A stretch of 64,000 nucleotides of DNA from Anthoceros angustus (lineage: Eukaryota; Plantae; Anthocerotophyta), in the NCBI GenBank assembly GCA_010909165.1, contig MU008180.1, positions 371,884 through 435,883 on the forward strand, written 5' to 3'. Under the pieces are notes generated by a model. That model searched no databases. It saw nothing but the letters and a program-made list of their open reading frames with translations, and was not told the origin of the DNA. Position 1 is the stretch's first letter. Every line of letters starts with the position of its first letter. Position numbers and translations under genes: made by a program. Below, piece after piece: positions 1 through 64,000 of this stretch.

Positions 1-1900
1 GCCTTCCTTTGCCTCTCCCGGTAAAGCTTGCCATACTTATTCAAGTCGGTCAGCCCATCGCGCTGCATGTCGAATTTTCTTGTCACCGTTCCCTCCGCTG
101 CAAGCTTACCTGCAGAGGGTATGCACGCGTCATGCTCAAGAAATTTGACCTCCCACCACAACAGGGGCTCGAAAGTTGCACCCAACACCAATTCGTCAGC
201 CCAACCAGCCTGCTACCACCCAATTAACAACATTTGGCCATAGCGCATGTTAGCAATTACCGTCAGCTGCCTCAGAAAATACGCACATCGCGCCAAAGTG
301 CTTCACCGAATTAAGCTCATACTTGGTCGGTGATAACTCTCCATCCTTCCGGGCACCTGCAAGGAATACTGCGCAAGCATGGCCAGAGTGAGGTCATCCT
401 CGACGTCTACTCACAGGTCTCTACAACCCTAGCTAAACAAACCGCGCCGATAGCTGGGAGCGAGCGGGAATGCGATGTGGTGTCTGTCATGGCACCTTTG
501 GAAGAGCCTGAGGGTTGAGCAGATCCCAAGCAACAGTCATCCGACCCACTGGCTCTGTGCTTCCTGCATCGCGCCTCTGCTCCCATGACTTCGGCAGCTC
601 ATGATCAGCTGGAACCTTGAGCAAGAAAGCATTGCGCCTGGCCCTTGTAGTATTCAGTTGTATCTCAGGCAGCCGCCGAGGCATCAGTTTCGTCATCGCT
701 GCCTTGTACACCGGCCATGTTGTCTCGCTGTGAGACCTTGAGGGGCTCACGGCTGTAGGCGACCAGCTGCAGGAACGATGCAAGGGTTTGTTCGAGCCGG
801 GTTTTCAAGCATATATCGGCTGCGGGCTTAGGACTTCGAAATCAGAATCTCGGACAAAGGCACACGTATGCTTATCGCGATTCTACCGAAAGTGAATGAA
901 ACGAACTGCATATATATTTGGGGCAGCGTCGCTGTCCCCAACTGGAGCTTGAGCGACGCAGTCTGATTACGAAATGAGCCTCCGCGCCAATCTGTAGACA
1001 CGCGACTCATCTCAATGCTTTCTCTCCAGAGATGAATCGATGCAGGAGCATGATCGCTTATTCTGTCGGTGAATTCTGCTCCAACTGCCTGATCCTTTGA
1101 ACTGGAAGGCTATAAGGACTGACTCGTTTGAGCTGGAAGGTTGGAAACATGGCTGCGACACCAGAAGGTAACAACGAGATGGCGAATGGAATGACAGACT
1201 GGCTCAGGGTGATGGAAGGCTCAGGCTGAGGACTTTCCAGGTGAGCTGGGAGGAGGTGAAATGGGAGTGGAACACGGATGAGAAAGCCTACCCTTGTCCA
1301 ATTTCGATCGAGCTGAGTTCTGCAGGTCTCATTGCATAAATTCAAGACCTGGGACTGTACCATATTCTTAGTCACTGTGCTTCCAATTGCAAGCAAAGAG
1401 CTGGGGAACTAAGACAACGGAGGCTAGGGTTCCAATCATTCTCGATTCTTGTTACAAGTGTGTTCAAGTTGGCTCTTGTGTAGGAGGATGGGGAGGAAGG
1501 GGAACATGCTGGTGGTCGGGGACTCCATCAATTCAACCAGGAGGTGTTCGTGATTTTGGTGAACCACATCGTGGTAAGCAAACCAATTAGGTGGAGAGCG
1601 CCCTTGACCTCGGGAGTGTGGCACATAGCTGGGACATCATCAGGTCTGCAAAGATGTGCTTGGGGACAGGGATTCCGCGTGGAGAATGTAAGAGATGACA
1701 GACTAGACTGTCTGTCATCCAGTGGATGGACGAGGACAAGGTCAAGCAATCACATGGAGTATCCATGGATCAAGCTTGTGGAGCCCTGCAACATCTCGTC
1801 TTGGTGCTCACCAGACGAGCGCACTTTGAGAATGATGCCAAATTTACAGCTTGAGACCAAATTTCAATATGCGCATAATCCAAATCCTAACAACAACGTA
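1..1900 (-). mobile_element. Degenerate, internally deleted non-LTR (L1/Tx1-like LINE) ORF2 remnant
   Basis: Minus-strand translation shows APE-endonuclease-like motifs in the expected order: NDWN (~1430, cf. GDFN), TQLDRN (~1310, cf. RLDR) and ISDHAP (~1050, cf. SDH). A post-RT motif follows, RNAFLL..GRMTVAWDLL..PK (~500-640, cf. FLW..VAW..PK..GG). No RT core is visible. Boundaries are approximate. Confidence 0.55.
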
Positions 1901-4900
1901 CCATTGTCATTGCAGTGAAGTACCGAGGTGATAAAATATTATACTTGTATGTACATAGTTAGAGTGGCAGGTGCATTTAGTATCCAAAAGTAGGTAAGAA
2001 TTAGGCTTCGGCGGCGGTCCCATAATGCGCACCATCAAGGCCGCGCGAAACGAAACGTCTCAGTATCGTCTCAAGCTCCTTCCTCAGCATCTCCTTCTGC
2101 ATTCTCTGCATCCATCGATTCGCTTGAAGCCGGAATGGATATGGACGGTGCCGCAACTGCTGGGGCCAAAGGATTGGACTCGGCTGATGCTGCCGGGGAA
2201 ATCCGATACACGCAGTCCAGGATTTCGACGGTCTTCTCCAAGAGGAAAGCGCTCTCCGCTTGCTCCACTTTGCGGGACTTGCTGGAGAGGCTTCGGCGTG
2301 GAGACTTGGCTGTGACAGACGTGTCCCCGATCCGTGTGGTGATGCACGAAGGCGTCCCCTACAGCCTGGACAACAGGAGGCTTTGGGTGTTCAAGGAGCT
2401 CAGGAAGCCCATTCCGGTGAAAGTCCTCTCCTTGGAGGAGTGCAGGAAGGAGTTCTTCCAAAAGTGGGACTCCAAATCCTCGGGGAACAGCGTGTCGCTC
2501 AACGAGGAGTGGGATCGGAAGGAGAAGTTTCACCCAACGCAGATGGTGAACCATATCCTGAGCTGGTCGCTGGAGAACGTGCAGACAAAGTGGCTGCACG
2601 TGAACAAGGTAGTGGTTTGGATTGGTGTAATGAGGTTGTGTGAAGTAGGAGAAACGGGTCTGATCATGCTGGTTTGAGGACTGAGTGTTGGGTTTGGTGT
2701 GCTGTGCACTCTGGGTGGCACAGGCAAAGCCGATTGGACTCACGTTCGACTCCATGGAGCAGTATGTGACGGGCTTTAAGTGGCCTCTGCTGGAGGAGAC
2801 AAGGGCGCCATTCAACAGCAGCTGGAGGAAATCAGCCGCGCCCGATTCCATGTCTCGGGCCGACAACTCGCGATCGGACATGCTGCTGGTAGTCATGACG
2901 CTCGATTGAAAACACTTGAGCTCGAGGTGTCAGGAGGGACTTACCAACCCAGAAGCAACGATCTGGTTCTGTTCTCAACAGTAGACCCAAAGGGTCTTCA
3001 TGCCCTTCATAGGGCGTCCACATGTTTGGCTTCCTTAGGCGTAAGGTGAGCAAGCTTGGAGGCTGTCAAGGTAACTTGCATTTCAAGACTGTAGTATATG
3101 CACCGGATGAGAGTCCGGAGTATGCTGCTCTGCGGGATGGCAAGGCAACATGGACCATTCTCCACATCACCAACTTAGCTACGACTATTAGGATTTGGGA
3201 CAGTTTGGAGCTACTGTATCGTAATTCTAAATCTGAAGTACTTGCATTACCAGTACTGCAAGATATTCTCCAGGCGGACTATAACTGCTCGGTATGCTTT
3301 ACACCGTATGGGATAATCTCGTGGTGGTTCTGAAGTCTGGAGGTCATTCTATTTTCTTATCACATGAACTTACATTACTGTTATCATGGCTCACTGCAGT
3401 TTATCAGCTTGCAGACAACCTGATCATGTTCGGATGGAAATTTGGTTTGATGTTTTGTGCACAGGTGCCCAGGTGCCAACATATGGCTTTTGATGAAGTA
3501 GAGCTGCCACTCAGGAAATACTGTGAGGATGTCAGAGCCATGAATCAGTCCCAAGTGGAAGCAGTCGTAGATGCAGTGTCTGGACTTGTGAACCGAGTTG
3601 GACCACGAGTAAGACTGATCCAAGGTCCGCCAGGGACGGGAAGACTACCCTGCTGGTATCTCTGCTGTCTATACTTTCCAGCATGAACTACAGAGTCCAC
3701 ATGTCTGCACCAACCAACACAGCCATTTGTGAGGTTGCTTCCAGGTTGTGTCACAGATGTTGGTCTCTAAGCACAACAATGTCCAGTTTGGTGCTTGTTT
3801 CGGATTTGAGGATTCGTGGACGCGAAGGAAGCAGGATGTTGAATTTGGGAGACGTAGTGCTTATTGGGCGCGAGGAGGCAATAGACCTCAAGACCCACAA
3901 AGTGCTGGAATATATTTATCTGCCCTGCATAGCAAACACATTGAAGGAATCAGCTTTGTGTTTTGTCACTGCCTATAAGAAATGTGCCGAGGCGCTCAGA
4001 AAATTCCTGCAGTGTGCGTTAGGAGAGTATGTGAGGCATTCCAAAGTTTTAGCGGCCGCTCACAACAGGGAAGAGTCACGACCATTAGCCACTTTCGTGA
4101 GGAAGAATTTGGAGGTCCTGATTTCGTCTATGGTCCACCATGGTCATATCATGTGCCAGGACGTCTCAAGTGTTTTTCTCAGCTCTCAAACAAAGAAGGG
4201 CGCCCGTCATATTGTAGACCTCAGAGAGAAACTTCTTGGGTATTTCGATATGCATGATCTTTCTGATGAACACATAAGCATATGGCTGTCCGAAACACAC
4301 GCAGAGCGTAGCCCTGAAGCAGGAGGACATAGTACGGAGCTGGTGAACTTCGAGGATTTCGTGAAGATGAAAAAGGATTTTTTACTCATTCTGGACTCCT
4401 GTAGACTGCCGGGTTATAGTATGCTTGCAGGAAAAGAACCTTCTGCAGACTACCTTGAAAAGCATTGTATCAGACACGCCAAGATTCTCTTCAGTACGGT
4501 GGCCTCAGGTGGCCGCCAATGTGTGAAACGTTCTGGCGCCTTCGACTGTGTGGTGATTGATGAAGCCTCCCAACTTGTGGAGGCAGAAACGTTGGTGATA
4601 ACACAGTCCCCCGAATTGCAACAAGTTTTGCTGGTGGGGGACCATAAACAGTTGGCACCCACGGTTCTCAGTCAGGTAACTTTTCTTGATAAGCAGGCTT
4701 TTACTCGTGCTTGGGCCAACTTCATGGGACCGTTCCATGGACTTCCCATGAAGCCTGAAAGTGGGTGTTGATGATCTGCTATATTACATAGGTGGCAAAG
4801 AAGTGGGAATACGGTCGCAGCCTCTTCACCAGACTCCACAAGCTGAATCGTCCCTGCCAAATGCTGAATGTGCAGTATCGGATGCATCCCGACATCAGTC

Positions 4901-5520
4901 TCTTCCCTAACAGGACGTTTTATGCCGGGCATGTCAGCAACGGTGCCAATGTTTGGGCCAAAGAATATTCGATCAAGCCGTTTCAACACACATTCATGAA
5001 AAAATACAGCTTCCTGGATATTTCAGATGGAACAGAGGAAACGGACAACAGAAAACGCTCTTACATCAATCTGGTGGAAGTAGCGATTGTGATACATCTG
5101 ATCGATAGCCTCAACCAAGGTACGTAGAGTGACTTGTGGTCGCTGCGCAGCCTGCATTATTTCGGAAATCTTGCTTTCATGAACACATGTGTTATATGCA
5201 TAACCTCCATACTCTGTGCTGCCTCATCGTCTTTCAAAATCAAACATCGTTGGCGAGCTGACGGATTGTGCTCGTCAGTGTGTGCAGCGAACCGCATTTC
5301 CCTGTCGGTTGGAGTCATAGCTCCATATCGTGGACAAGTAGAGGAGCTGGCCCGACGTCTCAGTGGGGACGGCAGGACCTTTTCCAACGTCTCGCCCGAA
5401 GTGCGATCAATTGATGGATTTCAGGGCCGGGAGAAAGACGTCATCATTTTCTCCACAGTTCGAGCGAATTCCTCAAGACACATCGGCTTCCTTTCAGCTA
5501 AAGAGCGACTGAACGTTGCG

Positions 5521-5717
5521 ATAACCAGAGCCAGGTTAGTAAGCCATTACCCCTTGAGACCTGTAATGTGTTGTAACCACATTAGCCCAAAAGATCTGAC
5601 CTGAACAAGATAATTTTGATAACCAGAGCCAGGTTAGTAAGCCATTACCACTTGAGACAAGTAATGTGTTGTAACTACATTAGCCCAAAAGATCTGGCCT
5701 GATGAACATAATTTTTG
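5521..5717 (+). repeat. Tandem duplication (~98 bp x2) of exon 3' end plus splice donor
   Basis: ataaccagagccag|gttagtaagccattac... starts at 5521 and again at 5619. Confidence 0.9.
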
Positions 5718-5762
5718 CCAAAATGTAAGCACCTGCTGTCAGAACGTCTAATGTAAAACTTC

Positions 5763-5846
5763 TGTCAGAAGTGGGATTTGAACCCACGCCCCCTCTCGGA
5801 GACCAGAACTTGAGTCTGGCGCCTTAGACCACTCGGCCATCCTGAC
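5763..5846 (-). tRNA. trnL-CAA: tRNA-Leu (anticodon CAA), intronic and antisense to helicase copy 1
   Basis: Reverse complement reads GTCAGGATGGCCGAGTGGTCTAAGGCGCCAGACTCAAGTTCTGGTCTCCGAGAGGGGGCGTGGGTTCAAATCCCACTTCTGACA. It has an intact acceptor stem, A and B boxes, CAA anticodon loop and long variable arm, with a T4 run just downstream. Confidence 0.97.
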
Positions 5847-7255
5847 GCACGTGCTCGATGTGCGGATGCCGTGTTATCAGGTATGCTATGTGGATTGTGG
5901 GCAATGCCCGCACCCTCTCGTCAGGCAACAGCCTCTGGAGCTCGCTAATCCAAGACTGCAAGGACAGAAACTGCCTTGTCAAGCCGGATCACACTATGGT
6001 CAAAGTGATCCATCAAGCAAAGACAGAGATGAATAAACTGGAGGACCTGCTGAAGCCCGAATCTTGTCTGTTCAGCAATACGCCGTGGCAGGTAACATCA
6101 TGTAGACAGCGCTCTCACTCGGTCAGCTCTCTTGCGATTTTAAACTTGGTGCCCTTTCATTGCCCGTGCAGGTATTGCCCAGTATGGAGATGACGAGGAC
6201 CATGTCAAACTTGAAATCGATGCGGGATCGCCAATGTCTGCTTAGTGCAATCGTGGAATTGGCAGAGGGACAACATGCAACCAACAGGATGTATCGCCGG
6301 GAGTTCAGAGGTCTTCATGCCGACTTCTTCTTCTTCCGTCCGGTGGGTAATTATTTTCTGGTTTGGAGCGTGGACATCAAAATTGGTACAGAGTTGAAGC
6401 AGGTTTTGAAGGTCTGGGACGCCGTAGAGGTGGAAAAGGTTGCCACTTTGTTGTCCAGACTGGAGAGAGCATATTCTACATACACAGAAGACTATGTGAA
6501 GATGTGCACAATGAGGCAGGTCACCAGGTATGTCCGATTTCCAACTGTCGGTCTTCCAGCTTATATGCGGGCACACTAGGCGTCTTGATTGTGTAAGATT
6601 AGGGTTTAATGGTCTGACTGAGCCCTTTTACTTCGAATCAGGGGATCGAGTATTGTTTCTCCCATGAGGTGGGAGCTAAAAAACACGTTTGTGCGATTCA
6701 AGTGGGAGAATGAATCCAGGTTTGTGCGAAGGACGGGTGCTGGAGAAGGCTCCCGTGGATGAGAGTAGGCATCCTGGTCATGATGTTCTATGCTCTAAAC
6801 ATCATGACCAGGATACCCAAGGTAGCTCGTCTGATTATAACAGGAAGCTGAGCTTTGAGCTACCCTTTTAGTTGAAGGGTGATGAGGATCGGATCCTTCG
6901 GAATGAAGAGAGAAGTTACAAATTTGGTAAGTTGGGCACAGAGAAGATCACCGTGGAAACGAGGAAGATGACGGGAAGCCACCAGCTTTTTCGATTCAAG
7001 AACTATGATTTGAGGAAGCTAATGACCATGTAGAAAGCAGGCAGCTGCACGCCATGGTTACATGCTAAAGGCCAGTCCAGTTGACAAGGAAGTACACAGC
7101 TGTGTGCAGTAACAAGCGACACAGCGGTAAGAAGCCTCTTTGTCACTACCATCAATGCATGCTGCATCGTTCTCAGGAATGGATCGAATGCTGTTGTCAG
7201 AACTTTCCTGCTGCCAAAAACCACGTATTCCACCCCTCTTTCCATAACTCCATCA

Positions 7256-7450
7256 CTCCATCTGCGAGTTAAGTTTCTGACCCTTGTACAAAGCTCCAAT
7301 GCTAGCACATGCGAAGCAAGAAATCATGACAGGATCACCCGTCGTGATGCCCTCCTGCTGCATAGCTGTATACGAATTCAGAGATTCTTGACCAAGCCCA
7401 TGCTCATAACTGGCGATCCATATGATAGGATTTCCTGTCGCGACATGAGC
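7256..7450 (-). pseudogene. PLS-class PPR gene remnant
   Basis: 7417->7256 translates as IASYEHGLGQESLNSYTAMQQEGITTGDPVMISCFACASIGALYKGQKLNSQME, matching the P/L-motif consensus (Y..HG.G.EAL..F..MQ.EG..PD.VT...L.AC.S.GAL..G..IH). Flanks are frameshifted. Confidence 0.65.
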
Positions 7451-7505
7451 TCAGTTGCTGGCGTGTCACAGTTGCTGCAGCGAGCGTTGTGCAGGACGAC
7501 CAACT

Positions 7506-7768
7506 TGTCATAGATTCAATCCTCTGCTACTTACTCCAGTATATTAGGATATACTAGGATATTCACTCTCGAGTCTAGGGCTTACCTCCTCGATAGTTGC
7601 CTAGCCTAAGGGCTATGTATTTAGCACCTTGTGCACCATATTTATGTGTATTGTGGAGCCTATCTAAGCGAGTGGTGCTATTGCGTGTGCCATCCATTGC
7701 CTCTGCTTGTGTCTAAGCATGTTGATCCTGTGTGTTGCCCGGTGTGTTGTGTCGAGCTAGTTCTTACA
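7506..7768 (+). repeat. 5' LTR of Copia element 1 (TG...CA)
   Basis: Reads tgtca...cttaca, is immediately followed by PBS tggtatcagagc, and is homologous to 46470-46812. Confidence 0.85.
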
Positions 7769-7780
7769 TGGTATCAGAGC
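7769..7780 (+). promoter_or_regulatory. Primer-binding site (tRNA-iMet) of Copia 1
   Basis: TGGTATCAGAGC directly after the LTR. Confidence 0.92.
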
Positions 7781-7824
7781 AGGAACACTAATCGCGAGAC
7801 TTGATAAGAGGGGACGGAGTTGTG

Positions 7825-9280
7825 ATGGCGATGGGCTCAAGTAACCACCGCGGCCTTGAGGACGCGGGTGTTTGATGGAACGGAGTTCCATGTATGGAAA
7901 AGGTCCATGAAGGTTACTGGCGATGGCGGAGGGGCGTATGGCATTGCCGAGGGCAAAGAGCCAAAACCCGAAGATGAGGGGAGAGAGCAGAGAGAATGGA
8001 TGCGGAGAGACCACAAGTCTGACTCTCCTATATGAATCTCTCTCGGTCCGGTGAAGGTCGGAGAACCAGACAAGGGCACGGAGTACATTTGGAATGTTCT
8101 CAATGAGAAATATGGCCAGAAGGGAGCAGGTGAAGTATTTCACTTGTTTTGTTGTGTGACGACATTGAAGTATTCAGACGGAGACGATTTGCGAAAGCAC
8201 ATTGACACCTTTCACGAACTGTTTACAGCGCTAGCATCAGCTAACGAGCGCTTTGCTATCCAGGAGGACATACAGAAGATGTTTCTATATCGTTTTATGC
8301 CCGAACCTTGGTCAGGGTTCATAGATTTCCTAATAGCCCAAGACACTCTCACATGGGAGGAGGTCACCTCTAAGATGTTGGCGAAGGAGACTCACCAGTT
8401 GGACGCAATGGCGGGATCTTCAACAGGTCCGGAGCATGCGATGTTCATCAAGGGGAAGGGACGGAACAACCGGAACAAGGATAAGCAGGGGTAGTCCTCG
8501 CAGGGACAGAAGGACAAGAGAATAGTGAAGAGGGGATAGTGCCGGAAATGCTTCAAGTATGGTCATTATGAGAAGGATTGCAAGGATGGGAAGACCGCAC
8601 ATCTTACGGAGGGTGAGAGTAAAGGTGAGGTTGCGGAGGCAACGCTCGCAGAAGAAGTATCGCACGCGTGCTACAGTACACAAGCGAAACGATACCTGAC
8701 GATAGATTCTGCATGTACATCCTTTATGGTGAAGGATAAGGAGCTCCTTCAAGACTACAGGAGGGAGAAGACAGCGGTGCGCCTAGGGAACGATAGCGAG
8801 ATAGGCGTCGAGGGTGTGGGGGAGTACAGGCTCAGATTGCTCGATGGCAAGGTCAAGGCAATGGAAGGAGCGTTGTTTGTACCGAACCTACGTAGAAATC
8901 TCATGTCCGTGGCACCATTGCCCGATGCAGTCTTCAGGTCCTTTTTACGAAGAAGGAAGTTTTGTTTCTGAAGAATGGTCAGATGCATGGCGATGTGGTG
9001 GCAAAAGGCTACCGTACAGGGAACTTGTACCAGATGGAGGTTCCTAACGACCAAGAGGTTCTGACAGTGTCGGAGAAAGGTGGAAATGCCTTACTGTGGC
9101 ATAGACGGTTTGGGCATACCAACTTGAAGTTTCTCCTGGAGATGGAGCGGAAGAAGCTCGTGACAGGCATGGAGCTCCAGAAGGCAGAACTTGGTCTGTG
9201 TGACGCTTGTATGAAAGGCAAGCATCCCCAAAGGTCTTATGTTTCAGTCACGAAGAGAGCAAAAGAAGTCTTGGAACTTG
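7825..9280 (+). mobile_element. Ty1/Copia gag-protease-GAG-pre-integrase (frameshifted), interrupted at 9281
   Basis: FDGTEFHVW, UBN2-like gag, knuckle KCFKYGHYEKDC, protease IDSACTSFM, LWHRRFGH, CDACMKGKH, and RAKEVLEL just before the insertion point. Confidence 0.92.
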
Positions 9281-11529
9281 CACTACTACAATGCATTGGG
9301 ATTTATGACGAGCTAGAAATAACGTCAACGAATTTCCGTCATAAATCCGACATATCTGGACACAACCGGTAGTCGAGCAGTGTACGGGATGCTTGGTAAC
9401 GGGATGAGTAAATGACGCGCGGTCCCAGCGTCATATTTCGGCCTGGTGCCCGGTCACATGTCCACTTTATGGGTGGTTTGCCGCCACCTTCCTTATTGCG
9501 GCTAGTGCCGCTAAGGGCCGGCCTCACTCGCTTGTGCTCGGACATGCCTGGACCCGCAAGGCGACACAGGTTTTCCCAAATGTCATTTCCGCCCAAAGCG
9601 AGGCCGGATCTCGATCGGAGCATGCATGAACCCCAGCTTGGACGATGTACACCGGACGTGAGGGACCCTGCCAGTCGCGATGAACCGGGTTCACTTGTTG
9701 TCCGTGCATTCTCAAGCGTGAGAAACGATTGGACCATAGACATAGTCTCGGGTCTCGCGGACAGGTGAAGTGGCAACACTTTATTGCACTTCCCCCTCAA
9801 TAGGCGCGACGCCAATTGAGTCTCAATCTGCCTGGACTCACACAGGCTGCATTGCGGCAACAAAATGCCCGAAGCCGGAATGACAAATCGGAAGTCCTTC
9901 GAATTGAACAACGGTCACAGGTTGGGCACTGGCCCCAACATCGATCTACGGGCAAAAAAACAATCCGCTACAGTTCGGAGCTGACAGTAAACAAGTTTGT
10001 GAGTTCGCAATTACGCGAGGGTCCGGTTCTGCCAGTGCCTAATCCAACTCAATCAAGGGGGCCATGACAATGACTTGCACAACCCGGCCCGAGGCTGAAA
10101 TTTGAAAGCATACGACTTGCCCGCCACAATGGCCCAGCCCTTCCTCCCTCCAATGCAATGGCAAGCGCGGACGATCAAATTGCACGCCCCAAGCACTTGA
10201 GCAGCTCCTTCTTCGTTGAATCGGACGCTGGAGTAGCACACCATATGCTCTGTATCATTGTAAACAAAGGGCAGGCGCATTGCGTGGCCAACAGATACAT
10301 GATTGTCGAGATCCTTCTTCAAAATTGAAATGTCCCCCAACTTGCGGCAAGTTGCATATAGAACATCTGTCATCACTCTCCACAGTCACATCCCGCGAGG
10401 CTCGGTGTCTATCCCAAGGAGGCCCCACTGTCTGCACATGAACTTGCCTGCCCATGTATGAGTCGCGAATCTCCTCGGTGCATATCGATTTCAACTCTCG
10501 GTCGGGATCATCACCTCTGGGTGCCCGAGGGAGGTGATCCCGATGTCGGCTCAAAAGCCGGTTCCGCTCTACGAGAATGTCAAACTTGCTCCCAAGCGGT
10601 AAGGGACAAAGAAAAGACGAGTTGCCGGTGTGCCTACCTCAACCACAACTGACAAATGCAGCAGGGGAGTCACAGTCCGCATTTCTTCAATGATATCGAC
10701 GATGTAAGCACCCAGCTCTTGCGCGGGCATTGCATAGCCCAGGAGTGCAGCACATGCCACCCACCAATTCCGAACGTCCCAGTGATGCATCTCACGACGA
10801 AGGCGGAGGGCGTCGTCCACCGCCGTGAGCAATTACAAACTCCGTTCTAGGCCACTCAACATAGTCGCCTCGCCACTGAGCACCCAATGACCATGCCGGG
10901 GTCCAAATTGCGGGGTGTCCACCGTCTGCACCGATATGCTTTGGCACACATAGTCCCGCAAGGGAGGTCTCGTGAATGCTCCCAGCTCCAGATAGGCTCT
11001 GGTCCATGCCGCGCAACACCGAAGCTTCCTCTTTGTGCCACAGGTGTCGCCACTTCCAAATGTACAGGTGTTTCTTCGGTGACAGAACGCCCTCCAGACG
11101 GCGGTGAACCTCCCCCAGATGCCACGGACGCAGAGATGATCCGAAGGGCCTATCGCCACATCCGCTACCGTGCCACAGTGTCGCCACATCGGCTACCGTG
11201 CCAATTCATGCCTTCGATTGCCAAGCTTGCCCCTCACTCATCACCGGTGCCATTCCAAACCACCGAATCGATCGGACGAACAGAGATGATCCGAAGGGCC
11301 TATCGCCAAGAAGGAACAGATGGGGATTGGGCAGAGCTTTCGCATTGGGCGTAGGTGCTATGTACTCGGACACTAACTCGAGCGTAAACCATGTCGGCGG
11401 TAGGAAGAAACCGATTCCACACAAGCGTAATCTACCGTCGATTCAAGATCGGTTTCGATGTGACCATTCACACTTGGGCGTAAAGGACTGGGAGCAAGAC
11501 ATTCCTGCTATCTGCCACATCTGGCTACC

Positions 11530-12971
11530 GTGCCACACATCACTCAAACATTTCAGTCCAGTTGCACGCGCCAAAGTGCGCTTGAAATGGTAAGACCGGC
11601 GAGGAATCGACAAATCCCAAAGATTCGATGTCCGTGTCCGGATTGCCGGCCCTTCAACCGCACTGTGCGATTCGATATTGCGTTGAGGCATGCCCGACAC
11701 CACAATCTCCCACAACAAATTCAGGTACCATGGCAGTCCTCTCCATTTCAATCACCTCTAGATGACGTCTGGTTCTCGTCACCTGCCCAATTGTCTGCTT
11801 CGCAGGAGCCTTGATGGAGTGGTCACTTTCCGCTTAGTCAAGCACCACGTCCAGCACCAGCTCCAGCTGGTGTTGATCGGCTGCGGGTGCAAGCTTACGG
11901 GAATGGTGAAGAGGCCCACGTTGACCTCGGAGAACAGGAAGATCAGACTGAAGATGACATCGCAAGGCCAGAAATGGATATTGCAGATGATGCTCATGAG
12001 CCTGGAGGAGTAGAAGCTATGCACAACTTCGTTCAGTCCTTGCCGACGAATGGCATGATGCCTTGCGTAAGGAATCGGAGGTTATATGGCGTTCACGGGC
12101 CTGGGAGTGACCAAAGCACCTTATCATCAACCACGGCGCTCCTTCAAGTGCAAGAGTGTTACAATATCTCGAGACTGCAATGTCTAGAATTTTCAGTCAT
12201 CGACATCTTTGTTGCCATCTCCAAACACTCTACCGAAGTCGGCAAGAGGCGAATAAACTATTGCTCCAAGTGTCACGATCACGTGTTCGGATCGCCTCTG
12301 TCCCAAAGGCGTAGCATATCTTGGGGTGCACATCAAGGCGCTAGTTTACGCCCTTTCGCCTCAACGCACCGCGACCGGTATTGGAAGGAGCTTGCGATTC
12401 AGGAAAAGTTTTGGTACTTTCCATTAATTGGCGCTGAGGCGCATTTTGATGTCCCAAGCTAGCACGGACATGACATGGTGGGCTAGGAATCGCGGCGAGG
12501 ATGGGAAAATGAGGATCTTGGGGACACAGCACAGAGAACTTTGGACTCCGTTGGAAATTTTAGTGCGGATGACCGAAATGTGAGGCTTAGCATTTCCACC
12601 GATGGCATGAACCCTAGCGGACGGTCTAATTCCAAGTCTATCGGCGGTGATGCTTGTCATTGAGAATCTCCCACCACAGGTTTCGACAAAGAAACACCGC
12701 ATTATCCTATCAACCATTATTCCAGGGCCTCGCCAAGTACCAAATATGGACATCTACCTGCAGCCTCTAATCTCCGAATTGCAGCAGTTATGGGACGGTG
12801 TGCCTTGTGAGGATTTTTCTAGGCCTGTGGGCGATGTACACCGGATATTCAATCTGCGGGCAGCATTGGTTGTGGCAACTTGCGACTACCCCGGATTGGG
12901 TTCGCTTTTCGGCTTGCAAGTACGCGGGAAAGCTACCTGCATTGATTGTGGGCTTCAGCTAGGTGCAAGAA
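11530..12971 (+). pseudogene. CACTA TnpD transposase, N-terminal half (transposase-associated domain + Tnp2)
   Basis: KIRCPCPDC, FWYFPLI, DRNVRLSISTDGMNP, ENLPP..IILSTIIPGPRQVPNMDIYLQPLISELQQLW, ATCDYPG, KATCIDC. Confidence 0.87.
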
Positions 12972-12990
12972 CAGTGTTTCTCAGCATAGG
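12972..12990 (+). repeat. Putative hAT-like TIR (left); partner at 17626-17645 in the same orientation
   Basis: cagtgtttctcagcata (12972) vs catcgtctctcagcata (17626), 14/17 identical. Each lies exactly at a transposase breakpoint next to an 8-bp TSD-like sequence (tgcaagaa / revcomp ttcaagat). Confidence 0.5.
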
Positions 12991-13399
12991 GGTTTGTCTC
13001 CGAACCCCATTTTGGCCCCAACCATACAGAAATGCACATGTCTCATTTCACTGTTTTCAGTGATTTGCGAACCAGCCCATGCATCCGAGCCCAAAGAAGA
13101 CCTAATGTGCCCACCGTCCGCACAAATGACGGACACACCTTTGTACCAAGTGGCGGATGGTGGCGCACTTATGCTCCAAAAGTGCCGAGCGTCCGGCCTT
13201 ATACTCAAGAGGTGCAATACACGGGTTTGGAGAGGGTTGCGTCAATACTTGTGTAGGCAAGCACTTTCGTTCAAGTTGCTTGTGCACACTTGCCACCGCA
13301 CCAACACTCATATCAATTCTCTTTTCAAACCCGTGATCCGAGCAATCCCAGACGGCGGGCATACCACGACTGGCCCCTCCGTGTCGAGATAAGCCGCAC

Positions 13400-15600
13400 T
13401 TAGATCAGAGCATTAGGCCCAGCGGGCGAGAATTGGACAAGATAAAGGATGGTGAGGCCTCCTCAACCGTTCTTGATCAAACTCTTCAGAGCTTACATTT
13501 CTTCTTGTCAAGTCCGTACTGTTTTCAACCTTAATCTATCCATGGGTGGCACATGGAGCAAGTCAGATCTTAAATTCAAAATCTCCTGGCGAAGCTTGGC
13601 TATAGTTCGTCTCTGAACACCTAGCTGCGCAATAGCTGTTGTGGGCGTCACAGTGGGTATAGACATGTCCTCCTTCAAAGCCTCACTGAAATACTCAGCC
13701 ATTTGGTCAAAACCCCCAGCTCGGGCGACCAGCCCTCTTTCTTCAGATACTCGCTGGCTCTCACTAGGGCTCGCAGTGGCCAAGCAGATGCTGTCTTATA
13801 CTTGTGTTCGACTACATCCGACAGGCTTTCATTACTCAAGGACAAATCATCTATTCTATTTATTTTCTTGCTTCTCTGCAAAACATTGTGAAACATTGTC
13901 GTCTTCAAAAGGTTGGCCATTAGAAACCACCATCATACATGTCGAATTTTGGAAAATGTAGGTCATCTAGAAACCAAGGTGCACGCTGCACCAGTCCCCT
14001 TCACCTTTTGTGGGAAGAACCCCCCACCTTGTCTTGAAGGCCTTGCGGAGGTCAGTGGCGCCACCCCGGCCATATGGATTGCACCCACCACCATCGTTCT
14101 TCTTCATCCGAGCCTCCGTTGCTGTGGCCTGTTGAGGGCGAGGCCAAACACCATTGCCGCGGTCCAGCTCTCGAACTCCGAACTGAACGCACTCGGTCCA
14201 TGCCTCCTCTGTCAGAGACCCAAGTCTCAAATCTCGATCATGGGTCCCTCCTTTCCGCATTTGCGCTGCAGCAACCTTGACTCTCTTCAACACTTGGAAG
14301 TTGCGCTGCCGAGCACAAACAGACAGCTTGTGATGGATGAAATCTCTATTGGTGACCGTCGGGAAAGACCTCACCTGACATCCACCATCTCGGCCTGACG
14401 AGGCGAGGCGAATCGATCGTGTATGGCTTCAACAATTTCAGACAACTCTGAACCAGCTCATTAACCCTTTTGTGGAACCCCGACTTGTCGATCGGGGTGA
14501 GGACACCGAAAATTGCACACTCATCCGCATGTGCGCCCCTTGACAAGGTGGCTGCCTCACAGCTCAGACGAGTTGCCTCCAACAGCAACTTGTCACTCCC
14601 GTGCACCTTAATCACAGTCTTCAGCACATCCGTCAGTGTAAGAGTTGGCATAATGTTCAGCAAAGCTTGCACACAAGGCTCTGGTTCGGGCACTTTTCCT
14701 CCGACAGCCTCAAAACGCCTCCAAGTGATGGCCTCTAGGTCCTCCTCACCGACTTCCTCTCCCACGTCCCCACCACCTACCCCGGTGTTGTGCCTCCTCG
14801 TAAGGGGAACCATCCTCACTGTCTTCATACTCTTGCGCCCAAGTTAGGAGTCCTTCAACCCACTCCCTCATGTCGGCATCTTCTCCTCCCGTCTTCCAAA
14901 ACACAAGACTCTTCCTGCCAGAAACAAGATTGGAGGATCATGAGTAGGGTCTGAGCCTGAAATGCGTGCACGCAGGTACTAGACATTTCGGATAATCGGG
15001 TTCCTAGCACTGCTGTCTCCCGTAGCGCCCCTCCATCGTTGCCAGTCTGCATGCTCGTCCTCCAACGATGCCCCATTCGCAAATGCCCGGTTTGCGTGGT
15101 CATCTGCCGGTCGCGTTCCATGCACACCAATCGGGATGACACGCCTGGCGTGACAAGTCTGCACACGCTCGTCCAGACTTCCGGCAAGCCCATTGCTTCC
15201 CTCTCCAGCCTGTGCCACGACCCCATCGTGGGTTTTTCCCGCCAACACCGCCACGTGAGCGGCCGGTGTACCAGACCGGTGTGATAGGCGGGGTATGACG
15301 ACCGGGTTGTCAGATCCCAGTTCACCCACTGACATCTTGTCTGGCATATGTGCTGACAATGACACGCTCGGTGACAATCGTCGATTCGCGGCATGGCGGC
15401 GAGCTTTTAGATCCGCATGTTTGGTCGCAGATAGTCGGGCGCGGAGAGTGATGGCCTCTAAACTCCGACGTAGCTCTGCAGCCCGTGCACGCTTCTCTCG
15501 ACCGTCTTGGGTGGAGGCTGACCATGTCACAGCGCCAGCGCTCAGTAGCCTTGGGTGATTCATCTCCCTCCCCTTGCGGTCATCTCCCATCTTCTGTTCC
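13400..15600 (-). other. Fragmented, probably spliced ORFs downstream of inverted TnpD (candidate CACTA second/TnpA-like gene)
   Basis: Several consecutive minus-strand ORFs (13508-13920, 13967-14374, 14346-14828) follow TnpD in the position of a second CACTA gene. No motif recognised. Confidence 0.33.
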
Positions 15601-15757
15601 TTAGGCAGATGAAAATGTAGACTCCACCTTCAACGCGGACAATGAACAATGGACGACACAGGCATCGCCGGCAAGACATCAGGCATGCTTGCTTTATTAA
15701 TCATTGCAGTGAAGCATAAGAACTAGGCGTCTGAGCGTGAGGACAACTCAAGTGTAG

Positions 15758-17623
15758 CTACCTTCTATTCAGGTGTACCCCTACACAAAATAAAGTCTGT
15801 GGATAGGCCTTCTTCTTGCATGGTACAGTCTTGAGAGGGACAGCGCAGTCCACGTACAACAGCCGGCACGTGCTGTCATCGAAGACTGCACTACTCCGAC
15901 TCAAATGAAGACCGATCCCACCTAGCATGCACAGGAGTGCATACAACCCAGGGCTCACGATTCGGCATGACGTCCCTGTGAGCGAAAACCTGTGTGACAT
16001 GTGCAGGAAATGTATAAGGCCCCATCTTGTGATTGCGGGCATACCGTAGGGCTGCCTCGTGTCGACTGCCCAGAACCCGCAAAAATCTCTCTCCATACTC
16101 GGTGGAACCCTGGTTAGGGAGCATTCGTACCAGTGCACATTAAGGACAATGGTACTGAAATTGCCTTCCTCACATTCTACGTCCAGGATCTCAATAATTC
16201 TTCCAAAGAATTCGGCCTTCTCAATTGAGCCCACCATGTCAAATTCGCCATGTACCCAACTGTCCTGTGTCGAAGTTTTGTTCTCATCGGCTTCGAACGT
16301 TCGGAAGTGATAACCGCGCGTGTTCAGGCCCCTATATGCCTTCTGTTTTTCCCGCGGCCCGAAGGCCAGTGCATGGATGTCGGAATGAATGGGACCCATA
16401 GCCCACTTCCCCCTTCTCACACCATCCTGCAACCATGTCAGAAAGTCCTCATCTGTCGTCTGTAATGCATGCTCCGCTCTCAATGGCGATAAAACTTCGG
16501 AATGCTGTAACAAATACCAGTGTAAACGCCTTCGAGCATCCACCCCAAGCTTTAATGTCCTGCCTTGCCCGATGGTGTGGTCTACTTCCTCGAAACCAGG
16601 AACTACCTCAGACACATGTGCTTCGTCTTGGTTGATTCCATCCATAAACTCCGAGGCATAGTGCATAGCCTCCATGGCCAGATATCCGGTTGCAATAGAA
16701 CCCTCGGGTTTGGCGCGTTGGCGCACATGTTTCTTAAGCACAAGTAGGTACCGCTCCATCGGGTACATCCACCGCGTGTGTACTGGGCCATGTGTTTCCA
16801 CTTCATCCACAAGATGGATAATGAGGTGTTGCATAACATTCCAGAATGTCGAAGGCATGAACTGCTCTAGCTTGATGAAGATGTCGATAACCTCTGCCTT
16901 TTTCGTCGGGATATCGGACACAGAAATCTCTTTGCCATATATCCATCTGTACAAACCTGCCAATTGGGTGATGACATTTAACTCCTGTGGTGGGAGCCTC
17001 CCTCGCAATGCTATGGGCAAGTAGTACTGCATCAAACTATGCCAATCGTGACTTTTCATGCCAGTAACCTTGGGACCGGTAAAACATCCTTTCAAATTTG
17101 CACCGAAAGCAGTTGGCGGCTTCATGTCGCAAATCTCATCCTTCACGGCTGTAAGTCCGGTGGTGAAAGGACGTCACGGTCGATGGCGGTGTTGAATCTC
17201 TCCTCCTCAACCACCCACACCCATGGCTTACGTCACTCTCTTCCATATCAAACTGCTTGTGGATGGTGTCGCCTAACCCACTTAATGTGCCCCAAATAGC
17301 TTTGCAGTTGTTGGCCTCCACGTGCATAACGTCTTTGACCCACAGCTTACGGGTAAGGCTGAGATAAGGCAATGAACGCAAAATGAGGGAGTGTCGTTTC
17401 ACTGCCCATGTTTGCGGTCGGGCCCGCTCCTGGGCGGCTAAGGCTGCCCATGACTCCCTCTCGGCCATGACATCTATCACGGAACGAGGCACGGGCGCTG
17501 CACGCTGCTCAACCTGATTGTTGAATGCCTCAATATGCATCCTACGGCGCGGGTCGTTCGGAGAAGGGCACCATCGTCGACAGCCTTCGTACAGGCACTT
17601 CTCCAATTCCTGAGACCATCTTG
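15758..17623 (-). pseudogene. CACTA TnpD transposase, C-terminal half (DUF4218/DUF4216 region), inverted
   Basis: KCLYEGCRRW, DVMHVEAN, GMKSHDWHSLMQYYLPIALR, HLIIHLVDEV..HGPVHTRWMYPMERYLLVLKKHVRQRAKPEGSIA, YRGLNTRGYHF. Confidence 0.9.
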
Positions 17624-17929
17624 AACATCGTCTCTCAGCATAAGGATTATTCTCCATTAAAGGGGTTTGGGTCTCTAAAGACCAAAAAATGACCATGCAT
17701 CATCTTTAGCAAAACCACGCTTTAGACATTGTACTACATTTTCTCGTGAATACTTACGCTAACAGGGTTTAAGCCGAAGCAGGTTCGTGGATTTCACCTT
17801 CACAAGGAAGGGATTTCAAGGATTTTTAACAGGTGCTAGGAATCCTAAATACCTCTTTCGCAGGCGATAGTACTTCCTAGCAGGGTGAACAGTGGGCAAA
17901 CCAAACAAAACTAGTCCAAAAGCCAAGCT

Positions 17930-18298
17930 GCGCCGGACGTCCGGCGCAACCAACATAAAAGTAGCAATTAAGCCGAAAAGAAGCAAGCTGCGCCGGACGT
18001 CCGCAATTGTGAAGAACATTAGCAAAATGGCGATCATGGCCATCTCGAGAGGACCAAACTACGACTCTAGAAAGTAGCGATGGACGTCTGGTGCATTGTG
18101 AGTACACAACCCTGGGATCTCCATTGTTGGAGTGAAAAACAGAGTGAAAAACACATAAGGAATTGGAGCAATGCGCCGGACATTCGGCACATTGGCGGGA
18201 GCCTGCGCCGGACGTCCGGCGCATTTTCTGGAGACCCCAATCTTGCGGGCGTCCGCCGAGATGGAAATGGTGGAGTGGATGCGCCGGACGTCCGGCGC
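17930..18298. repeat. Dispersed array of the 18-bp perfect palindrome GCGCCGGACGTCCGGCGC
   Basis: Perfect copies at 17930, 18205 and 18281; partial or degenerate copies at 17990, 18173 and ~18245. Confidence 0.9.
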
Positions 18299-18492
18299 AC
18301 ATCTATATATATTGTTTGTACCACGTAGAACCATCTGTTCGGGATAGGTGCAGATAGACTCTATGGCAGAAGAACTCCAAGATTAAGCGCCCCAGTGTCG
18401 GATCAGTACCCAAATGGGGTGCTTGATTGTGGTGTTTTCAGAACTTTATAGTTAAGTATTCTTGGGTCGGATTAGTACTAGGATGGTTTACT

Positions 18493-18581
18493 TATTTTTG
18501 GCGCTTTGAAAACTTTGTAACAACTCCACTGTTAAGGTATTTTTGGCGCTTTGAAAACTTTGTAACAACTCCACTGTTAAG
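18493..18581 (+). repeat. 45-bp tandem repeat x2
   Basis: tatttttggcgctttgaaaactttgtaacaactccactgttaag occurs twice. Confidence 0.88.
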
Positions 18582-19135
18582 CAACCTAGAGGCATATCAA
18601 TACTGGAGTGTTGATTTTTAGTGGTTTGAAAAATTTGTAAATCATCCCGGTATCTAGGCGTAATGTTATGAATATTATTTTTGAAAATCATTTGTTGGTT
18701 GATGTTATATTCCCACATTCGCTTTGTATACAATATGTAAAACATTTTTGGCCTTACTCTATGTGCCCCTTCCGATGACTTGCAGCTGGATCTCTTTGAC
18801 TGGTGCGCCAAATGTCTGGCTCATTCGAGTTTGATGCACGTATAGATGCATACGGTGTTGATGCCATCCAAGCTTATAGGGATGCGCAATTGAAGAAGAC
18901 GCATGAAAACAATTTGGAGGCAGGTTTGTAGAACACGTGCATTTCTAGCCATTTCAGTTCTTCCAAGGGTTCTTCTCATTTCGTAAAGTCGCGGCCTCGT
19001 CTGGGGCCTCGACGCGCCCAGTTGGTTTTTTTTCAGGGCCAAAAGGGTAAAACGAAGAGAGAGAATTTTTCGATTGGTAAAAAGTTTTTACTGAATAAGG
19101 TGGAAATTGTAACAATAGAGTAGAAAGCATAGACT

Positions 19136-19300
19136 GATGGATGGAAACATTTTACCATCCAAGTCAAAACTAGAACAGGAGGGTAAAGAATGGATCAACC
19201 AAGTGAATATAGAGTAAAAACGTAGGCGATGAATGGAAACATTTTACCATCCAAATCAAAACTAGAACAAGAGGTAAAGAATGATCACCAAGTGAATAGC
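19136..19300 (+). repeat. ~92-bp tandem repeat x2
   Basis: gatg(g/a)atggaaacattttaccatccaa... at 19136 and 19228. Confidence 0.85.
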
Positions 19301-20304
19301 AAGTGAAGCTGAAATACCATGGTAGATTGTAATCTGAGGCCTAGTAATTCCAACACAATCGCTAATCTGGCAAGAAACATCTTCATTATACCATTCATGC
19401 GGATCCGGGATATACAAAAACCAACAAAGAAATATCATCTTTGCAAAGTTTCCTGTATATCCGTAATTGCATGAATTCAAAATAACAGAAAATAGAGAAA
19501 ATACCAGAATAGTTGATCCTCCTTATTCAAATTACAAATCTACATATACAAAGTAAATTAGGCTTGTAACCAATTAGATGATTCGGAATAGAAAAGAAAA
19601 GTTCATTAGAAAAGATTCCCACCTTATTTTGGAAAATTGATGTACAATTGTAGAGATTGAAGACATAGTTTCCAAGACCACTTGGTTTAACGGGCAACTT
19701 GTCCAACATTATCATAGTTTGCCGTTGATGAACTGGGGCTTTGGAGAAATTCTTCATCTTCACGAAAGTTGAGAACCTAATCAAACATTACCGTCTTAGT
19801 CTACTAAAGTAAAATTAGCGATCAAAATCAAGGGAACAATTAAATCAACTTACTTATATGGTTTTCCATGGATGGAAGTGGAGGCGCCTGGAGTGACTGT
19901 AACATTGTCAATAGTTTGCTTCTGCTGCCTTTCCCACTGCAATCTTCGCATTTCCTGTTGCTCCTTTTGCTGCTGTTTGAGTTTTTCCTGCTGTTTGAAA
20001 TACTCTTGCCTCCTTTCGACATTTTTTCTCCTTTGGATCTCCAAAGCTTTCTCTCTTTGCTTGGAAACTCGGTTGTACTTTCTCATTGCTCAATCAATGA
20101 TTCTAAACTGCTTGCCGTTGAAATTCCCTTTTCGATTCTCCTGTCATTCTCCCTTTCTCGGGTAATCTCGGCAAGACGCTCAAACCCGCTTGAACCACCC
20201 TTCTCAACCCCATGCCGCTCTACCATATCCAAAGCTATAGGCGTGTCTCCACAATCCTTCCTGTTGCACTTCCGCCTCAAGTCTCACCACAATGACTTGG
20301 CACA

Positions 20305-21912
20305 GGCCTCCAATCGAGGAGGCATCACCTCCACCACACTCGTGGCACCATCAATGTTGAAATGAGGAACCGAAATGCTCGTCAAAACTAGTGGTCAAAA
20401 CTAGTGGTGGGGCTAATACTCGCCAAAGAAACATAGAATCGACAAACACAATAAGAGAATGAAGGATGAAACTTAAACCACCTTTACACTTAACCTTTTC
20501 AACATGTCGATGTTGAATACACCCGAGTTGGTCTGCGTTGTCAATCAAGATCTTTAACACTACTTTCGGCACTTGGACAGCTTCCAAAGCTTCACAATCT
20601 GGAACGCAAACAACAACAAACATTGTATGAAATATTGGGTGCAAACCAGCAAGGAGAACCAAAATACAACAGAAGATACTAACCGGTCCAGGTCTTGACA
20701 AAGGGCCCTGCTTTCATGGTGGATAGCAAGGGTGGTAACAGTTGGCAACGCCTGGCAACAAAAAGCATCAAAAAAAAAGTCAAATACCAATCAGCAAAAG
20801 AAGAAAAGAAACAAACCTTCCGAAACCAAAACGACTCATGGAATGCTTACACAGGCCTCCAACTGAGAAGGCATCACCTCCACGACACTCAGGGCACCAT
20901 CAATGTTGAAATGAGGACCTGAAATGCTCGTCAAACTAGTGGCTGACACAGCATCTTTAGTGGTGGGGCTAATACTCTGCCAGCAAACATAGAATCAGAC
21001 AAACACAATAAGAGAATGAAGGATAAAACTTAAACCACCTTTACACTTAACCTTTTCAACATGTCGATGTTGAATACACCGAGTTGGTCTGTTGTCAATC
21101 AAGATCTTTAACACTACTTCGCACTTGGACTTCCAAAGCTTCACAATCTGGAACGCAAACAACAACAAACATTGCATGAAATATTGGGTGCAAACCAGCA
21201 AGGAGGACGAAAATACAACAGAAGATACTAACCGGTCCAGTCTTGACAAAGGGGCCCCGCTTTCATGGTGGATAGCAAGGGTGGTAACATTGGCAACACA
21301 GCAACAAAAAGCAACAAAAAGTCAAATACCAATCAGCAAAAGAAGAAAAGAAACAAACCTTCGACACCAAAACGACTCATAAAATGCTTACAGCCTCCAA
21401 GCGAGGAGGCATCACCTCCACCACACTAGGCACCATCAATGTTGAACGAGGACCAAATGCTCGTCAAACTAGTGGCGACAGATCTTTAGTGGTGGGGCTA
21501 ATACTCTGCCGACAAACATAGAATCGAGACACAATAAGAGAATGAAGGATAAAACTTAAACCACCTTTACACTTAACCTTTTCAACATGTCGATGTTGAA
21601 TACACCCGAGTTGGTCTGCTTGTCAATCAAGATCTTTAACACTACTTCGGCACTTGGACAGCTTCCAAAGCTTCACAATCTGGGCGCAAACAACAACAAA
21701 CATTGCATGAAATATTGGGTGCAAACCAAGGAGGACGAAAATACAACAAGATACTAACCGGTCCAGTCGACAAAGGGGCCTGCTTTCATGGTGGATAGCA
21801 AGGGTGGTAACATTGGCAACACGCAACAAAAAGCAACAAAAAGAATCAAATACCAATCGAAAAGATTAAAAGAAACAAACCTTGAAACCAAAACGACTCA
21901 TGGAATGCTTAC
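20305..21912 (+). repeat. ~540-bp tandem triplication
   Basis: Units begin (g)gcctccaa..gaggcatcacctccac at ~20305, ~20854 and ~21393. Copies differ mainly by small indels. Confidence 0.9.
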
Positions 21913-22138
21913 GCTGAACTTGTAGGCAACATTGAGCACAAGCCTATGCACAACAAATTCTTAACATCAGCATCCTTTACAGTAGAATCATAATCTTCTC
22001 AGCGAAAATCACTCCCTTCATGGTAGAAAATACTTACATCTTGGTGGAAAAACTATATCCGAGTCCCATTGACAACAAGCGGAAGCACACCGCAAGTCAT
22101 CCGCATCCGATCGAGTTCTTCATTGAGCAACTCATTGT

Positions 22139-23698
22139 ATGATCTTCTTTCACGAACTAGAACCCCGCTGCCTGCTTTGCTTGCCCGACGGTCATACCGC
22201 AAAGTCCACGATGCAGAGAACACATCATGTCAATAGAAGGCATAAACAAGTTCTGACGGCATCAACAAATAGATCCTACCTTGAAAATCCAGCATCGGTT
22301 TGTGGCGGTGACGCTCGCCAAAGATCGAGGGCACCGAGCCATGGTCACCGTAATCATCGTTACGGCTCTTGTTCGTGTAATACCCATCAAGACCAGCTTC
22401 GCCATTGTCTTCATATATTTTGAGAGCATTCCTTTGGATACCCGGAGTTTTGCATACCAAGCCTACTCAGAGAAAATTAAAGTTAGCACGTCCAATGGAA
22501 CACAAACCTAGAACCCTTATCAAAAGATACTTACATTCGATCTTGGATTATCGATGGGAGAATTGAAAAGAAACCCTTGGATAGATATATTCTTGTCATT
22601 TGCGTCCACTTTGGACAATGGTCAATGACGGCTTTAAATGTTTGAATAACATCCACCTCATAGTTTTTCACTTTTGGCGGAAGTGCTCACTCGTAGTTGC
22701 ATATCAACTTTGTAATTCTTGAATGTCGTTCCTCGTATCTGCGAGGCAACACAAGGAGGGTATTACAACACAAACAAGGTATCATACACAGTATTACCAC
22801 ACAACAAAGCATCAATCAAAACATGGACAAACGTCGTACAAAACGCCTCGAATCCAAGAGAATGAGAAGTCCCTGATTAACAGGTTGTGCAATTCCTCCC
22901 CGCCACGTACTCCGAAACGATTCATGCAAAATATGCACACCTATTCAGAAAACACTGAATCGTTAGAAGCAAACAACGAAGTATTGCAAAATGCACACAA
23001 GAAGCTAGGAATCAGAACACAAACCTTTTCTGGGCGCCTCGCCCAAAAGAACATTGATGGTCACTGGGCAAGAATTGTCTCTCATCATCATCGATATCGG
23101 TTTCACCACCTTTTCGACGATACTATACCAAGGTCTTTACTGATTTTCATGGAAGCAACAAGTGCAGCCTGACAACCATTGAACACGCCGTGAAACATAT
23201 TGATCACAGCACATCAGACCCAAGACGGCTTTGCTCCAGAACACACTTCCTTATCAAAATGCGATTGAACCCTCGAAAGAAGGACATCAACCTGCACCAA
23301 TATACGAAATCAGCACATAAAATGAAAAGAAACACAACGGAATAACAGAAAGGGATGAAGACTTACGTTTCAGGAGAGAATCTTGAGTTGTCTTTTAAGT
23401 TCCGAACTTGGTGGAAAAACGGTATCAATATAAGGTTCAAGTCCTTGTGAGGAATGTCCTCTATTGCACTATCCCAACCCCTCACACCACTCACTTTCAT
23501 GAAAGACTTAAGACGACTCCGGCACCAATTATTTTGGCGTTTGGACTTGTCCTCACCACCACTCATTGCATCATTCACGGCTCCCTCAGGAATCGAGGGG
23601 TCAAACCCTTGGTCCCTAAAATGGGCCTCATCTTCAATTTCTTCCATGCCCATAGCAAAATCATCCTCGGGATCAGCAGACCTCATTCTCTCAAACAT
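22139..23698 (-). mobile_element. Crypton-like (DUF3504-type) tyrosine recombinase gene, intron-containing, frameshifted; gene probably extends ~24200 to ~19600
   Basis: Spliced minus-strand reading gives DLNLILIPFFHQVRNLKDNSRFSPET|LMSFFRGFNRIL (intron 23366-23292), then GAQKR|..CMNRFGVRGGEELHNL (intron 23024-22941; RG motif 22919-22890). Next come WYAKLRVSKGMLSKYMKTMA..AGLDGYYTNKS.R (exon 22462-22280), VT(G)HK and LRYDR (Tyr 22196-22194). This is the R..(H/K)xxR..H..Y order of tyrosine recombinases. Confidence 0.85.
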
Positions 23699-25859
23699 AT
23701 CAATACACTCGGTCGTGATAACTTGAGTTCGGGGAGCGACCGGAATGGAAAACTCACCGGTGAAAGGAATTGAGACTTATCTTGCTGCAGGAGCAGCCAC
23801 ACCATTTCGAGATCGTAGGCATGCTTTCGCGCAAGGACCATGGAATCGAGTAATCGATGGACATTCTCACCAACAAACTTAACCCCTCTCTCGAAGCAGG
23901 ACAATAGTTAGTAATCTCTGACAAGGGACCCTCCACCAAGGGCACAGGTCGGGTGTCAACCCTTCTTCTCTTCCGAGCAAATTCAAGACGGGCATCCTCC
24001 TTGGATGAAAAGTGCCTTGGCGGTTTGGGAATGGACTTTTCGGCACCAAATATGTCCTCACTATGCACAAGGACACCGTCAACTTTACCATCATCCTGCA
24101 GAGGGTGGGTTGCGCAGAACGATGGCTGTTTTAACACGTTGTCGAGTGTACGGCTTGGACATGACTTGAGACAAAGGTGCACTTCTTGCCCGGTCCAAGC
24201 CCAGTGGGTTTTCTTTTAGAGCCATCGCAACACCGGAGAAGTCATCGAACAACGTTGAGATGTACAAACAACATAACAGATAACAAACGAAAAGAAAGAA
24301 CTCACATGCCTTGAACCGTCGGATGAGAACTGCTGGAAGGTCTAAAAGTTGATTATCGACGGTCTAGACAAGAGAGGATATGAAGTGCCCCAAAACACAA
24401 CTTGGGGCTAGACATTGTTAGAGTTGTTATTCCTTCCACTTTCTAAGGATGACACATAGAACACTCAAAATACACCACATATGGGAAAAATAAAGTGAAA
24501 ACCCTTTTTCAAGTACAACAAGAGTTAGACGTACAAACAACCATAGATGTACAACATATACATCAGACCACACAAGTAAAACAATCAACTGCTCATTGGA
24601 CAACACAGACTCATCCATGCCACACAACAACACATCTTTCTTGATTGGAATCAGGAAAACATCCAAAGATGTTCGGAGGCAAACCCTCCGAAACGTTGCA
24701 CACTTCAATACCTGCACATAAACACCGGTCTATGAGATTAAGCTCCAAGATATGCACACAATACACCATGCCCAATCCAGATTCACTTTTCAATGCACAC
24801 AAGTACAGATAAGCTGATTACCAAATCTACAGCAAACGGGGTCTTCAACGACAAAACACGATGTACAACGAAAAGAAAGAACTCACATGCCTTGAACAAC
24901 AAAGTCAACTTATAACGACTCTAAAGAGACAAACCGCTTAATACCATCGCTAAGCATTAATAAGCAAAAGCTACTTAAATGAATACATCTGCATCATATT
25001 CAAAGAGAATCAACCTGCATAAAAACAAAATATTGAAAGTTCACGAGACAAACAACCTTCAAAAGGAAGAAAGCAGTAGACGGATGATAACATACAACGA
25101 ACAACAACAACAAAGTAAGAACAACGCTTGATAAAAACTAAGTCACAACAACACTACACAGAGACAAACAAAGTACAGAAACCTTACGAACGAAGTCAAG
25201 TAGGATCACATGACAGAGAAGACAAGAAAACAAAGTAGACGGATGATAACATACAACGAAACCAGAGGACAACAATGGAGCATATATAGGGACACTTCCA
25301 ACAAGCAAACAAAAGGATTGAAACAGAAGGAGAAATAAAGATACTATTATCACAAATGCATCAGAACTGAACAGAACTCAACCGAGCTGCAACACTCAAA
25401 AGCTCTAAGTCAAAGAGAGTTACTGGTCGTTTTCATAAAAGGAACCAGAGGGACTGGTCGTTTTCATAAAAACGAAGCAGCCACCATTGACGCTGGCTTC
25501 AACAACAAACACGATGTACAACAAACAACAACAATACAGCAACAAGAAAAGGAACGGAGAGCGTATCGGCAAAGACAAATCGGATAACAATTGAGCATCA
25601 GAGACATCTTCTAGCAATATAGACAAGCACACACAGGCAAAGAACAAGATCAACATCGACCGGGGAAAGACACAAGCCGCGTAAGGCCAAGACCGGAAAG
25701 CGAGCGCCGAATACACTACCGCCGTAACATTGACAGCATCAAAACCGCACAAAACAACAAGAGCCAAAACAATAGACAAGGAGGCAACAGACAAGCGTAA
25801 GCGCAAATGAACAACGATTTCAAAAGGGAGCGATAGACCTTAACCTTTAGCGAGCGAAA

Positions 25860-26360
25860 CCTTGGCCTTGTGTCAAAACACCTTGGCCTTGGACTAAGCA
25901 ACAACCCGGCCTTAGAAGCAAAGACCTTGACCTTCGGGCCTGGAAACCTTGGCCTTGAAAAACAACCTTCAAAGCAGAGAGCAAAAGCGACTTTGCCTTG
26001 AACAAACTTACAGAGACCTTGGCCTTGAGCGAAGGCTCATAGGCCTTAGCCTTTGGAGAAGGCTGAAAGAACGCTCAAAAATTGAACAAAGGCCTAAGCC
26101 TAGCGAGCCTAAACACCTTGGCCTTGAAGGCGGCTACAAAAGGGCTTAGCCTTGGGCGAGCACAGAAACAACCTTGCTGCGAAACTAGAACTAGACAGCT
26201 CCTAAGCCTTGGGAGCAAAGCCTGGATGGCCTTGGCCTACGAAAGACAGCAGAGGCCGTGGCCTTCGAAACACAGAACGGAATACCTTGGCCTGCGAAAC
26301 TAAACACTGGACAAAACGCCTAAGCCTGCGGAGCAGAGGCTGGACCACTTGGGCCTTCGA
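25860..26360. repeat. Cluster of short CCTTGGCCTT-like motifs
   Basis: Roughly a dozen exact or near copies, e.g. 25861, 25884, 25948, 26017, 26118, 26287. Confidence 0.7.
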
Positions 26361-26400
26361 AAGGAAGAAAGCAAAAAGATCTTGGGCTTTGGAGAAGACG

Positions 26401-26424
26401 TTTATATAGGCCAGCAAACCCTAA
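26401..26424 (-). promoter_or_regulatory. Candidate TATA box (minus TATATAAA) adjacent to telo-box AAACCCTAA
   Basis: tttatata at 26401-26408 and aaaccctaa at 26416-26424. The TATA orientation points toward the recombinase gene. Confidence 0.38.
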
Positions 26425-26749
26425 ACATTCTCCCTCTGCCGGCGCCGCCGTTCTCTCTCTACCAAAGCTGATTTGAATTAACCGAACCTAAGATTCCGAG
26501 CCGGAATCCAAACTCATTTCGTCACGGTTTTACCGCCACTGCTCAACCAAACCTAGGTTACGGATTCCAAACCTAGCCTAACCGCACCAAACCTAATCTC
26601 CGAGCCCGAACGGGCGAAGTAAGCTACCGTCCAACCACATCACGCACTTACCGAACCATCTAGAACCCTAAGTTTTGACTTAGCCACATAGGGTTTACAT
26701 TCCGCCCGCCCAACCGCCCGCGGCTCTTCCTGAAGTCGATCTTGTGACC

Positions 26750-28860
26750 TTTGGCGGTCGGCATCATTCTGATCGAACCTTGCAGTGTGTTCCGCAGTTT
26801 GGCTGGCGTCCTCGGGGAAGCTCTGACGCAATCGGCTCCACTTTCCCTTCACTGCCCACCACACGTACCTGGCGTCTGATGGGCTTCTTTCTTCAGTCGC
26901 CTAGTCTCTGGTTCCAGTCCCTCAATTGCATGTGTCATTCAATTGCACTCTCTGATATTGGTTCTGCTAGAAACTATCTGATCAAGTCTCTTTTTGCAGC
27001 TCACACCGGTGGCATCCAGCTTACGCTTAGCTCCTGCCAGGCTGCTCTTCACCAAGTCGATGCTGACGACCTTTGGCGGTCGGCATCCGGGTTTACGATC
27101 GCTGCCTTCGCAGTGTGTTCCTGATTTGGGTGGTGTCCTCGGGAAGCTCGCAATCGGCTCCACTTTCCTTCATCTAGGTCGCCCACCACGCATCAAGCGT
27201 CGATGGGCTTCTTTCTTGATCGCCTAGTCTCGGTTCCAGTCCCTCAATTGCATGTGTCATTCAATTGCACTCGATATTGGTTCTGGAAACTATCTGATCA
27301 AGTCTCTTTTTGCAGCTCACACCGGTGGCATCTCGCTTACGCTTAGCTCCTGCCGCCGCCAATTGGACAACAAGAAGTCTCGTTTTGGCTTCCTCCGTAG
27401 GTGCGACAGTAACGTCGTGTCGGTTCTCCTTACCTCCTTCGTTTTACCCCTTTCGCCCACACCCAGCTATCTCGTGGGCTCTTCCTTCCAGCCTTTGTTT
27501 CGTGGATAAGCTTTAATTGCCGAATACTGCATCAACTGAATAACATTTGGCTTCTTTCTTCAAGTCTCTCGGTTCCAGTCCCTCAATTGCATGTGTCATT
27601 CAATTGCACTCTCTGATATTGGTTCTGCTGGAAACTATCTGATCAAGTCTCTTTTTGCAGCCCACACCGGTGGCATCCAGCTTACGCTTAGCTCCTGCCG
27701 CCGCCAATTGGACAACAAGAAGTCTCGTTTTGGCTTCCTCCGTAGGTGCGACGTCAAGCACAGTAACGTCGTGTCGGTTCTCCTTACCTCCTTCGTTTTA
27801 GCCCTTTCGCCCACACCCAGCTATCTCGTGGGCTCTTCCTTCCAGCCTTTGTTTGGATAAGCTTTAATTGCTGAGCAGTGCATCAACTGGAATAACATTT
27901 GGCTTCTTTCTTGATCGCCTAGTCTGGTTCCGGCCCTAGGTGTCATTCAATAGCACTCTCGACATCACCTGCTATCTATCGATCACGCCCCTTTTGCAGC
28001 CCACACCGGTGGCATCCACGCTTAGCTCACGCCAGCTCTTCACCAAGTCGATCTTGGCGACCTTTGGCGGTCGGCGGCATCCGTTCTGATCGTGCCTTCG
28101 CAGTGTGTGTTCCTGATTTGGGTGGTGTCCTCGAGGAAGCTCAGCGCAATCGGCTCCACTTTCCCTTCATCTAGTCGCCCACCACACGTGCACAGCGTCG
28201 ATGGGCTTCTTTCTTGATCGCCTAGTCTACGGTTCCAGTCCCTCAATTGCATGTGTCATTCAATTGCACTCTACGATATTGGTTCTGCTTGGAAACGATC
28301 AAGTCTCTTTTGCAGCTCACGGTGGCATCTCGCCACGCTTAGCTCCTGCCGCCAATTGGACAACAAGAAGTCTCGTTTGGCTTCCTCGTGGTGTCAAGAT
28401 GTGCGTGTCGGTTCTCCTTACCTCCTTCGTTTTAGCCCTTTCGCCCACACCCAGCTATCTCGTGGGCTCTTCCTTCCAGCCTTTGTTTCGTGGATAAGCT
28501 TTAATTGCTGAACGGCGCTGGCATCAACCTGGAATAACATTTGGGCTTCTTTCTTCAGTCGCCTAGTCTCTGGTTCCAGCCCCTAGGTGTCATTCAATAG
28601 CACTCTCTGATACTGGTTCTGCGCAATCTATCTGATCACGTCCCTTTTGCAGCCCACACCGGTGGCATCCAGTTTACGCTTAGCTCCTGCCGCCGCCAAT
28701 AGGACAACAAGAAGTCTCGTTTTGCTTCCTCCGTAGGTACGATGTCAAGCACACTAATGTCGTGTCGGTTCTCCTTACCTCCTGTTTTAGCCCTTTCGCC
28801 CACACCCAGCTATCTTGTGGGCTCTTCCTTCCAGCCTTTGCGTTGTGGATAAGCTTTCAT
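26750..28860 (+). repeat. Higher-order tandem repeat of three subunits (A1 ~170, A2 ~140, B ~200 bp)
   Basis: Order A1-A2-A1-A2-B-A2-B-A2-A1-A2-B-A2-B. Markers: ttggcggtcggc (A1), gtcattcaat(t/a)gcactc (A2), gccaattggacaacaagaagtctcg (B). Confidence 0.88.
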
Positions 28861-30591
28861 TGCTGTTGTGATTTTGCTGAAAAAACTGCCTTCTTATCCT
28901 GTGATTAGTGACTGCAGAAAGTTTCAGAGCCCAGCGCTGCACAAAGCCCCTTTAGGGTACAGCGTTGCAAGAAGCCCTCAGGGACATTAACAACCCTCCA
29001 GGTAGCGAAACTGGCCTTATTATCCTTTTCTTGTTTCCTTTTTCAAAGTCGGGCTACTGGTGATCAGTCTCAAGTTGTTGCTCTCTTGGTTCTTGTTTTG
29101 CTCTGTCATTGTTTTACTATTCCTTCTTACCCACATGGCTTGTCCCTGCCAGGTACCACTCTCTCCCTTCGGCGTGTCTGACCTGTGCATCCGACTGTAG
29201 GAGTTCCCAATTTCTGGGTTGCTTTGTATACCGAGGTGTAAGCCAGAGAGGCTCTTTGCCTGTACTTTGCTATAGTTGTCACACGTCACCAGTCCTCTTT
29301 TCGTGTGTTGGTCAGATTACTTCAAGTTTCTCTCGATACCGAAAAGGACCAGGTTTGTAAATCTAAATTGGTCTCCTGTCACATCCTCATTAGTTGGGCC
29401 TGATTGGTAAACTTGCATGGAGTCTTTGGTGGGCTAGTGTTTTTCAATGTGTTACATTTGTTATGCACTTAATAAACTCACGCCCTTCTCCTCCTCCAGG
29501 AATTCGAGTGTGGAACGCAAAAGTTTGGGCAACCAGTCCAAACTGGCCAGAAGACGAACAAGTTTGATTTTTTTTGGCTAAGACCGATTGAAGAGGAACA
29601 TGCGAGGAAAACTTCAAGATCTTGGAACTAGAGTTGTGGAATATTGTTAGGAAGGCAAAAGGATATCCCAGAGGAAAACGGGTCAAGCGATTTGCGCGTG
29701 GCACCGAAAGGTTGGTGGTGGCGGACTACCACCGTACCACACCTACGAGCCCGAGTAAGGAGCAGACCATCATGTAAGCATCACGCGTAGGTGACAAATC
29801 TCCAAAAGGAAACTTAGAATAAAGGGGATATCCACTATATATGCTCATCAATAGGGATAAATATATAGAGTAATTAGCAAGAGATTAATTAGGATAGCGG
29901 TAGGAAAATAGGTAGTATAGATATTAGGATTTTGTGAATGATGCACAATCTAGGGTTGTGTGGCCAGTGGCGCATCCAAAGGCAAAGTGCGCTTTGGGGC
30001 GCCAACTTCCTTCGAGCTAAGGCGAACTACCCCAAGAGATCGAGCCGGAGCGCAAAGAAGGAAGGAGAAGGCGCCATTGCCGCGCGCGACGCGCGAGGAG
30101 AGGAAGGCGCGAAGGAGAAGACCCCTAGTGGAAAAGGAGAAGAGAGGCGGCGGTGAGCGCTCAGCAAGCTCTTGAACAGGGAAAAGGGACACATTGAAGG
30201 AGCCACCGCAGAGAGCGGATGGAGCGCCGAAGCAAAGGCAAGGTGAAGGAGAGTGAGAGTAGAAGGAGGAAAATCGCGACCACCTGCCGGCGGCGCCTGG
30301 CTTAGGGAGAAGAAATCAAGAGGGGAAATCGGCAGCAGCCAGGAGGCTCAAGACAGGGCTAACGTGTGCTTGTGCCTCAGGTCGGGAGTCGCTGCCTGCG
30401 ACGAGAAAAGGAGTGTTTGGAGGTGAAGCTTGGAGCACACAACGCTTGGAATTGGGAAGTAATCCTCTTTGCTAGGAGCGTGGGAGTAAGGAAGGTGCCA
30501 TGCCTCGAGCTGGAAAAGGCAAGGGAAGGAGCCGCCTGGCAAGGGCTCTCCTCGCGAGGAGAAAAGGAAAGAAAGCAGCAGTGGGCCCGCT

Positions 30592-31356
30592 GTGGGAGGT
30601 GAACTTGTGATGCCCCAATTCACTTGCTTTGCGGGCAGCCAACCCCGAGATTTGGTTGATTTTCTGCAAGGAGGAGGAGAACATCCACTAGGATGGGTGT
30701 ATGGCCGCCAATGGGCCTACACCAATTTGGAATTGATTGAGGAGTGTTACATCAACCTCCATCAATCGGAAGCGCCCGCCGCACGGAAGGAATGCTAGAA
30801 CGGATCCGCTGGACCGTGGAGTATTCGACAGTGTATGGAAGACCGGAGGAAGAGAGCTCGAATTGCTCTCCTCGAAAGGTCGAATGGAGGAAGAGGACCC
30901 TCCGACATCCCGCAGGAGTTCCTTGACATGATGGATGGAGGAGTGAAGGCCCACGCCAAGAATGGCGGAAGACCGAGAGCATCAAGGAGTCAAGTGGAGG
31001 CTCTTCGCAAAGATTGTGCTGGGGTTGGTAAATTACCAACGCACTTCTTATTTCAAAGACCAACTTCCTCCAATTTTGTGGAAGATTTCCATGGGAGCCA
31101 AGCCGATTGGGGACTATCATGTATGAAGCGTACATACACCATCGAGAGAAGCTCCTCAAGCCAAATTCGGTGGATGAGGAAGGCCAATATACCTCAGCAC
31201 CTATTTGGTGCATTTATGGGAAACCGAGGGACTCTCACAAGCAAGGAGCTTGAAGATGCATGGCATCCCTTTGAGGTCATCCACCTCCGAGGTTGGAAAG
31301 GCCTTTGCCTTTTGCATTGCGAAGACGGTGGGAGGTCGACCTCCACAAAATGCTAG
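30592..31356 (+). pseudogene. Putative Athila/Tat-type 3' accessory (env-like) ORF remnant
   Basis: WAYTNLELIEECYINL resembles the 'LI.EFY.NL' motif of Athila-type accessory ORFs. It lies upstream of a PPT + LTR. Confidence 0.42.
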
Positions 31357-33601
31357 AAGCAAGAGGAGAAGGTCGGAGGCAACAAAGTTGCCGGAGTGGG
31401 AATCCTTTCCCCTGTGAGCAAGCAAGGGAGAGCAAGAGGAAGGCCGAGGAAGGCCGAATGGTGGTCTATGAGAGAAGGACCACGGGAGGGGTGACCCCAA
31501 GGGTGGGGAGTCCCCACCATCTCCTTTGTGCCTACGAGAGAGGCACCCTGCACTACCAGGGAGGCCACCCAAGGGGTGGGCACCACTGAGCCACCACCAT
31601 GGTAGGTAGGCGACTACCAGGGGGAGCAGCCCACAGGCGGGGTGCACCCCACGCCCGCCAGAAACAGCCTCACGGTGGAAGGGAAGGAGAAGCGCGAGGT
31701 GCCGCGAGCGGCGCTGGCCACCATCTCCGCTGGGTGGGGAGAGCGGATGGAGCGGCAGTGAAGGGGCCACGCGATGGCCCGGGGTGCAGGAGAGCTGGAA
31801 ATTTCCAGCGAAGAAAGAGGGTGGAATTAGGACCCCTAGGAGAATTGCTGAGCTTGTGAAGCACTCACCGTGGATTTGAAGGGGCTAGGGACCTAGCAGC
31901 CTCCTTGTGGGCATGCCAAGAGGAAGTGAAATCTCAAGACATGGCCGGAGGAAGGCAGGACCAAATGGCAATTGGAGGCCATGGAGTCCGATGAAAAGGC
32001 AGCCAAGCCGAAAGGTCAGGAGAAGCTCCAGCGACCTCATGGATGGCCGAGAAGGTCTGAGGAAGGTTGTCAAGTCAAGAAAGAGCCATTCGGCAACCAC
32101 CCAACGGATTCATGGAGATGTATAAGGAGCATTTTGCCCAATTAGAGCAAGAGAAGGGCAAAACAGAGGCTCGGAAGGAGAAGGTAGCGGTCCAAAGAAT
32201 GGCAGAGAGTGTGATGGCTACTCAAGCCATCAAAATCCGGACATGGGAAGAGTTGAGAAGGACCCAGTAATTTGGAAGAAGCGGAGAAGGAGAAGCTCAA
32301 GATCACAAGAATTAGGCGCGGGAAGATGCTTGGCAAGCGGAGAAGGAGGCTTGCCAGCAATAGGAATTGGAACAAAGGAGGTCCAGAGGAGGAGCGCCAC
32401 AAGAAGGTGGTGCAGAATCTTGGTAGTGAGAGCGATTTTGGGCGGACTATGCCCTTCGTGCAAAATTGGCCAGCCAATAAAGGAAGTGAGGGAGGAGAAT
32501 GACCTCCATGTCAAGGTGGGGAATTGACCACCTCAAGGGACGCCTACAAGGTAGGTGTGAAGATGGAGAGTGGCCCACGGAGATTGATGATCTCCAAATG
32601 CAATATCATAGCTTGGGGCTCACCTCCACAATAGAATTTTGAAGGCCAACAATGAGATCTTACGGTTGGCCAAGAGGAGGACATTGGGTCCTCATGATGA
32701 TGAAGGAGCTGCAACAAGTGCAGGAGGCCTCCGATTTTGATGAGGCCATCAAATGGACTCCGAGGAACTGAGGAGGAGGAGGAGACCGTGGCCGTGGGGT
32801 AGAGAGGCGCGAGAGCAAGGAGGGGAAAGCCCACCTCGGGGTCAACCTACTGGTGACCACCCTACCACGGTAGTCCGCCAGACTACCGTGGTAGGCGACT
32901 ACCACGGTAGTCCGCCATCACCGGTAGGGTCACCCAAGGGAGGAGCGGCCGTGGCGCCAAGGCCCCGCAAGATGAAGGAGCCGGGGTCCGAGTATACCCC
33001 TGAGGAGCAGCTGGGTGGTGGGAGAGACAACCCCACCGGAGGAGACTAAGGACGGGTCCGACCTCGAGGAAGGAGGGTGAGAAGTTCCCTCCCCGATAAG
33101 GGAGGAACCGGACCCGAGGAGGAGACCAACGCAAAAAGGGCCGGAGAGTTAGGAAGATCGCATGGTGGGGGAAGACTTAGGGTGCTCTATGATAGGTATG
33201 GACAAATCAACAAGGCAAGAGCAATGAGAGACTCAAGAAACCCTCACCGGGAGAGAAGGAAGGAAGAAGGAGATAGGGGACCGACTACCATGGTAGGTAG
33301 TCACCCCCGTAGTCCGCCGACTACCGCGGTAGGGTGCGATGAACGGGCGCGACCAGCGAGAGGCCGGAGAAAAAGGGCCGGAGAGTTAGGAAGAACTTCT
33401 GGTGGAGGCGGAGGAATCAGGCGCCGCCCGGAGATGGAGGAAGGGGCAGATTGTACTTGCCCCACACATCGAAGGCGACAAGATCCGGGAAGGGCAAGAG
33501 CAAAAGGAGGCGAGGGAGCCAATCCACACAGGCCTCACCATAGGTGAAGACTAAGAATGGTCAATGACCATAAATGAGCTTTGGAAGAATAGGAAGGACG
33601 G

Positions 33602-35694
33602 TGATGTAACGACATCCTTCAAGGATGGTCTTAGGTGAAGTTACTAGAATAGAATTTACCAAGGATGCATAATAGATTTAGGTGCCGGACATTAAATGTC
33701 CGTAGGAAATAATAGAAAATTGGAAAAGGTGACTGCAGAGGGTCACCCAAGGGAGGTTGTATGTGGAAGGCCTCCTATAAGAGGAGGAGGATTTCACAAA
33801 GTAAAGTATCATGTCTTGCGCCCACGCTCATCGAGTCCTTTGCCATTACAGAGGAATTTCGTGCGGTGTGAGCCAACACAGTCTAGAGAGGAAGTCGCGG
33901 TGGTCGGAGTGCTTGGTGGAGGACTTGCTCACGCAAGTGCCTAAACGAGTTGCTCCCCTTGTGAATGGTTGTGAAATTGCTTTGCTTTGGGTGTGTGGCA
34001 AATGCCGGAGAACTCTCGGCTTGAGGGTAGACTACGGGAAAGACTCGGAGGTTCTCATTGGTGTCAAACTCATAGCAACCGCCCAAGGAAGAACTTGGTG
34101 GAGGCGACCCAGGCGGTTGTGCCGTAAGGGCGAGTCGAAACCAGAAGCCCGAATCGAGGTTAGAATAGGAGGAAGAGGATGAGGAGATGAGAAGATGAGT
34201 AGAGGATTAGAGGTGTAGGTGTTAGTGGAAGGCCACAGGCGAGCCTAAGGGACGAATCCCAACTGCAAGTAAAGAGCGCCCCGAGTGGAGAAGAGTGGTC
34301 TTAAGTAGGGACGAAATCGCGGTGTGGATCGGGGGTCCCCGGCGCCGTGATAGGCTCCTCGCCGAGGTGACCGCAATTGTTTTGTGTCGCTGTAGGTCGA
34401 GGATTGGCGATTTTTGAGCGTGCAAGTGGTGCACTGTAAGAGGGAGAGTAGAGGCGCCTTGCTTGTTTAGAAGGTGAAGTGTGTCCTGCGGTGGCGATCG
34501 GGCATCACAAGGCCTCGAACTTTCACACAAGTCTCATGGGACGAAACCCAACGACGGCGACAAAGGTGGGAAGGGCAAGAGCAAAAGGAGGCGAGGGAGC
34601 CAATCACAGGGACATGTCACCAGCGAGGTGAAGACTAGAATGGTCAAGACCATAAATGCTAGGTAGAAGAATAGGAAGGACGGTGATGTAAGACATCCTT
34701 CAAGGATGGTCTTAGGTGAAGTTACTAGAATAGAATTTACCAAGGATCGGACAATAGACTTAGGTGCGGACATTAAATCTTGGTAGGAAATAATAGAAAA
34801 TTGGAAAAGGTGACTGCAGAGGGTCACCCAAGGGAGGTGTATGTGGAAGGCCTCCTATAAGAGGAGGAGGATTTCACAAAGTAAAGTATCATGTCTTGCG
34901 CTTCCACGCTCATCGAGTCCTTTGCCATTCTGAATTTCGTGCTGTGAGCCAACACGTCTGTAGAGAGGAAGTCGCGGTGGTCGGAGTGCTTGGTGGAGGA
35001 CTTGCTCTGCAAGTGCCTAACGAGTTGCTCCCCTTGTGAATGGTTGCTGTGAAATTGCTTTGCTTTGGGTGTGTGGCAAATGCCCAGAACTCTCGGCTTG
35101 AGGGTAGACTGGAAAGACTCCAGGTTCTCGTCGTGTCAAACTCATAGCAACCGCCCAAGGAAGAACTTCTGGTGGAGGCGGACCCAGGCGGTTGTGCCGT
35201 AAGGGCGAGTCGAAACCAGAAGCCCGAGGTTAGAATAGGAGGAAGAGGATGAGAGATGAGAAGATGAGTAGAGGATTAGAGGTGTAGGTGTTAGTGGAAG
35301 GCCACAGAGCCTAAGGGACGAATCCCAAATGCAAGTAAAGAGCGCCCCGAGTGGAGAAGAGTGGTCTTAGAAGTAGGGACGAAATCGCGTGTGGATCGGG
35401 GGTCCCCGGCGCCGTGATAGGCTCCTCGGCTGGCCGAGGCGGGACCTGCAATTGTTTTGTCGTTGTGGGTCGAGGTTGGCGATTTTTTGTGCAAGTGGTG
35501 CACTGTAAGAGGGAGAGTAGAGGCGCCTTGCTTGTTTAGAAGGTGAGAAGTGTGTCTGCAGTGGCGATCGGGCATCACAAGACCTCGAACTTTCACACAA
35601 GTCTCATGGGACGAAACCCAACGTCTGGCGGAGTGGGATAAGTGTGGCCGCTTATAGTGGGAGGACCTCGGGAGTGCCCCTTTTCCCTACCACA
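33602..35694 (+). repeat. Ty3/gypsy LTR (~1.0 kb) within a ~1.08-kb tandem duplication (33487-34567 / 34568-35623)
   Basis: PPT-like ggaagaataggaaggacgg precedes tgatgtaa at 33602 and 34684. The complete copy ends ...taccaca at 35694 and is followed by a PBS. Confidence 0.78.
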
Positions 35695-35698
35695 TTTT

Positions 35699-35708
35699 TG
35701 GCGCCGCT
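35699..35708 (+). promoter_or_regulatory. Primer-binding site, TGGCGCCGCT (tRNA-Asp-like, Athila type)
   Basis: Located 4 nt after the LTR end and upstream of gag. Confidence 0.7.
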
Positions 35709-36449
35709 GGGATTTGTTGTTGAAAGTTGAAGTTTTGTGGTTTCCATCGCTAGGCTGAAATGTTTTCAAAGGGACCGAGGGTACCATAGGGTGAGAAGGA
35801 AGCCGCCTAAGTTGTCATAGGGGTGAATGGTTGAGACACTAAAGGGGTGTGATTTGCTTCTTCTTAACACCGTGGGTTGGAGGACATGAGGATGGTTGCG
35901 ATGTCGTAGGGGTCGATCTCGGGAGATACACGCGAAGGTCACCTCACATCGCAAGAGATTTACGAGCTTGCGAAGAAATCTAAGGAAGAGACTACCGCCG
36001 CCACTCGAGGCGGCGGAGGAAGTAGAGTCACGAGGACGTGGAGGAAGTCGCGACTCCAAGGCGCGGAGGTGCGGAGCAGCGGACGGAGTGGAGGAGGAAG
36101 AGGCGAGATCACCGACCGAGGAAGGAGGTCGAGAAGAGAAATTGGTGTCCGGCGGAAGGCGCACTCCTCCGAGCACGAGTTTTCACAACCGCCGCGAACG
36201 CCCGCGACGCTTTGCTTCTCAAAGCGGTGATACCACCAACTTCCCGAATCTGACGACGAGGTCGCCGAGCGGGAATTTCGTTGGTCGGAGGATTTGGCGG
36301 AACGACTCGATCGAATCTCCGATCGATTGATCTTTGGGACGACTAGAGGGAGGTCGCTACTCCTCGGTAGAAGATTTCGTGCTCAAGGATCCCGATTTGT
36401 TTCGTTACCCGGCGAGAGGAAGGAGGAAGAGGCGGAACGCCCGACGAGC

Positions 36450-39400
36450 AACATGAGTGGAGTTGGTGGAGGAGGAGGACCGCCTAACTTCATAGTCGCC
36501 AAGAATACGCCAAATTCGAGAAGAAGAAGGGAGATGATGCGGAGGCGTTTGTAAGAACTTTCGAGCACGCCTCCCACGCTAATTTAGAGGATGGAGTCGC
36601 CGAGCGATCGCGATCTTCCGGATCGCCGAGAGGGCATGCCCAAGGTATGGTCGCACATAATGGCGCCGATTGGGAAGCTCTTAAGGCAGCCTTCTTGAAT
36701 CGGTTCCGAGGGCTCAGCCACGCACACCACACCCAAGTTGAGAACCCTCCAAGGAAGAAACGAGAGTCTTGTTCGATTATGTGGAGAGGTTTTATGGATA
36801 TCCGATCGAGTTCAAATGTGCACCCGAGAGGCCGGAGATCCACCCACCTGGTACTCACAAGAGCAAGCGTTGGATTGGTTTGTGAGTGGCTTGTCACGAA
36901 AATGGAGGTACACTGCAGCGGACGAAGACGTTGGGCCTCCGCTTAGCCGAGGAATGGGAGTCCGCCGAGTTGGGGAGGAGGAGAAAGAAGAGGCGAAGTC
37001 ATAAGAAGAGGAAAGGATCGAGGAGATCTAGCTCCTCGTCTTCCTCTACCTCCTCCAGCTCGTCGCCCTCGTCCTCATCAGGAAGTGAGGACAGCGGAAC
37101 TCAGGAAAGCTCCACATCGGATGAAGAATCAGAGAAGGCCTACGAACGACGAATGAAGAAGGACCTGGAGAAGGTCAAAACGACAAGAGGAGGCGGAACG
37201 CGCATTGGAGAAGGAGAGGAAAGGGAAGACGGTCCGTCGGATGGAGAAGGGAGAAACGCTCAGCAGGAGGAGGGATTGCGGACAAGTGGAGGCTTTGACC
37301 AAGAGGTTGACCGAGTTGGAGGTCAAGGCGTGAAGAATCAAGCTCCACGAAGATCTCCTCATGGGCGCTTGGTGTATTGCTCATCCGTCATCAAACGGGA
37401 CACACCAACCGAGAATGTATTCGCGCACCACGCGCCGTAAATCATGTGGAAACCGTTATGCCGGAGATTATTGGTATGTGGACGAGCATTGCAAGCATGG
37501 AAGTCGGCCACCTCAATCAATGAGGCGACTTACCAACCGACGCACAGCCCTCAAGGTATGGCTCACCCGACATCGCCGGACAATGGAGACCGATCCATCA
37601 GGGCCGGCAATTCCACAGGGGTGTTACAATTGCGGAGCCCCGTGTCACTACTCAAACGAATGCCCGTAACCACGGAAGCAAGTAGGTTATGTACCCTTGC
37701 TGTGTATGGAATTGGGACATAAAATGGGGATCCCGGATGCACGGGTGACGCGAGTGACACCAGACGACTGTGAGTCGTTCACGAGCTGCGGAAGAGGCAC
37801 GACCCAACGAAACCGCATCACGTGACCACACACCGGTGTTGAAGGTGGAGGCGAGTATGATTCTCGGATCTGGCAGACATCGAATCGTGGAGGAAGGATA
37901 TGAAGGAGAAATGAGCGGATGAAAGGTTGATGGTGGCCGGTGACCACCGATCGCCGAGAGAAGGAGCGGAAAACGCGGCGAGAGGAAAGGAAACGGAGGA
38001 AGGTGAGGGATGACTCACCATGGCCTCCGGAGGCAGCGGTTGACCGAGTTGGAGGTCAAGGCGTGAAGAGGAGCAGGCCACCCACCAAAGAAGGCACACC
38101 GGCACTCAGACCGCAGATCACCGTAGGCGGACGTCAAAGGAGGAGGAACGAACGCTTCCTCCCGACATTAGCCGAGAAGTAGCGGCAATCGGAAGATGAA
38201 TTAAACAGCTCACCCGACACGTGGGGGAGAGCCGTAAATTGTGGATCCACGGGGTATGGGTCCCACCCGATAGGAGGGATCATGGAATCGAACTTTACCA
38301 ATAAGGTCGGAGTCGACAGCGCTGTGGCTGCAAGCGGGAGGAAACTTTGTCGATAAAATCTCCGGGCCACGACGCATTACTTGACCGCGAATTTGTGGTC
38401 AGAGATGCTTGCGGTGAGTCCAAGATCCCGCAAAATTGTGAAGGAGGCGATCGGGGAATCAAGCTCCACATCGGATGAGGAGAAAGCGGCCGGCGGAGGT
38501 AAATGTGGTCGAACTCGTTGATTTGGGGGCACCCGAGATTGAGGTTGAGATTGCAGGGTGTTTAGTGCCCAACGTGCCACTAGATTCAGGTTCGGGAGTC
38601 AATTTGATGACGGAGGAGACGGCTCATCAACTTGGGTTCACTGAGTTTCACCCGGCCCAAGTATTTTTACGGATGGCCGACCAGACGAGGAGAAAGCCAC
38701 TGGGTGAAGGAATGCCCACAGAATTGGGGACTCACCTTCCATCTTACCTACATTGTGATGCGCCGCTCGGATTTAGGCTATAAGGTTTTGATAGGTAGGC
38801 CTTGGTTGTATGGTCTGCGTGTGTTTTGATTTTGGTCGAGTGGCATCACCTTCAAGTCCAAGAGATACGCGCGATTGCTTTTGTGTCATGGAGTAAGGCT
38901 CCTATGAGGGGAGTCTGCAACCCCCGACGGTACACCTCGTAGCACGGGGTAAGCTCCTGCAAAGGATCGAGCATATCGGGGTCCTCACGAGGTCAAATAA
39001 AGAGTGATTTGGTGTACTGCTTACATATAGAGGAAGCCAGAAGAGTCAGGATGAGGCCCATAGAGAAGGAGTAGCCTTTTGGAAGGGTGGCTTGATCGAG
39101 ACTTTTCGGAAGAGGGATCCGAAAGATAGGTAGCACCAGAGGAACATATGTAGATCCCGCGCGGTAGAAGACCTAGAGTTAGAACCTAGCAAGGTAGTCA
39201 AGATTTCTAAGTACCTAGGCGGATAGAAAAGATGAGTTTCGAGGGTCCTTAGAGAATATGTCGATGTGTTTGCCTTCAAGATTACCGACATGATGTGATA
39301 CCGGAAGAACTGGGAATACATCGAATAGACTGAAGGAGGGCAAGACTCGGTGAGGATCAAGCAACAGTCGAATCCCAAGTATTCCATGGTTGTTAAGGAT

Positions 39401-40520
39401 CACCGACCAATACTTGGAGGTGGGTGATTTATCCGGTGCTCACCAAAAGGAGTGGGTCGCCCATCGTGATTGTACCAAAGAAGCAGGAAAGGTTCGGTGT
39501 GTCAAGATTTTCGTGAAACTCAATGAAGGCAACGAAGAAGGATCATCACCCTTTACCTTTCATGGACAGTGTTGACACATGGCTGGACATGAGATGTACA
39601 GCTTGGATGGATATTCGGTACAATCAAATTTCGCGGAAGGAGGATCAGACAAGACAACGCTCACGGATTGGGGAACTTACGCTTATTCAAGCTCCCTTCG
39701 GTTGTGCAATGCCCCGCCACTTTCCAACGGTGGTGAACGCGATATTCGAGATTTTCCGGAAGTTCATGGAGGTATTCCTGGATGATTTCGTTTGGGAGAA
39801 GGAACTTGCATTTAGACCATTTGAGGCAATGTTTTAAATGTGGTCGAACATGAAACTTCATCCAAGTGTTATTTTGGCATGACGGAGGGCATTTTGTTAG
39901 CACATCGAGTCTCAGAGGATTGGTAGATAAGGAGAAGGTAGCGGTGATAGGAGATGGACGCACTCAACGGTGAGGCAAAGTAGCTTTTGTAGGGCTAGTG
40001 GGGTATTACAGGAGGTTCATCAAGGATTTCGCCAAGAAGGCAGCCTTGTTGACACAATTAACCAAGAAGGATACACCCTTCGAATGGACGTGCAGAGCTT
40101 TTCAGAAGCTTGGACTTTTGGTGAGCGCACCAACTTTACAACCGGATTGGGAGAAGCCGTTTCATGTATACGTAGATGTGTCCGCTTATGCTATTGGGAC
40201 CGTCTTAAGTCGAAAAGATGAGAAGAAACGGATCATCCGATTTTCTATGCTAGATCACGACCGAAAAGAACTACTCAACCACGGAGCGGAGGGTCTTGGT
40301 ATCATTTACTCTGTAAGAAGTTTAGACACTATCGCTTGCTTGCAAGGTGACGCTTCATGTTGACCATTTTGCGTTGAAGTATCTTGTCAACAAGCGGATC
40401 AGCCGGAAGGATTGCCGTGGGTATTGCTGCAAGAGTTTGACTACGACGTAGAAACTAGGCCAGGGAAGCAACACCAGAATGCTGATTTCATCGCCGAAAC
40501 CGGAGAGCGACTTGAGGCTG
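36450..40520 (+). mobile_element. Ty3/gypsy (Athila/Tat-like) gag-protease-RT-RNase H, heavily frameshifted
   Basis: ADWEALKAAFLNRF, knuckle CYNCGAPCHYSNEC, protease VPLDSGSGVNLM, ATKKDHHPLPF, LDGY, PFGLCNAP, FMEVFLDDF, GYYRRFIKDFAK, FHVYVDVSAYAIG. Confidence 0.92.
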
Positions 40521-40526
40521 ATGACC

Positions 40527-42450
40527 GATTTCGACGAGGAGTTGGTTGCCACGGCCGGGTCAAGGGGAGGACGTGAGCATGTTGTCGACGGCCTAAGAAT
40601 TGATCAGCAAGTCTTGTTGCTAGAGGCCAAATGAGCAAGAAGGGGAGCGTGCAGAAAAGCCGCAGCAGGACAACTGGAACCGAGGAGATAGGATGGCGCC
40701 AGCCTGGGCGCGAGGAGGAGGCTGGAATGCTCCTCAAGGGTGAGCAGTCGGGAGGGCTGCAAGTGGAGGCCACACGTTGGCAAAAGGAAGAAACAAAAAC
40801 GGACATGCGAGCACCGTTTTTGAATGACGAGAAGGACCGTACTTGGCGAGGTCGGAAACGAGGCACCACGGGGCCGCGAGGAGAAGAAGGTCCCAGGGAG
40901 ATGGACACACTAGAGAACGAAGAAGGAGATGCGCTTCATGCAAGATCTGTGCAGAAACTGCAGAAGGGAGAATTGGCAGTCCGGGGTAACCACTCAAAAC
41001 TCAATCATGGAGGTGCAACAAGTCAAGGAGGTCATCATGGGAGTACGAGATGGACCCAGACGCGAAGTTAGGCCGATAGGGACGGACGAAATCAGCCTAT
41101 TAAAAGAGTGCATATTTTTGGTCTGGAATGTATTCCGACGTCGAGCGAGTGGTGGCGAGATGTGCTGCTTGTGATGCAGTTAAAGCGAGGTTCAACAGCC
41201 AGGATGTGGTGTTGCATTCGCTGCCTATTCGGGGGTTGTTCTTCGATGGTCCGCTGACCTTATGCCGAGCTACCATTGACCAAGCAAGGCAACAAGCATT
41301 GTATGCTTATGATAGAACACTTCTCCAAGTGGGTGGAATTGGCATTCCAAATGAACTTCCCAATTCACGGCACGAGCTTCCTACGGTGTGTTTTGAGCAG
41401 ACATGCCGGCGAGGTGCCGGCTGCATCGGAAACGACCGCGAGGAGAGTTCCAAGCGTTGTTAGATCGGAGTTTGATAGATCATGACGCACGCCACGGATG
41501 GATTTCGACGAGGAGTTGGTTACCATGACCCAAGTCGAAGGGGAGGAGGTGAGCATGTTGTCGACGGCCTAAGAATTGACCAGCAAGCCTTCTTGCCAGC
41601 AGAGGCCAAATGAGCAAGAAGGGAGCGTTGTGCAGGAAAAGCTGCAGCAGGACAATCTGGAAATCCGAGGGGAGATAGGATGGCGCCAGCATGGGCGCAA
41701 GGAGGAGGCTGGAATGCTCCTCAAGGGTGAGCAGTCAGGAGGGCTGCAAGTGGAGGCCACACGTTGGCAAAGGAAGAAACAAAAACGGACATGCGAGCAC
41801 CGTTTTTGAATGACGAGAAGGACTGTACTTGGCAAGGTCGGAAACGAGGCACCACGGGCCGAGGAGAAGAAGGTCCCGGGGTGGACAAGGAGATGCGCTT
41901 CATTCATGCGAAGCCGAGAAGGGGAGAATTGGCGGGGTGGGGTAACCACTCAAAACTCAATCATGGAGGTGCAACAAGTCAAGGAGGTCATCATGGGAGT
42001 CGAGATGGACCCAGAGAATTAGGCCGATAGGGACTGGAAATCAGCCTATTAAAAGAGTGCATATTTTTGGTCTGGAATGTATTCCGACGTCGAGCGAGTG
42101 GTGGCGAGATGTGCTGCTTGTGATGCAGTTAAAGCGAGGTTCAACAGCCAGGATGTGGTGTTGCATTCGCTGCCTATTCGGGGGTTGTTCTTTCGATGGT
42201 CCGTTGACCTCATGCCAGAGCTACCATTGACCAAGCAAGGCAACAAGCATTGTATGCTTATGATAGAACACTTCTCCAAGTGGGTGGAATTGGCATTCCT
42301 TCCAGTCAGGACTTCACAGTTCACGGCACGGGCTTTCCTACAGTGTGTTTTGAGGCGGAAGGCATGCGGAGGTCTTGACGGATCAGGAAGCGAATTCGGA
42401 GGAGAGTTCCAAGCGTTGTTAGATCGGAGTTTGATAGATCACAGACGCAC
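40527..42450 (+). repeat. ~975-bp tandem duplication covering the pre-integrase linker and integrase N-terminal half
   Basis: gatttcgacgaggagttggtt starts at ~40527 and ~41501. Confidence 0.9.
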
Positions 42451-43272
42451 GTCACGGGATCATCCTCAGGGAGATGGTTTAGCAGAAAGGCTGGTGCAAA
42501 CTTTCAAGGATTCTCTTCGCACCGCATGCAGATCGAGCCTAATTATGGTTGTTGCCCGCGCCTCGCTACGAACTGCACAGGCAGCCCGGGCAACTTCCCT
42601 TATTATATCATGTTTGGCGAGAATCTTGTGCTGCCCAACATAGTGGCGGACACGTATTCCAAACCGATCGACACAAAATGAATGAATGTTGCTCGTAGTT
42701 ACGAAACCGCCAAGTTGTTACAACGAGTGATACCCATGGCGATGGACAATCCGCTATCACAAGACCGATCACCGAGGTACGCATTCACACGAGGAGGATC
42801 ATGGAAGCCAAAGGCCGAAAGTTCAGTAGGTGATTTCGTGTATCTTCAACATCGCCCTTCCGCACTTTGGACGAAGCACGGACGGTTAATTTTGCGAGTG
42901 GTGAACGTTGGTGAGCAAGGGGTCATCGAGTTGGAAGGGCAAGACGAGCGCCGATGCAAGGAACCCATGCGGCATCTGGCCCCATGCCACTTGCCGAATC
43001 TTGACACGCGCATACAACCACAGGCATGGAAGCCACCTGTTGACCTGCCGTGCGAACACTGTGGTCAAATCATTGACCCTGAACTGATGCTATTGTGTGA
43101 TCAGTGCAACCAAGGGCATCATGTCTTTTGTCTTCGACCGCCGTTGAAGGCGATTCCGGAAGGAGAATGGTTTTGTTACAAATGTACGACGGAAAAGTTA
43201 GGGCGAAAGGGAGCTGGGGGGCCAGGTAAAACGCGCACTCACGGAGTGGGTGTGCGGGAAGAGCGTCACTAA
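41087..43272 (+). mobile_element. Ty3/gypsy integrase (moss/green-algal type) with C-terminal PHD finger
   Basis: YFWSGMYSDVERVVARCAACDAVK, LPIRGLFFRWSVDL, MIEHFSKWVEL, GSEFGGEF, DHRRTSRDHPQGDGLAERLVQTFK. PHD at 43051-43185: CEHC-x12-CDQCNQGHHVFC..IPEGEWFCYKC. Confidence 0.92.
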
Positions 43273-43282
43273 GAGGGGTAGG

Positions 43283-43913
43283 TCTATAAAACCCGTTACT
43301 TGCCTTATCGATACACGGGTTGTGTGAGATGTACAGTGTGGTTGGCGAGCGCAAGGGAAGTAAAGTGTGAACAAAGGATTGGCGGGCACGAAAGGATTCT
43401 GCAATAGGCTGGAGGATTTAGCGATTTATTGGAGAAGGCTCGGCAATTTGCTGGAGAAATACAGGTGTGAGTGCATCGATCCGCAGGTAGCGATGCGAGG
43501 AAGGTGAACGACAGGGAGTTGTCACAGTGCATGTGAGGGAGGAAGCCAATTGCGGTAACCGCCCGTGTGGGTGCGACAAGCAAGGAAAGGCGGCCTGATT
43601 CAATTCATCAGCGAGTTGTTGCAGCTGAAGGAAGGTGATGAAGCATGGAACATCGTAGCCTTGCGCCGCAGCGGTCATCAATTCGTTGATCAAGGCATGG
43701 TAGTTTGCAGAGATAGGGATAATAGGCAGCTCAAGTGACAGAAAGTGAGAAGGCGGTGATCACAGAAGGACTGGGGGTGAAGAACAAGCGCTAGGGTGGT
43801 CATGGCATCAAGCATCTGGGTATGAGCACGAGCAGTGGAGGTGCATGGTCTATTTGTTGCATAAACGGCAAGTAACAGTGACTGGACGACTCACAGGTGA
43901 GACCAAGTTGACA
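43283..43913 (+). repeat. Possible 3' LTR of the PHD-integrase element
   Basis: Follows purine tract aagaggggtagg just after the integrase-PHD stop and ends ...ttgaca. No second copy in the window and no canonical TG start. Confidence 0.28.
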
Positions 43914-44133
43914 TTCAGTCGTTGCAATCAGGCTAGCTTGTGTTGACTAACAGGCCGGACACTCGCTTTGCAAAGCCAGTTGCAAACATAGGTAGTCTTC
44001 CAGGAATCAATCAGTTCATATGGTTGTTTGACCAACACTAGCGGCACCCGTTTTCCAAATTGTGAGAGCATCAAAAGAGGGATTCCCATTGGGGTCAACA
44101 GGTGGTTGATATGGATATGGAAGCAGACCACAC

Positions 44134-44985
44134 TTGCAAGTCATGCTTCCGGAGAATGAGCACAAGTGTTCCACAGTTTGCAGACAGGCCATGGGAAGAC
44201 AAATGGAAAACACCTTTGGTAAGGAAGTATCAGCCTGGCAAGCCCGAACGACCGAGACATTTACGGGTTGCAAGCATTTTTCTTTGTATATAGAATCACA
44301 TCATGAGGGCTGCAACATCGAGAGTTTTCCTTATGATCATCGAGATCTTTTTGAGCTGGCAGGAAGGGGCATGAACAGGCAAAGCTTCGTGTGGACCAGT
44401 TACTGTGAAGGGGCATTTCGAAAACTGGAACATCACCTGTTCATGCATCAGGTGTTTGATCACTAGCCCACTGAAGGGTTCTTAATGTACAGGCACAAAG
44501 AGAAGCCAGCTGATTTGCGAAGTCTGAAAGTGTGGTTAAGTCATCTGCATAGGGAGAAAGCGGGGCGTTTTGCCATTGGTTATCCGCGAGCTTTTTATAG
44601 AGTGTTTGCTTGCCTACACACAGGAGTGTTGGAATGGGATGAGGCCACTTTGGAATCCTGGTATCTGCTCAATGACAATGTGGGGGATTTTCTTCGTGCT
44701 CAGTGCATCGAAAAACAGTATTATGTGAATGGTTTGAATGGGCCGCAGCTGCCTCGAGTGAAGACTGAACTGGATAGTGATGAAGAAGAGGAGCTCATGG
44801 CCCGACATCGAGCAAAGGAGCATGCGCGGTTGGGCAAAGCGCAGATGGATGAATATTTTGACCCAGAAGATCGGCGTGTGGCCGCGTTGCTGGCCACAGG
44901 AAGAATGGAGCATGACAAACCGTCTGAACCACAGCTTCGAGACGGCATGTTCCGAAGGTTTTATCGACGATTCTATGGCATATGA
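44134..44985 (+). pseudogene. Unassigned ~280-codon reading frame with one in-frame stop
   Basis: ORFs 44134-44466 and 44485-44985 are in the same frame, separated by a single TAG. No recognised motif. Confidence 0.33.
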
Positions 44986-45744
44986 GTGCCAAAGTGGTGC
45001 TCACACAACGCAACCAGTTCTTTCGAGCAGCCCAACTTTGGCAGGGGGGCCATTTACAAGCGTTGTGATGACAGCTCATGTAGTTAAGGGTGTAGATCAC
45101 GGAGTCCCGTGGGAAGTGGTTGACACGTTTTGGTGGCATGACATGTGCGTCCATGCCTGCTATGCGGCTGTGGCGCGACAGCTGTCATGGCATATAGAGG
45201 TAGGAATAGGCATGTAGGGTTTGGGTGTGATAACGTGTGTGTGTCCGGTATAATGTGTGGGGATAAGTGGTGCATGGACCATGACTGCATGTGTATACTG
45301 TGAGTGTGATGGCGTGATGCATGTCATGAGTATAGAGATAGGATGGCATCATGGCTACATGGCCATGCCCATAGCTCAGTATAAGGCACAATGGCGAAGA
45401 TCTTCCGGCGTGTGCGGGCGCGTTCACGGCCCTTCGGAATTCGGGCCGGTAATTAAGATCGGCGGCGGTGTAGGCTACAAAGAGCTAGCAATCCGTCATT
45501 GGGAGCGGATTGTTGATGTCCGATTCAAGAGAACGGCCATACAGATCCCAAGCGTTTTTGTGCACCTTGTGTGTGATTCAGCGGTGGTGTGTGTGCATAG
45601 GAGCAGAGGTTCCAAAAGGTGTGGTTTTTGCCATTTACAAGCGTTGTGATGACAACAGCAGGGTGTAGATCACGAGTCCCGTGGGAAGTGGTTGAAACGC
45701 TTTGGTGGCATGACGTCTACGTGGTATGGCGCTGGCGCATACAC

Positions 45745-46469
45745 AACAACAAGCAGATGTTGAGGAGTCGATTCCCAAGATTGGAGGATGCAGAGGCGAA
45801 CCAACGGCGGCTATTCAGACGGTCGACAAGGGTTCACGAGCGCCAAAGGTCCTCGAGAATACTTGACTCAACATGGTGAGCGGACAAGAATGGTGTTTTC
45901 TTCTCGAAGATGATATCCCGCCACAATTGAGGAAGCACGAAACGGACTCAAGGTGAGTTCGAATAAAGCTTATTCAGACGGTCGACAAGGGTTCGGCGGC
46001 CGCGGAAGGTCCTCGAGAATGCCTGACTCAACATGGTGGCGGACAAGAATGGTGTTTTCTTCTCGAAGATGATATCCATCACAATTGAGGAAGCGAAACG
46101 GACCAAGGTGAGTTCGAATAAAGCTATTCGAGTATAATTCGATGCTCGAAAACAACGCTTGACGTTGGTTGATTTGCCACCCGGAGAAAAGTCGACCACC
46201 ATAGCGGACTTTCAAGAAGAAGCACAAGTCGGACGGATCTCGAAAGGCATAAGGCGAGACTAGTGGCTCGCGGCTCACTTAGCTGGACTACGAGGAGACC
46301 TTTTCCTTGGTAGTTCGCATGAACAGATCTCAAAGGCGTGATTCAGATCTCATACCTCCGCACCGAGGAGATGGTGGCGGATATCTTCTCCAAGGCTTCT
46401 CCAAGGCGCTCAGCGGCGCAAAGTTTGCACACTTTCGTTCGGGTAAGTAACTTTAGCTTGAAGGGGGAG
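45745..46469 (+). mobile_element. Copia 1 3' remnant (INT-RT linker, RT start, RNase H end, PPT)
   Basis: RRSTRV linker (with ~160-bp tandem duplication 45800-46110), TLVDLPPG, KARLVARG, YLRTEEMVADIFSKA, PPT gaagggggag at 46460-46469. Most of RT/RH is deleted. Confidence 0.85.
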
Positions 46470-46812
46470 TGTCAGAGATTCAATCCTATGCTACTCACTA
46501 TAGTATATTCGGATATACTAGGATATTGCACTAGACTCGATTACTCCAGTATATTAGGATATACTAGGATATTGCACTCTCGAGTCTAGGGCTTACCTCC
46601 TCGATAGTTGCCTAGCCTAAGGACTATATATGTAGCACCTTGTGCACCATATTTATGTGTGCTGTGGAGCCTATCTAAGCCGATTAGTGCTATTATGTGC
46701 CATCCATTGCCTCGCGTTCCGCTTCGTGTGCCATCCATTGCCTCTGGTCCGCTATGCGTGTGCCATCCATTGCCGCTTGTGTTCCGAACTGTTGATCCCG
46801 TGCTCCTCCACA
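46470..46812 (+). repeat. 3' LTR of Copia 1 family, with internal tandem expansions
   Basis: tgtcagagattcaatcc.. matches the LTR at 7506. It has an extra copy of the tatactaggatatt block and three copies of gtgccatccattgcc. Confidence 0.85.
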
Positions 46813-47477
46813 TCTCAAGAGCTTGGATGCCCTGGCGCCGTCGTCGCGGACGGGATCTTTCCCGGATCTTTCCCGTATCCGCCTCTGCCAACAGGTCGTC
46901 AAGGTTGGCCTTGAGGACGGCCTCCAAGCGGGGATCTGCACCCATCACGCCTGCTAGCATCGCCAGCTCCGCCCGCACACTCTCCAGGTGGACATGAGCA
47001 TCGATTGCCATCGTTGCCCAGTCGTCCCTGTCCTCACACACATTTGTGATGAGCTCCTTCACCAACCGGAGGCGCCGCTGGCGCTTGGGCCCCTTCTCCT
47101 GAGACAGTCCTTCGATGATCTTCTCCAAAGAGACGCGCCGCTGGCCCGCCTTCATCTCCTCTCGCAGTATTGTCAGGCTCCCATCGCCCGCCCTTCGCCG
47201 CCCGCGGCTGGGTCTCAGGCCGATCCGCCATCTGTGCCTTGAGGGTGGCCAGGAGGCCTTCTTGCTGCCGTAATCGGGCCTGTGCTACCAAGAGCTGCAG
47301 CTGCACCGTCTTCATTTCCAGACTTTGGCGTTCGATGGTCGCCTTCAGACCTGTGATCATCGACTCTTCGGCCGGGCTAGAGAGCTCCTCCACCTCTTCA
47401 GCAAGGCTAGCGAGCTCCTTCCACCGACCGCACAGGGATTCTGCTGCCGTCATGGCACGCTTCCAAGCCGCCGCCAT
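46810..47477 (-). other. Predicted coiled-coil reading frame of unknown origin (frameshifted)
   Basis: Overlapping ORFs 47034-47477 and 46586-47155 have heptad-like E/L/K/Q-rich composition and join by one frameshift. Confidence 0.33.
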
Positions 47478-47599
47478 GACCCCTCTTGGAAGTCATGTTC
47501 TTCTCTTTTAAAAGTATTGCAGCGCTTGTCTTTCCAAGTCCAAGGGCAGATTTGCAAGTCCTGTGAAGTTGCAGAGACCATCACGCAGCCATCAAACAG

Positions 47600-49700
47600 T
47601 CAGTAACCTCTTACCCTTGCTCTCAAGCATCTGGAGCATGTCTCAATGTTCATGAAGAAATGACATCACAAGGAGAAGACATTTGTGATCGGCATCACAA
47701 GGAAAATTCTTCGACATCTGTGATCGACATCTGTGATCGGCATCACAAGGAAAATGCATGGCAAAACCAAATCTGGCCGCTCAACTCCTCAAACCAAAGG
47801 ATTGTCAACAAAACCGACCCATTTTCAGATTACTTTCAACGACACGTTGCCAAGGCAGGTGTGTTCTCTGACTGCTCGAAGGAACGCTATGGGAGATTTT
47901 TGGAAACCTTGAAAATCCAGTCACCTCAAATGTTTCCTCCAGGCGCTGCTCTTGCTGCCTCTGGACCACAAGCCATGAGCTCTAAATCACAGCTTCATTG
48001 CCATAACATCTCTACAGTATACAGCCCTTAGTAGAGGGTTTGGTCCAATTGCGATACCAAAAATAGTAGAAAGTTCAAGCCCAAGACGAGATTTGTCTAA
48101 TGTACCAGAACAAAACAGAAAGTTCAAGCTGAAAGGCGAGAGTTTTGTCCAATCTCCAATCAACCAGAACGAAAATATGTATGTGGAAAGTTCAAGCCGA
48201 AGCCCATGAAAGCAGATTCCTCGTGCTAGCCTTCGCTTAGCTAGCTCTAGTGAAACCCAGGACAGCATGAATCTGTCTAACTCAGAGCCCAACACGTGTT
48301 GTTCAATGTAACCTGGACAGACACAAAACCGCGGTGAACTGAGCGCTCCATCATCCAGGTTCGGTCAGGCTGAGAGCCACGCAACACTGCGGTGACCTGA
48401 GCTGCATCATCCACGTTAGCTAAGCTCAGCTAACCCTGGATTGGAAAGTTTTAGTAGCACGATCAGATTGCCATTGCGAGCACATCCTTCTACATAGCTG
48501 CCTGGCTGCATGGCACTTTCAACATGGAATCTTCCAAATGCAGGGACTGCTGCTCAAATTGGACCTCCTTCAGACAGTGGGAGCTTCTGTAACTGAATAG
48601 CTACAAATTTTCGCGCCTGCCAAAGTTCCCACAAGGTCATGTTAAGAGAGAGAACACAGGAAAAGACGTACACAAGTTCATTGCTCTTTTCCTCACCGGT
48701 AATCAACATCTCGACATTTGTGACCTTCAAGCCAAGGTTTTTCGCCTCCACCAGCTCGCCCAACACTTAAATGCTGCTCGAACTCCAAATTGCTGTGCTC
48801 TCAGTGTCGCTCTTGCTTCTATTGTCCCCTAGGTAGCTAGTCTGAATTACCTTGGCACAAGTGAGATTAAATAGTGGCAGCAACATTTTCACCAGGGCCT
48901 GGACGTTCTTTGGGGAGGAAGTAACACCGACCACAGAGGGAGGGCCTGTGTGCTCGAACCTTTGGCAGAAGCTTTCAAGGCAAAGGGCCTCCGCCTACCC
49001 CTTGTCTCTTCAGCTGTGTTTGGGGAAAGGGCAAACCAGGTTGCTGCATCTGGTGATGGGACAGACTGGGGTGTAAGCTGGCTCTCTCTTACACTTCTAA
49101 TCTATCCCTGAGATGGTGTTGAATCTGAAACTCGGAACAACTAGTGACAGGTTCTGAAAGCATGAGGATTTTGCAGGTGAGGGAGGAGCTGAAATGGGAA
49201 CTCGTGGGACGCAGATGAGAAAGTCTGCTCTTTATCGGATTTCGCTCGAGCTGGGTTCTAGAGGTTTCATTCATTTTACACCTGGGCCTGTACTGAATCC
49301 CAATTTCATACAGTAGTGTGTAAGCAAGAAGCTGCTGAACTGCGGGAATGCAGGGTAGGGAATCCTTCACGATTCTTGTGACAAGTGTGAAGTTGGATCT
49401 TGTGTAGGAGGATGGGAAGACGGGTGATACCCTGGTGGTAGGGGACTCCACCAACCCGAAGAGATCTTGTGAATTTTGATGAGCCACTTTCATTGTAAAT
49501 TGTGGGAAACAAGACAGGGTGGACACTGGAGGCGGTCCGTAAGCGCCCAGACTCCAGCCATAGATGCATATCATCATTCTTCCAAGGATTGGGGTCGGTG
49601 ATGAGAGCGTCCTACATGTTGCTGCCAGCTGCACATGTGCATGTTCTCAGAACGATGATCCTGATCTTGTTCATGCATGTGATGTGATTCTTTCAAGTTT
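47600..49700 (-). mobile_element. Degenerate LINE ORF2 remnant homologous to 1-1900
   Basis: DNA similarity to 1400-1580 (ggagtcccc.accacca..cttcccatcctcctacacaaga.ccaactt). Motifs TQLERN, LWS..SAW..LDF and LWELWQAR. Confidence 0.55.
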
Positions 49701-50066
49701 GACAGGTTTTGCCTGCAGGCCACATCAACAGCACTGACCGACAAGAGCCCTTTTGAGAGAAAGTGAAGCGTCCTTCTCTGGGAGGAATTTGCTCAGCAGA
49801 ATGGGATAGCCAGAATGGAAATTTTGGGTTCATTCACTTGTCAGCACCGTGCTGCTCCTTGATCCCTGGTTCACCCGTCGTGATGAGTGGTGACACCAGA
49901 TTCTGCTTCTGTCTTCAACAACATGTCAAGTTTTGACAGTCTTTTAGCCAGTGAAAAGAGAAGAAACGAGACAAACTCGAGACTTGACTCTTGCATTCAT
50001 TACAAAGAATAACAGAATTGTTCACTTATCAAGTTATCGAAACGACACTTCTAATTAACCCTAGTT

Positions 50067-51445
50067 TATCTTTGTGGGTTAGAGATGTTCTATCTCCACA
50101 CTCCCACTCAGCTCTAGGCACACAAAGATCTGCTTATAGAACTACGACTAAGTGACTAGACGATTGGATCCAATACACATTTGATTCATCCACTCTGGTC
50201 ACTCGAGTAGCTCCCACTTAAGCTTGCAAGGTGTTATTTTGCGGTTAACTTTGCCTCCTTAGCTGCTAAGGTGATTATGTCACTGCCGTCAACTACTCCT
50301 AGACCTTCTCTATGTTTATTATGTTTATAAGAGGGGAGTGACTTAGTAAATATATCGGCAGTATTATCCTCCGTATTTATATAAGTAACCACCACCACTC
50401 CTCGTGAAGTAACATCACGAATATAATGATGATATAACTCAATATGCTTTATGCGAGCATGATAACGAGGGTTAGCAACTAATGCGATAGCCGACATATT
50501 ATCACAATTAAGCGAGGTAGGCTGAAGTTGGGGCCATTTAATATCACTTAGGCGAGCTCCCCCACCTCTTTACTTGCTTAGTAAGAGCTTTATATTCGCC
50601 TCAGAGAGCTTAAGGCAAGACTTGTTTCTTCTTACATCGCCACCACGGAGGCGGCTAACAAAGCAATCTGGAAATGCTTTTCCACGTGTCGGTCTGAGGC
50701 CCAATCGGCATCCACAAAACCACTTAGCTCAAATTGTTTGCGACGTGGAACTATAGCGGATGCCGTATCTTTGTGGGTTAGAGATGTTCTATCTCCACAC
50801 TCCCACTCTAGGCACACAAAGATCTGCTTATAGAACTACGTACTAAGTGACTAGGATTGGATCCAATACATTTGATTCATCCACTCTGGTCACTCGAGTA
50901 GCTCCACTTAAGCTTGCAAGGTGTTATTTTGTGGTTAACTTTGCCTCCTTAGCTGCTAAGGTGATTATGTCCTTTAGTCAACTACTCCTAGTCCTTCTCT
51001 ATGTTTATTATGTTTATAAGAGAGGAGTGACTTAGTAAATATATCGTGATATTATCCTCCGTATTTATATAAGTAACCACCACCACTCCTCGTGAAGTAA
51101 CATCACGAATATAATGATGATATAACTCAATATGCTTTGTACGAGCATGATAGCGAGGGTTAGCAACTAATGCGATAGCCGACATATTATCACAATTAAG
51201 CGAGGTAGGCTGAAGTTGGGGCCATTTAATATCACTTAAAAGCGCTCCCACTCGACCTCTTTACTTGCTTCGTAAGAGCTTTATATTCGCCTCAGAGCTT
51301 AAGGCAAGACTTGTTTCTTCTTACATGGGCGCGGCTAACAAAGCAATGCGAAATGCTTTTCCACGTGTCGGTCTGAGGCCCAATCGGCATCCACAAAACC
51401 ACTTAGCTCAAATTGTTTGCGACACTGTGGAACTATAGCGTCTGG
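50067..51445. repeat. ~700-bp tandem duplication of RNase H + PPT + part of LTR within Copia 2
   Basis: Units start tatctttgtggg at 50067 and 50766. The RNase H ORF is duplicated (50234-50497, 50988-51251), and tatctttg recurs at the far junction (~51447). Confidence 0.9.
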
Positions 51446-54400
51446 TATCTTTGAAGTACCACTCACATACCTCGGGATCCTCTTCATAGCTACCCAATGT
51501 TTCTGGGATTAAGGTATTGAGCGTATAAGACATACATAATATCCGCCGAGTCGATTAGCCAGATAGAGGAGACAGCCCACGCGCATAAGGAATAGAAAGC
51601 ATGTCCTCACGCTCAGCAGTAGATTGTGGGCAATCCTCAGAAGATAACCGAATACCAACTGCCCCTGGAGTCGATACGGGCCGAGCGGATTGCATATTAA
51701 AGCGGGTAAGAATTTCCCTTACATACTTTTGTTGATTGCATTTGAATTCCGAGGCACCATCGAAGAACTCCAATATCCTTCATATCAAATTCGTATAACA
51801 TATCCTTCATGGAGTTAATCATTTGCATACTAGTGCCAAACAAACATATGTCGTCAACATATAATGCTAAAATGATAAAGTTAGAGTCGTCCAAGGTAAT
51901 AAACATTACTATCGATGGCTTTGAATAAAACCAATAAACTTAAGGCGACCATCACATTTATAAAACCATTTATTAGTCTGTTTTAAGCCATAGAGGCACT
52001 TAAGCGACTTACAAACTAACTCCGCATTTGCATCTTCATAGCCCTCGGGCTGCCTCATGTAAATTTCTTCCTCTAATTCTCCATATAAGAACGCGGTGCA
52101 AACATCCATCCGATGGATCTCTAAATTCAATTCGGCTAAGGCTAAAAGAACCCGTAGTGATTGGGTCTTGACCACGCGAAAAAGTCTCTTGATAATCGAT
52201 GCCACCGACTATAGCCCTTAGCAACAAGTCTAGCTTTATAGCGTTCAATAGAACCATCAAGATTTAATTTAGTTTTAAAGACCCATTTGCAAAGGATGGG
52301 TTTTACCGGAGGAAGTGGTACTAAATCCCATGTATGATTTTTAAGCAAAGAATCATACTCACTTTCTATTCGCTTTCCACTCAACACCATTGGGTCCATC
52401 CAATGCCTCACGATATGTAGCGGTTCACCATCAACCGTGAGTAGAGCATGTGCAAGGAGGGCCACAGGATCATTGAAGTGGAATTAGTAAAAGCAGAAAA
52501 ATCAGCATTAATGGAATTATCAACCATATTGTCTTGAGAGTTGCATTATCGGGCAAATTTCCAGCATTATATCGCCAAAATATCCGTAAGTGCCCATGCA
52601 TTATCGGGATCGAGATACGGGGCTCGGTGACCAGACGGAGCCCGGCGCCTCCCGTGTGGATTGTTGAGGGACCGGGCACGCATCTGTTGAATCGGAGCGG
52701 ATGATCCACCTTGTGCGGCGCAAAAGGTCATGCGCTTGTTCAACGCAATCCCTAGCGCGAGGGCTGGCAAGTGCAGCCGGTGGTGACCCAGGCCCGTTCC
52801 AGTCGCCCGTCGCTCATGTGGGGTCGCGGCACCCACGCTCTCGGCTTTGATCCGTTTGCCCATGTCTTGTGCACCACTTACACCATATCCGGGTTACAGA
52901 TTACGCCTTGCCACCGCGCGCCAGCGAGGAAGCATCGGCTGTGCATCGCATCGCCCCGGTCGAGGCGGTGGGCGGGGCCCGCCTTCATCGCGGCCTCCTG
53001 TGCGCAGGTGCAAGGGACAAATGTGGCAATGCCTGCATGCCTTGCCTCCTCCTCGGATCGGCATGTTCTCACCGGTTCATGGGCAAGGGATACAAGCCGA
53101 AATTGCGGTGAGCCGGATCACGGCTGTGATCAATGAAGGCCGGTTGAAAACCAGAGAAAACACCTGGAGTGGGAAGTTGGAATCCAGTACTGGGATCGGG
53201 GTTGTCATCATCATCATCGTAATTATCGTCATCAGGATATGTGTGAGAATCCGAACTTTCTCCTCCCATGAACGAATCTAGTTTTGTAGTGATAAATTCC
53301 CGTGATGGCTGCTGGCTTGAGTCTCCGATTGCAGTTGAAACTCCCACAGCACGCTCCATGACAGGAGCTTCGTTGAAGACAACGCTCCTGGCATATGTCA
53401 GTTGAAGGGTGGAGGGAGAATACAGTTTGTATGCTTTCACCTGATCTCCATAACCGACGAAGATGTGCTTGGTTGCCCTTTCCGCTAACTTAGGCCTTCC
53501 CTGAAGGGAACAAGGGCCCAAGCAGTGCAACCGAAAACTCTTAGGTGAGCCACTCCTGGTTTTCTCTTATACCACAATTCAAATGGTGTGGTCTCTAACG
53601 GAATGGCTGATGTGTGCATCCTGTTCATAACGTAGGTGGCTGTGACTGCAGCCTCAGCCCAGTAGGGCTTCGGAAGATTGGAGGCATAGAGCATCGTCCT
53701 TGTTGTGCTGGCAATGTCTCCAATCTTCTTCTCAGCTATCCCATTCTGTTGGGATGTATAAGGTACCGTGTATTGACACATGATTCCATGACCTTTACAC
53801 CAGTCCTTAAAAGCATTGGAGCTGAACTCACCCCATTATATCAGTCTGGCCGAACTTTGGATCTGCGTGATTCAGCCATTGTTTTGAAGTCCCGGAAGAT
53901 AGTGAATGCTTCACTTTTCCTCTTGATGGATAGGTGTGAGTGAACCCTCATGTCGTCAGCGATGACCGGTAATACTACTGCTCCACCTAGTGAAGGTTCA
54001 CTTAGCGGTCCACATATGTCTGCGTAACAATTCTAACGGCTGGTTGCTCTTGTAGGGTTACTTGTTGGTGAAGGGAGCTGCTTGTGCTTACCCATAACAC
54101 AAGACTCATAAACTTGCATTTGTTTCCCTAATTTGGGGAGACCTTCACTGTTCTAAAATAATCACTGTGTGTGGCCGAAGTTTTGGGAGATTCATGTGGC
54201 CAAAACGCATGTGCCACAAGAGTGTTCTCGAAGAAAAAGAGTCTGCCACACAAGCAACATTACTCCCACTCGACGGGGTGGTGCAATATCCCGCAGGTAA
54301 GAGTTGTAATACATACAAGTCATCATGCGCTTTTCCTTCAGCGATGCATTGATCAGTTGTGTCACCCTGGAATAACTTGCAGCCCTGTCTCGTAAACAGG

Positions 54401-55862
54401 AAGGTGACATTGTTGTTAGAGGTAAGGGCCTTGACTGAAACCAGGTTTTTGGTCATGCAGGGTACATAGAGGACATCCGTAGGTGTAAAATCTGTTCCTA
54501 CATAGGTGTGTAAAATCATTGTCCTTTGCCCTTCACAGAATCGATCATCATCACCACTATAACAACTTGCCCGAGGAATCGGCAAATGTTATGAAGCAAC
54601 TCATGTTGTTGCATATGTGAGCAGATGCTCGAGTCCAAGTACCACAAAGAGGATGATGTGAGTAGAAAGGAAGCAGACTGTCATGATTGAAGGTACAGTC
54701 CTACTTGTCGATTCAGCAACATGTGTTTCGTGAGGCTTGTTCCTGCGTGGTTCACCGCCTTTTCTTACGGCGATCACGCTCCCAATGCCCTTCAATTAGA
54801 CACCAATTGCATGCTCCTTTTCTTCTTCTTCTTATCACCTTTGTTGTAGCTACGCTAGCGAGCTTGCCCTCCCTTCTTACTCCATTTGGGCTTCCTTTCA
54901 GCCAGGAGCACTTTGTCAGAATTCACAGTTGAAGATGAGGCTGCGCTCAGTCTTCTCCTGGTCTCCTCTTGCAGCATTGAAGCTCATAGACCTGCAATTG
55001 TGAGTGTTGAAGATCCACCCGCTGCAACAGCAGCCGAAGCTGTCTGTAGAGGCCCGTTTTGTTGTGAAGCAAAACTCTCCCAACTTTGAGGGAGGCGGCG
55101 GCAGTTGTGTGACATCCGGCTCTGTCATCATCTTAGAGCCGAGGGAGAGTCGAACTGAGGTACCTAAATTTTCCTAGGTAACGAAACACTCTCCTTTTCT
55201 TTCAAACACAAGGACTGAAAATTCATCCTTGCTTCTACAAGTCATGGCGTTCGAACTTGGTAGAGATTAGCCAGACCATCCCAAATCTCTTTGGATGTGT
55301 CATATCCTGCAGCATGATCCATCATGCTTTCATCTAAAGCGTTGATGATCAGATGCTTTGTAGTTCTATCTCCACGGTTCCATAGGTCTACATCAGCTTG
55401 GGTGACAGCTGCCGTGCTGGTTGTGGCCGTAGAGGCTGAGGCTGCAGTTAGTGTGGGACGAGGAAAGGAACCATCCACGTACTGCCATACCTCTTTGAAC
55501 TCAAGTACAGACTTCATCCGGATTGTCCAAATGTTATACTTGGTTCCATTGAATCGATCTCGATAATCGACTCCAGTTGTGTTGGATGTATTAGAAGCCA
55601 TTGCAGCGGAAGATCAAGTGTGCTTGTACACTTGTTGATGCACAGTGGTGTGGGGATTATGATCCTCCACGAAAGCTCTGACAACTTCACGCTAGATGCG
55701 TGGCATCCTTGATTTGATTTTTCCAATAACACGGATGGTTACCAAGCTTCACATGAAGCCATTGCTTGACCAATAGACACCTTCCTCGCAGTGTTGCATT
55801 TTGACCAACAGGCACCTTCCTCTGCAGTGGCACGTGGTTGAAGGTGACGACGATTCGAGACT

Positions 55863-56309
55863 TCAGCAGTGGAGGGTTTGGTACCTCCGTAAAGTTAGGG
55901 TTTGTTCCTTTGGTTGTTGAAGGCTTTCAATCATGGAGATTAGTGTGCCAATCCTGCCATTCGTTTGATTGATAGCTTGAACAATCACCCTGGAAGTGAG
56001 GTGGGCATCCAATCGCATGGGAACGGTAGGCCTTTCTTGCCCTCGTGTTGCAGATTGGTCTCTGTCAAGATTAGGATTTTCCCAACGTGAGAATTGCCTT
56101 CTCGCGTTGAAATTTATCCCCTTGAGATCACGTGGCAAGGGTGCCCAATTTAGATGGGTGTTTGCCCTGCCCTGATCGCGCCGTGGAGGCGTCCAGTTCC
56201 CCAAAGGATTACTGTAGAATTGCTCCCTAACCCGCTTGACGGGAGGGGCCACGCACCGTGCGCAGTTGTTCCTTCTTCCTGGCATTTTTAAAAAAATGTG
56301 AAGTAACAA
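55863..56309 (-). CDS. Unassigned ORF between PBS and gag of Copia 2
   Basis: Uninterrupted 148-codon ORF in sense orientation upstream of gag. No recognised motif. Confidence 0.3.
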   Translation of the reverse strand: MLLHIFLKMPGRRNNCARCVAPPVKRVREQFYSNPLGNWTPPRRDQGRANTHLNWAPLPRDLKGINFNARRQFSRWENPNLDRDQSATRGQERPTVPMRLDAHLTSRVIVQAINQTNGRIGTLISMIESLQQPKEQTLTLRRYQTLHC

Positions 56310-56945
56310 GCAACGCGACGACGCGCGACATCAGCATCATTAGCATCTACACACGCTAAGCATTGCAATCACAAGCGTGCACTCAATGCATTCAGACGCC
56401 TGCTCTGATACCAAGTGAAAAGAAGAAGCGAGACAAACTCGAGACTTGACTCTTGCATTCATTACAAAGAATAACAGAATTGTTCACTTATCAAGTTATC
56501 GAAACGACACTTCTAATTAACCCTAGTTTATCTTTGTGGGTTAGAGATGTTCTATCTCCACATAGCCCATATCGATCCCATGGCACGCCGCACTGTCGGT
56601 GCAGTTCACTGTTACCCAGTGACCTCCTTGCCATGTGCAACTGTCCAACTAACGCATTACTTACTGCCATTACCAAGGTTGTACACACAGTGGCAGTGGC
56701 TGATGGCTGATGCATTTTCTGAACAAAGTACCCTTGTGATAGGAGTACAGCCATTTTATGCCGTAATACGCTCAAAGGCGCGGGAGACGTCTCACAGGCT
56801 TGTCTCGACTCTCCAGTTCTTCCCATGCTCCCTCACCTCCTCCTTCTCGATTCTCTCCGTCCGAATTCTGATTTGATAGATTTCCGATTGCGAGTTCACT
56901 GCGCCTGCTCCATTCTGCGCGCCCAGCTGCCCAGGCCAAGCTGGA

Positions 56946-59790
56946 ATGGATGTGGACGACGCTGCTTGTTCCGAGGGGGATGTGATTCCCACTCAGTTGA
57001 TGCAGCCGGGGGAAATCCTACACACGCAGTCCTGAATTTTGCCGGTCTTCTCCAAGAAGAGGGAGGCATCCACCTGCTCCTCCAACTCGGCTGCCGTCGA
57101 GCACCACGATGGGGAAATGAAGTTGGTGGATTTGCTGGAGCGGCTCCGGCTTGGTGACCTGGCTGTGACGGAGGTGCCACCGATTTGAGTGGTGATGCAT
57201 CATGGCATCCCCTACAGAAATAGGAAGCTTGGGGTTTTCAAGGAGCTCGGGAGCCAATTCCGTCCGGTGAAGGTGGTCTCCTTGGATGACTGTGGGAAGG
57301 AGTTTTACCGAAAGTGGGACTCCCCAAGCTCGGGGAAAAGCGTGTCCTTCTACAGCGAGTCGGAGCGGAAGGAGAAGTTGCATCAAACGTCTACGGTGTC
57401 CTGAGCTGGTGTCTGGAGTGCGTGCAGAGCAAGAAGCTGTACAGGGCCAGGTAGTATGCACATTGGATTAGGTAGGGTAAATTTGCACGCAACTGCATTG
57501 TTGCATTGGGGCAATTGTTGTTTTGTGTGAGGGAGAGGAACGAGCCTGACCATGCGGTCTCAATGACTGAGTGTTGGATTTGGTGTGCACTGTGCCCGGA
57601 ACAGGCGAAGCGCATTGGGCTGACTTCCGAGTCCGTGGTGCGATATGTGAGGGCCTTTAAATGGCCTTTGCTGGAGGAGACCAGAGGCACCATTGAACAG
57701 GAGCTGGAGGGTGTAGAAGCCGCGCCTCGTTTCCAGTTCTCGGCGCGAGAGCTCAGACATTTGTAAGGTGTGGGTTGGTTCCAGACTTTCGAGCTGAAGG
57801 TCTCAGAAGGGGCTTACCACCCCAGGACCAATGATCTGGTTCTGTTCTCAACAGAAAGTCTCCATGAGCTTAACAGGGCGACCTACATGTTTGGCTATAT
57901 TAAGAGGGTGGTCAACGCTGGAGGCTGTAACTTGCGGTGCAGCACTCTTGTGCATGCACCAGATCATAGTACCGAGCTGCTCTTCAGGACGACAATGCAC
58001 CATGGACTGTTCTCCTCATCAGCAACTTAGGTACCAAGTTGAGAGATTTGGGACACTCTGGCGTCGCTGTGTAAGGATTCTAGATTACGAGGACTTGCAG
58101 GACTAGTACTGCAAGAGATTCTCCAGCCGGAGTTGTACTGCTTGATATGCTCAACAGCTGTCTGGGAGAAATGTCTGATCATGAGCATTGTTGCACTGTT
58201 GGTTTTCAGACAGTTTGAGCGGATGGTTTTGTCAAAGCTGGCTTGGTTCTATGTTTTGTAGACATGTCCCCAGTTGCCAACCTATGGCGTTTGATGAAGT
58301 AGAGCTGCCTGTGAGAGCCTACTGTGAAGATGTCAGATCCATGAATCAGTCCCAAGTGGAAGCAGGTATACATGCAGTGTCTGGACTTGTGAGCTGAGTT
58401 GCACCCGAGTCCAGGACCACCAGCAACGGGGAAGACTTCCCTTCCGGTCTCTTCATTGTCTACACTTGGCAGCATGAGTTACAGAGTCCACTTGGCTGCA
58501 CCAACCAACACGGCCATTTGTGAGGTTGCTTTCAGGTTTGTGTCACAGATGTTGGTTCTTGAGCAGAGGGATAAATAGTTTGGTGCCTGTTTTCCACATG
58601 TAGTGATTCGTGGCAAAGGAAGCAGGGTGTTGAACCTAGGAGACGCAGTACTTGTTAGGACCGAAGAGGGAATAAACCCGAGACCTATGCAGTGCTGGAG
58701 AGGATTTTTCTACCCCGCAGGGTGAGCAGATTGGTGGACGCTTTCTCGGGCCACAAGAAGTGTGGTGAGGCTCTCAGCAACTTGCTGGAATGTGCGTTAG
58801 AAGAATACGAGAGGCACAGACAATCCTCACCGCCCCCTGACAACGGCGAGGAGCCACAATTATTAGTCACTCTCGTCAGGAAGAATTTGAAGGACCTCAG
58901 TTCGTCTGTGATCCGCCATGGTCATACTCTATTCCTGGACATGCCTAGCGTCTTTCTTACCTCTGAAACAAGGCAGAGCGTAGATCAAGCTTCACTTCTC
59001 ACAAAGCAGGTTGTTGCGTATTTCAATAAGCAGGATATTTCTGATGCAGACGTTGTCCCCTACACCCGCGGAACGTAGTCCTGTATCATGGGTACTCGAT
59101 AAGGTGAAAAGTGATTCTCTAATTCTTGGTTCCTGTGGAGAGGCAGGTTGTGGTATGCTTGCAGGAAGTGTCCCCTCTGCAGGCCACCGTGAACATCATT
59201 GTGTCCGAAACTCCTAGATCGTCTTTAGTACAGTTGCCTCGGGTGGCCGCGAAATTGTACAGCGCTCTGGCACCTTCGACCGTGTGTTGATTGATGAAGC
59301 CTCCCAACTTGTGGAGGCAGAAATGCTTGTGATAATAAAGTCCCCCCAACTGCGACAAGTTTTGCTGGTCGCGGACCATAAGCAGTCGGCACCCACGGTT
59401 CTCAGTCAGGTAACTTTCCCTGAGAACCGCCCTGGACATTTCCAGGAAGCCCAATCCAGGAGCTGATCTTGCTGTTACATAGGTGGCGAAGAAGTGCGAA
59501 TACGTCCGCAGTCTCCTCGCCAGACTCCACGAGCTAAAGCATCCCTGCCAAATGGTGGATGCGCAGTGTCGGATGCATCCAGACATCACTAATAAGGCGT
59601 TTTATGCAGTAGATGTCGAGAATGGTGCCAATGTTTTGTCGGAAAAATATTCGAGCAAGCTGATACAGGACACATCCATGAAAACATACCGCCTTCTGGA
59701 CATTTCAGATGGAACAGAGAAGAAGGACTTCAGACAACGCTCTCACATCGACTCGGTAGAAGTAGCAATTGTGAGTCACTTAATTGATCC
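56946..59790 (+). pseudogene. Copy 2 of ParB-like/SEN1-like helicase, pseudogene truncated after exon 4
   Basis: Colinear with copies 1 and 3. Nonsense changes (tcc tga ~57030, att tga ~57187), deletions in the DNRRL and Walker A regions, DEASQ retained; homology stops at ~59790. Confidence 0.9.
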
Positions 59791-60431
59791 ATGAGCTTCA
59801 CAAATGTGAGTATAGTCATCGGTGATGGCTACGCTGTTTCTGAAATCTTCCTTTCAAGAAGGTCTCAGAAAGGAAGGCCTGGTGGCGGTCCTTCCCCGCA
59901 AGGAACCTCCAGCCACGCCGGTCGTTGAACACGAGCCGGCACGTGGTAAAGCTGAGGCAGCGGACGTGCCCGAAAGGGAGCTCAGCCAGAAGCAGGAAAA
60001 CTAAGCCGTAGCCGCGGATCGGAATGCACGCATCAAGGCCAGCAGGCCAGAGGGAAGAAGAAGGGCATGGTTCTTCCATGCGCGTTCGCTCTCGCCGTGG
60101 CGATGGAGGGGAGGCCAAAAAGCTCCAGCAGGATGCGGGACTGATTGCGACTCCCATGGACAGAGAGGCCCGTAGCCACGCTCATGCCGCTCCGAGAGCT
60201 CTAGACCGCAACCAGTCTTGGCGCTTCGAGCACATACTAATCGAACATGGCCCGCGCCGCACCGTCACTGCAGTTCGCTGTTCTTACCTACCCAGTGAAG
60301 TCCATGCCATGAGAGCACGCCAATTGCAATTAAGGCACCCGTTTAGAGCTCACCTACTGTCAAGACGAAGTTAACACACATTAGCAGCGGCTGATGCATG
60401 TTCAGTACAAGCACATAGGTGGTAGGAGTAA

Positions 60432-60494
60432 GCCATTACGCTCCGGCGGCGGGCCATTACGCTCCGGCGGCGGGCCAGTACGCTCCGGCTGCCG
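60432..60494 (+). repeat. 21-bp tandem repeat x3 upstream of copy 3
   Basis: gccattacgctccggcggcgg x2 plus gccagtacgctccggctgccg. Confidence 0.9.
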
Positions 60495-60646
60495 TTATAC
60501 GCTCAAAGACGCGGGAAACATTTCACAACTCTTCTCAACTTCTCAAGCTCTTGTTACGCTCCCTCAGCTCATCCTCCTCGATTCTCTCCATACGCCTTCT
60601 GTTTTGTTCAGTTGTGCGTGCGCGCCCAGCTGCCGGCGAAGCCAGA

Positions 60647-63600
60647 ATGGATGGGGACGAAGCTGCAAGTTCTGAGGGAAATGTGATTCCGACTCAGCTG
60701 ATGGAGCCGGGGGATATCCGGTACACGCAGTCCTCAATCTCGCCGGTCTTCTCCAAGAGGAGGGCGCCGGCCGCTTGCGCCTCCTACTCGGCTGCCGTGA
60801 AGCACCACGATGGGGGAGGGACGTTGGAGGGCATGCTGAAGCAGCTCCGGAGTGGTGACTTGGCTGTCACGGATGTGCCACCGATTCGAGTGGTGATGCG
60901 CGATGGCGTCCCCTACAGCCTGGACAATAGGAGGCTTTGGGTTTTCAAGGAGCTTGGGAAGCCAATTCCGGTACAAGTGGTCGCCTTGGATGACCGCGAG
61001 AAGGAGTTTTTCCGAAAGTGGGACTCGCAAGGCTCGGGGAAGAGCGTGTCCATTTCCGGGAAGTCGGAGCGAGACGAGAAGTATCACCCAACGCCGATGG
61101 TGAACGAAGTCCTGACCTGGTGTCTGGACAACGTGCAGAGCACGAAGATGTACGAGAACAAGGTAGTGTGCACATTGGGTAAATTTGCACGCAATTGCCT
61201 TGTTGCGGTCATTGTTGCACTGTGAAGTGATTGTTGTTTTGTGAGGGAGAGGAACGAGTCTGATCATGCGGTCGCCGGGACTGAGTGTGGGATTTTGGGT
61301 GCACTGTGCGGGGGACAGGCAAAGCCAATTGGGCTGACGTTCGAGTCTCTGGAGCGGTATCTGAAGGGCTTTAAGTGGGCTTTGCTGGAGGAGACAAGAG
61401 CCAGCGTTGAACAGCAGCTGGAGGATATAGGAGCTGCCCCTCGTTTCCAGGTCTCGGCGCGACAACTCAAAGGTTTGCGTGGTGGGGCTAAGTTCAAGAC
61501 CTTCGAGCTGACGGTCCCAGAAGGGACTTACCAGCCCAGGACCAAGGATCTGGTTCTGTTCTCAACAGTATGGCCTGAGGGTCTCCACGACCTTAACAGG
61601 GCGACCTACATGTTTGGTTCTCTGAGGCAGAACTTCGAGGCTGAGGGCTCTAACGATAACTTGAGGTTCAGTGCTCATGTCCATGCACCAGATTATAGTC
61701 CCGAGTCTGTTGCTCTTCTGGACGACAAGGCAACATGGACTGTTCTTCACATCACCAACTTAGCTACCAAGTTGAGGATTTGGGACACTTTGGCGTCTCT
61801 GTATGAGGATCCTACACCTCAAGAAGGTGCAGGACCAGTACTGCAAGAGGTTATCCGGGCGGAGTTGGACTGCTGGGTATGCCCAACAGACGCTTTAGAG
61901 AAATGTCTGATCATGAGAATCGTTTGCACAAATGTCTGATCATGAGCCCTGCTGCACTGTTTGTTTTCAGACAACCTGATCATGAGCGGGGATGGGTTTC
62001 TAAAAGCTGGCCTGGTCTTTGTTATGTACACAGGTTCCAAGTTGCCAACGTATGGCGTTTGATGAAGTAGAGCTGCCAGTGAGAACCTACTGTGAAGATG
62101 TCAGATCCATGAATCAGTCCCAAGTGGAAGCCGTTATACATGCGGTGTCTGGACTTGTGAACAGAGTTGCACCTCGAGTAAGACTCATACAAGGACCACC
62201 AGGGACGGGAAAGACTTCCATGCTGGTCTCTTTATTGTCTATACTTGGCAGCATGAGTTACAGAGTCCACATGTCTGCACCAACCAACACAGCCATTTGT
62301 GAGGTTGCTTCCAGGTTTGTTTCACAGATGTTGGTCCGTGAGCAGAAGCAAGTACAGTTTGGTGCCTGTTTTCCACGTGTGGTGGTTCGTGGCGAAGGAA
62401 GCAGGGTGTTGAATTTGGGAGACGTAGTACTTGTTGGGAGCGAAGAGGGAATAGACCTCGAGACCCATGAAGTGCTGGAAAGGATTTATCTGCCCCGCAG
62501 GGTGAGCAGATTGTTGGAGGCCTTGTCTTGTATCACTGGCTATAAGAAATGTGCCGAGGCTCTCAGGAACTTCCTGAAATGTGCGTTATCAGAATTCGAG
62601 AGGTATACCCAATACACCCGTGACGACGGTGAGGAGCCACTGTCATTAGTCAATTTCGTGAGGAAAAATTTGAAGGTCCTCAGTTCGTCTGTGATCCGCC
62701 AGTCTCATACTCTAATCCAAGACGTGCCAAGCGTCTTTCTTACCTCTGAAACAAGGGAGAGGTTTTATCAAGCTTCACTCCTCACAGAGTATGTGGTTGC
62801 GTATTTCAATACGCAGGATTTTTCTGATGAAGAAATAAGTATATTGCTGTCCCCTACACCCGCCAAACTTGGTCGTGTATCAGGGATACTTGATATGAAG
62901 TTGCTGAATTTTGAGGATTTTGTGAAAGTGAAAAATGATCTTCTTCAGATTCTGGGCTCCTGTGGAGTGGACGGTTGTGGTATGGTTCCAGGAAATGTCC
63001 CCTCTGCAGGCCTTCTTGAAAATCTTTGTATGCGAAACTCCAAGATCCTGTTCAGTACGGTTTCGACAGGTGGCAAAAACTGTGTGCAGAGTTCTGGCAC
63101 CTTCGACTGTGTGATTATTGATGAAGCCTCCCAACTTGTGGAGGCAGAAACGTTGGTGGTGATGAATTCCCCCAAATTGCAACAAGTTTTGCTGGTCGGG
63201 GACCATAAACAGTTGGCACCCACGGTTCTCAGTCAGGTAACTTTCCTTGATAAGCAACCTTGCACACGTGCTTGGGCCAACTTCATGGGTCCGCTCCATT
63301 AACTTTCGAGGAAGCCTGAAAGTAGATGTTGGTAATCTCAGGTGGCGAAGAAGTGGGGATACGATCGCAGCCTCTTCACAAGACTCCACGAGCTAAAGCG
63401 TCCCTGCCAAATGCTGAATGTGCAGTATCGGATGCATCCAGACATCAGTCTTTTCCCTCATGAGAAATTTTACGCAGGAGATGTCAAGAATGGTCCCAAT
63501 GTTTTGTCAGAAGCGTATTCAATCAAGCCGATTCAAGACACATTCATGAAAACGTACAGCTTTCTGGATGTTTCAGATGGGACAGAGGAAATGGAGTTTG

Positions 63601-64000
63601 GACAACGCTCTTACACCAATTCGGTAGAAGTAGCGATTGTGATGCACTTGATTGACAAGCTCAACCAAGGTGAGTATAGTCATTGGTGCTGGCTGCCCTG
63701 TTTCTGAAATCTTGCTCACAAGAAGCAATGTTTCATGTGCGTGCTCTCGGTGCGGTTTCACCATCTTTCAAACCAATCAACGTTGACTGAGTGATCCGTT
63801 GTGCTCATCAGTTTGTGCAGCGAAGGATATTTTCCTGTCGGTTGGAGTAATAGCTCCATATCGAGGACAAGTAGAGGCGTTAGCCCGACGTCTTGATGGG
63901 GATGACAGACTCTTTTCCAACGTCACCGCTGAAGTGCGATCAGTTGACGGCTTCCAAGGCAGGGAGAAAGATGTCATCATTTTCTCTGCAGTTCGATCGA
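60647..64000 (+). CDS. Copy 3: apparently intact ParB/Srx-like domain + DUF6469 + SEN1/UPF1-like SF1 helicase (3' end outside window)
   Basis: Exons 60647-61162, 61319-61876, 62034-63236, 63342-63669 and 63812->64000 splice in frame with GT-AG and no stops. Motifs: [86 protein letters not shown]. Confidence 0.92.

Follow-up and report, generated by a model that had tools for sequence, protein, structure and literature searches.

The closest described relatives of the domain studied here are the Tox-ParBL1 domains, which were defined in 2012 by Zhang, de Souza, Anantharaman, Iyer and Aravind (PMC3482391). The definition combines a predicted ParB fold, an N-terminal [ST] that is absent from classical ParB, and a [NT][RT][RT] motif, mostly N-R-R, which is the equivalent of DGHHR in classical Tox-ParB; the same text reports an HHpred link to ParB of 93% and records the family from numerous bacteria as well as from eukaryotes, Viridiplantae among them. 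ToxB (CdiA), which has a classical ParB fold, binds and slowly hydrolyzes ATP via G105-N106-H107-R108; it has no DNA-binding domain and causes cell death in N. benthamiana, an activity abolished by mutation of R108 (bioRxiv 10.64898/2026.05.05.722872). ToxB is thus a precedent for the killing of plant cells by a ParB-fold domain.

Sulfiredoxin (Srx) is a single-domain ParB-fold enzyme of eukaryotes and was, according to the text of Zhang et al. (PMC3482391), acquired by eukaryotes independently. The CTP switches ParB, Noc and KorB combine the fold and an arginine-rich P-motif at a helix N-terminus with an HTH, a C-terminal dimerization domain and a ParA-binding motif. On the helicase side, seed plants have DUF6469 helicases, annotated as 'probable helicase MAGATAMA 3' or 'P-loop NTPase', which start with VFSWSL.DVLN..LYK.KV..IP.TF......PLLEETRA.

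A tblastn search of the window (the whole 64-kb stretch of DNA that was analyzed) revealed three copies of a fusion between a ParBL1 domain and a helicase of this type, all on the + strand. The fusion is thus present in all three copies, as the preliminary description had proposed, but not intact in all of them, since two of the three are pseudogenes:

2135..~6546, + strand: copy 1, with exon 1 (2135-2608) intact, the helicase exons frameshifted and a copia-like insertion behind (reading frames)
56946..59788, + strand: copy 2, a pseudogene of the ParBL1-helicase fusion, with in-frame stops TQS*IL and PPI*VV inside the domain, SLDN lost and frame breaks

These pseudogene calls are based on reading frames and stop codons; DNA-level indel counts are unreliable between copies at 80% identity. 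Exons 2 and 3 of copy 1 each run over three frames, one of the breaks being the loss of 1 bp from the codon for the Walker A lysine, and the copy ends before the UvrD/TRANK1-like region, beside the copia-like insertion. Comparison of copy 1 with copy 3 gave an only moderately low dN/dS of 0.44 for the ParBL1 domain, against 0.28 for a helicase exon. Copy 3 alone is intact up to the end of the window; copies 1 and 2 are dead. Copia-like gag and integrase ORFs were found at 8051-9372, just downstream of copy 1, and probably mark the truncating insertion.

Copy 3 extends from 60647 to the window end and has the following features:

60647..61162, + strand: exon 1, encoding the ParBL1 domain, a linker and the first helicase N-terminal motif VLTWCLDNV...NK (ATG-to-GT ORF, conserved intron position, spliced contig of a homologue)
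60686..61027, + strand: ParBL1 (ParB/Srx-fold) core as predicted, ~110 aa, aa 14-127 (profile search, conservation, AlphaFold2, fold matches)
61163..61318, + strand: intron 1, GT..AG, phase 0 (sequence; joint 61160/61317, cut +2, in a contig of run X1)
61319..61876, + strand: exon 2, DUF6469-type region (Pfam DUF6469 E=4e-4, below cut-off; homology to the DUF6469 regions of relatives)
62034..63236, + strand: exon 3, SF1 helicase domain 1 with Walker A GPPGTGKT, Walker B DEASQ and GDHKQLAPTV (Pfam AAA_11 E=1.2e-33; ORF intact)
63342..63669, + strand: exon 4, start of helicase domain 2 (Pfam AAA_12 E=1.9e-23; intron 3 from the spliced homologue contig, 63236/63342)
63821..64000, + strand: exon 5, partial, with PYRGQ and DGFQGREKD; the gene exceeds the window (sequence reading; tblastn vs P0156 and P0010)

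Exon 1 opens with an ATG at 60647 and continues as a 172-codon frame to 61162, where a GT donor follows at 61163. Its product reads IRYTQSSISPVF ... PPIRVVMRDGVPYSLDNRRLWVFKELGKPIPVQV, then a linker, then VNEVLTWCLDNVQSTKMYENK; exon 2 opens with AKPIGLTFESLERYLKGFKWALLEETRA at 61319. The first half of the seed-plant start motif is encoded in exon 1, in frame behind ParBL1, and the second half forms the start of exon 2. Because seed-plant DUF6469 helicases begin at the second motif of exon 1, ParBL1 and the helicase N-terminus lie on one exon, and the frame 60647-61162 bears out the earlier claim of a ~130-aa N-terminal domain whose exon runs into the start of plant DUF6469 helicases. A Pfam scan at E<=1 gave no match to exon 1, and DUF6469 scored 20.9 bits on exon 2 against a cut-off of 27. 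The SF1 motifs GPPGTGKT, DEASQ, GDHKQLAPTV, YRMHP, PYRGQ and DGFQGREKD are all intact, and the ~2.8 kb of coding sequence contains neither stop nor frameshift up to the window end, with canonical GT..AG splice sites. The helicase had been described as SEN1-like and additionally TRANK1-like; the SEN1/DUF6469-type part stood (AAA_11, AAA_12), but no match to a TRANK1-like UvrD module appeared at E<=1e-4 anywhere in the window, beyond whose end copy 3 continues. Selaginella P0010 contains a UvrD module downstream of its SF1 module.

Contigs from RNA run X1, which match the window at ~85-91% identity, have their splice junctions exactly at 61162/61319 and 63236/63342 and begin ~125 nt upstream of the ATG position. 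Judged by this identity they come from a relative or paralogue and support splicing in the family, not expression of copy 3; the RNA runs searched yielded such homologue contigs only and no transcript of copy 3 itself. The proposed joining of exon 1 to the helicase exons was therefore seen in the contig of a ~90% identical homologue rather than in copy 3. The first exon also ends at the same place (...NK then GT) in 6 relatives from four independent SRA assemblies, and in all 6 the DUF6469, AAA_11 and AAA_12 exons come after it on the same strand. Given the shared exon, the conserved first-exon end and the splicing of the homologue, copy 3 is a single gene, not two. Upstream of its ATG (~150-200 bp), at 60433-60492, a 21-bp unit, CCATTACGCTCCGGCGGCGGG, is repeated ~2.7 times in tandem, just upstream of the alignment start of the homologous transcript contig.

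A three-sequence profile of the ParBL1 domain, searched against 1.84 billion representatives at E<=1e-3, gave 1303 matches; a word-indexed search with exon 1 returned one protein. In the RHS-repeat proteins P0049, P0105, P0106 and P0136 (E 1e-9 to 1e-11), ParBL1 forms the C-terminus, and a small ORF lies directly 3' of each of these genes; RHS repeats, a C-terminal ParBL1 and a downstream small ORF together make up a polymorphic-toxin hallmark. Plant and RHS members are ~40% identical and have IR[FY]TQ.S[IV]S..F, L[RK].G, IP.IRVV and YSLDNRRL..F in common, so that the suspected kinship with toxin-type ParB domains held. Alignment of 107 sequences from bacteria to plants showed 97-99% conservation of D93, N94, R95 and R96. 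At aa 24-32, copy 3 has the motif IRYTQSSIS, in which TQSSIS (aa 27-32) provides the N-terminal [ST] of the family; S32 is found in the majority (62%) of the aligned members and Q28 in 90%. All family-wide conserved residues common with the RHS toxin tips are retained in copy 3. An insert of ~15-20 aa between the first strand and the first helix (..SYA.A.K..; F35-G57 of copy 3, modelled with low confidence) sets streptophyte helicase-linked forms (Closterium, Calypogeia, Selaginella and copy 3, but not copy 1) apart from the RHS tips, where it is absent.

Scans of Pfam, NCBIfam and PADLOC with exon 1 and the bacterial tips gave nothing relevant and thus no ParBL1 family model, so public fusion proteins carry no annotation there. 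PF02195 (ParB_N) showed no sequence match to the copy 3 domain (Pfam, E<=1), and HMM searches of PDB sequences with the 3- and 107-sequence profiles produced chance matches only.

An AlphaFold2 model of the domain, built on the 107-sequence alignment, had a pLDDT of 78.5 overall and >90 over aa 61-110. The best 50 Foldseek matches in the PDB all belonged to the ParB/Srx superfamily and included sulfiredoxin, Noc, ParB, SbnI, SerK, KorB and Atu1540, with a best E of 5.8e-3, which is weak, and a probability of ~1.0. VIA-align gave Z scores of 8.8 for Noc, 8.7 for Arabidopsis Srx and 8.2 for ParB (8.0-8.8 over 84-89 residues); Z was at least 5 in 58 of the 210 Foldseek candidates, and all entries at or above this value among those listed were ParB/Srx. 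In the model, helix 94-103 begins with NRR, right after strand 88-91. The corresponding strand-helix position is occupied by GERR in ParB and by GGCHR in Srx. A Z of ~8 is not decisive on its own; the assignment of a ParB/Srx fold to the copy 3 domain, as a prediction, is nevertheless solid because the matches are exclusive, the motif position agrees and the published HHpred link is 93%. The fold that had been anticipated from the pattern I-x-V...(S/T)LDNRRL was thereby recovered by a model that matches ParB/Srx folds only.

Its predicted fold, N-terminal Ser, [NT][RT][RT] motif (NRR) and RHS-tip homology place the N-terminal domain of copy 3 within Tox-ParBL1 as delimited in the text of PMC3482391. 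The architecture differs: in Tox-ParBL1 toxins, the domain is the secreted warhead at the C-terminus and an immunity gene lies next to it, whereas in copy 3 it is N-terminal and in cis with an SF1 helicase. ToxB and, by prediction, the copy 3 domain have a ParB/Srx fold without a DNA-binding domain, and carry a four-residue motif at the same strand-helix position (GNHR and DNRR, respectively); however, PF02195 recognizes ToxB, a member of the classical Tox-ParB branch, but not the ParBL1 of copy 3. Srx (Z 8.7 for the Arabidopsis protein, 86 residues, rmsd 2.7) shows a similar PPI-V ... Y-S ... helix layout but has its catalytic Cys in GGCHR, where the copy 3 domain has DNRR and no Cys. The ParB, Noc and KorB switches share the predicted fold and the arginine-rich P-motif at the helix N-terminus; copy 3 has none of their HTH, C-terminal dimerization domain and ParA-binding motif, nor any sequence-level match to them, and a DUF6469-type region and an SF1 helicase follow its ParBL1 in place of the HTH/dimerization domains of the canonical ParB CTP clamp. 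The seed-plant DUF6469 helicases fall into a common clade with copy 3 (98/97) and share its N-terminal VxSWS...LLEETRA motif and its AAA_11/AAA_12 domains, but the 7 sampled begin at the VxSWS motif, whereas copy 3 has ParBL1 before it.

A search for the same fusion in other proteomes, which the preliminary description had recommended, found it in streptophytes and bacteria, whereas the two animal ParBL1 proteins noted were without helicase. The fusions comprise:

Selaginella moellendorffii EFJ34295.1 (P0010), 2806 aa: fused, with a UvrD module too
Calypogeia fissa P0016, P0004 and P0156: fused
Riccia fluitans P0160: fused, motif degraded to KGNRRL
Closterium P0051 and P0036: fused
Chlamydiia MAG P0176 and its tandem neighbor: uninterrupted ORFs beside a Tn3 transposase
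Metagenome contig with bacterial neighbor genes, P0173: uninterrupted ORF
Logan contig P0174: uninterrupted ORF

Together with the source plant, the taxa with the fusion are bacteria, a zygnematophyte alga (Closterium), liverworts (Calypogeia, Riccia) and a lycophyte (Selaginella), and many non-seed streptophytes have this architecture with the intron at an identical position. The Chlamydiia MAG (GCA_020440385.1) contains two tandem intron-free ParBL1-helicase genes of 905 and 981 aa at L009:1121-6881, with a GC content of 39%. Bacterial and plant fusions align from ParBL1 via the VL.W and LILEE.RA motifs to the helicase end (P0174 aa 43-892 vs P0016 aa 26-991, E=3e-73). None of the 7 seed-plant DUF6469 helicases in the sample, of which six are from angiosperms and one is from the conifer Cryptomeria, had ParBL1, in agreement with the earlier statement that angiosperm DUF6469 helicases lack this N-terminus.

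A helicase-core tree of 38 sequences, thinly sampled and midpoint-rooted, placed the bacterial fusions (100/100) as sister to all plant DUF6469 helicases (98/97) in a joint clade (97/94) apart from Sen1, MAA3, Upf1 and IGHMBP2. Within this clade, fused forms were basal: Closterium branched first, and the fused non-seed plants including copy 3 then stood opposite the unfused seed plants. The domain tree (107 sequences) was resolved too poorly to tell whether the helicase-linked forms arose once. The simplest reading of these sequence data, given the thin sampling and the midpoint root, is an ancestral ParBL1-helicase fusion that disappeared in the lineage leading to seed plants; on that reading, the ancestral form of the DUF6469 helicases carried a toxin-type ParB-fold domain.

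The fusion had been called undescribed, which does not hold in that form: the Tox-ParBL1 family was defined in 2012, already then for Viridiplantae according to the text of PMC3482391, and public hypothetical proteins carry the fusion (Selaginella EFJ34295.1, Calypogeia, Riccia and Closterium). Our literature search, which covered the text of the 2012 paper, found no report on the fusion with a helicase, on where it came from or on its counterparts in bacteria, and searches on DUF6469 and on ParB-like plus Upf1-like returned nothing. For the plant DUF6469 helicases, a large, clustered gene family, these results propose an origin and a hypothesis that can be tested.

Copy 3 is a genuine and, to all appearances, intact member of the plant DUF6469 family that begins with a Tox-ParBL1 domain. 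As to its function, we lean, with slightly better than even confidence, toward an SF1 Upf1/Sen1-like helicase of the DUF6469 family in which the N-terminal Tox-ParBL1 is an NTP-using effector output of the motor. DNRR at the predicted strand-helix junction is here taken as equivalent to the GxxR phosphate motif (ParB GERR, ToxB GNHR), against which stands the replacement of G by D in copy 3. Through DNRR, the domain would bind an NTP and probably hydrolyze it or transfer from it, in an ATP-type rather than a CTP-type manner; by analogy, it is most likely an NTP-binding and probably an NTP-hydrolyzing or phosphotransfer module. Because copy 3 retains the full conserved residue set of the toxin family, its ParBL1 probably keeps the toxin chemistry. 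ParBL1 would then serve as the enzymatic output of a motor tracking along nucleic acid, and the helicase would hold in check, or aim, a cis-tethered toxin-type effector in genome conflict or nucleic-acid surveillance. Such an effector role, drawn from these analogies, is plausible but unproven, and the earlier proposal of a defence sensor coupled to a nucleotide-cleaving effector likewise stands as an inference; the helicase itself can work without ParBL1, since sampled seed plants lack the domain. The tandem cluster with its pseudogenes indicates birth-and-death evolution, which fits a conflict role but is no proof of it.

The main rival to the effector reading is a ParB-style NTP switch, in which ParBL1 would act, as in ParB, Noc and KorB, as an NTP-gated regulatory part; self-association or a conformational change driven by nucleotide would load the helicase on its substrate, clamp it there or license it. 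Noc, ParB and KorB, which are CTP switches, are among the strongest structural matches, the domain is N-terminal as in ParB, and the age and stability of the fusion are what an integrated regulatory part would show. We nevertheless regard such a switch as unlikely: the nearest sequence relatives are stand-alone toxin tips without partner domains, and copy 3 has no HTH and no dimerization domain.

It is quite improbable, in our estimate, that ParBL1 is a catalytically silent relic which binds protein or nucleic acid only, with DNRR as a structural or phosphate-backbone contact. The 97-99% conservation of its four residues over 107 members, typical of an active site, argues against silence, whereas the sampled seed plants that dispense with the domain, the degraded KGNRRL of Riccia and the moderate dN/dS would be compatible with it. 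That the whole locus is a decaying gene cluster or transposon cargo, in which copy 3 has no present function, appears very improbable, even though copies 1 and 2 are pseudogenes, transposons abound in the region and copy 3 itself was in none of the RNA runs searched; the ~2.8 kb of clean coding sequence with all helicase motifs and canonical splice sites, the transcription and splicing of a close homologue, and the conservation of the architecture across streptophytes all point the other way.

If the effector reading is true, a bacterial warhead was domesticated into a plant nucleic-acid surveillance protein. In a wider version, which we consider unlikely as a whole, ParBL1-helicase would be an ancient two-part surveillance enzyme shared horizontally by bacteria (Chlamydiia-like) and the streptophyte ancestor, with a toxin-type ATPase as the lethal or signaling output of a nucleic-acid-tracking motor, and the seed-plant DUF6469 helicases would be its descendants without the warhead. 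A soluble eukaryotic ParBL1 tethered to a helicase could also help to reveal the activity of a widespread toxin family.

Outside the helicase fusions, ParBL1 occurs in the animal proteins P0003 (Tegillarca granosa) and P0005 (Dimorphilus gyrociliatus) as two or three tandem repeats without a helicase, and in Klebsormidium nitens P0007 at the C-terminus of a 555-aa protein without a Pfam domain. Immediately behind the bacterial fusion P0173 lies an ORF (L011:11158-11430) that appeared by eye to be Smr-type (DLHG ... TGWGKH), and this putative Smr-type ORF is unrelated to the 75-aa ORF behind P0176.
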